A DNA stretch of 64,000 nt. It comes from Malacoraja senta (taxonomy: Eukaryota). A model generated the notes under the pieces. It was not told the origin of the DNA and ran no database searches. It saw nothing but the letters and a program-made list of their open reading frames with translations. Below are positions 1 through 64,000 of this stretch, one piece after another. The stretch spans positions 9,054,001 to 9,118,000 of the forward strand of contig CM075991.1 in the NCBI GenBank assembly GCA_038087875.1. The letters are read 5' to 3'. Positions within the stretch are counted from its first letter, which is position 1. Every line of letters starts with the position of its first letter. The position numbers and the translations under genes were made by a program.

Positions 1-208
1 TATACTTGTCACTCGTGACAGTAACCCATGCTTCTTTAAACAAGTGTAATCTCCCCCCTGTTAGTAAAGCACCCTTATTCTCTATATGCTGGCAGGAACC
101 AGACCCACCTACCTCCATGGTTATTGGTGTTTCTTTTGTTTCCTGAGGTTTTTGTACGGTTTGTTTGTCTGACGTGCTGGCGATGTTGGGGGGTGGCGCA
201 TTTTCCAT
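1..208 (-). CDS. DIRS ORF2 (RT/RNase H) N-terminus, partial; in-frame ATGs at 208 and 118; -1 frame relative to gag
   Basis: Manual translation gives MENAPPPNIASTSDKQTVQKPQETKETPITMEVGGSGSCQHIENKGALLTGGRLHLFKEAWVTVTSDKY, open to the window edge. Absent from the ORF track because there is no stop in the window. Confidence 0.75.
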   Translation of the reverse strand, partial: MENAPPPNIASTSDKQTVQKPQETKETPITMEVGGSGSCQHIENKGALLTGGRLHLFKEAWVTVTSDKY

Positions 209-1422
209 GGGGTCCGCTGTGGGCCCTGATCTAAAAAAGATCTTTGGGGATAAAATGCGGTCCCCGAGCTTTCACCAGTCCCATATTGAGGATGTCGACT
301 GGTGGATGCCATGGGGTGCTGCCGCTTGGGTATTGCAGCTCTTGGTTTGCTCGTCCCGGGGCCTGCCCTCATGAGGCCGAATGTTTTCGCTGCTTCCTCC
401 ATGTCCCTCAGTTTTTTATTGAGGTCTTTCCCAAATAACAGAGCATCCGTCTCTGCAGCTGGGGCTCTGCACAACCCAGCAAATTTGGGATTGAGGGCAG
501 GTCTTATGTTTTCGCGCCGGAGATTGTTGATTTCAAATTGTGTGTTGCACATCAGTGCCAGCACATCCTGCTGGCACGTATCCATCTCCGTACTATCCAC
601 AGAACGAGCAAAGGCTGTTATGGCTGACGTCAGGAGCCTCAGGATCCGCTGTAGCTTGACTTCATGGTTACGCATGTTTGACCCCACGTGCCCCCAGATC
701 TGGCTGTTCACAGTCTTCACTCTGAGGGCCTCACAGTTCTCTGGTGCTGTGTACAGTTCAAGCGCCTCTAGCAGTACCTTCTCCTGCAAGGGCTTATTTG
801 ATAGATGATTTATGCTGGCCGCCATTTTTGGTTCCAGCGGTCTTCCAGCACGTGGGGTTGCTACATAGCGGTCCACGACACCCAGCAGCTCTTCCTGCTC
901 CTGCACCCCTTGCATACCGCCGAATTCGTCCGCCAGCCCCTGTTCCAGACCAGCCCAACCCTGGTCACCAATGCTAGCCTCCAGTAATGAGGGAGCAGAG
1001 GGCAGTGCACAAGACACTGTGGAGGAGGTGCCTGACCTACCTCCGCGGGAACGCTCCTTCTGCGCATCCCGCTGGAGCATCTGCTCCAAGAGCTGTTGTA
1101 AGCTCTGGCAGCTGTCTCTCCTCCGTTTCGGTGGAGACATGTCCCACTCCGACGAATCAGAAATGACCGGCCGGATACTTTTTCTCATGGCTTTCCTCCC
1201 TGTCCGCTGTGCAGGCATTAGCGGGACTGGGCTCGGCTCGGTCTCGGGGATAGCGGAGCGCTCTATGTGCGTTCCTGCCGCCTGTTGCTGTCCCCCTGCG
1301 ATTGAACGCTCCTCTGGTGGAGATGAGCTGGGGGCAGTTCTCTTCGAGAGTCTTTTCTTTTGTGAACTCATTTCGTAAGTACACGTCTTTAACTCTCCTT
1401 CTCCGTTAGATAACTTCAGCAT
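121..1422 (-). CDS. DIRS ORF1 gag-like protein, 433 aa, uninterrupted
   Basis: Low-complexity N-terminus, then DIRS-gag-like blocks (LRVKTVNSQIW, KLQRI, EINNLRRENIRPALNPKFAGLC, LLFGKDLNK); lies directly upstream of the RT-type ORF. Confidence 0.8.
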   Translation of the reverse strand: MLKLSNGEGELKTCTYEMSSQKKRLSKRTAPSSSPPEERSIAGGQQQAAGTHIERSAIPETEPSPVPLMPAQRTGRKAMRKSIRPVISDSSEWDMSPPKRRRDSCQSLQQLLEQMLQRDAQKERSRGGRSGTSSTVSCALPSAPSLLEASIGDQGWAGLEQGLADEFGGMQGVQEQEELLGVVDRYVATPRAGRPLEPKMAASINHLSNKPLQEKVLLEALELYTAPENCEALRVKTVNSQIWGHVGSNMRNHEVKLQRILRLLTSAITAFARSVDSTEMDTCQQDVLALMCNTQFEINNLRRENIRPALNPKFAGLCRAPAAETDALLFGKDLNKKLRDMEEAAKTFGLMRAGPGTSKPRAAIPKRQHPMASTSRHPQYGTGESSGTAFYPQRSFLDQGPQRTPWKMRHPPTSPARQTNKPYKNLRKQKKHQ

Positions 1423-1504
1423 ACTTACCCAACGGTCCGTCTTTTAAACTGCAGCCGGAGCGCCTTCCTCCAGCTGCCGCCGCTGTTGCACTGCTGGCGT
1501 AATG

Positions 1505-1553
1505 CCGCGCCTGCGCACTGAGCGGGTTCTTCACGAAGTCACTCACGTGACTC
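1505..1553 (-). promoter_or_regulatory. Candidate internal promoter motifs in DIRS terminal repeat (E-box GTCACGTGA; NRF1-like TGCGCAGGCGCG)
   Basis: Both motifs are seen directly in the CpG-rich terminal region; function is inferred. Confidence 0.35.
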
Positions 1554-1705
1554 CGAAGTAAAATCTGTAGGCTCCTTTGGTGCAGCTGCAAGTACTAACA
1601 CTCAGACTGAAGTCAAACTTGCAATGGGAAACTTGTTACCGAGGGCATTCTGGAATTGACAAGGTTTATCTGCTACAAACAAAGCCTCAAACACCTACCA
1701 ACAGT

Positions 1706-1999
1706 GAGCGGCACGGTGGCGCAGCGGTGGAGTTACTGCCTTACAGCGCCAGGGACCCCGGTTCGAACCTGACTTTGTGTGCTGCCTGTATGGAATTTGT
1801 ACGTTCCCCCCGTGACCTGCGTGGGTTTTCTCCAGGTGCTCCAGTATCCTCCCACACTCCAAAGACGTACAGGTTACTTGGCTTGATATAAAATGCAAAT
1901 CATCCCTAGTGTGTGTAGGATAGCGTTAGTGTGCGGGGACCGCTGGTAGGCGAAGGGCCTGTTTCCGCGCTGTATCTCTAAACTAAAATAAAACTAAAC
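1706..1999 (+). mobile_element. HE1-type tRNA-derived SINE (full length)
   Basis: A-box TGGCGCAGCGG, B-box GGTTCGAACC, central GTACGTTCCCCCCGTGACCTGCGTGGGTTTTCTCC domain, CR1-like tail GAAGGGCCTGTTTCC...(TAAAC)n. Confidence 0.9.
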
Positions 2000-2335
2000 A
2001 GTGCATAAAGGTTCACTTCAATGCATCTGTTCACTCCTCCTGAACATCGGTGCGGATGTGGAAGAAAATTACTGCCTGCCTTTCAATCCTGACCTCACTG
2101 TGAACTGGTTACCACCAGTCAATTCTGAGCGGAAGAGTTTTATGAGTGCACAGTGCATGGTTTAATGAGACATCATGCGTTGTGAAGGTGGGAAGAGAGC
2201 AGATATCTGAGGACCAAAGGTGAGGGTAGACTAATTAAAGACCCCATGAAACATATGACGAATTTTGGCATCTTACCAACACATCTCTGATCCAATTCTG
2301 AGGCATGGTGGCGCAGCGGTAGAGTTACTGCCTTA

Positions 2336-2728
2336 AAGGCCTGTCTCACGAGTCTGCGGTCATTGGCGGCGAAACGGGAAGAATCTGCCGCCATAGCCCG
2401 CGCACTCGTGAGAACGTACAATTCCAGGGCCGTGCGGCGGTGTTCCCAACACCGCGCGGTGTTAAAATAAAATCGACAATGTTGAAAACCATATACTCAC
2501 CGCACAACCTCCACCAGTGATGCACAAGTGCGGCACGGCCGCCCGCACGGGCCGCCGCCAGTGTGGCTCGAGCGCCGTGCGTCAAACCTCCACTGCCACA
2601 GCCTCCGCCAGTGACGCACGTGCCGCCGCCAGTGAGGCACGTGTGCTGCACGGCCGCAGGCACAGCCACCGCTACAGCGCCGCGATCAGGATGGCCGCCG
2701 CCACAGCCGCCGCTGGTGAGTCACGTGC
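2336..2728. mobile_element. PIF/Harbinger-type MITE, right-truncated (same family as 37302-37906), inserted in an HE1 SINE (~2300-2910)
   Basis: Starts AAGGCCTGTCTCACGAG after TTA; closely similar to 37302-37694; SINE resumes at ~2735. Confidence 0.8.
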
Positions 2729-3865
2729 ATCGCTTGCAGCACTGGAGGCCCAGGTTCGATTCTGACCACGGGTGCTCTCTGTACAGAATTTGTACGTTCT
2801 CCCCGTGACCTGCGTGGGTTTCCTCCAAGATCTTCGGTTTCTTCTCACACTCCAAAGACACACAGGGTTTGTAGGTCAATTGGATTGGCATCAATGTAAA
2901 TTGTCCCCAGTGACTTCATATGGGAGTTGAGCGTTTCGATGCCAGCAATGTGGAGATGGGGACTCCGCCAGAGCCCAGCTTGTGAATGCGGAGCAGAACA
3001 ACAGGGAGGAAAGCTGGAACAGAGGAGGGGCAGGACAAAGCCTGGTGATTGAGAGGTGGTCAGGGCTCTATATGGGCGCTGCCTGTACGGAATTTGTACG
3101 TTCTCCCCGGGACCACGTGGGTTTTCCCTGGGTGCTCTGGTTTCCTCCCCCACTCCAAAGACGTACAGATTCGTAGGTTAATTGGCTTAGATAAAAATGG
3201 TAAATTTTCCCAAGTGTGTAGGATAGTGTAGTGTATGTGGACCACCTGTACACTGCAGACTGGGTGGTCTGAAGACCATGTATCCGTGGTGTGTCTCTAA
3301 AAACAAAAACAAAACACAATGCTCTCTGGAGCAATGAAAAACAATCATAATTTCCCCAAATTGGCTTAGAGTTGACTCCAGAACTGTGGTTGTTTTTTAA
3401 TTGCCCTCTGTAACATCCACTTAACGACTATTAGGGATAGGCAATAAATGGAAGCAAGCCTACCAATCAGTGTAATGCATCAGCAACCCAAGCCATTTGT
3501 ATGCATTAACTCTTAGGGCTTTCAATCTTCTGCGAATTTGCTTCTTCCAATATGTATTAAAAAGAGATTTACAATTAGACCTAGCAGTTCATTTCACCAT
3601 TCAACTCATTTGAACGTTTTTTTAAATTGAAGCACCGCATGCAGTGAAATAAAAAGCAGGTGGCAAAGAAAATTGATGATGTTTAAGGAAAAGGCAGCTG
3701 AAAGGATTCTGGTCATCTTCTTCATAACAGAAGGGATAATAATCCAGTCACGCTGATCATGTGGGAAAGATTGAGCAGTGTAGCTCTGTATTTAGAAGAA
3801 CGGGAACAAGCAATTTCATTGAAATGTGTAGAATGCGTCTTAAAGGAGGGCTTGAACTAAAAGAT

Positions 3866-4305
3866 GGTACACAAAAATGCTGGAGAAACTCAGCGGGTGC
3901 AGCAGCATCTATGGAGCGAAGGAAATAGGCAACGTTTCGGGCCGAAACCCTTCTTCAGACTGATAGGGGGTGGGGAGAAGAAAGGAAAAAAGGAAAAAAG
4001 GTGGAGGAGGAGCCCGAGGGCTGGGGGATGGGAGGAGACAACCAGAGGGCCGATGAAGGGGAGGGGACAGCAAGGGCTAGCAAAATTGGGAGAATTCAAT
4101 GTTCATGTCCCCAGGATGTAGACTGCCCAAGCGGAATATGAGGTGCATTTCCTCCAATTTCCGGTGTTGCTCGCTGTGACCATGGAGGAGACCCAGGACA
4201 GAGAGGTCAGATACGGAATGGGAGGGGGAGTTGAAGTGCTGAGCCACCGGGAGGTCAGGTTGGTTATTGCGGACCGACCGGAGGTGTTCGGCGAAACGAT
4301 CGCCA
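3866..4305 (-). mobile_element. Penelope-like element 3' fragment (GIY-YIG endonuclease C-terminus plus hammerhead-bearing terminal region)
   Basis: ORF 4077-4325 contains GDRFAEHLRSVRNNQPDLPVAQHFNSPSH...RKLEEMHLIFRLGSLHPGDMNIEF; flanking direct repeat AAAAGAT at 3859-3865 and 4306-4312. Confidence 0.85.
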
Positions 4306-4729
4306 AAAAGATACCACTTCACCAAATGATGGAGTAAAGAATAAGAGGACTTGGTTTCATTTTATGACATTAAAGCTCATAGAGTCATTCAGATCGAAGG
4401 AACACCTTCAACCCACACAGGCTATCAAGCTCATGTGTAAGAAGGAACTGCAGATGCTGGTTTACACCGAAGCTAGGCACGAAATGCTGGAGTAACTCCG
4501 CTGGGTCAGGCAGCATCTCTGGATAGAAAGAATGGGTGACGTTTCGGGTCGAGACCCTCCTTCAGACTGCGAGTCAGGGGAGAGGGACCATTTACACCAA
4601 TCCTATTTGTCCATTCTCTCCACAATCCCATTAGCTCCCTGCAGAACCTAACACTCACCTGCCCACCGGGGTTAGTTTACAATGGTTAATTAACCTGCAT
4701 ATCTTTTGATGTGGGAGAAATCGAGCACT

Positions 4730-4922
4730 TGACTGGGGAGAGTAAATGTGGAGAGGATGTTTCCACTAGTGGGAGAGCCTAGAACCAAAGGCCATAGCCT
4801 CAGAGTAAAAGGACGTACCTTCAGGAAGGAGATGAGGAGGAATGTCTTTGGTCAGTGGTTGGGGAATCTGTGGAATTCATTGCTACAGAAGGCAGCGGAG
4901 GCCAATTCACTGGATGTTTTCA
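4730..4922 (+). mobile_element. CR1 LINE 3' fragment (degraded)
   Basis: ERMFPLVGEPRTKGHSLRVKG...NLWNSL, CR1 ORF2 C-terminal motif. Confidence 0.8.
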
Positions 4923-6150
4923 CAACAAGATGGCAGTGACACTGGTATGAAGACTAGGGTGGGGGAGGGGTGAGAAAGAGGGGTTACTTGAAGTTATATT
5001 CATACCCCTTAGTTGCAGCCTACTCCGACTCTCAGCTCTGACTCTCAGTCTGAAGAAGGGTCTCGACCCGAAACCACACCTATTCCTTCTCTCCAGAGAT
5101 GCTGCCTGACCCGCTGAGTTACTCCAGCTGTTTGTGTCTATGTTCAGTTTTTAAACCAGCATCTGCAGTTTCTTCCTGCACAATCAAAGTATGTCTTTGG
5201 GATCAATAGGAATAACATCCAATAGTCGGGAAAATCTGCTGGTACGACATTGTCCAAATCCAAGGCACGTTGTACTATCGAAGTTTTATTGGCTTGCGAT
5301 TCACTAAAGACCATGGATTCGTTTTGTCATGGATTTTTCTTTCACTCGCTTTTTCATATGTAAAACACTTTAAAACATTTTTAAGCAGCATGATAAGGTG
5401 CTATGTATATGCAAATCCTTTACTCTTTACACCATTTTCCCCCAGCTATAATTGGTGGTAGCCGATTCTCATAGGTGCCAGATAATGAAAGACGATATCT
5501 ATTTGGCAGGAAAAAGAAGATTAATTTATCAAAAGTGCACTTTGTCTGTACAATCTCTCCTGCCTTTGTAAAAGGTAAAAAAGCAGAAGCTCAACCTTTG
5601 TGGCCGCTTCCACTGACTATGTCCCCATAATGCATATCCTTTATTTAATATTCATAAATCTGCCTTGGATTTCTTTTGTAATCTGTGGAAATGAGGACAT
5701 TTGTAGAATAATTGTAGCTCCTTGTGTAGACACGAGTTGTAGGATTCAGCAGAGGATGTTGTACGCTCGACTGAACCTTTCCTGGAATAGCCTTAAGCCT
5801 TTAGAGGTACAGCGTGCAAACGGGCCCTTCGACCCATCGAGTCCACGCCGACCAGCGATCCCCACATACGAACACTATCCTACACACACTAGGGACAATT
5901 TACACTAATGCCAAGCCAATTAACCGACAAACTTGGAGTGTTGGAGGAACCCGAGGATATGTAGAGAATATGGATCAGTTGCAGGCAGAAGACAACAAGT
6001 TTATCTTGGCACCATGTTTGGCACAGACATTGTTTGGCACAGACATTGAGGGCACAAAATGTTGGAGTAACTCCATGGGTCAGGCTTCATCTCTGGAGAA
6101 AAAGAATAGGTGACGTTCCGGCCAGGACCTCGAGTCTGAAGTAGGGTTCC

Positions 6151-6512
6151 TTTTTTTTTTTTTTTTGAAAATATTTTTTATTGGAGATAAGTACACAACC
6201 TATTAACATCATTACCAGTCTTACATTTTTGAATTGATAATATTGTCAATTATTATTACATTGTCTCCAATACCTTTTGCCTTTTTTTGTTTTTTTTAAA
6301 CTAGATAGAACTAAAAAGATAGATGAAGTAAAGAAAGAAAAGAGAGAGAAGAAATGAAAGAGAAAGAAAAAAAAGAAAAAAAAGAAGAAAAAAAAAGAAA
6401 GAAAAAAAAAAAAAAAAAAACAGAAAAGAAAAAGATAGTTAAAGAAGAATGGAAAAATTTATTAAAATAAAAAACTTCATTCGAGATATATTCGTACATT
6501 TCAGAGTATAGC
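6151..6512 (-). mobile_element. Poly(A)-tailed retroposed insert (probably L1-type 3' UTR) with 12-bp TSD, inside a PLE-derived fold-back
   Basis: Poly-T at 6151-6166; AAGTAGGGTTCC at 6139-6150 and 6513-6524. Confidence 0.75.
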
Positions 6513-6671
6513 AAGTAGGGTTCCGACCCAAAACCTCACCTATTATTTTTGTCCGGAGATGCAGCCTGACCCGCCGAGTTACTCCAGCTTTTTGTATCTA
6601 TCTTAGGTATAAACCAGCATCTGCAGTTCCTTCCTACACACTGTGGGCCAAAGGGTCTGTTTCTGTGCTGT

Positions 6672-6930
6672 AGTTTAGTTTAGAAAGGCCCTTGCATGGA
6701 AACAGGCCCTTCGGCCCACCAAGTCTGCGCCGACCAGCGATCCCCGCACGCTAACACTATCCTACACACACTCGGGGCAATTTACACTTACGCCAGGCCA
6801 ATTTAGCCCACAAACCTGTACGTCTTTGGAGTGTGGGAGGAAACCGGAGATGTCGGAGAAAGCCCGCGTGGTCACGGGGAGAACGTACAAACTCTGTACG
6901 GACAGGACCCGTAGTCGGGATCGAACCCTT
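6672..6930 (-). mobile_element. HE1-type SINE (5'-truncated)
   Basis: Reverse complement of the HE1 body and tail. Confidence 0.85.
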
Positions 6931-7139
6931 CACCTGCCTCATAACGGAAGTCCCTCGCCCCTGACAACACCCCAGTAAATATCCCCACATCCTGTCTAAT
7001 GTCCCGACAACCCAGTTAATACCCAGAATCGAACACAATCTAACATTGGTTTACTGCAATAAAGTGGACAGATGGATTGAGCCAACAGAACAGACAATAG
7101 ATGCAGCTCAACAACCAGGCTGAGAAGGGACACTGAGGC

Positions 7140-7322
7140 ACAACTAGATAGACACAAGCATTGGTACATAGATGGATTGAAAGATAGACAGAGAAAAGCA
7201 GACAGACTGATATATTTACAGAAATAGACAGATTTATAGAAGGACAGATAGACGGATAGACAGATAGACAGACATATGTGTAGGCAGACAGATAGATTTA
7301 TAGACAGAAAGACAGACAGAAC
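7140..7322. repeat. Degenerate (AGAC/AGAT)n tetranucleotide microsatellite
   Basis: Repeated GACA/GATA units. Confidence 0.8.
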
Positions 7323-7646
7323 ACCATAGATCAGTAAAGCACAGGAACAGGCCTTTCGGCCCACATGTTTGTACCAAACCAGTTCATTTTATTTCGGTTC
7401 ATTGGGTGAATATTCAATATAGTCTTTCAATGAGCTAATTGATTAGCGGTGAATTATCAGTCGATCTTTAAGTATTATTGCTGATGCAAACTGACCTGCT
7501 GTTTCAGTATTTCCTGGACTCGTAGATATTGGACTAATCACCCGTTGATTGCTCTGACCACCATTGGAATTATGCATTTCAGTGCCTTATCCACAGGCCT
7601 TCTCTCTTCAGGAACATAGATATGAATGACCAGCACAGGACGGGTT

Positions 7647-8047
7647 TCTTTAGTTTATTATTGTCACGTGTACCGAGCTACAGTGAAAAGCTTTTATATT
7701 GCAGGCTATTCAGTCAGCGGAAGGAATATACAATCAAGCTGTTCACAGTATACAGATCGAGGATGAAGGGTATAATGTTTAGTGCTAGATAAAGTCCAGT
7801 AAAGTCCAATTAAAAATAGTTTGAAGGTCTCCAATGAGGTAGATGGGAGGTCAGGACCACTCTCTAGTTGGTGAGAGGACGGTTCAGTTGCCTGATAACA
7901 GCCGGGAAGAAATTGTCCCTGAATCTGGAGGTTTGGGTTATCAAACTTCTGTACCACTTGCCTGATGGGAGAGGGGAGAAGAGGGAGTGACCAGGGTGAG
8001 ACTGGCCATGATTATGCTGGTGGTCTTGCTGAGACAGCGTGAAGTGG
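7647..8047 (-). mobile_element. Rex1/Babar-like LINE 3' end fragment (related copies ~18595-18745, 35370-35632, 57235-57325)
   Basis: Shared TTTATTGTCACGTGTACCGAGGTACAGTGAAAAGC-like 3' terminus with (TAAAC)n tail; degraded Rex1-like C-terminal coding region. Confidence 0.6.
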
Positions 8048-8470
8048 CTTGTACTCGCTAGAATTTAGAAGATTGAGGGGGGATCTTATAGGAACTTACA
8101 ACATTTTTAAGGGGTTGGACAGGCTAGATGCAGGAAGATTGTTCCCGATGTTGGGGAAGTCCAGAACAAGGGGTCACAGTTTAAGGATAAGGGGGAAGTC
8201 TTTTAGGACCGAGATGAGAAAAACTATTTTCACACAGAGAGTGGTGAATCTCTGGAATTCTCTGCCACAGAAGGTAGTTGAGGCCAGTTCATTGGCTATA
8301 TTTAAGAGAGAGTTAGATGTGGCCCTTGTGGCTAAAGGGATCAGGGGGTATGGAGAGAAAGCAGGCACGGGATACTGAGTTGGATGATCAGCCATAATCG
8401 TATTGAATGGAGGTGCTGGCTCGAAGGGCCGAATGGCCTACTCCTGCACATATTGTCTATGTTTCTATGT
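8048..8470 (+). mobile_element. Young CR1 LINE 3' fragment
   Basis: YSLEFRRLRGDLI...RGHSLRIRG...NLWNSLPQKVVEA; near-identical to other young CR1 copies; (TTTCTATG)-type tail. Confidence 0.92.
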
Positions 8471-8569
8471 AAGTGTAGATGGAGTCAATGGGAGGGAGGT
8501 GGTAAGGTGGTGAGGAAGAAGTAGGAACTTCATCAGCCGAGGCACTGAAGAGTTGGGACATGATGTTAC

Positions 8570-9695
8570 AGCCGTAGTGAACCATGAGGCTCTCAAGACC
8601 AGTGGCGGTGCATCTCTCAAGAAGGTGGAGGACTTCAAGTACCTGGGAACGAGGATGCAGAGAATGACATCAAGGTCCGGAAAGCACTCGCATGGAAAGC
8701 CCTCAATAACATGGGGAAAATCTGGACTTCTCGGATGTCTAATGGCCCTGTCCCACGGGCAGGCCGTTACTGGCGGTTACTGGCATCGCCGGAAGCGGGG
8801 AACGCGAGAGCGCCGCGCGTATGCCGCGGGAGCGCCGCACGGATGCCGCGCGGGGGCCGAGTGATCTCCGTACGGCCGGCCCCACGAGCTTGCGGTAAGT
8901 TTAAAAAAAATTAAACCTTACCGGAAGCTGTTGCCGCGCGTATGCCGGGTGATCACCACACGGCCTGTCCCACGAGCGCGGCGTCGGGTGATGACGACAT
9001 CGCGCAATGCAACGCGCTACACGATGACGTCAATTCGGCTCGCGCGGCTGTGGCAGTAGGACAACATTTTTGAACGTTGTCGACTTTTTGTGAGCACGGT
9101 CCCGGCGGTGTGCGTGGGACCGAACCCCGCGGGCCATGCGCGGTCTCTGGCGGTCCACGAGCGGTCCCAACTTCCTGCTTCACCGCCAGTAACCGCCAGT
9201 AACCGCATACCCGTGAGACAGGCCTTTAAGGGTCTCAAACTGAGATTCTTCCCTGCAACTGTAGAGATCATATTATTGTACGGGTGTGAGGCACGGACTC
9301 TCACTCGAGCACTATCCAAGTCCAACGATGGCACCTACACCCGAATGCTCAGAAAAGTTCCAAATGTCAGTTGGAGAGACCACACCACCAACGGCCACGC
9401 TCTATGGGGAGATTCCACCTCTGACCGAGAGGATCAGGTGGAGAAGGATGAGGCTCGCTGGTCACTGCCACCGCCACCCAGAAATGCCAGCAACAAGGTC
9501 GTGCTGTGGGAACCCACCCATGGAAGAGGTGGCCCGGGACGGCGGATCAAGACGAGGCTGAAGGCGTTGATGGAAGTCGCGTGTGTAGAGACAAAAGAGG
9601 AGCTTGCCAGCAGGACAGAGATGTGTGGGGCGGCCGTCACCGTGCCCGTCGGAAACCAGCACCATTGCCTCGCTAATGTTTTCAACGATGATGAA
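8570..9695 (+). mobile_element. RTE-clade LINE 3' fragment, interrupted by a MITE
   Basis: VEDFKYLG; LKLRFF.ATVE.ILLYGCEA.TLT; YTRMLR...VSWRDH; RRMRLAGHCHRHPE; VVLWEP; frameshifted; GATGATGA tail. Confidence 0.85.
8743..9226. mobile_element. PIF/Harbinger-type MITE
   Basis: TIRs TGGCCCTGTCCCACGGG / CCCGTGAGACAGGCCTT; TAA TSD at 8740-8742 and 9227-9229; removing it rejoins the RTE coding sequence (SRMS|KGLKLRFF). Confidence 0.88.
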
Positions 9696-10320
9696 TGGTG
9701 TAATAAACATTGGTTGGCTCCACGTGCAATATTGTGTGCAGTTCTGGTCACCCCCTTAATAGGGAAGATGATATTAAGCCAGACTGTATTGTGTGTATTG
9801 TATTGCAGGCCTGTTATGCTGCTGCAAGTAGGAATTTGATTGTTCTGTCGACAGAACATTTGACAGTTAAACACACTTGACTCTCTTAACAGAAGCAGAA
9901 TAGATTCGGAAGGATGTTGCCTGGATTGGAGGGCTTGAATTAGCTTCGATAGACTGAGGCTATATTCCCCAGTGAAAGAGACTGGGAGTGGCATGATGGA
10001 GGTACATACAATGATGAGAGGGAAAGGTATGATAGTCAGAACCTTTTTCCCATTATAGGAACTAAAAGGCATGGGTTTACGGTGAGAGGGACAAGGATTA
10101 AAGGGGATCAGAAGGATATATTCTTCACACAGAGAGCAGTTGGTATCTGAAATGAACTGTTAGGGGAGGTGGTGGAGGCAGGAACATTTAAGAAGCACCT
10201 GGACAGGTACCCGAATGAGCAAGTCATAGAGGGATATTTTATTTTTATTTTTAAAGATACAGCATAGTAACAGGCCCTTCGGCCCACCGAATCCACGCCA
10301 ACCATACACTAGTTCTACTA

Positions 10321-10417
10321 AAGTCTGAAGAAGGGTTTCGGCCCGAAACGTTGCCTATTTCCTTCGCTCCATAGATGCTGCTGCACCCGCTGAGTTTCTC
10401 CAGCATTTTTGTGTACC
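10321..10417 (+). mobile_element. Short PLE-derived insert with minimal hammerhead motif, 14-bp TSD, inside an HE1 SINE
   Basis: CTGAAGA 10325-10331...GAAACGTT 10345-10352; CACTAGTTCTACTA at 10307-10320 and 10418-10431. Confidence 0.8.
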
Positions 10418-22276: not shown

Positions 22277-22471
22277 CTTCTTCTTTCATGCCATCTTCCA
22301 TGTTTCAAATGTTGACCTCGTTGTCATCGTCCGTCCTGAAAAGGTCGCAAGCTTCCGGCGACAATCAGTGGGAGCCATCACTTGTTGCAATAGATGACGG
22401 TGGTAGCAGAATTAGCTCGGGATACTTCCAGTTTCCCGCCCCGCGACATGGACTATGCTTCTGCTATGGGA
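22277..22471 (-). mobile_element. ~195-bp non-autonomous element with (GAA)n tail, 13-bp TSD and HDV-like 5' fold
   Basis: CCATATCCCTAGT at 22264-22276 and 22472-22484; 3' end GGCATGAAAGAAGAAG. Confidence 0.72.
22404..22471 (-). ncRNA. Candidate HDV-like ribozyme (degenerate copy)
   Basis: P2 UAGCAGAA/UUCUGCUA (8 bp), J4/2 CUAA, L3 UCCAUGU closed by GC(AUA)G/CGC, P1 (U/C)CCC/GGGG, P4 GGGA/UCCC. Confidence 0.62.
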
Positions 22472-22887
22472 CCATATCCCTAGTAAAGAGACCTCTTAAT
22501 ATACTTGACTCGAAACATCACCCATTCCTTCTCTCCAGAGATGCTGCCTGTCCCGCTGAGTTACTCCAACATTTTGTGTCTATCTTATTATACTTGCTGA
22601 GTTTCTTGACCATCATATATTGATGGCGAAAAGGTTTAACTCCACTCCATGATCTGAAACCGCCTTTCTGTATCACACAGGAGGTCACATTCCTCACGTC
22701 TATGATTCTGTCAGCTTGATGTTATCTGGCAACAATTTTCATTTCCAGTCTTTGATTCAAGCAGATCCTAATCAGAAGGCAGAGTGTCAGTAAAGTCAAA
22801 ACTGCTGGATCGTTGGTTAATAATCTAGCTCACTGATGACTATCAGAGGAAGAAGGAAGCTGCCCTGACCTGCAGTGTCCTCACTGT

Positions 22888-23090
22888 GATTGCAGTTCCA
22901 CAAAATAGGAGAAGTAGGCCATTCAGCCCCTCACGCCTGCCTCACCTTTTAATACGTTCATGGCTGATCTGTCCGCATTGTCATCTCTGCGATTGCAGTT
23001 CCACAAAATAGGAGGAAAGTAGGCCATTCAGCCCCTCACTCCTGCCTCAATACATTCATATCTGATCTGCCACAGGTCTCATCTTCTCTT
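22888..23090. repeat. Local tandem duplication, ~103-bp unit x2
   Basis: GATTGCAGTTCCACAAAATAGGAG...TAGGCCATTCAGCCCCTCAC starts at 22888 and at 22991. Confidence 0.8.
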
Positions 23091-23401
23091 CTGTGTCAAT
23101 TCCCCATCACCTTCGATTCCCGACATTTCAAAAATGTATCCACCGCCTCTTTAAATGTTTCCAATGATCACAGCTACTGCACCCTCTACGATAGAGAAGT
23201 CCAAAGGTTCGTTGAATGTCCTCTCACCTCTGTTTTAGTTGACCACCCCCAGATCTTGGAACTATGTCCGCCTCATTTGAGATTCATCCACCAGTGCAAA
23301 AAACCCAACATCTATCTTTTCATGTCTCCTCAACTTGTTAAATATTTCAATGAGATCAGTTTACTTCAGTTATACTGCACAGAAAGAGGCCCTTTGGCCC
23401 A

Positions 23402-24180
23402 CAACACCATACACCTCTGCACATCGATGGAGCTGATGTGGAAAGGGTCAACAGCGTGAAGTTCCTAGGACTCCACCTGTCAGATGACCTGACGTCCACG
23501 ACCAACACCACAGCACTGGTCAAGAGAGCCCAGCAGCGACTACACCCTCTCCGAAGACTACGTAAAGCAGGTCTCCCCGCTACACACATACAAACTTTTT
23601 ATAGGGGGACAATCGAGAGCACATTAACCTACGGCATCACTTCCTGGTTCGGGAGCTGCAAGGCGTACGAACGGCACCAACTAGACAGGATTGTGAAGAC
23701 CGCCAGCAGGATTATTGGTGCTCCACTCCCTTTCCTGCTGGACATATACAGGAAGAGATGTATCAGCAGAGCCATCTCCATCATCAAAGACCCCTACCAC
23801 CCATCGCACCACATATTCTCCATCCTGCCATCTGGGAAGAGGTACCGGAGCATTAGGTGCAAAACCAGCAGGATGCTCCTCAGCTTCTTCCCGCAGGTTA
23901 TAAGACTGATAAACGGACTTTGCCCCCTGCCAAAGTATCGTGCACCAACCACCAACCTGGACACACTGCAGCACAGCCACTGTCGTGCCGCTGCCGATCG
24001 GAACGCCTGTTGATGTTTAGTAGAGAGTAGAGTTTTAATTAATTTGTTCATGATATATGTATTTTAACTTCTATTTATTTTTTACTGCACATTGAAATGG
24101 ACACTGGTTGAGGAACGTTTTTTTGTTTCCTCTGGGTATGTGAATACTCAGGAAATGACAATAAAGATATACAATACAAT
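23402..24180 (+). mobile_element. Rex1/Babar LINE 3' fragment (RT C-terminal ORF 23438-24013) nested in a minus-strand HE1 SINE
   Basis: ERVNSVKFLGLHLSDDL...KRAQQRL...FYRGTIES.LTYGITSWFG...LPSGKRYRS...SFFPQ; AATAAA plus (TACAA)n tail. Confidence 0.9.
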
Positions 24181-24557
24181 CGAGTCCTCACCGACCAGCG
24201 ATCCCCGTACACTGACACAAGGGACAATTTACAATTTTTACCTACAAACCCATACGTCTTTGGAGTGAGGGAGGAAAGTTATATGGATTCTTCTGGTCTT
24301 CAGGAAGGTTCATTGATATATCCATGCCCAAGCCCCACGTGACTGAGGCTTTTCAACCATCGGACAAATAGGACATAGCTGTTCCATTGTTCCCTTTTCA
24401 ATCATTAGTTTTAGCGTCCTGTATCCCATTGATAATAAACAACCTTTCTTCTTCTTCATCTTCCTCAACTAGAGAGTTCATGTAAAGTTGTCTTCTTTTC
24501 TTATCATGCTCAAAAGGATTTAGTCGTTAGCCATAGAGCTGCAAATAATAACCCAAC

Positions 24558-25638
24558 TAGGAGTAAACGGGTCCTTTTCAGAATGGCAGGCAGTGACTAG
24601 TGGGGTACCGCAAGGCTCAGTGCTGGGACCCCAGCTATTTACGATATATATTAATGATTTGGACGAGGGAATTGAATGCAACATCTCCAAGTTTGCGGAT
24701 GACACGAAGCTGGGGGGCAGTGTTAGCTGTGAGGAGGATGCTCGGAGGCTGCAAGGTGACTTGGATAGGCTGGGTGAGTGGGCAAATGCATGGCAGATGC
24801 AGTATAATGTGGATAAATGTGAGGTTATCCACTTTGGTGGCAAAAACAGGAAAGTAGACTATTATCTGAATGGTGGCCGATTAGGAAAAGGGGAGATGCA
24901 ACGAGACCTGGGTGCCATGGTACACCAGTCATTGAAAGTAGGCATGCAGGTGCAGCAGGCAGTGAAGAAGGCGAATGGTATGTTAGCATTCATAGCAAAA
25001 GGATTTGAGTATAGGAGCAGGGAGGTTCTACTGCAGTTGTACAGGGTCTTGGTGAGACCACACCTGGAGTATTGCGTACAGTTTGGGTCTCCTAATCTGA
25101 GGAATGACATTCTTGCCATAGAGGGAGTACAGAGAAGGTTCACCAGACTGATTCCTGGGATGTCAGGACTTTCATATGAAGAAAGACTGGATAGACTCGG
25201 TTTGTACTCGCTAGAATTTAGAAGATTGAGGGGGGATCTTATAGAAACGTACAAAATTCTTAAGGGGTTGGACAGGCTAGATGCAGGAAGATTGTTCCCG
25301 ATGTTGGGGAAGTCCAGAACAAGGGGTCACAGTTTAAGGATAAGGGGGAAATCTTTTAGGACCGAGATGAGAAAAATATTTTTCACACAGAGAGTGGTGA
25401 ATCTCTGGAATTCTCTGCCACAGAAGGTAGTTGAGGCCAGTTCATTGGCTATATTTAAGAGGGAGTTAGATGTGGCCCTTGTGCCTAAAGGGATCAGGGG
25501 GTATGGAGAGAAAGCAGGGATGGGATACTGAGTTGGATGATCAGCCATGATCATATTGAATGGCGGTGCAGGCTCGAAGGGCCTAATGGCCTACTCCTGC
25601 ACCTATTTTCCATGTTTTTATGTTTCTATGTTTCTATA
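24558..25638 (+). mobile_element. Young CR1 LINE, 5'-truncated, with an open RT C-terminal reading frame (24593-25531)
   Basis: SGVPQGSVLGP, FADDTKLG, RPHLEYCVQF, NLWNSLP; (TTTCTATG)n tail. Confidence 0.95.
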
Positions 25639-26543
25639 CTTCTCTATTTCTAAACTCTGACCTAGTTAGACGTGGCTGTAGATGCCAAGTCAATAGAAGA
25701 TAGACACAAAAAGCTGGAATAACTCAGCAGGACAGGCAGCATCTCTGGAGAGAAGGAATGGGTGATGTTTCGGGTTGAGACCTTTCTTCAGTCTTCTATC
25801 TTCGGTTTAAACCAGCATCTGCAGTTCCTTCTTACACACCAACTCAATGGATATTTTTAAGGCGGAGATTGACAGTCTTGATTAGTTTAGGTGTCAGGGG
25901 TTATGGGGAGAAGGCAGGAGAGTGGGGTTGACATGAGAAGATAGATCAGCCATGATTGCATGGCGGAGTAGACTTGATGGGCCGACTGGCCTAATTCTGC
26001 CACCATAACTTATGGATTGATCTTATGAACAACTCTCCAAATGCAAGAACAGGTACAGACAAAGTGTAAAGTTTATGTAAAACGATAAAAAATCTCATTA
26101 TAAATTTAAAAAATGCCTTCCATTATACACTAAAAAAATGGTAAGGTACGAGGCAAATTCTGAGCAGTGTTCGAGATAGCATCAGCACTGCCTCTGTGGT
26201 TTTTAGTGTTGTCCCATTATCGAGTATATCGGGGCAGTCAGTCACACACACAGCTACACCGAAAATAGATAGAATTACTTTCAGAAATCTCAATGGAATT
26301 TAATTCCAAATTGCCATCTGTTCTGCAAAGTTTCATCAAACGTAATAACTTGCCTTATTTGTGCGAGATCTTTGGTAACTACAGGGGAATGAAGGACTCT
26401 TGCAGACACAACAGCACCAAGCTGAGTGTTGAAGTTTCTTGGACTTGGGTATGACCCTAATTGAGTGCCTTATATCCTGCCGATCTGCACTAGTGTTTCT
26501 AACATGAGCTGCCCCAGTAAATCGAAGAATTAAGGCAAAGTAA

Positions 26544-27038
26544 AGGGCCTGTCCCACCAGCATGCGACCGCATGCGGCAAACGCGACCGAACTGGAAGCG
26601 GGGGCCGCGCGGAGGTCGAGTGATCCCCGTACAGGGCCTGTCCCACCAGCATGCGACTGCCTGCGGCGAGCGCGACCAAACCGGAAGCGGGGGCCGCGCG
26701 GAGGTCGAGTGAGTGACGTGAAGTTCGAGCGAAGTCCGCGGGAAGTTCGCGCGTGACGTACGGCGTCAAGATGCTGCGTACGTCGTCGAGATGCTGCGTA
26801 CGGCATCGAGGCGGTGCGTACGGCATCGAGGCGGCTGCGGGCCGGCAGGCCGTTGCCGCGCGGAATTTTTGAACAGTGTCAGTTTTTCGGAGCCCCGCGC
26901 GATGTCGGGACCAGCTCCGCACAACTCCATACGGCTCCGGCGATCGAAGTGGGACCGGCCCCGCGAGGCGGTACGGCTCAAGCGACCACGTTAGGTCACG
27001 CTTGCCGCATGCAGTCGCATGCTCGTGGGACAGGCCCT
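26544..27038. mobile_element. PIF/Harbinger-type MITE with duplicated left end
   Basis: AGGGCCTGTCCCACCAGCATGCGAC at 26544 and again at 26633; right TIR GCATGCTCGTGGGACAGGCCCT; flanks TAA/TTA. Confidence 0.82.
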
Positions 27039-27085
27039 TTACATTAGACAGGTAGGATGGGGAATCCTTGAAATTAAACCCTGCT

Positions 27086-27398
27086 TTCGTTTAGTTTAGT
27101 TTGGAGATACAGCACAGAAACAGGCTCTTCGGCCCACCGAGTCCGCGCCGACCAGCGATCCCCGCGCACTAACACTATCCTACACACACTAGGGACGATT
27201 TACAATTTTACCAAACCAATTAACCAACAAACCTGTACGTCTTTGCAGGGTGGGAGGAAACAGGAGCTCCCGGAGAAAACCCACGCAGGTCAGGGGAGAA
27301 CGTACAAACTCCGTTCAGACGCCACCCATAATCAGGATCGAACCTGGGTCTCTGGCATTGTAAGGCAGCAACTCTACCGCTGTGCCAATGTGCCACCC
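27086..27398 (-). mobile_element. HE1-type SINE (full length)
   Basis: Full HE1 layout. Confidence 0.9.
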
Positions 27399-27434
27399 TG
27401 ATGTTCTCTCGCCAACCCGTGCTGTAACATGATT

Positions 27435-27745
27435 ATGTAATCGACCAGACACCAGGATCCAAAGTCATGAATTCAATCCCATCATGACATTTGGAGAATT
27501 TAATATTCAACTAATTAAGTAAACCTAGAATTAAAACTGGTCTCAGTAACAGTGAACATGAAACTACTGGATTGTTATAAAAGCACATATTTTAAAGACA
27601 TCCTTACCTGGTCTGACCTATGACACCAAGCCCGGAATAGTGGCTGATTCTTAATGTCTCTTCCCTTCAGGGGTAATTAAGGATTAGTAGCAAATGTTGG
27701 AATGTCCAGGGCTGTCCACGTCCTGTGAAGAAATAAATTGAATAA
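27435..27745 (+). mobile_element. Older SINE family distinct from HE1 (related copies ~50745-51095; partial ~3360-3460, ~22770-22890)
   Basis: Shared blocks between copies: ATCCCA(T/C)CA.G.CA, CATCCTT, G.AATTA.GGAT...AAATG.TGG. Confidence 0.5.
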
Positions 27746-27985
27746 ACAGAAGCATAATAAAATTGGCAAGGACATTGAGTTAGAAAGGTGGCAGGTCAAA
27801 ATGGTGGCCGTGGCTCAGAACAAAAGGATGTTTGGAAATGTGACTAGAAAAGCCGAGATCATATGGAAGCACCAAGAGAGAGATGTATTGTTAGCAGAGC
27901 TCTCTTTTGGATGAACCATTAAACTTAACTCAGATGGACAAGAAAGATCACATGGTACCATTCCTTTGCAGAAGAGTAGCAATAT

Positions 27986-28252
27986 GGGCAGCCCAGTGGC
28001 ACAGCAGGTAGAGCTGCTGCCTCACAGTTTCAGAGACCCAGGTTCGATCCTGACCTCGGGTGTTGTCTGTGTGGAGTTTGCATGTTCTCCCCGTGACCAC
28101 GTGGGCTTCCTCCAGGAGCTCCCGCTTCCTCCCACATTGGCAAAGACGTGCAGGTTTGTAAGTTGATTGGCTTCTGCAGTGTTGGGGTGGACGATGGCCG
28201 GCATGGACTCGGTGGGCCGAAGGGCCTGCTTCCACACTGTATCTCTAAACTA
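27986..28252 (+). mobile_element. HE1-type SINE
   Basis: A/B boxes, body and tail. Confidence 0.85.
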
Positions 28253-28559
28253 GACCCTTAGCCCTTAGAATATCAAAACGGACAATTTGGCTTGTATAAG
28301 ATTACTAGAGCTAACTGGGCAGAGATTGGCTATCAAATTTCCTAAGCAGTCAAAACTATTAAAATAGAACACATTTGCCAGTTTGAAACGTCCTAAAATA
28401 GGGACGATACGTGAAATATCGTTATTTTTTAATCTGGAGGGACATAGTTTGAACCATCACAACAATGCTAATTCACCAAAAGAAGTCCAGGCCAATCAGC
28501 CCTTTATATCCATGCCATCATTCAATAGTTTCATGGTTGATTCGTGGTCAAACATTCTC

Positions 28560-28832
28560 AGTGACACAGTGGCAGAGTTGCTGCCTCACAGCGCCAAAGA
28601 CCCGGGTTCGATCCTGACTACAGGTGCTGTCTATCCAGAGATTGTACGTTCTCCCCGTGAACTTGTGGGTTTTCCTCCACCTCCCAAAGACGTGCAGCTT
28701 TGTAGGTTAACTGCCTTCTGTAAATTGTCCCTAGTCTGTAGGATAGAACTAGTATATGGGTGATTACAGGTTGGCATGGAATTGATGGGCCGAATGGCCT
28801 GTTTGCACACTGTATCTCTCAACTAAGCTAAA
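28560..28832 (+). mobile_element. HE1-type SINE
   Basis: B-box GGTTCGATCC, body and tail. Confidence 0.82.
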
Positions 28833-29125
28833 CATTCTCATTTGGAACTTGCATGCTCCATACATCATACTTCCACTTCAGACATATCCCATTCTGGAGA
28901 GTTACTTCATTCATATCCCTCAGGATCTTGCAACCTCAAGTGCATCTCAGCAGAAAACAAAAGGTCCACAAAGGGAATGCCTGCAACTAATGTGAAGATC
29001 AAACTGCCAACCAGTGAAAAATTCTTCCACCTGTTTCTAAAGCACGTTGCATCGATGCTAAGAACCAGGCTAGAATAAAGTTATCATGGGCATGAAGATG
29101 GCATTGAGTCCAACAAACCCGGCAC

Positions 29126-29437
29126 GGGCGGCACAGTGGCGCAGCGGTAGAGTTGCTGCCTTGGCGCTGGAGGCCCGGGTTAGATCCTGACTACCGGCGC
29201 TGTCTGTGCAGAGTTTGTACCATCTCCCCGTGACCGCGTGGGTTTTCTCCAAGATCTTTGATTTTCCTCCCACACTCAAAAGACGTACAGGTACATCGGT
29301 TAATTGGCTTTGGAGTATGTGTAAACTGTCCCGAGTGTAGGATAGTGTGAATGTGCGGGGATCGCTGGTCAGCATGGACCCGGTCAGCACGGACTCGGTG
29401 GGCCGAAGGGCTTGTTTCTACGCTGTATTTCTAAAAA
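29126..29437 (+). mobile_element. HE1-type SINE
   Basis: A/B boxes, body and tail. Confidence 0.88.
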
Positions 29438-29520
29438 ATGAAAAAATAAACCCAATTTAATGGATCACGCATGAGTAACTTCTAAGAGCAATGTATGTGG
29501 TTGATGTGGGGAGGGCCTAA

Positions 29521-29736
29521 AGGGCCTGTCCCACTTTCACCACCTATTTCACGACCTTTTTTACTCATGGACATTTTTCATCAGGCTAGAAAAAACTCCC
29601 CAACCTACTTGATGCCACAAGTACCTACAACTAGCATCACGGCCTGCTACAACCTACCTACGACCTCGTGAAAACCATGCTGCGAGTATGAGTCAAGGGC
29701 AAATTCGTCAGAGGTCGTGAAAGTAGGACAGGCCCT
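29521..29736. mobile_element. PIF/Harbinger-type MITE
   Basis: TIRs AGGGCCTGTCCCACTTTCAC / GTGAAAGTAGGACAGGCCCT; TAA TSD at 29518-29520 and 29737-29739. Confidence 0.88.
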
Positions 29737-31651
29737 TAAAATTAATGCTTCTCATCTGTATTCATTAAGCATCAGTGATTTGTGATTAGTACGGGTGTCA
29801 GAGCTTATGGGGAGAAGGCAGGAGACTGGGGTTAGGAGGGAGAGATAGTTCAGCCATGATTGAATGGTGGAATAGACTTGATGGGACAAATGGCCTAATT
29901 TTACTCCTATTCCTTATGACCTTGTGGCCTTAAGCAGATGGATACAGAAGTCGGTGAGGTCAGGGTGCGGCGGTTAATGTTAAGAAGGTTAATGTTAAGA
30001 AAGGTACACAAAAAAGCTGGAGAAACTCAGCGGGTGCAGCAGCATCTATGGAGCGAAGGAAATAGGTAAAGTTTTGGGCCGAAACCCTTATGTTAAGAAA
30101 GGGTTGGTGTTAGTGGTTATCATACACTGTTACACCAGTGCCTGCAATTCAACATTTCAGTGAAAGGAGAAAGCCTTCTGAGATTGTGACCAGTTGCGCT
30201 AGCCTTTATTTCGTGGTTTTATTTTTTTACGCATGTTTTTTGTGGAACAAGCAACGTTTCCTCAGCTGGCACCAATCTGATTGACTGTCAATTAATGGCC
30301 ATTTTCCCTTTGCAGAATAAAGGAAAATGTTTTGTACTTCTAACCAGCTTTGTGCCTGTAAATTTTAACTTGGAGAGTTGCTCCCCAGTTACCGAGGTTT
30401 AAAAACTAAATAAAGGTAAGGCAACAGAGAAAGCATAAAAACTTCAGGAGTTTGTGTCATTTTATTGTAAAGGCATATACCGTAAATAGTGTAGTGGAAA
30501 GGTTTATGGTTTAAATGGAATATGTGTGGAAAGATGCATGAAAATGTGCTGCTGAGAAATCCCATGAAGATTTGTGTATTGCCTTCTGAGTTCAAAGGAA
30601 ATTTATAGACAAATTGCTCAGTAATCCCAGATGTCCTTAGCTGAAGGTATACCTACAGAGGTCCATGATATATTGCCAGTTATAGGCTGAATACCAGCGA
30701 CTCCTTGCAGAACATCCAGTTCTTGACTAATGTCTCCAAGTTACCAGTCCATTGGACTCTGTTAGTCCTGTCCCAAGGAACTGATACCCAGTCTGAAGAA
30801 GGGTCCCGCCCAAAACGTCACCTATCCATGTTCTCCAGAGATGCTGCCTGACCCCATGTTACTCCAACACTTTATGTCCTAACTGAACAAAGGTTTGTGT
30901 GCCTTCTTCAGACTGAGAGTCAGGGAAGAGGGAAACAAGCAATATAGAATATAGATAGCAATATCAATTGGATAAATGAATGAAAGATATACAGAAAGGA
31001 ATGATGATCACAGAAACGGGTCTGGATGCCTCTATATCTCTAGTTTCCCTCCACTCTAACTCTCAGTCTGCAGAAGGGTCTCGAACTGAAACGTCACTTA
31101 TTCCTTTGCTCCAGAGATGCTGCCTGATCCACACAGTTACTCCAGATGTTTGTGTCTGTCCGGTATAAACCAGCATCTGCAGTTCCTTCCTGCACATTTT
31201 GTCTGCTCCATTGCAAAGTATGTGTAGGAAGAAACTGCACACAAAGATGGACGCAAAAAGCTGGAGTAACTCTGCGGGACAGGCAGCAATCTCTGGAGAC
31301 TACTTTGAAGAAGGTCTCCTCCTCTCTCCGACGAGAGCTCTCCGGCTCCACAACCACGTTTCAACCCAGAACCGTTTCCGCGATCATCGCTGCTTTTTGT
31401 ATATCTTTCATTAATTTGTTCTATATCACCGTCTGTATCTCTCGATTCCCTTTCCCCTGACTCTCAGTCTGAAGAAAAGTCCCGGCCCGAAAGGTCACCT
31501 GTTCCTCTTCTCCTGCCTTCTCCCCACAACCCTTGACACCCTTACGAATCCAGAATTTGCAATCTGCACTTTAAAAATATCCATTGACTTGGTCTCCACG
31601 GTCGTCTGTGGCATGGTGGGCCATAGGGCCTACTTCTGCAATGCAAAATAT

Positions 31652-31966
31652 TAGTTTAGCTTAGTTTAGTTTAGAGATACAGCACGGAAACAGGCCCCTT
31701 CGGCCCACCGAGTCCACACCGACCAGCGATTACCGCACATTAACACTACCCCACACACACACGAGGGACAATTTTACATTTACACCAAGCCAATTAACCT
31801 ACAGACCTGTACACCTTAAGGAGTGTGGGAGAAGGTCGGAGATCTCGGAAAAAAAACACGCAGGAGAACGTGCAAACTCCGTACAGTCAGCACCCATAGT
31901 CAGGATCGAACCCGGGTCTCTGACGCTGTGAGGCAATAGCTCTACCGCTGCACCACCGTGCCGCCC
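31652..31966 (-). mobile_element. HE1-type SINE
   Basis: Full HE1 layout. Confidence 0.88.
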
Positions 31967-32264
31967 TCTATGACTCTATGGAAAGCTTTGAGATAGCAAA
32001 CAGACCACATGAAGGATCGCAATCTGTGTGACAAGGTGCAGAGATTTGCATGGAGTGAAATACACTTTTACAGGACTATGATGAATTTGTTGGAACCATC
32101 ATTCTTATCTTTAATGATCCAAGTGTGCAAGAGGGAATAAAGGTATCGTGGAAATGTTCTATAAATCGTGTTGGGTATCAAGAAGGACCAAAGACTGAAT
32201 ATTATTGAATGTTCTCACAGCTCTGCAGGCAACCTGAGGCCAGGGTATCATTAGCAATGGGAAA

Positions 32265-33287
32265 CTTAATATCATATTTGTATAATATTATCTTAAATGT
32301 ACAAATACCATCTACGGAGGGTATCAGAAGAGACTGGGAACAAGAGTTAGCTATTAAAATTTCAAAGGAAAGTTGGAATGAATACTTATGCTCGATTAAT
32401 GTAAGACACACTTTAATACAATTTAAAATTTTACATAGATTATATTATTCGAAAACTAAAATTCATAACATTTTCCCAAATGTATCATCTATTTGTGATA
32501 AATGTCAATCCCAAGAAGCTACTATAGCGCACTCATTCGTTTTCTGTACAAAAATTCAAAAATTTTGGAATGAAATTTTTGAAATCTTTACAAAGTTATT
32601 TAAAACAAGACTGATACCCAAAGCAGAATGGATTATCTTCGGTATAACGGAAGATGGTCCAGAACTAAATGTGTTTCAAAAGAAACTAATGGACTATGGG
32701 TTAATAACTGGAAAAAAGCTAATTCTAAAATTTTGGAAGAAGGCTCCAATACCAACAATAAATATGTGGATTTCAAATATGTTTGAAACACTACACCTAG
32801 AAGAGATAAGACTCCTCCCTGCAGGTAAACCAGATCACTTCCACCTGACGTGGTCTGCATTTATAGAATTATTACAAACATAGGGTGCAAAAGTACTTAA
32901 AAAAAAAAAAATTTGAGGTCAGGTAAGGGGGGATGATAGTTGAAGAGTTGGTATGTCCCATTTACGTAATGCTCATAAAAATATTTGTTTCTCTCTTTTT
33001 CCTCTTTCTCTCTCTCTTTCTTTCCTAGGGTCTATTTCTTAACTCTTTTTCTTTTGTTTTTAATTTTGCTCTTATAGGGTCTTCGTCTTTTTTTGTTGTC
33101 ACATTTTCTACACTTTCACTTTTTCCTTCACTTTCTTCTTTCTTTCAATCTTTTCCTTTTCTAGTGTAAAAAATAAATGGAGTACATTAATTGTAAGAAG
33201 ATATAAATGACGAGTACTAATGTATGTGGTTGTAATGTAATGTACTTCTAATAAATAAAAATAAAAACAAATAGATTTTTTTTAAAA
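32265..33287 (+). mobile_element. L1-type LINE 3' fragment (ORF2 C-terminal CCHC zinc-knuckle region plus 3' UTR), 12-bp TSD
   Basis: QFKILHRLYYS...CDKCQSQEATIAHSFVFC...FWNEI...IIFG...ILKFWK; AGCAATGGGAAA at 32253-32264 and 33288-33299. Confidence 0.9.
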
Positions 33288-33469
33288 AGCAATGGGAAAA
33301 GGATTGAATTTTGTTTCAACATCAACTGTGTCAATGCACAGAGGTTTCAATGCAATAATTACAACAACATGCGAGCAAGAAAGAGAGGTGATGGACATAA
33401 ACTACCTTTGTGCAAAATGGATGCACAAAGAAGTGGAGATGCTGGAATCTAGAGTAAGGGTATGAAGTA

Positions 33470-33897
33470 ATGTCACCTGTTCATTCCCTCCAGTGATGCT
33501 TCAAGATCCACTGAGTTACCCCAGAACTTTATGCTTTATCCTTGCCTGAACCCTTCCTTTCCTTCCTTACTCTCCACAGGAGCATAAAAGGTTGTCGTAA
33601 GAAGGCAGGAGGATTGGATTGAGAGGATAAAATAGATCGGCCATGATTGAATGGCAGAGTAGACATGATGGACCAAAATGTTGCCTGTCCATTCGCACCA
33701 GAGATGCTTCATGACCCACTGAGTTACCGCAGCACTTTATGCTTTATCCTTGTGCAAACTTTCCCTTTCTCCTTGTTTAATATCCTTCCTTACTATCCCT
33801 AAGGGCATCAAAGATTGTGGAAAGAAGGCAGGAGACTGGGGTTGAGAGGGAAAGATAGATCAGCCAATGGAGGAGTAGACTCGATGAACCAAACAGC
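33470..33897. repeat. Old tandem duplication (~205-bp unit: PLE fragment plus unique spacer plus CR1 tail)
   Basis: CCACTGAGTTACC.CAG.ACTTTATGCTTTATCCTTG...CCTTCCTTACT...AAGAAGGCAGGAG occurs twice in the same order. Confidence 0.75.
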
Positions 33898-34040
33898 CTA
33901 ATTCTGCTCCTTTGTCTTGTGGTCTCATGTTGACAAGGTCAGCAAATAAACCCTTCACCTCTGTGTTGACCAGATCGGAATAGTCTTCAGAGTATCTTAA
34001 AATGGTCCAAACCTCACACACAACAGGAGGTCTTCCCAGC

Positions 34041-35370
34041 TCAGATTCAGATTCAGATTCGGATTCAGATTCAACTTTATTGTCATTGTGCAGAGTACAG
34101 TACAGAGACAACGAAATGCAGTTAGCATCTCCCTAGAAGAGCGACATAAATATGAGCAATAAATAAATCTAATAAATCCTGGTGGGAGGAGTGTCCGGGC
34201 GGGGGGGGGGGGTGATTGGCAGTCACCGAGGTACAGTGTTGAGTAGTGTAACAGCCGCAGGGAAGAAGCTGTTCCTGGACCTGCTGGTCCGACAACGGAG
34301 AGACCTGTAGCGCCTCCCGGATGGTAGGAGAGTAAACAGTCTGTGGTTGGGGTGCGAGCAGTCCTTGGCGATGCTGAGCGCCCTTCGCAGACAACGCTTG
34401 CTTTGGACAGACTCAATGGTGGGGAGTGAGGAACCGGTGATGCGTTGGGCAATTTTCACCACCCTCTGCAGTGCTTTCCGGTCAGAGACAGAGCAGTTGC
34501 CATACCATACTGTGATACAGTTGGTAAGGATGCTCTCGATGGTGCAGCGGTAGAAGTTCACCAGAATCTGAGGAGACAGATGGACCTTCTTTAGTCTCCT
34601 CAGGAAGAAGAGACGCTGGTGAGTCTTCTTGACCAGAGTTGAGCTATTATGGGTCCAAGAGAGGTCATTGGAGATGTTGACCCCCAGGAACCTGAAGCTG
34701 GAAACACGTTCCACCTCCGTCCCGTTAATGTGGATGGGGGGGTGCGTGCCGCCCCTAGACTTCCTGAAGTCTACAATGAGCTCATTGGTCTTCTTGGAGT
34801 TAAGGGCCAGGTTGTTGTCAGCGCACCATGCTGCTAGGAGCTGGACCTCCTCCCTATAGGCCGACTCATCGTTGTTGCTGATGAGGCCAATCACCGTTGT
34901 ATCATCTGCATACTTGATGATGGTGTTAGTACCATGTACAGGTGTGCAGTCGTAGGTGAAGAGGGAGTAGAGGAGGGGGCTCAGCACACAGCCCTGTGGA
35001 ACGCCGGTGTTCAGGGTGAGGGTTGAAGAGGTGTGCTTGTCTAACCTAACAGACTGGGTGGGGTCTGTTGGTTAGAAAGTCCAGTATCCAGTTGCAGAGG
35101 GAGGGGTCGATGCCCAGGTCACCGAGTTTGGTGATCAGTTTAGAGGGTATGATGGTGTTGAATGCTGAGCTGTAATCGATGAACAGCATTCTTACGTAAG
35201 TGTCTCTGTTGTCGAGGTGGGAGAGGGCGGAGTGAAGTGCCATTGAGATGGCATCCTTCGTACTCCTGTTCTTGCGGTAGGCAAACTGATAGGGATCCAA
35301 TGTGGGGGGTAGGCAGCCTTTGAGGTGTGCCAGGACCAGCCTCTCGAAGCACTTGGCGATGATGGGAGTA
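34041..35370 (-). mobile_element. Rex1/Babar LINE, 5'-truncated, with RT domain (frameshifted)
   Basis: [54 protein letters not shown]; (GAATCT)n tail. Confidence 0.93.
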
Positions 35371-35694
35371 AGTTATCAGGCAACTGAACCATCCAGTCAC
35401 CAACTAGAGAGCGGTTCTGACCTACATTCTACCTCATTGGAGATCCTCGACTACCTTTAATCGGACTTTTCTGCCATTTATCTGGCAATAACATTATTCC
35501 CTTTATCCTGTATCTGTGCACCGTGGGCAGCTTGATTTTCATCAAGTATAGTCTTTTCGCTGACTGGATAGCACAAACTAAAAAAGCTTTTCCCTGTACC
35601 TCGGTACACCTGACAATAAACTAAACTAAACTTTGATGATCCCTCTACCAGAAATAATTACTTGCTGTCTTCCAACGCCTGTATTTATGTTCAT

Positions 35695-36370
35695 ACGTTC
35701 TAGGTGCAGAATTAGGCCATTTGGACCCTGTTCAAGTCTACTCCGCCATTCAATCACGGCTGATCTACCTTTCCCTCACAACCCCATTCTCCTGTCTCCT
35801 CCCCCTAAACCCCAGACACCCGCACTAATCAAGAATCTATCAATCTCCGCCTGAAAAATATCCATCGTCACGCCCTCCACAGCCTTCGGTGGCAATGAAT
35901 TCCACAGATTCACCACCCTCTAACTCAAGGGTTCCCAACCTCGGGTAAATTTACCCCCAGGGGGTAAATTTTGCCTACCCAGGGGGTAAATTTGTTGCTT
36001 CTGGATTTGTAGATATTTTTTCTCATTGACGGACTGTGTTTGGTTCTGGTACACCGGTATTTGTTCATAAATAAGTGAAGTAACATTGTTAATTGCTATT
36101 AAAGTTGCCAAGGGTAAACGGGACGAAAAAGGTTGGGAAGCCCTGCTCTAACTAAAGAAATTCCTTATCTCCTTTCTAAAGGTATGTCCTTTTACTCTGA
36201 GGCTATGACCTCTGCTCCGAGACTCTCCCACTAGTGGAAACATCCGCTCCGCACCCATTCTACCCAGGCCTTTTACTATTCGGTAAGTTTCAATGAGGTC
36301 CCCCTTGTATTTTAAAGTCCAGCGAGCACAGGCTCAGTGTCTTCAAACGCTCATAATATGTTAACTCACT
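35695..36370 (-). mobile_element. CR1 3' fragment interrupted by a hAT MITE
   Basis: CR1 3' UTR and C-terminal motifs on the minus strand. Confidence 0.8.
35926..36145. mobile_element. hAT (Charlie-like) MITE, 220 bp
   Basis: TIRs CAAGGGTTCCCAACC / GGTTGGGAAGCCCTG; 8-bp TSD CTCTAACT at 35918-35925 and 36146-36153; subterminal GGGGTAAA repeats. Confidence 0.9.
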
Positions 36371-36763
36371 CCTAAGGGCTCTTACAAATAGCGGAGTCAG
36401 GGGATATGGGGAGAAGGCAGGAACGGGGTACTGATTGGGGATGATCAGCTGAATGGCCCACTCCTGCACCTATGATCTATTGTCTATTGTCTATTGTCTA
36501 TTGTCACTCATTCCTGGAATCATTCTTGTTGTTCTCTTTATTTGGATACGGAGAACTAATATCAGCAATGTATTCCCAATGCCCTGCCTTCATAACACCA
36601 GTGACTTGTAAAGCCTGCCTCAATTCTGCCAGCTGGAAAAGCCTGTGAGTGTTTTTTTTTAAGTTTTCTCCAACTGTTACCCCGTTCTCCCCATGACCAC
36701 GTGGGATTCCTCTGAAATCTTCGGTTTCCTCCGACACTCCAAAGACATACAGGTTTGTAGGTT

Positions 36764-36885
36764 CACAAAAATGCTGGAGAAACTCAGCGGGTGCAGCAGC
36801 ATAGATGCTGCTGCACCCGCTGAGTTTCTCCAGCATTTTTTTGTGTACCTTCGATTTTCCATCATCTGCAGTTCCTTCTTTAACA
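36764..36885. mobile_element. PLE-derived fold-back insert, 15-bp TSD, inside an HE1 SINE
   Basis: ACAGGTTTGTAGGTT at 36749-36763 and 36886-36900; internal inverted arms. Confidence 0.82.
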
Positions 36886-37050
36886 ACAGGTTTGTAGGTT
36901 AATTGGCTTGGTATAAATGTAAAATGGCCCTAGTGTGTGCAGGGTTGGGTTAGTGCTGCGGACTCACTGGGCTGCACTGGTTCTCGAAATTAAACAAAAC
37001 TAAACTACACTTGAAATTGAACTTATTAAAAAAAAGTCATTGAAAATTAG

Positions 37051-38497
37051 ATAATAATAATTATAATAATAAAAGCTTTATTTCAGACACAGGTCCATAG
37101 AACACATCAAACAGTATAAGGAGATACAAAACTACATATAAAATTGCATATTAGCCTATAAGATATACAAGCTATTGCACCAATGCCGTCTTAGCCTAGA
37201 AGTGAATCTATAGCAGCTTTTCAGAGGGCTGACTAGGGCTTCAATTATGTGGTTCTCTGACTTATCCAGGCGACACATAAAACTAAACATCAGCTGTCTA
37301 AAAGGCCTGACTCACGAGTCTGCGGTCATTGGCGGCGAAACGGGAAGAATCTGCCGCCATAGACCGCGCACTCGTGAGAACGCACAATTCCGGGGCTGTG
37401 CGGCGGTGTTCCCAACACCGCACGGTGCTAAAATAAAACCTACACTGTTTAAAACTATATTCTTACCGCACAACCTCCACCAGTGATGCACGAGTGCGGC
37501 ACGGCCGCTCGCACGGGCCGCCGCCAGTGTGGCTCGAGCGCCGTGCGTCAAACCTCCACTGCCACAGCCTCCGCCAGTGAGGCACGTGCCTCCGCCAGTG
37601 AGGCACGTGTGCGGCACGGCCGCAGGCACAGCCACCGCTACAGCGCCGCGATCAGGACGGCCGCCACCACAGCCGCCGCTCGTGAGTCACGTGCGGCGGG
37701 CCGACGTCATCGCAGTCGGCCCGCCCTTTTTTTAACTTTCCGCAAGCACGTGGGACCCGCCGTGTTTGAATCACTCGGCCCCCGCGCAGCATCCGTGCGG
37801 CGCTCCGGTGGATAGGCTCGACGCTCTCGCCGTTGCCGTGCGGTCCCCGCTACCGGTGACGCCGCGCTTCACCACCGATGACCGCAAACATGTAAGACAG
37901 AGCCTTTAACAGTGCCTCACAGGTTGGCACTCTAGTGGACACTGGCACTATGCCATCTAGGGACACGAAGTAGCAACCTCATTGCATCATTGTATGCTAC
38001 CTTGAGCCTCTGCATACTCTTTTTCTTATAATTAGACCACAATTGAGCAGTATATAACGGTGTGATGTTGGTTCTGAACAGTGAACACTTCACAGATTCA
38101 GAGCACATAGAAAACTTCCTTATAAGCATGTTAGCTTGAAGATACATTTTACAGCGCTGTCGGTAGAGGTCTTTGTCATCCGTCCCGTCATTGGATCCGA
38201 CATGACCTAGGTATTTAATTTCCTCACACACAGCAAGAGGACTGTCTGACAAATAAAAAGTCCTCAGTGCTTCTAACTATCATTATGCGGCTTTTCTTAG
38301 CGTTATACTTGATGTCATAATCAAGGCCATACTGAGAGCACACTTTCAGCATCTGCTGCAGCCCAACACTATATGGACAGAGCAGGACCAGGTCATCTGC
38401 ATACATAAGATGATTAACAATAGTGTTGCCCACAAGACAGCCAGTTTTTAACCTATTTAACTGATTTGACAATTCATCCATATAAACATTAAATAAA
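37051..38497 (-). mobile_element. RTE-X-like LINE 3' fragment (RT, frameshifted), interrupted by a MITE
   Basis: LFNVYMDEL...GCLVG..IVNHLMYADDLVLLCP; KYLGH; DDKDLYRQ...ANMLIRKFSMCS.SVK.SLF; AATAAA plus (TTA)n tail. Confidence 0.8.
37302..37906. mobile_element. PIF/Harbinger-type MITE (full length)
   Basis: TIRs AAGGCCTGACTCAC / GTAAGACAGAGCCTT; TAA TSD at 37299-37301 and 37907-37909. Confidence 0.85.
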
Positions 38498-39069
38498 ATA
38501 GGAATAAAGTATAGCACGATAGACACAAAGTGCTGGAGTAACTCAGCGGGACAGGCAGCATCTCTGGGGAGAAGGAATGGGTGACGTTTCGGGTGGAGAC
38601 CCTTCTTCAGTCTTCCTTCTCTCCAGAGACGCTGCCTGTCCAGCTGAGTTACTCCTGCTTTTTGCGTCTACCTTCGGTTTAAACCAGCATCTGCAGTTCC
38701 TTCGTACACAAAGTAAAGAAAGATATTTTTTGCTCCCTCCTTGCCACCTACTGCACATGTCCACCAGTGTCAGTGAAGTCTCCCAGCTTTCTGCTCCTCA
38801 GGGAGACAATTATGCCAGGGATGTCTCAGACAGATTGATGTGCACCACAGCATTGACATCCGGTGGTAAACAAAATCCCTCCGTAATCCCAGGCATCCTC
38901 TTCTGACAGTGAACGTACAATAATCCACGTGGTAGTGCTGGTTAAAGGATAACTGCCGGTGATCTTTTACAAACTAGTCAGATACAGCCTGACGTGTCAA
39001 CTCGATCCTGTTGTCAATTCATTGGCATCTGTGTTAGAAGATTTCCTTTCAACTCCTGTTTCAGCAGCT

Positions 39070-39290
39070 TTAGAGTCATAGAGTGATACAGTGTGGAAAC
39101 AGGCCCTTTGGCCCAACTTGCCCACACCGGCCAACAAGTCCCAGCTACACAAGTCCCACCGACCTGTGCTTGGTCCCCATCCCTCCAAACTTGTCCTATC
39201 CATGTACCTGTCTAACTGTTTCTTAAACGTTGGGATAGTCCCAGTCTCAATTACCTCCTCTGGCAGCTTGTTCCATACACCCACCACCCT
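39070..39290 (-). mobile_element. CR1 3' fragment of the subfamily whose tail matches HE1
   Basis: VGVWNKLPEEV...FKKQLDRYM followed by GGGCCAAAGGGCCTGTTTCCACACTGTATC, the same tail as HE1. Confidence 0.8.
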
Positions 39291-39294
39291 TTAG

Positions 39295-39566
39295 ACTTTA
39301 GAGATACAGCGTGGAAACAGGCAATTTGGTCACCCATCACCCCGCACACTAACACTATCCCACACACATGAGGGGCAGTTTACAATTTTACTGAAGCCAA
39401 TTAACCAACAAACCTGCACATCTTTGGAGTGTGGGAGGAAACCGGAGCAGCCAGAAAAAACCCACATGGTTACAGACTCCGTACAGACAGCACCTGTAGT
39501 CAGGATCTAACCTGGGTCTCTGGCGCAGTGAGGCAGCAACTCTACCGCTATGTCACCGTGCAGCCC
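39295..39566 (-). mobile_element. HE1-type SINE
   Basis: HE1 layout. Confidence 0.85.
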
Positions 39567-40450
39567 ACTATGACTATGACTCCATGGAAAGCTTTGGGAT
39601 AGCAAAGAGACCACATGAAAGATCGCAATACGAGGCACACACGTGCAGTATGGCAGGAGTGCTCATAAGTTCATAAGTGATAGGAGCAGAATTAAGCCAT
39701 TCAGCCCATCATGTCTAATCTGTCATTCAATCATGGCTGATCTATCTTTCCCTCTCAACCCCATTCTCCTGCCTTCTCCCCATAACCCCTGACACCCATA
39801 CTAATCAAGAATGTATCAATCTCCACCTTAAAAAGATCTGTTGACTTGACCGCCACCGTTTTCTGTGGCAATGAATTCCACAGATTCACCACCCTCTGAC
39901 TAGAGAAATTCCTCCTCATCTCCTTTCAAAAGGGATGTCCTTTCATTCTGCAGCTACAGCCTCTGCTCCTAGACTCTCGCACAAGTGGAAACATCCTCTC
40001 CACATCCACGTCGGTCAGAGATGCCAGCTTTCCAGTTGCAACCTTTCCAGATGCCTTTCCAGTTGCAACCTTCTTCCACATTAACATGTGTTGTACAAAC
40101 TCTGTCACAGTGAGGGTTCGTAGCCTCTACCAAAGTCCTTTGGCCGAGGATCCACTTGGTAAGTGGAAGGAGAAGAAAGATGTGACCATGCAGATTGGCT
40201 CTGGTTACCTACTGACCCTGTAGACTGAACCAGTGCAATTTGCAACTGCAGGAGCTGGCCAGGACCAGCTCTATCCTTGCCAGCTTGTAAATGGGATAAT
40301 GGACAAAGCCCATGTGAGATGAAGCAGGTTAATAAATATACCAGCAGGTCAATAATAAGCATAATCGGACTGCGCCAGTGATAACTGGGGCTGTATGCAT
40401 CCCAATCGCTTGCTTCATCGACCTTGGCTGTTCTGGGCATGTTAGGTAGT

Positions 40451-40739
40451 TTGAAGAAGGGTTTCGGCCCGAAACGTTGCCGATTTCCTTCGCTCCATAG
40501 ATGCTGCTGCACCCGCTGAGTTTCTCCAGCATTTTTGTCTACCTTCGATTTTCCAGCATCTGCAGTTCCTTCTTAAACATGTTAGGTCATTTTAGGTTAG
40601 GTCATGTTAGGTCTGAAGAAGGATTTCGGCCCGAAACGTTGCCTATTTCCTTCGCTCCATAGATGCTGCTGCCCCTGCTGAGTTTCTCCAGCATTTTTGT
40701 CTACCTTCGATTTTCCAGCATCTGCAGTTCCTTCTTAAA
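40451..40739 (+). mobile_element. Tandem pair of ~127-bp hammerhead-bearing PLE terminal fragments
   Basis: Units 40451-40577 and 40613-40739, separated and flanked by CATGTTAGGT copies. Confidence 0.85.
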
Positions 40740-41354
40740 CATGTTAGGTAATTTGTTAGGTTTTTTACAATGCATTCTTAATGACTTTTTAAACAATTAC
40801 TTACTTCAATTTTGAACTTTTGAAATGTCGTTAAATGTCATAAAAAAAAGATCATTCATAGATTTTTGCAGCTGGCAAAATTGGAGCAGAACTTTATTGG
40901 TTGTCAATAGCCAAGACGGACATTTTGAGGACTGGGCCTTTGCATCTTCAAACAGTAACAAGGATACTAGCAAGGCTCCAGATATATATATTTTTGGTGA
41001 AGAGAAGGCTTACGGAGATACAGTCCGTTTCTGCCCTACCTCATTGGAGACAACTGGACTTTGTCTCTGGAACTGGTACGCTACAATGTTGAGAACTATA
41101 TTCTGCACTCTGCTCCACCTATTCTACTTGAGATTGGCTGAATCATAGTGATGGAATCATAGTGATAATTCTCACATAATAAGAATTATTATTGTGAATT
41201 CTTATTCACAATAATAAGAATAGAAATTGAAAAAAAGGATTGGAGGAACGTTGAGATTGAGGGAGGTTGTTAGCTGTGCCAGAGGGATCTCAGAAGGTAT
41301 AAAATAAGGGGGAAGGGGATTAAGAGTGACGGATAAAGAATTTCTCATTTTTGG

Positions 41355-42135
41355 AATCTGGAGTCATACAGTATGGAAACAAGCCCTTCAGCCCAACTCG
41401 TCCATGCCGACCAAAATGCCCCATCTAAGCTTGTCCCATTTGATCTCAATGGCCCATATCCTACTGAACAATTCCTATCCATGTATCTGTCCAAGTGTCT
41501 TTTAAATGTTGTTATTGTGCTTGTCTCAACTACCTCCTCCGACAATTCATTCTATACACTCCCACCATCTGAGTGAAAAAAGTTGTCTCTCAGGTCCCCA
41601 TTAAATTTTTGCCCCTCTCACCTTAAACCTCTGTCCTCCAGTTCTTGATTGCACCTTGGGTAATAGACACTGTGCATTCACCCTATCAATTCCCACTCAT
41701 GATTTTATACACCTCTATAAGATCAACGCTGGGCCTCCTGCGTTCTAAGGAATAAAGCCCCAACCTGCCCAATTCCCCTCCCTACCGCTCAAGCCTAGTG
41801 TCCTTGCCACATCCTTGCACATCTTCTCTGCACCCTTTCCAGCTCAATGACATCCTTCCCACAGTAGGGTGATCAAAAACTGAACAAAATAGTCCAAATA
41901 TGGCCTCATCAACATCTTGTACAACTGTAGAATAATGTTCCAACTTCTATCCTCAATGCCCCAACTGATGGAGGACAATGTACCAAAATCTTTCCTCACT
42001 ATCTTATCTACCTACAACACCACTGTCGGGAAACTGCGTACCTGTACTCCTAGATGCCTCTGCTCTACAGACGTCCCCAGGGCACTACCATTCGCTGTGG
42101 AGGTCTGCTCTGGTTTGACTTCAAGGAAATGCACT
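41355..42135 (-). mobile_element. Older CR1 fragment
   Basis: Degraded CR1 ORF2 C-terminus with HE1-like tail. Confidence 0.75.
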
Positions 42136-42352
42136 GCCTACCGATATGGTGGAGGCAAGATCCATTGCGGCCTTGGATAAATAAATGGTATGGAAGTATT
42201 TGCATAGCTCAGACTGGAAGTAGGACATGTGGGCTACACTGGTAGAGAACAGACATAGATACTTAGATACATAGAAAATAGGTGCAGGAGTAGGCCATTC
42301 GGCCCTTCGAGCCTGCACCGCCATTCAATATGATTATGGCTGATCATCCAAC

Positions 42353-45315
42353 TCAGTATCCCGTACCTGCCTTATCTCCATACCCCCTGATCCTTTTAGC
42401 CACAAGGGCCACATCTAACTCCCTCTTAAATATAGCCAATGAACTGGCCTCAACTACCTTCTGTGGCAGAGAGTTCCAGAGATTCACCACTCTCTTTGTG
42501 AAAAATGTTTTTCTCATCTCGGTCTTAAAGGATTTCCCCCTTATCCTTAAGCTGTGACCCCTTGTCCTGGACTTCCCCAACATCGGGAACAATCTTCCTG
42601 CATCTAGCCTGTCCAACCCCATAAGAATTTTGTAAGTTTCTATAAGATCCCCTCTCAATCTCCTAAATTCTAGCGAGTATAAGCCGAGTCTATCCAGTCT
42701 TTCTTCATATGAAAGTCCTGACATCCAAGGAATCAGTTTGGTGAACCTTCTCTGTACTCCCTCTATGGCAATAATGTCCTTCCTCAGATTTGGAGACCAA
42801 AACTGTACGCAATACTCCAGGTGTGGTCTCACCAAGACCCTGTACAACTGCAGTAGAACCTCCCTGCTCCTATACTCAAATCCTTTTGCTATGAAAGCTA
42901 ACATACCATTCGCTTTCTTCACTGCCTGCTGCACCTGCATGCCTACTTTCTATGACTGGTGTACCATGACACCCAGGTCTCGCTGCATCTCCCCTTTTCC
43001 TAATCGGCCACCATTTAGATAATAGTCTGCATTCCTGTTTTTGCCACCAAAGTGGATAACCTCACATTTATCCACATTATACTGCATCTGCCAAACATTT
43101 GCCCACTCACCCAGACTATCCAAGTCACCTTGCAGTCTCCTAGCATCCTCCTCACAGCTAACACTGCCCCTCAGCTTAGTGTCATCTGCAAACTTGGAGA
43201 TGTTGCCTTCAATTCCCTCATCCAGTTCATTAATATAAATTGTAAATAGCTGGGGTCCCAGCACTGAGCCTTGCGGTACCCCACTAGTCACTGCCTGCCA
43301 TTGTGAAAAGGACCCGTTTACTCCTACTCTTTGCTTCCTGTTTGCCAGCCAGTTCTCTATCCACATCAATACTGAACCGCCAATACCGTGTGCTTTAAGT
43401 TTGTATACTAATCTCTTATGTGGGACCTTGTCGAAAGCCTTCTGAAAGTCCAGATACAACACATCCACTGGTTCTCCCCTATCCACTCTACTAGTTACAT
43501 CCTCGAAAAATTCTATAAGATTCGTCAGACATGATTTACCTTTCGTAAATCCATGCTGACTTTGTCCAATGATTTCACCACTTTCCAAATGTGCTTCTAT
43601 CCCATCTTTAATAACTGACTCTAGCAGTTTCCCCACTACCGATGTTAGACTAACTGGTCTGTAATTCCCTGTTTTCTCTCTCCCTCCCTTCTTAAAAAGT
43701 GGGGTTACGTTTGCTACCCTCCAATCCTCAGGAACTACTCCAGAATCTAAAGAGTTTTGAAAAATTATCACTAATGCATCCACTATTTCTGGAGCTACTT
43801 CCTTAAGTACTCTGGGATGCAGCCTATCTGGCCCTGGTGATTTATCGGCCTTTAATCCATTCAATTTACCCAACACCACTTCCCGACTAACCTGGATTTC
43901 ACTCAGTTCCTCCATTTCCTTTGACCCGCGGTCCCCTGCTATTTCCGGCAGATTATTTATGTCTTCCTTATGTGAAGACGGAACCAAAGTAGTTATTCAA
44001 TTGGTCCGCCATATCCTTGTTCCCCATGATCAATTCACCTGTTTCTGACTGCAAGGGACCTACATTTGTTTTAACTAATCTCTTTCTCTTCACATATCTA
44101 TAAAAACTTTTGCAGTCAGTTTTTATGTTCCCTGCCAGTTTTCTTTCATAATCTATTTTCCCTTTCCTAATTAAGCCCTTTGTCCTCCTCTGCTGGTCTT
44201 TGAATTTCTCCCAGTCCTCTGGTATGCTGCTTTTTCTGGCTAATTTGTACGCATCATCTTTTGCTTTGATACTATCCCTGATTTCCCTTGTTATCCATGG
44301 ATGCACTACCTTCCCTGATTTATTCTTTTGCCAAACTGGGATGAACAATTTTTGTAGTTCATCCATGCAGTCTTTAAATGCCTTCCATTGCATATCCACC
44401 GTCAACCCTTTTAGAACTAATTGCCAGTCAATCTTGGCCAATTCACGTCTCATACCCTCAAAGTTACCTTTCTTTAAGTTCAGAACCATTGTTTCTGAAT
44501 TAACAATGTCACTCTCCATCCTAATGAAGAACTCAACCATATTATGGTCACTCTTGCCCAAGGGGGCACGCACAACAAGACTGCTAACTAACCCTTCCTC
44601 ATTACTCAATACCCAGTCTAGAATAGCCTGCTCTCTCGTTGGTTCCTCTACATGTTGGTTTAGATAACTATCCCGCATACATTCCAAGAAATCCTCTTCC
44701 TCAGCACCCCTGCCAATTTGATTCACCCAATCTATATGTATTGAAGTCACCCATTATAACTGTTTTGCCTTTGTTGCACGCATTTCTAATTTCCTGTTTG
44801 ATGCCATCCCCAACTTCACTACTACTGCTAGGTGGCCTGTACACAACACCCACCAGCGTTTTCTGCCCCTTAGTGTTTCGCAGCTCTACCCATACCGATT
44901 CCACATCCTCCAAGCTAATGTCCTTCCTTTCCACTGCGTTAATCTCCTCTCTAACCAGCAACGCTACCCCACCTCCTTTTCCTTTCTCTCTATCCCTCCT
45001 GAATATTGAATATCCCTGGATGTTCAGCTCCCAGCCTTGGTCACCCTGGAGCCATGTCTCCGTGATCCCAACTATATCATAATCATTAATAGCTATCTGC
45101 ACGTTCAACTCATCCACCTTATTACGAATGCTCCTTGCATTGAGACACAAAGCCTTCAGGCTTGTCTTTACAACGCTCTTACCCCTTATACAATTATGTT
45201 GAAAAGTGGCCCTTTTTGATTTTTGCCCTGGATTTGTCTGCCTGCCACTTTTACTTTTCACCTTGCTACCTATTGCTTCCGCCCCCATTTTACACCCCTC
45301 TGTTTCTCTGCTCAC
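42353..45315 (-). pseudogene. CR1 ORF2 (endonuclease-reverse transcriptase) with two frameshifts (~44740, ~43975) and one premature stop (42950-42952)
   Basis: CLNARSIRNK, GITETWL, GVVYRPP, MGDFN, GKSDHN, NYRPVSLTS, YLDFQKAFDKV, GVPQGSVLGP, FADDTKL, spread over four consecutive ORF-track segments. Confidence 0.92.
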
Positions 45316-45377
45316 CCATTTAAGAACCCCACCACCTCTTATTCTCTGTTTATTATTTTTTTCTTCTTTCCCCCCTA

Positions 45378-46261
45378 GTCGGTGGGCGGCGCGACTCTCG
45401 TTTGCAGCGGCCTCTGCAGTCCGTCTGTCTTTTTATTATTTTTGTCTCGTTTTTATGTAGTTTTTTATTTATTTTTTTGTCGGGGTATGTGTGTGGGGGG
45501 GTGGGGGTGGGGGTGGGGGGGGGAACCTTAAAATCTTTCTCCTGCACGGGAGACCCGACCTTTTCTTGTCGGGTCTCCGTTGTCGTTGGGGCTGGGCAAC
45601 GCGGAGCGACCTCCAGCAGGAACGACCTGGGGCTCCAGTTGCGGAGCTGCGGACTACTCACCGTCACGGGGCTGGCCGAGTCCGGAGTGGGTGGAGCTGT
45701 GGTGGAGACAATCGCTGCTGCTACCCGACCCCCGGAGATTCGGAGGCTACAGCCGCGGGTCTGGCGGACGGCAACACCGGAAGCCCGCGGGTCCCTGGGG
45801 GGAGACCGCTTTTCAGGGCTTCCGCAGCGGCGACTTCTCCCGCCCGAGTTGCGAGGTTGAAGAGCACCTGGAGCGGGGCTTTACATCACCGCCCCGCGCG
45901 GCTTGGAATGGCCGCCGGACTTTGCGAGCGCGCGCCGGGGCTCTAACACCAAGACCCGGTGCGCGACCTTGCATTAACCGGCGTGGCTTTAATGGCCGCG
46001 GGATAATCACCATCGCCCGCCGGGGGCTTTGACTTTGACTCTGACATCGGGGGGGGGGGGGAGTGCAGTGGAGAGATACGTTTTTTTTTGCCTTCCATCA
46101 CAGCGCTGTGATGGATGTATGTGTAAATTGTGTTGTGTCTCGGGTCTTCTTCGTTTTGTAATGTATGGCTGCAGAAACAACATTTCGTTTGGACCTCAAC
46201 GGGGTCCAAATGACAAATTTGTCCAAAAAGACAAATAAATTGTATTGTAAATTGTATTGTA
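45378..46261 (+). mobile_element. ~880-bp GC-rich non-autonomous element with Rex1-like 3' end and (TTGTA)n tail
   Basis: CpG-rich body with no TE-like ORF; AATAAA-(TTGTA)n terminus; splits the CR1 inter-ORF region. Confidence 0.65.
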
Positions 46262-46351
46262 CATGTTGGGTCTGAGTGCTTTCCTTCTCTGCCTCCTGCC
46301 TCACACACCGTCTACTAGCTTTCTCTATTTGAGTCCCTCCCCCCAACCGTT

Positions 46352-46459
46352 CTAGTTTAAAGTCTCCCCAGTAGCCTTAGCAAATCTCCCCGCCAGGATA
46401 TTGGTCCCCCTCGGGTTCAAGTGAAACCCATCCTTTTTGTACAGGTCGCACCTTCCACA
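46352..46459 (-). pseudogene. CR1 ORF1 SGNH-esterase-like C-terminal fragment
   Basis: Manual translation CGRCDLYKKDGFHLNPRGTNILAGRFAKATGETLN* (DG.HLN block). Confidence 0.8.
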
Positions 46460-46509
46460 AGACCTGGACATGATGGGCAGAACGGCCTTCTTCTACACTT
46501 TGGCCATCA

Positions 46510-46915
46510 CTGGGCCTGTACTCGCTGGAGTTTAGAGGGATGAGGGCGGGGGACCTCATTGAAACTTACCGAATAGTGAAAGGCTTGGATAGTGTGGATG
46601 TGGGGAGGATGTTTCCACGAGTGGGAGAGTCACAGAGGCCATAGCCTTAGAATTAAAGGACATTCCTTTGGTAAGGAGATGAGGAGGAATCTCTTTGGTA
46701 AGAGGGTGGTGAATGTGTGGAATTCTTTGCCACAGAAGGCAAAGAAGGAGGATAGGTTCTTCATTAGTACGGGTGTTTTAGGGGTTATGGGGAGAAGGCA
46801 GGAGAATGGGGTTCGGAGGGAGAGATAGATCAGCCATGATTGAATTGCGGAATAGACTTGATGGGCCGAATGGCCTAATTCTGCTTATATACCTTATGAC
46901 CGTATGACATGATTC
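46510..46915 (+). mobile_element. CR1 3' fragment
   Basis: RGHSLRIKG...VNVWNSLPQKA plus 3' UTR. Confidence 0.82.
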
Positions 46916-47454
46916 TATGATTCAGAAACACAACGCAGGGCATCGTATAATCACAATCTGGAACTGTACTGCCCGTGGTGTTGAAAGACGGGACTATTAA
47001 ATTGGGTAGACTTCCTCAAGTGAAATTCAATGCACATATTAAGATTGGACCTAGAATTGCAGTTAATAAGATGAAGTAATTAATAATTGGATCTTGCCAG
47101 CAGGGCAGTTGCAGTCACTGTAAAGCACAGATCAAACCCAGTCGGACAGACCCAATGAAATAAATGATTTCACAGGCACTCCTAATAATTACACATGCCA
47201 GGATTGTGATGTAGTAATTAACTATAGTGAAAATTAAAATGAGAATTCCAGTTAATTAACAATTTGTTTTCTGTACCATTCAACAGAGAGCTGTTTTTTG
47301 TATGTAATATAATTCATGACACACTACAATAACAGATTCACTGGAGGGGCTAACCACTATGGTTTGCTTGTGGAGGCAACATTTATTATTAAAGGGCTTC
47401 ATCTCTCATAAAGAAGGGAATTGTTAAAATAACACGATCCCTAATACTATTATA

Positions 47455-48077
47455 GATACATAGATACATAGAAAATAGCCTGCACCGCCATTCAATATGA
47501 TCATGGCTGATCACCCAACTCAGTATCCCGTACCTGCCTTCTCTCCATACCCCCTGATCACTTTAGCCACAAGGGCCACATCTAACTCCCTCTTAAATAT
47601 AGCCAATGAACTGGCCTCAACTGCCCTCTGTGGCAGAGAGTTCCAGAGATTCACCACTCTCTGTGTGAAAACGTTTTTCCTCATCTCGGTCTTAAAAGAT
47701 TTCCCCCTTATCCTTAAGCTGTGACCCCTTGTCCTGCACTTCCCCAACATCGGGAACAATCTTCCTGCATCTAGCCTGTCCAACCCCATAAGAATTTTGT
47801 ACGTTTCTATAAGATCCCCTCTCAATCTCCTAAATTCTAGCGAGTATAAGCCAAGTCTATCCAGTCTTTCTTCATATGAAAGTCCTGACATCCCAGGAAT
47901 CAGTCTGGTGAACCTTCTCTGCACTCCCTCTATGGCTATAATGTCCTTCCTCAGATTTGGAGACCAAAACTGCACGCAATACTCCAGGTGTGGTCTCACC
48001 AAGACCCTGTACAACTGCAGTAGAACCTCCCTGCTCCTATACTCAAATCCTCTTGCTATGAAGGCCAACATACCATT
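47455..48077 (-). mobile_element. Young CR1 3' fragment
   Basis: ORF 47520-48104 essentially identical to the CR1 ORF2 C-terminus. Confidence 0.93.
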
Positions 48078-48628
48078 ATGGAACTGGTGAACAAGGGTCA
48101 CCACCGGACCTTGATGTTATTATGTCTTATCGGCACACCGTGGACCTGCTACCAGCAGGTGATCTGGGTTTGATCCTGACCTTTGCCGTGGTCTATGTGG
48201 CGTTCTCCCCGTGGCTGTGTGGGTTTCATCCATGGGGCAGCAGAGGAGTTGCGGCCTTACAGCGCCAGAGATCCAGGTTCGATCCTGACTACAGGCACTG
48301 TCTGCACTGAGTTTGCACGTTCTCCCAGTGACCGCGTGGGTTTTCTTCGGGTGCTCTGGTTTCCTCCCACATTCCAAAAATGTACATATTTGTAGGTTAA
48401 TTGGCTTCGGCAAGGATTGTCCCTAGGGTATAGTGTGCGGGGATCGCTGGTCGGTGCAGACTCGGTGGGCCGAAGGGCCTGTTTTTGCACTGTATCTCCC
48501 AACTAAACTGAACTAATCCCAACGCTCCACATTCCTCCCACATCCCGAGTTGATCAGCTGATTTAGATTGGTTTAGAGATTCAATGTGGAAGCCGGCCCT
48601 TCGGCCCACCGAGTCCATGACAACCAGC

Positions 48629-48982
48629 AATAATAATAATAATAATAATGGATTGGATTTATATAGCGCCTTTCTAATACCCAAGGCGTTTTACATCGCA
48701 TTATTCATTCACTCCTCAGTCACACTCAGTGGTGGTGAGCTACTTCTGTAGCCACAGCTGCCCTGGGGCAGACTGACGGAAGCGTGGCTGCTAATCTGCG
48801 CCTACGGCCCCTCCGACCACAACCAATCACTCACACGCATTCACACACATTCACACGCAGGCAAAGGTGGGTGAAGTGTCTTGCCCAAGGACACAACGAC
48901 AGTATGCACTCCAAGCGGGATTCGAACCGGCTACCTTCCGGTTGCCAGCCGAACACTTAGCCCATTGCGCCATCTGTCGTCC
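48629..48982 (-). mobile_element. tRNA-derived CORE-like SINE with L2-type tail, nested in an HE1 SINE
   Basis: A-box TGGCGCAATGG, B-box GGTTCGAATCC, CORE-like TGTGTCCTTGGGCAAGACACTT, L2-like GGCGCTATATAAAT end, (ATT)n tail. Confidence 0.8.
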
Positions 48983-49529
48983 TAAATCACCCCGTACACT
49001 AATCCTATCTTACACATTGACGACAATTTACAGAAGCCAATTAACCTACAAACCTGCACATCTTTGGAATGTGGGAGGAAACCGCAGTACCCAGAGAAAA
49101 CCCACGCGGGCACAAGGAGAATGAACTAGCTGTATAGACAGCACCCGTAGTCAAGATCAAACCCGGGTCTCTTGCATAGTAAGACAGCAACTCTACTGTG
49201 GCATCACTGTGTCACCAAGTTACCACCCAACACATGTACTGCTCCCGATGTCAAGTCATTTAAAAAGGGGATTGAGCAAGTAGACCTCCTCAACTTGGTC
49301 AAAAAGGCCCACTTCAAAATGTAATCACTACTCTACTCACTCCGACCTGCACGAGATAAGCACTGATGAGGTGTTTGCGCAGTAATCAACCAGAACCAGA
49401 ACCAGTTAGCCACTATTACTGTGCCATTCTAGTCACTATAACCTGCCCCTAATGTGTAGTCTGCGATGGATCTTGGGAAGAGTTGATGCGAATGTTGGGA
49501 GAATCAAGTCAGTTAGGGTAGGTTTGACG

Positions 49530-49832
49530 TTTAGTTTAGTTTAGAGATGCAGAGTGGAAGCAGGCCCTTCGGCCCACCGAGTCCATGCTGACCAGCGATC
49601 CCCGCACACTAACACTATCCTACACACACTAGGGACAATTTACATTTATACCAAGCCAATTAACCTACAAACCTGCACGTCTTGGAGTGTGGGAGGAAAC
49701 TGGAGCTCCCGGAGAAAACCCACGTAGGTCAGGGGAGATCGAACCAACTCTGTACAGACATCACCCATAGTCAGGATCGAACCTGGATCTCTGGCGCTGG
49801 AAAGCAGCAACTCTACCGCTGCGCCACCGTGC
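49530..49832 (-). mobile_element. HE1-type SINE
   Basis: Full HE1 layout. Confidence 0.9.
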
Positions 49833-49992
49833 TGATGTCATTTTCTCCAGAGTTCAGGGATTTTATGATTCGATTATACTTTAAGAAGACTACCTACGGT
49901 AAGTCTTCCCGACGGGCCCCGCCTGCGGACTGGGAACGCAGCCGGAGGCCTTTATCGAGGCGTCGCGGTCTTGATGCCTCCCGGATCTCCGC

Positions 49993-50068
49993 GTAGAAGC
50001 CTGCGTCGGGGCCCAGTGTGGGTAGAAGCCTGCGTCGGGGCCCAGTGTGGGTAGAAGCCTGCGTCGGG
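49993..50068. repeat. 29-bp tandem repeat (~2.6 copies) within a GC-rich repeat-like segment (~49880-50300)
   Basis: GTAGAAGCCTGCGTCGGGGCCCAGTGTGG repeated. Confidence 0.85.
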
Positions 50069-51218
50069 CGAAGCGGCCGACGGAGTCCGTGGCTGGAGCC
50101 CAGGTTGGCACCACGGAGGCGTAAAGTGAGGCCTCGCGGGTCGACCCGCGGCCGATGGTCGATGAAGAGCGTGGAGAACCACCGTTAGGGGGGAGGGGAA
50201 GAACAATGGTGGGCCCGGCGTGGGGGGACCACTATGGTGGGGAGGAGAAAGGTCAAAAGGGGGAGCCGTCGTGCTTTGTAACTTTGTCAACGCTTGATAG
50301 TTGATGGAGGCTCGTTGGGCCGAAAGGCCTGTTTCCATGCTATGTGACCATATGATTCTGTAAGCTGCATTAGGTAGGTAAATACTTAAGTATTGTTCAA
50401 ACATGCAAGCGTGTTTGCAGTTGGATTGCAACGTGCACTAAATATTTCAATATGAGGTGTTGCTCCAAATTATGTTCAAAGATTATACAGCGAGCTTAGA
50501 GCTCACCTGAAGGACATTCACAAGTTGCTGGTAGGAGGTTATCATTCCTAAAATCATGTTGGTTCTTCTAGTCCCCATCCTTACATCTGGTTGATAGGCT
50601 GGAGTAATCAGTGGGTCAGGCAGCATCTGCGGAGAAAGGGAATAGGAATAGGTGACGTTTCGGGTCTTCAGACTGAGAGTCGGGAGGGAAAGGGGAGCCA
50701 GAGGTATGAGGAGGTTTTTGTACCAGGAAACCAGGAGTATCTAGCAGGGTGTGATGGTGCAGTGGTTACGTTACATCACTTGCAGCCGGAGTTATGGACC
50801 ATTAATCCAGATATCTGAGGTCATATCCCACCACGGCATGTGGTGAATTTATACTCGTAATTAAATAAATTGTAGAATTTACTAAAGAATTCAATCACAG
50901 TAATGGCAGCAAAGGGATTGTCGTCAGTGTCTGTCTGGCACACCAATGACCTCTTAGAAAGGAAATCTGCCATCCTTTCGCAGTTTGGCATCTTTAAGTG
51001 GCTCAATGGTTGATGCACAGTTTGGGCGCAATTAGGGATGGGCGATAAATGCTGGCACTGCCACTGGAGTTCGTGTCAAGTGAACGGATGAATTAAGTAC
51101 AGACAGGAGGTAAAGTTTGTGGTTCAGGTCAAGCAGAACTCCAAGTATACATTTCTCGAACTCGCCTTACCGAGAGCAAGATGGGCTGATTTAGTTTAGT
51201 TTAGTTGAGAAATACAAC

Positions 51219-51272
51219 GGGGTGGGAGATTGCAACCTTCACGTGATCCGCCCTGTTTCGACGAATGCAATC
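51219..51272 (+). ncRNA. Candidate HDV-like (CPEB3-like) self-cleaving ribozyme, copy 2
   Basis: P1 GGGGUGG/CCGCCCU (G1.U wobble), P2 GAUUGCA/UGCAAUC, P3 ACC/GAU (one mismatch), L3 UUCACGU, J4/2 CGAA. Confidence 0.78.
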
Positions 51273-51358
51273 AACCCGGCGTGCACAATCAAGTAAGATC
51301 AAATAAAACAAGTTGTCCTACAACTTTAGGCTGTGCACGCCATACGCAAGAAGAAGAA
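51220..51358 (+). mobile_element. ~140-bp non-autonomous (GAA)n-tailed element (Vingi/Ingi-like), copy 2, in an HE1 tail
   Basis: TSD GAGAAATACAACG at 51207-51219 and 51359-51371. Confidence 0.85.
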
Positions 51359-53939
51359 GAGAAATACAACGTGGAAACAGGCCCTTCGGCTCACCGAGTC
51401 AATGCCGACTAGTGATCACATGTATACTAGTTCTATCCTACACACTGAGGGCAATTTATCGAAGCAAATTAACCTACAAAGCTGCACGTCTTTGGAGTGT
51501 GGGAGGAAACCGGAGCACCCGGAGAAAACCCACGTGGTCACAGGGAGAACGTGCAAACTCGATACAGACAGCACCCGTGGTCAGATTCGAACTCAGGTCC
51601 CTGGCGATGTAAGGCAGCAACTCTACCGCCGCCCAAGGACTCCTGCATTGCACTATCCAGGCCACATTCACTTCTCAGCGAAGGCCCAGAATCAATGCAA
51701 GGCCGTTTCCTCATCACTGCTTGAGCCGGCAATGGTGGTATTAAAGATGCGTGTGAGCAATGGAAGGCTTAGGGTTATTGCAACAACTCAGAATTGCTTG
51801 AATGCAAAGCGAAAGGCAGGTTAAATGGCGTTCCTTTCCCCGAAGGAAGCAAGGTGGCTGAGAGCATAATTATGTCGCCCTGTGCCATACACACACACAC
51901 CAGAGAGAGTTTATATTACTTTGTGTGAAGGAACAGTTAAAAGGAATATCAATATAAATGTTGGCCACAGGACGCCTGGCTGTTGATAAGCATAAACATC
52001 CTGCTGCGTAACTGGGACTGAAGCCAGTTGTCAAGGCAACCGCCCATTTGCCATGGTCCACTAACAATGAAAGGGAAGAAACGCAAATAAAATGGGAAAC
52101 TTCAACCTGGAGAACCGGAGCGTTAGTCAGTGACTGAGAAGTGTCTGTCGGCTTTGACAACGGACAAAGGGTTAGGGGCTATTCCTGGAACGAGGTGCTA
52201 GGAGGTCTTCAATGAGTGAAAGGTTAAGGGCCATTCAACAAGGCAGAGATGGGGAGCTGTTCAACAGGTAAGACGTTGGGGCCGTTAATGAATGAGAAGT
52301 TAGGGGCGACTCAACAAGTGACTGATTAGGGATTGAGTAAAATATAACGGATTATTCATCAATGAGAGGTGCAGGCTAATCAATAAGTCAAGGTTCCAAA
52401 GTGCTGGAGTAACTTGGCAGGCCAGGCAGCATCTCTGGAGAACATGGGTAGGTGACATTTCAGGTCGGGACCCTTCTTCAGACTGCAGAGATGCTGCCTG
52501 ACCTGCTGAGATACTTCATCACCTTGTGTCCTTTTGGGCATGAATCAGAATCTGCAGTTCTTTATTCCTACAATAAATCAAGGATTACGGTTGTTCAACA
52601 AGATGGCGGGGTTGGTGCGGTGGGGAACATTACCGGGCATTGCAGGAGTGAACAAGCTTGAGATAGACACAAAAAGCTGGAGTAACTCAACAGGTCAAGC
52701 AGCATCTCTGGAGAGAACGGATAATGTGACATTTCAGGTCGGGCCCCCTTCAGGCTTGGATTGTTTTCTCTGGTACATGGGACGTTGAGGAGACATGATA
52801 GAAGTATATAACATGTTGAGAGATATAGATAGAGTAGACTATCAGAACCTTCTTCCCAGGGTGGAAATGTCAAAGATTAGAGGCTATACCTTTAAGGTGA
52901 GAAGGGAACATTTAAAGATGTACAGGGCAAGATTTTATTCGCACACAGAGAGGTGGGTGCCAGGAATGCATTGCCATGGGTGGTGATGATAGAGACAGGT
53001 ATGATATTGGCATTCAAGAGACTTTTAGATCCTCCCATATTCCAAAGACGTGCGGGTATTGGCTTCCGAAAATTGTCCCAAATATGTAGGATAGAACTAC
53101 TGTACGGGGATCGCTGGTTGGTGTGGACTCAGTGGGCCAAAGGGCCTGTTTCCACGCTGTATCTCTAAACTAAACTAATCTAAACTAACAAAGTCGTAGA
53201 ATTATACAGTATTGAAACAGGCCGTTCAGCCTATTTTGTCCATGCCAACCAATTTGACATTCTGGGCTGGAGCCATTTGTTTACACTTTCCCCATATTCC
53301 AATAAAAACCTGCTTATCCATATATTTGTCCAAATGTCTTTTGAAAGTCATTATTGTATCCACTCATACTGGTTCCTCTGGCTGCTCATTCCAGATGCGT
53401 ACTATCCTCTGAATGAAAAGAATTGCCCTCTTAAATCTCTCCCCTCTCATGTTAAGCATGTGCCCTCTAGTTTTAGAATCCTCTGCCCTGGGAAAAAGAC
53501 AGTAAAAAAATAACGAAAGCCCCATTAAAAAAAGTGACCATTCTTTAAAACATACACGCAATGATCTGACCAGTGTAAGAAACAGTTGGACAGGTGCATG
53601 GATACGACAGGTTTGGAGGGATATGGACCGAATGCAGGCATGTGGAACTAGTGCAAATGGGACATGTTGGCCGGTGTGGGCAAGTTGGGCCGAAGGACCT
53701 GTTTCCACGCTGTATCACTCCATAACCTGATGACTCTAGGAGACCAATTAGCCCCTCATGCCTGCCCTTTCACTTTGGAGGAAAGTACTAAATCGGGTAG
53801 GGTAAATGACAGCCTTATTAGGCAGGAGCCTTGGAAAGTGACTTAGGAGCAGCGGTTATTAGATAACTTAACCCCAGATAGGTTGGCGATGTTTAAAGAC
53901 CAGCTGAATAAAGTTCAGAGCCTGCAGGTTCCAGTAACT

Positions 53940-54431
53940 GGCATGGCATGGCAAGGCATGGCATGGCAAGGCAAGGCAAGGCAAGGCAAGGCAAGGCAAG
54001 GCATGGCAAGGCAAGGCATGGCATGGCAAGGCAAGGCAAGGCATGGCATGGCAAGGCATGGCAAGGCAAGGCAAGGCAAGGCAAGACATGGCATGGCAAG
54101 GCATGGCATGGCAAGGCAAGGCATGGCAAGGCATGGCAAGGCAAGGCATAGCATGGCAAGGCAAGGCAAGGCATGGCATGGCAAGGCATGGCAAGGCAAG
54201 GCAAGGCAAGGCAAGGCATGGCATGGCAAGGCATGGCATGGCAAGGCAAGGCATGGCAAGGCATGGCAAGGCAAGGCATGGCATGGCATGGCAAGGCAAG
54301 GCAAAGCAAGGCATGGCATGGCAAGGCAAGGCAAGGCAAGGCAAGGCAAGGCATGGCATGGCAAGGCATGGCAAGGCATGGCAAGGCATGGCAAGGCAAG
54401 GCATGGTACGGCAAGGCAAGGCATGGCAAGG
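53940..54431. repeat. (GGCAA/GGCAT)n pentanucleotide satellite, ~98 units
   Basis: Direct inspection. Confidence 0.97.
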
Positions 54432-55634
54432 TAAGGGAACCTTGAATGACCAGAGAGGTTGTAAATTTGGGTGAAAAAGTAAAACGAGGTGCATGTAAGA
54501 AGTATATGCTGGAATCATACTGGGGTCATTCAGATCTATGGTGTAAGTGGAGAAATAACTCAAGCAGAGAATTGGAAAAACAAAAAGCGGTCACGAAGTA
54601 TCATCACCAAACATGATAGGATTAAGGAGAATGCCAGAGTATTTTATACATACATTATAACCAAGAAGTGTAGGAAGGAACTGCAGATGCTGGTTTAAAA
54701 CCAAAGATAGACACAAAATGTTGTTGTAACTCAGCGGGTCAAGCAGCATCTCTTGAGAAAAGGAGCAGGTGATGTTTTGGGTGGAGACACTTCTTCACAC
54801 TGGGTTTCTTGGTTTCTTGGTTTCTTGGTCCTCCAAAATATTCCAAATGGGAATTTAAACTGGAGGTGGTGGAGGGAGGACTTAAGCCAGAAGGGGTTTT
54901 TGGGAAGAAAGAGCTACGTTAAATTTAGTTGCATCTGGTTGGGTAACTATGGTAGGGTGAAGATTATTCATGCTTTAATTGTGCGGGGGGAAGAACGAAT
55001 TGTTGTACACATCTGTCTTGGTAGCTAGAATCACAAATTGGATCGAATGCCCTCGTCTGCTCCTAATTGGTTTGGGTTTGGTGTAGGTCTTGTAATCTGT
55101 GTCGAGCTGACCATTTAACATTTTGTAAAAGCAGGTCAAACAGGGTTAGCCAAAAGGTTACCTTGGCAAAAGGTAGGACCACTCATTGAATGATAAAATG
55201 ATATGCATTTGAGCGAAAGCGTCGGGAAGTCATGTTGAAGCTTTATAAAACTTTGGTTAAGACATATCTAGAGAATTGTGTGCAGTTCTTGGCATCCTGT
55301 TACAGAAAGGATGTGAAGGCTTTGGAGAAGGTGCAGAAGAGGTTTACCGGGATGCTGCCTGGATTAGAGGGCAGTTGCTATAAGGAGAGTTTGGACGAAC
55401 TTGAATTTTTTACTTTAGAACATCAGAGGCTGCATAAAGACCTGACAGAAGTTTATATGAGAGACAGAAATTTAACCCGGGTCTCTGGTGCCACACGGCA
55501 GCAACTCCCCGCTGCACCACCATGTCACCCCTAATTACATTGTATGCCATGTTGTTACCTTCCCCTCGTCTATCAATGAACCAGACTACATTTCCTTATC
55601 ACCACCTACTTTGATCTGTAGTTTTCACACCTTA

Positions 55635-56028
55635 CATAGAAACATAGAAATTAGGTACAGGAGTAGGCCATTCGGCCCTTCGAGCCTGCACCGCCATTCA
55701 ATATGATCATGGCTGATCATCCAACTCAGTATCCCGTACCTGCCTTCTCTCGATACCCTCTGATCCCTTTAGCCACAAGGGCCACATCTAGCTCCCTCTT
55801 AAATATAGCCAATGAACTGGCCTCGACTACCCTCTGTGGCAGAGAGTTCCAGAGATTCACCACTCTCTGTGTGAAAAAAGTTCTTCTCATCTCAGTTTTA
55901 AAGGATTTCCCCCTTATCCTTAAGCTGTGACCCCTTGTCCTGGACTTCCCCAACATCGGGAGCAATCTTCCTGTATCTAGCCTGTCCAACCCCTTAAGAA
56001 TTTTGTAAGTTTCTATAAGATCCCCTCT
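55635..56028 (-). mobile_element. Young CR1 3' fragment
   Basis: ORF 55726-55989 plus 3' UTR. Confidence 0.92.
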
Positions 56029-57344
56029 CCATATCTACCCTTCTATAATTACCCTTCCATATCTCTAGACTCTCTCTCCCCTGACTCTCAGTCTGAAGGA
56101 GGGTCTCGACCCGAAAGGTCACCCATTCCTTCTCTCCAGAGATGCTGCCTGTCCCGCTGAGTTACTCCAACATTTTGTGTCTATCTTCGGCGTAAACCGG
56201 CAGGGGGGCCCAACATCGAAAGCCTGGATCGCCTCAACGCAGAGGGAGAACAAGCAAGGAAGAGATAAGACTTTTTGCCTTCCATCACAGTGAGGAGGTG
56301 TCTGGAGATCCACGGTGATGGATGTTTGTGTTAAATTGTGTTCATTGTGTGTTCTGTTACTTTATTTTCTGTCGTGACTGCAAGGTACCCAATTTCCTTC
56401 AAACTAATAAGTTAACTAATAATGAGAATAATGGAAACTCAACTCAACTCAACTCAACTCAACATCTGCAGTTCCATTCTACCCATTTCCTTCCCGTTCC
56501 CCCACAGCCTGGATTCTGTCTGCAAACTGATCGTTAAATGGCTGCTATTTTCTTACACATATTATGTTGACACCTTTTGTTCTTTCAAAAACCACTGAAT
56601 GCTGTAAAAAGAAATTTACATTTAAAGTGGTGTCTCAAAAAACCTTCCTGTACAACTGCCATTATTTTAATCCTGACCGTATCTCAAGAAGAGGCTTCAA
56701 GCAATAATATAGATATGGACACTGAGGGTTAATTAGCTGCAAATGTTAATAACATCTCTCTCAAAAGTGGTGCCACAGAAAACACGCACTTAAATAAATG
56801 GACGGAGACAGCAACTTTCACAAACTCGGACTATTAGACACAAAATGCTGGAGTAACTCAGCGAGACGGGCATTTTCTGTCCCGTTGAGAGATGCTGCCT
56901 GTCCTGCTGAGTTATTCTGGTATTTTATGTCTATCTTCAGTGTAAACCAGCATCTGCAGATCCTTCCTTCACAAACTCAGGATGTCTCAATTCGCTTTAC
57001 GACCATGGAAGGAAGTACTTTTGAAAAGAGGTGACTGTTGTAATCACATCCAGTTTGTTCACAGCAAGTTCCTATAAACAACACAGTTCAGCGTAGGAAG
57101 GATCTGAAGAGCTGGTTTAGACCGAAGATAGACAAAAAATGCTGTGGTAACTCAGCGGGACAGGCAACATCTCTGCAGAGAAGGAATGGGTGACGTTTCG
57201 GGTCGAGACTCTTCTTCAGACACAGTTTAGTTCAGTCAGTTTAGTTTATTGTCATGTGCACCGAGGTACAGTGAAAAGCTTTTGTTGCGTGTTAACCAGT
57301 TAGCGGAAAGGCAATTCATGATTAAGGAACATGGCTCCTTACAG

Positions 57345-57775
57345 AGCAACTGGGCCTATATTCGTTGGAGTTCAGAAGGATGAGGGGGGGGACCTCATTG
57401 AGACGTACCGAATAGTGAAAGACCTGGATAGAGTGGATGTGGAGAGGATGTCTCCACTAGTGGGAGAGTCTAGGACCAGAGGTCATAGCCTCAGAATTAA
57501 AAGTCGTTCCTTTAGGTAGATGAGGAGGAATCGCTTTAGTCAGATGGTGGCAAATCTGTGGAATTCGTTGCCACAGAAGGCTGTGGAGGCCGTCGGTTGA
57601 TATTTTTAAGGCAGAGATGGATAGATTCTTGATTAGTAGAGGTGTCAGATGTTATGGCAAGAAGGCAGGGGAATGGGGTTGGGAGTGAGAGCTACTGTAG
57701 ATCAGCCATGATTGAATGAATGGCAGAATAAACTTGATGGGCTGAATGGCCTAATTCTGCTCCTATCAATCATGA
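57345..57775 (+). mobile_element. CR1 3' fragment
   Basis: GDLIETYRIVKDLDRVDVERM...RGHSLRIK. Confidence 0.85.
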
Positions 57776-57824
57776 ACTGACAATTGACCTGGATTGTAAA
57801 ATTACAAATTTGTAGGAAATACAG

Positions 57825-58108
57825 GGCGACACATGGCTACTGCCTTACAGCGCCACAGACCCAGGTTCGATCCTGACTCCGGGTGCTTGTTTGTACGCTC
57901 TCCCCATGACCTGCTTGCGTTTTCTCCGAGATCTTCGGTTCCCTCCCACACTCCAAAGACGTACAGGTTTGTAGACTAATTGGCTTGGTGTAAATGTAAA
58001 TTGTCCCTAGTGTGTGTGGGATAGTGGTAGTGTGTCATTGGTCGGCGCAGACTCGGTGGGCCGAAGGACCCATTTCCGCCCTGTATCTCTGAACTAAAAA
58101 CTAAACTG
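57825..58108 (+). mobile_element. HE1-type SINE
   Basis: B-box, body and tail. Confidence 0.85.
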
Positions 58109-58273
58109 AAGGTCTCTCAAGGGCTTGGGTGTATCAATGATGTGTATCAATGGGATACACATAAATCGGGCAGATGTAATGTGGGGAGAAAGGAGGAACT
58201 GCAGATGCTGGATTACTAAGTGCTGGAGTAACTCAGAAGGTCAGGCAGCATCTCTGGAGGACATGGATAGATG

Positions 58274-58914
58274 ACATAGATACATAGATACATAGAAAAT
58301 AGGTGCAGGAGTAGGCCATTCGGCCCTTCGAGCCTGCACCGCCATTCAATATGATCATGGCTGATCATCCAACTCAGTATCCCGTACCTGCCTTCTCTCC
58401 ATACCCCCTGATTCCTTTAGCCACAAGGGCCACATCTAACTCCCTCTTAAATATAGCCAATGAACTGGCCTCAACTACCCTCTGTGGCAGAGAGTTCCAG
58501 AGATTCACCACTCTCTGTGTGAAAAAGTTTTTCCTCATCTCGGTCTTAAAGGATTTCCCCCTTATCCTTAAGCTGTGACCCCTTGTCCTGGACTTCCCCA
58601 ACATCGGGAACAATCTTCCTGCATCTAGCCTGTCCAACCCCACAAGAATTTTGTACGTTTCTATAAGATCCCCTCTCAATCTCCTAAATTCTAGCGAGTA
58701 TAAGCCAAGTCTATCCAGTCTTTCTTCATATGAAAGTCCTGACATCCCAGGAATCAGTCTGGTGAACCTTCTCTGCACTCCCTCTATGGCTATAATGTCC
58801 TTCCTCAGATTAGGAGACCAAAACTGTACGCAATACTCCAGGTGTGGTCTCACCAAGACCCTGTACAACTGCAGTAGAACCTCCCTGCTCCTATACTCAA
58901 ATCCTCTTGCTATG
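58274..58914 (-). mobile_element. Young CR1 3' fragment nested in a PLE-derived fragment
   Basis: ORF 58374-58868; PLE sequence (…GATAGATGAC | GTTTTGG…CTTCAGA) resumes after it. Confidence 0.92.
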
Positions 58915-59424
58915 ACGTTTTGGCTCAGGTCCCTTCTTCAGATTGGGGAGAACCTGTAGGGTTTACATGCTCAATGTTCGACCCAATCAATGGAAGTAGT
59001 TGATCTCTCAATGGTCAATGATCAATGGTGTGTTTATCGTCACGTGAAACACATTTTTTGCAAGACTCTCCTCGTATAGAAGCACAATAGCCCCAGTTAG
59101 TTGCTGTAGTGGGTGGGGAATGCAGTGCATTGCAATCATTAACACGAGTACATGGATGGATGGGTAAATCTTGGGGAGCTGTTTGCCAGAATCCAATTAA
59201 GAATAACAATAGGACCTTTAAAGCAGAGAATTATTCCGATATTACTTTCAGGAAAAGAAACTTGATAAAGTAAATAGACATCAAGCCATTACAAAGGCAA
59301 GGAACTGAGCAGGCATGAAAACTGAAATATAAAAAGAAAATATCGAGAGAATTTGCATAGAATGGAACAGTGTTCATGTTTCCGTTCAATGATCCAGTGA
59401 CCATTCGGAGAAACAGAGGTAATT

Positions 59425-59731
59425 TGGTTTAGAGATACAGCACGGAAACAGGCCTTTTTGGCCCATCAAGTCGGCGTCGACCAGCGATCCCCGCACACTG
59501 ACACTATCCTACACGCACTGGGCACAATTGTCATTAACACCAAGCCAATTAACCTACAAACCGCCTCGTCTTTGGAGTGTGGGAGGAAACTGGAGCCACC
59601 AGAGGAAACCCACACAGGTCACGGGGGGAGAGCGTACAAACTCCGTACAGACAAGCACCCGTGGTCAGGATCGAACCCGGGCCTCTGGCGCTGCAAGGCA
59701 GCAACTCTACCGCTGTGCCAACATGCCGCCC
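59425..59731 (-). mobile_element. HE1-type SINE
   Basis: Full HE1 layout. Confidence 0.88.
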
Positions 59732-61814
59732 AGTAATAATTCAGTCCAAGGACCTTCGCATTTGACAAGGGGTCTTGGACTTCAAGCATAAACTCTGTAT
59801 CTCTTTCCACAGATGCATTCTGATCTACTGAGTGTTCCCAGTATTTTCTGTTTGGATTTCAGATTTCTAGCATTTGAATTTCAGCATTCAACAGATCATG
59901 CTGCTTGGATGAGGAACAGCTTTGCCCAAGATCGTAAGAAATTGCAGAGAGCTGCAGATGTTGCCCAGTCCATCACACAGATCAGACACTTCAGACAGAC
60001 AGCGTAATCAAAGTCTTGTCTCAGCCCAGTCATTCCTTCTTCTCCCCGCTCACATCCAGCAGAAGGTACAGAAACTAGTAGACTCAGGAACAGGTTCTCC
60101 CGGTCCATTATCAGGCTTCTGAATGGTCCTTCCATAGGCTAGGATACTATTCAATTCACCTCTACCCCATGGAGGACATTGGACAGGGGAGTCTGAAACT
60201 AGAGGACATAGATTTAAGGTGAGAGGGGAATGATTTAAAGTGGACCTGAAGGGCAGGTTTTGGAGGTTGGTCGGTTTGTGGAATGAGCTGATAGAGGAAG
60301 TGGTGGAGGTAGATAGAATTGCTATGTTTAAAGTCATTTGAACATGTACACAGATAAGGGTTTGAGGGATACTGGCCAAATACAGGAAAGGACCTTGGTT
60401 AGCATGGACTAGTTGGCCGAATGGCCTGATTCACTGCTATACATTTCTATGACTCCATATTTCCATTCTGGACAACAAGCTACCCAACAGATATTTATGC
60501 TGCTTATGCCTCTTCCTACATTTCTTAGTGACCCCCATCAATATATTCTCCTATTAAATGGAAGAAATGTTGACAAGACACAAGCGTAAGCTGGCCACGT
60601 ACACGGTGGACAATGGCGAGATACCAAAGCTTATTGTAATTACTGGCTTTCCGTTCATAACCCTGTAGAGGAGCAATGTAGTTTAACAAAGTGGCGATCT
60701 GCGGGTTGGAAAATCGGCAACCTTTGGGAATATTAATGGCAAGTTTGGTGGAAAGTTGGGGCTCATTGTCCGTAATTAAGGAGACTAAGCTCAAGATGGG
60801 ATTCTGCTCCTGATCTCCACTGACTAATGCAACACATAGCGAGTGCAAGGGTTTATGCCTGTGTACAAGAGAGGGGAGAATGATGTACACAGTCATAAAT
60901 GAGATCCACAACTCTTTGAAGAATGGTCTCGACCCAAAACGTCACCTATTCCTTCTCTCCAGATATGCTGCCTGACCCACTGAGTTACACCAGCATTTTG
61001 TGTCCATCTCCATATCTCTCCCTCTATTGACTCCGCCACAGGCTTTGCTTCCAGCAAGGGCTCAAACCTGATTTTGTGGGACTGGGGACGAAGTGAGTCC
61101 TGACCTGGTAAGATTGGCAAGTGTATTTATCCCCCAGAAAAGGGTTGGATGAGATTTCTACTGTGCCAATGATGCCAGATTATATTTCCAAAAAACTCAA
61201 AAAGGTAGTAGTGGGATTTGAACTCTTACTCCAACAGATTATGCTTCCTGGATTTCAATCCAACACATTACAACCGCAGGGCAGCCACAAAGCCTTAAAT
61301 TGCGAGACAAGCTAGCATGGAGTGGTTGTAAAATTAAGCAGATTATTGGCACCCATCAACTGTTCTATTTGGACCACCAATTATCATTTTGGGAAGCACT
61401 CACGCCTAGCAGTTGCTGGCATAAACTCTCAATCTATTTTCATCCCAATACCCACTCAGCAGTCCTCTGAGCCAAGTTTAACTGATGAAAAAAATAAGCC
61501 AATGTTATTTAGTAGCGGGCACCAATTGTGCTGCAAAAGCAATGTCATTTAATTTATTCCCCTCATATATTTCGGGCACAATGAGAGATGATGGATAGAT
61601 GCGAGACACAGCTATGGATGTAATCAAATTAGCAAGATATAGCTATAGCTCCAGGCATGAGAGAACTGCAGGAATTCCCCCAAAGGAATGTTCCCTTGGC
61701 GTTAGTTACATTTTAGCCTAATTCCCATGAAGGTGCTGACTCCGACTGTGTTACTGTACTCTGGGTAATTGAATTAAGGGATGATATCATGCTGGTGGGG
61801 TGGTTAGATAGAGT

Positions 61815-62281
61815 GTTTAGAGATACAGCGCGGAACGGGAACAGGCCCTTCAGCCCACCGAGTCCGTGCCAACCAGCGACCCCCATACCCTAGCTCTATC
61901 CTCCACACGATTTACAATTTTTCCCAACGCTAATTAACCTACAAACCTGTACATCTTTGGAGTCCGGAGCACCTGGAGAAAACCCACGCAGGTCACAGGG
62001 AGAACGTACAAACTCTGTACAAGATTCAAGATTCAAGAGAGTTTATTGTCATGTGCCCCTGATAGGACAATGAAATTCTTGCTTTGCTTCAGCACAACAG
62101 AACATAGTAGGCATGAATACAGAACAGATCAGTGTGTCCATAGACCATTATAAAAAATATATACACACATATGTATATGCTGCCTCTGTATATGTATATA
62201 GACAGTACCCTTGGTCAGGATCGAACACGGGTCTTTGGTGCTGTAAGGCAGCAGCTCTACCGCTGCGCCACCTTGCCGCCC
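61815..62281 (-). mobile_element. HE1-type SINE interrupted by a LINE 3'-end fragment (~62020-62195, (TCTTGAA)n tail)
   Basis: SINE halves are collinear around the insert. Confidence 0.8.
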
Positions 62282-62664
62282 GAGGTTTCGGGTCAGCGAA
62301 TTCCAGAATCCAGAGTCTTGGCATCTAAAGACTGGAGCAACGAATATATTTGAGGATCAACAAGATGACAGGAATCATGAGAGGTTGCGGGGCTGGAGGT
62401 GGTTGCAGAGGCAGCATGGAGTGAGAGTGTGGATAGCTTTGTATACAAGGTTGAGAATTTTCCAGTACAACAGAGGGGTTGCCAAGTTGTGAGTCAATGC
62501 TAGTTAGTGATAATACACGGTCTGTCTGTACTTGGTATTGGATATGCCTGGCAATGGTCTGAAGTTTATGTTGGCCGCAGAGCTTTGGAATAGGGAGGTT
62601 TAGTTTAGTTAAGCGATAGAGCGCGGAAACAGGCCCTTCAGCCCACTGAGACCAACAATCACAA

Positions 62665-63175
62665 ATGTCTGGAAAGCTCTCCCAAGGGTGGTGGTTGAAG
62701 TAGATACATTAGTGGCATTTAAGAGACTTTTGGATAGGCAGATGGATATGTAGGGAATGGAGGGTTATGTGCAGGTAGATAAGTGATGGTCTTGGCATAA
62801 GATGGTCTTGACCACAGTTTAAGAATCAGGAGTAAGCCATTTAGAACGGTGACGAGCAAACACTTTTTCTCACAGAGAGTGGTGAGTGTGGAATTATCTG
62901 CCTCAGAGGGCGGTGGAGGCAGGTTCTCTGGATGCTTTCAAGAGAGAGCTAGATAGGGCTCTTAAAAATAGCGGAGTCAGGGGATATGGGGAGAAGGCAG
63001 GAACGGGGTACTGATTGGGGATGATCAGCCATGATCACGTTGAATGGCGGTGATGGCTCGAAGAGCCAAATGGCCTACTCCTGCACCTATTGTCTATTGT
63101 CTATTGTCTATAATGTTCGGCACAGTAATTGTGGGCCGAAGGGCCTGTTCTTGTGCCATACTCTTCTATGTTCTA
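62665..63175 (+). mobile_element. Nested CR1 3' fragments
   Basis: CR1 C-terminal coding remnants and a (CTATTGT)n tail. Confidence 0.78.
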
Positions 63176-63629
63176 AGGCAAGATGCCTCGGCTAATAAGA
63201 ACTGCTTTCTCCTCTCAATTGCTCCCCTTCTTCTAAGAAGTAATTTAATACAATTACAGATTCCTTTATCTGGGAAACCAGCCTCTGCATTTGAATTAAA
63301 TTGTTTCTCTAAATGGTACCATTTGTGTAAGGGAATAATTTAATGGATGATGAATCAAGATGAACTAATGTATACTGAGCAAACCAAGACACAGATGCAA
63401 AGTGCCAGTATTACCGCTCTGAGGTCCCCACACAACAAGGAAGCACAATGAAAATTATGCTAAAGGGAGCTGGTAAACTGGGGATATGTTTTATGATGCC
63501 CTTCATTGTTTAGGAATTAAAACACGGAACAATATGTATTAAAGTGACAGTCTTGTATCACTGTTTACAGTATATCCGGAGACATCGTGAGAAGAGAAGA
63601 AGCCTTACTTTTAGTTTTGTTTAGAGATA

Positions 63630-64000
63630 CTCCCCGTTGGATTGCAACCTTGTCGTGGTCGGGGAGCTTGTGTGTCTCAGTGACCCCTAGAGCTATGCCA
63701 GCGGGAGATTCGTCTCCTGTTAGGGTCTCCCATGCTGGACAGGTCGAAGGGTAGAGGCGAGACGAAGAGCGATCCTCTGGTCCTCCAGGTTGGAGGTTGA
63801 GCACGGGGCTAGCAACCCTGTCTCGTAAAACAAATATGTTACGGAAACAGCAACTGAAGGAATCAACACTACTGGGCGTGATGGACTTCCAGGGCTATCG
63901 ACAGATGCTGGGATGAATGTCAATGGTGAACAATGGACCTGATCTGGGGTAGTGTCCAGAAGCTAGCCCAGAACAGACAGGAGTGGAGGACCTTCATTGC
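63630..64000 (+). mobile_element. Bipartite non-autonomous RTE derivative (5' UTR joined to the extreme 3' end of the ORF); runs off the window
   Basis: RTE/BovB-like 5' motifs CCTTGTCGTGG and GGTCCTCCAGGTTGGAGGTTG...GGGCTAGCAACCC, then directly MDLIWGSVQKLAQNRQEWRTFI (RTE C-terminus-like). Confidence 0.72.

What the first reader, a model, noticed from the sequence alone, without database searches (positions are those of the whole stretch)
118..1430. DIRS gag-pol junction has an in-phase U UUU UUA slippery site that is also a splice acceptor, with a donor abutting the gag ATG
Seen: gag reads TCT TTT TTA GAT, so the heptamer T TTT TTA (238-232) is in X XXY YYZ phase. The -1 frame opens only ~11 codons upstream (TGA near 273) and stays open through ATG 208, ATG 118 and the GGRL..F...W RT motif. 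The same bases read TCTTTTTTAG| (AG at 232-231), and a perfect donor G|GTAAGT (1428-1423) sits immediately before the gag ATG. Splicing between them would delete gag and make ATG 208 (pol frame) the first AUG after the junction. Known: UUUUUUA is the HIV-1 -1 frameshift heptamer. Inference: one short motif could allow pol expression by frameshifting, by splicing, or both.
Basis: partly seen in the sequence, partly recalled or inferred. Interest (0 to 1): 0.7.

Follow-up and report, generated by a model that had tools for sequence, protein, structure and literature searches.

The report
Conserved frameshift site in DIRS retrotransposons
A jumping gene from a skate-like fish carries, near the end of its first gene, the same seven-letter ribosome-slip signal that HIV uses, and distant relatives keep it at the same spot, which suggests how these elements make their copying enzyme.

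Summary
All coordinates check out. The window holds the 5' end of a high-copy DIRS-like retrotransposon.

The site is conserved. Gag relatives below 50% identity (skates, echinoderms, unnamed) keep x-F/Y-L-x about 38 residues before the stop in 102 of 111 testable tails. Two sea-urchin models crossing the site in the -1 frame force exactly T TTT TTA G and show no AUG between it and the gag stop. That favours -1 ribosomal frameshifting over splicing plus pol's own AUG.

The ATG abutting the donor reads ATA in 77-87% of family depth, so gag probably starts at 1371. The codon upstream of the motif is purine-rich, unlike a strong acceptor.

Against frameshifting: no stimulatory structure here, and no expression data.

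New lead: both urchin models leave pol just after the gag stop and join the recombinase; a donor-like site lies there (112-107).

Earlier scan notes proposed splicing in other DIRS-order elements; none covered this gag or site.

The parts
1528..1564 (-). Left end of the element (begins ATT at 1564); terminal 37 bases shared with sister families
   Evidence: loose ends behind 1564 in 110, 96 and 2 contigs of runs X1-X3, and before 1527/1528 in 72, 50 and 43 contigs; DIRS1-like elements mostly start ATT (PMC3266345, passages)
1423..1428 (-). Consensus splice donor GTAAGT in the 5' leader; partner acceptor unknown
   Evidence: no variant listed at 1421-1430 among the 40 of 73 variant places shown; use not shown
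1420..1422 (-). ATG abutting the donor; minority allele, most family copies read ATA
   Evidence: place 1420: 6563.6/8517.9 (X1) and 669.7/767.9 (X2)
121..1371 (-). gag-like ORF1 from its probable start ATG 1371 (416 aa) to TAA 123-121
   Evidence: relatives linked to a tyrosine recombinase
272..274 (-). Last stop codon (TGA) in the pol (-1) frame, 11 codons before the heptamer
232..238 (-). In-phase U UUU UUA heptamer (gag S-F-L); candidate -1 frameshift site
   Evidence: conserved in 102 of 111 testable relatives; codons forced in decoded families
231..232 (-). AG ending the same motif; candidate splice acceptor
   Evidence: use not shown; another AG lies 11 bases upstream
2..238 (-). Start of the pol (-1) frame, F-F-R-S-G... 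through GGRLHLFKEAW (58-26), running off the window
   Evidence: motif matches the gag-to-pol protein P0063 at 10/20
206..208 (-). ATG in the pol frame inside the overlap (C at -3, G at +4); not conserved across the clade
   Evidence: only 35 of 102 gag tails have the W or C that such an ATG requires
116..118 (-). ATG in the pol frame 2 bases after the gag stop, strong context (A at -3, G at +4)
107..112 (-). Second donor-like site GAG|GTAGGT, 8 bases after the gag stop, phase 0 in the pol frame; candidate donor for splicing to the recombinase ORF
   Evidence: models P0204 and P0104 leave the pol frame within about 10 codons after the gag stop and enter the YR; motif class at chance frequency in the window (10 vs 9.3)

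Best explanation
This is the gag-pol junction of a DIRS-like tyrosine-recombinase retrotransposon. Pol is most likely made as a Gag-Pol fusion by -1 ribosomal frameshifting at U UUU UUA (238-232). Most ribosomes read on about 38 codons to the gag stop; a minority slip back one base and continue F-(F/L)-R into pol. Shown here: the motif, its phase, the open -1 frame, and their conservation across a wide clade. Inferred: that ribosomes slip there, and how often. The leader donor at 1428 may be real, but its partner need not be this AG.
For: (1) Of 150 listed representatives at the 50%-identity level, 132 had a locatable core end and 111 a tail of 75 or more residues. 102 of these 111 carry x-[F/Y]-L-x in frame, 100 of them 28-50 residues before the C-terminus (three mis-picks corrected by hand, two off-frame false hits dropped). 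(2) The residue before F is P, S, A, H, N, T, G or R, all codable with a final T. It is never K, E, Q, M or W: 0 of 25 non-Pro cases against 24% background, p about 0.001 if families were independent, which they are not fully. (3) P0204 (S. purpuratus) and P0104 (gag part 100% identical to Diadema P0210) cross the site in the -1 frame, compatible with their gag at 43/43 and 48/48 residues (shuffle maxima 19 and 22). Each forces CCT TTT TTA GG. They were first picked out by their recombinase part and then by a search for FF[RS], so they are not a blind sample. (4) P0082 and P0098 cross in the +1 frame (18/18 and 14/18 compatible; 0 of 200 shuffles reach that) and end L-F-stop, forcing T TTT (T/C)TA G. 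(5) There is no -1-frame AUG between heptamer and gag stop in either decoded urchin family, and 67 of 102 tails lack the W or C such an AUG needs. P0063 reads in the -1 frame of its family (9/11) on into GGRL with no Met. (6) The codon before the motif is F/L/P/S in 7% of families against 22% background, and the stretch 25 to 11 bases before the AG is 33-40% pyrimidine in the decoded families. This is not an extended acceptor tract. (7) No length variant of the T run is listed among family copies (table 4). (8) U UUU UUA is the shift site of HIV-1 and alphaviruses, and U UUC UUA drops it below 0.5% (PMC2569925 passages; PMC3561942 passages).
Against: No stimulatory structure is evident here. 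The 47-102 bases downstream fold worse than their shuffles (z +1.5 to +2.4), and the HIV heptamer alone gives only about 0.1% per codon (PMC3561942 passage). The decoded urchin overlaps give modest hairpins only (z -0.8 to -2.0, one of 24 or 48 possible decodings). The next residue begins with G in 97 of 102 families, as an AG acceptor would also require. This family has two pol-frame AUGs, so it does not need a frameshift. The Leu is invariant partly by construction of my search; one of the nine tails without it (P0048) has E-F-P-A near the place and could not be decoded. One family member reads P-Y-L-A (heptamer broken, AG kept). Five off-frame proteins (P0012, P0065, P0145, P0154, P0092) fit the motif by position but did not pass the frame test. 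No divergent DNA was obtained; the DNA-level claims rest on the window and four decoded families. P0063's V-E-V aligns with this copy's M-E-V and could be a decayed start. No expression data.
Confidence: 0.6

Rival explanations
1. The motif is mainly a splice acceptor. An intron from the leader donor (1428) to the AG (231) removes gag, and Pol starts at AUG 208 or 118. In other families an upstream exon would have to bring the AUG.
For: A consensus donor lies in a 136-base leader with no AUG before it. The residue after F-L begins with G in 97 of 102 families, and F-L-S and F-L-R (4 more) could keep an AG one base along. Both pol-frame AUGs follow the AG in this family. Earlier scan notes propose spliced expression in other DIRS-order elements (unchecked).
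Against: A pure acceptor would not need a fixed phase in gag, or T rather than C before the AG (recalled: CAG is the commoner acceptor). No F-S-G, F-P-G, F-I-G or F-V-G is seen at the site (one unclear case). The upstream codon is purine-rich. There is no downstream AUG in the overlap of the decoded urchin families. One relative reads F-L-N, which has no AG there.
Confidence: 0.15
2. Both mechanisms act at the same bases in this family: frameshifting for Gag-Pol and occasional splicing for a free Pol. This overlaps with the best explanation rather than excluding it.
For: All elements for both routes are intact in this copy, and no variant is listed at 229-240 or 1421-1430 among the 40 of 73 places shown.
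Against: Nothing here shows use of the acceptor. G after the heptamer is equally explained by a conserved Gly or by the first -1 codon; departures from Gly change the first base (5) about as often as the second (7).
Confidence: 0.2
3. P-F-L-G is a protein motif of the Gag tail or an RNA signal unrelated to translation, and Pol is made by reinitiation at AUG 118, two bases after the gag stop.
For: The tail holds other conserved peptide motifs. TAA-CC-ATG with A at -3 and G at +4 is a stop-start arrangement. No stimulatory structure.
Against: A protein motif does not fix synonymous bases, yet the same codons are forced in the window and in four decoded families. P0204, P0104 and P0063 show no Met just after the gag stop.
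Confidence: 0.17
4. Chance co-occurrence of short motifs in one genomic copy.
For: Each motif occurs at chance frequency in the window. This remains a fair reading for the two donors.
Against: Clade-wide conservation of the heptamer position and codons.
Confidence: 0.04

Closest known systems
HIV-1 gag-pol -1 programmed ribosomal frameshift (U UUU UUA)
   Same: Same heptamer in the same phase, near the 3' end of gag, with pol overlapping in the -1 frame.
   Different: No stable stem-loop about 8 bases downstream in this copy; the host element is a tyrosine-recombinase retrotransposon, not a retrovirus.
Alphavirus 6K/TF frameshift (PMC2569925, passages)
   Same: U UUU UUA conserved as the dipeptide F-L and found by comparative analysis; 3' stimulators differ widely between species.
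   Different: Cytoplasmic RNA virus with no splicing; the transframe product is short.
DIRS1-like retrotransposons (PMC3266345, PMC9210276, PMC5633606; passages or one section read)
   Same: gag-like ORF1, overlapping downstream ORF, start on ATT, recombinase in relatives, many insertions.
   Different: The passages searched describe ORF overlaps but no slippery site or expression route for ORF2. This Gag clade does not match LAP2alpha (0 of 88).
Ngaro elements, proposed frameshift between RT/RH and YR (Poulter and Butler 2015, seen only as a quotation in PMC13003380)
   Same: Programmed -1 frameshifting was suggested as probable within the DIRS order.
   Different: That proposal concerns the pol-YR overlap of Ngaro and names no site in the quoted passage; here it is the gag-pol junction with a specific conserved heptamer.

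Membership tests
DIRS-like YR retrotransposon | gag-like ORF1 followed by an overlapping pol ORF | tested here: met
   the pol label rests on the N-terminal motif and recalled architecture
DIRS-like YR retrotransposon | Tyrosine recombinase in the same element | tested here: inconclusive
   Outside the window. Relatives P0204 and P0104 join this Gag family to PF00589 above cutoff
DIRS-like YR retrotransposon | RT, RNase H and methyltransferase domains | not testable with these tools
   Window ends 79 codons past the heptamer; no genome held; 89-aa piece has no Pfam hit
DIRS-like YR retrotransposon | Starts with NTT, mostly ATT; dispersed multicopy | tested here: met
   left end ATT at 1564 with differing flanks in 110, 96 and 2 contigs
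DIRS-like YR retrotransposon | Inverted terminal repeats and internal complementary region (vs split direct repeats of PAT/Ngaro) | not testable with these tools
   3' end is outside the window; superfamily not settled
-1 programmed ribosomal frameshift site | X XXY YYZ heptamer in zero-frame phase | tested here: met
   in relatives
-1 programmed ribosomal frameshift site | Open -1 frame from the heptamer into the downstream gene | tested here: met
   P0204, P0104 open past the gag stop
-1 programmed ribosomal frameshift site | 3' stimulatory stem-loop or pseudoknot 5-9 bases downstream | tested here: not met
   z +1.5 to +2.4; modest hairpins only in decoded relatives; pseudoknots and long-range pairing not modelled
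-1 programmed ribosomal frameshift site | Measured frameshifting or transframe peptide | not testable with these tools
   needs reporter assay, profiling or mass spectrometry
U2-type intron 1428-231 | GT donor and AG acceptor with consensus context | tested here: met
U2-type intron 1428-231 | Extended polypyrimidine tract conserved in relatives | tested here: not met
   33-40% pyrimidine upstream in decoded families, 60% in this copy; preceding codon purine-rich
U2-type intron 1428-231 | Junction reads | not testable with these tools
   no RNA holder listed

The most novel reading that the evidence does not exclude
A wide clade of DIRS-like elements, from skates to echinoderms, uses one conserved U UUU UUA -1 frameshift to feed two enzymes. 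Unspliced RNA gives Gag and Gag-Pol. RNA spliced from a donor just after the gag stop to the recombinase ORF gives Gag and Gag-recombinase through the same slip. This would explain how all three ORFs are made. It rests on two gene models of unknown RNA support (P0204, P0104) that leave the pol frame within about 10 codons after the gag stop and enter the YR at the same residue, in frame with -1, each after a different frame-changing gap inside gag. In P0204 no Met precedes the recombinase's N-terminal domain. A third model (P0123) also departs from this family's sequence at the donor-like site at 112.
Probability: 0.3. Interest if true: 0.8.

Novelty: new variant of a known kind. Interest (0 to 1): 0.62.

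Why it matters
How DIRS-order retrotransposons translate their overlapping second and third ORFs is not stated in the papers I could search. A specific heptamer conserved in about a hundred divergent families makes the question directly testable with a standard reporter. It would extend Gag-Pol frameshifting to a fourth kind of retroelement and correct many gene models that bridge the frame change with a gap. The apparent lack of a 3' structure would make it a natural test of what else stimulates slippage at U UUU UUA.

Tried and rejected
No genome is held for the window, so the 3' part of the element and paralogue DNA could not be read.

No RNA holder was listed. The three laid runs are contigs of unrecorded kind that behave like genomic DNA. 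They show no 230/1429 joint, which says nothing about splicing.

DNA of divergent relatives was sought without success: viral contigs (none), prokaryote genomes (none), metagenomes (one decayed copy, L001, with no usable junction). The broad alignment A2 was too divergent for pattern search. Searches for longer proteins found none (with the pol piece, with A2).

The Atlas gave unnamed eukaryotic clusters and a LAP2alpha lead at 0.89 with a low recognition value; not used as support. Pfam gave no family for Gag. Column conservation in A2 was not used for counts because I chose its members by eye.

The first motif tally took first matches and included false picks; it was replaced. Five off-frame proteins that fit by position failed or narrowly missed the frame test and are not counted as decoded.

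The supplement of PMC3266345 was cut before its sequence archive; element sequences there could bear on conservation.

Rejected: that the donor abuts the true gag start; that GGRL..W is itself an RT motif; that rarity of the motifs in the window supports function.

Full report
What is there. The first 1564 bases of the window hold, on the - strand, the 5' part of a repeated element. Contigs of three public runs stop matching at 1564 with differing flanks (110, 96 and 2 contigs), so the element begins there, on ATT. DIRS1-like elements mostly start with ATT (PMC3266345, passages). A gag-like ORF runs 1422-121. Its closest named relatives, at 42-75% identity, are from skates. Relatives in sea urchins are joined in gene models to a phage-integrase-family recombinase (P0204, P0104). 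The RT, the repeats and the 3' end lie outside the window and no genome is held, so the superfamily is likely but not proven.

Observation. Three corrections follow. The motifs are individually common (GGTAAGT 6 vs 7.0 expected, TTTTTTAG 4 vs 3.5). ATG 1422 reads ATA in 77% and 87% of laid depth in runs X1 and X2, and P0001 and P0003 start where ATG 1371 does. The donor therefore sits in the leader about 50 bases before the gag start, not against it. The GGRL..F...W motif is shared with a gag-to-pol protein but has no Pfam hit; calling the frame pol rests partly on recalled DIRS architecture.

Conservation at protein level. A profile search found 2823 relatives at E up to 0.001 among 50%-identity representatives and listed 150. 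The core end could be located in 132 and 111 had a tail of 75 or more residues. 102 of these carry x-[F/Y]-L-x in frame, with a median of 38 residues to the stop (I corrected three mis-picks by hand and dropped two off-frame false hits). The other nine are a host fusion, a truncated protein, a gag-to-pol join, four off-frame readings and two that I could not decode. First position: P 77, S 13, A 4, H 3, N 2, T, G, R 1 each. None is K, E, Q, M or W, which cannot end in T (0 of 25 non-Pro against 24% background). Fourth position: G 90, D 4, S 3, E 2, N, R, A 1 each. Of 30 proteins looked up, the named ones are from skates, sea urchins and a brittle star; the rest are unnamed.

Conservation at DNA level, by decoding. 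No divergent DNA was found, but proteins that cross the site in another frame fix the bases. P0204 against its gag P0026, and P0104 against P0210, are compatible with a -1 reading at 43 of 43 and 48 of 48 residues (shuffle maxima 19 and 22). Each forces CCT TTT TTA GG. Their gags are 36% and 29% identical to the window's and 42% to each other. P0082 and P0098 cross in the +1 frame and end L-F-stop, forcing T TTT (T/C)TA G. Five more off-frame proteins fit by position but did not pass the frame test. P0123, from the sister skate family, switches from gag into the -1 frame inside the T run (15 of 16 compatible).

Frameshift or acceptor. Both readings predict the motif; they differ elsewhere. Splicing with a free Pol needs an AUG after the AG. 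Neither decoded urchin family has one in the -1 frame before the gag stop. 67 of 102 tails lack the W or C it would require. P0063 runs into GGRL with no Met, though its V-E-V could be a decayed M-E-V. An acceptor needs no fixed phase in gag and should tolerate C before the AG (recalled), yet no F-S-G or F-P-G is seen. The codon before the motif is pyrimidine-poor: F/L/P/S 7% against 22%. These points favour frameshifting. For the acceptor: the base after the heptamer is G in 97 of 102, and this family has a consensus leader donor and two pol-frame AUGs. Against efficient frameshifting: the downstream RNA folds worse than shuffles, decoded relatives show only modest hairpins, and the HIV heptamer alone gives about 0.1% per codon (PMC3561942, passage). 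Alphaviruses use the same heptamer with very different 3' stimulators (PMC2569925, passages), so a missing simple hairpin weakens but does not end the case. AUG 118, two bases after the gag stop in strong context, allows reinitiation as a further rival in this family.

A lead beyond the finding. P0204 and P0104 stay in the -1 frame a few codons past the gag stop and then enter the recombinase at the same residue, each after a different frame-changing gap inside gag. The exact junction is uncertain within about 10 codons. The window has GAG|GTAGGT at 112-107, eight bases after the stop and in phase 0 of the pol frame. P0123 departs from the family sequence at that point. If these joins are real, one frameshift would serve both Gag-Pol and Gag-recombinase. 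The models' RNA support is unknown, they may not be independent, P0104's source was not looked up, and the same 10 bases also occur inside gag. I give it 0.3.

What is known. Ten literature searches listed no title on a DIRS gag-pol slippery site; (DIRS, ribosomal frameshift, slippery, retrotransposon) returned none. Passages searched in PMC7192593, PMC5633606 (section 8 read), PMC6681497, PMC3266345, PMC4157794 and PMC9210276, and parts 1-2 of 3 of PMC4495291, describe ORF overlaps but no route for ORF2 expression. The first 300,000 of 449,034 characters of the frameshifting review PMC5009743 do not mention DIRS. PMC13003380 quotes Poulter and Butler 2015 that frameshifting is probable for the Ngaro YR ORF. 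The three Poulter and Goodwin papers were not read and may already note this site. Earlier scan notes propose splicing in other DIRS-order elements and report no canonical heptamer for the recombinase of an amoebal element; none matches this Gag. I did not test them.

Verdict. A -1 frameshift is the best explanation (0.6); use of the same bases as an acceptor is unproven. New variant of a known kind, interest 0.62.

Noticed in passing
window 1529-1558 (- strand): The element's left end folds into a hairpin around a TCACGTGA palindrome (-14.2 kcal/mol for 1565-1525); only the terminal 37 bases are shared with sister families.
   Followed up: no
window 1035-1044 and 107-116: The same 10 bases, a donor-like context, occur inside gag and just after the gag stop.
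   Followed up: partly
window 58-285: Summed contig depth is higher here than over most of gag in X1 and X2, as if more sister families match the overlap; summed depth is a poor measure.
   Followed up: no
Gag tails, P0010-P0153: Two further conserved peptide motifs lie before the F-L site: R/Y-F/H-x-P-Y and A-G-W. The first resembles a PY-type nuclear import signal (label recalled, not tested).
   Followed up: no
window 201-199 (- strand): A gag-frame ATG with A at -3 lies 7 bases after ATG 208 and would compete with AUG 118 on a spliced RNA.
   Followed up: no
window 1690-2000: A dispersed repeat with dozens of 73-96% copies across the window lies just upstream of the element; SINE-like by recall.
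   Followed up: no
P0005, P0040: Gene models that fuse this Gag core to unrelated domains (precomputed Pfam domains for P0005; DUF7886 for P0040); probably annotation joins.
   Followed up: no
L001 2802-3130: A decayed gag copy with a stop codon, in a 5-kb metagenome contig; the tail with the motif is lost.
   Followed up: yes
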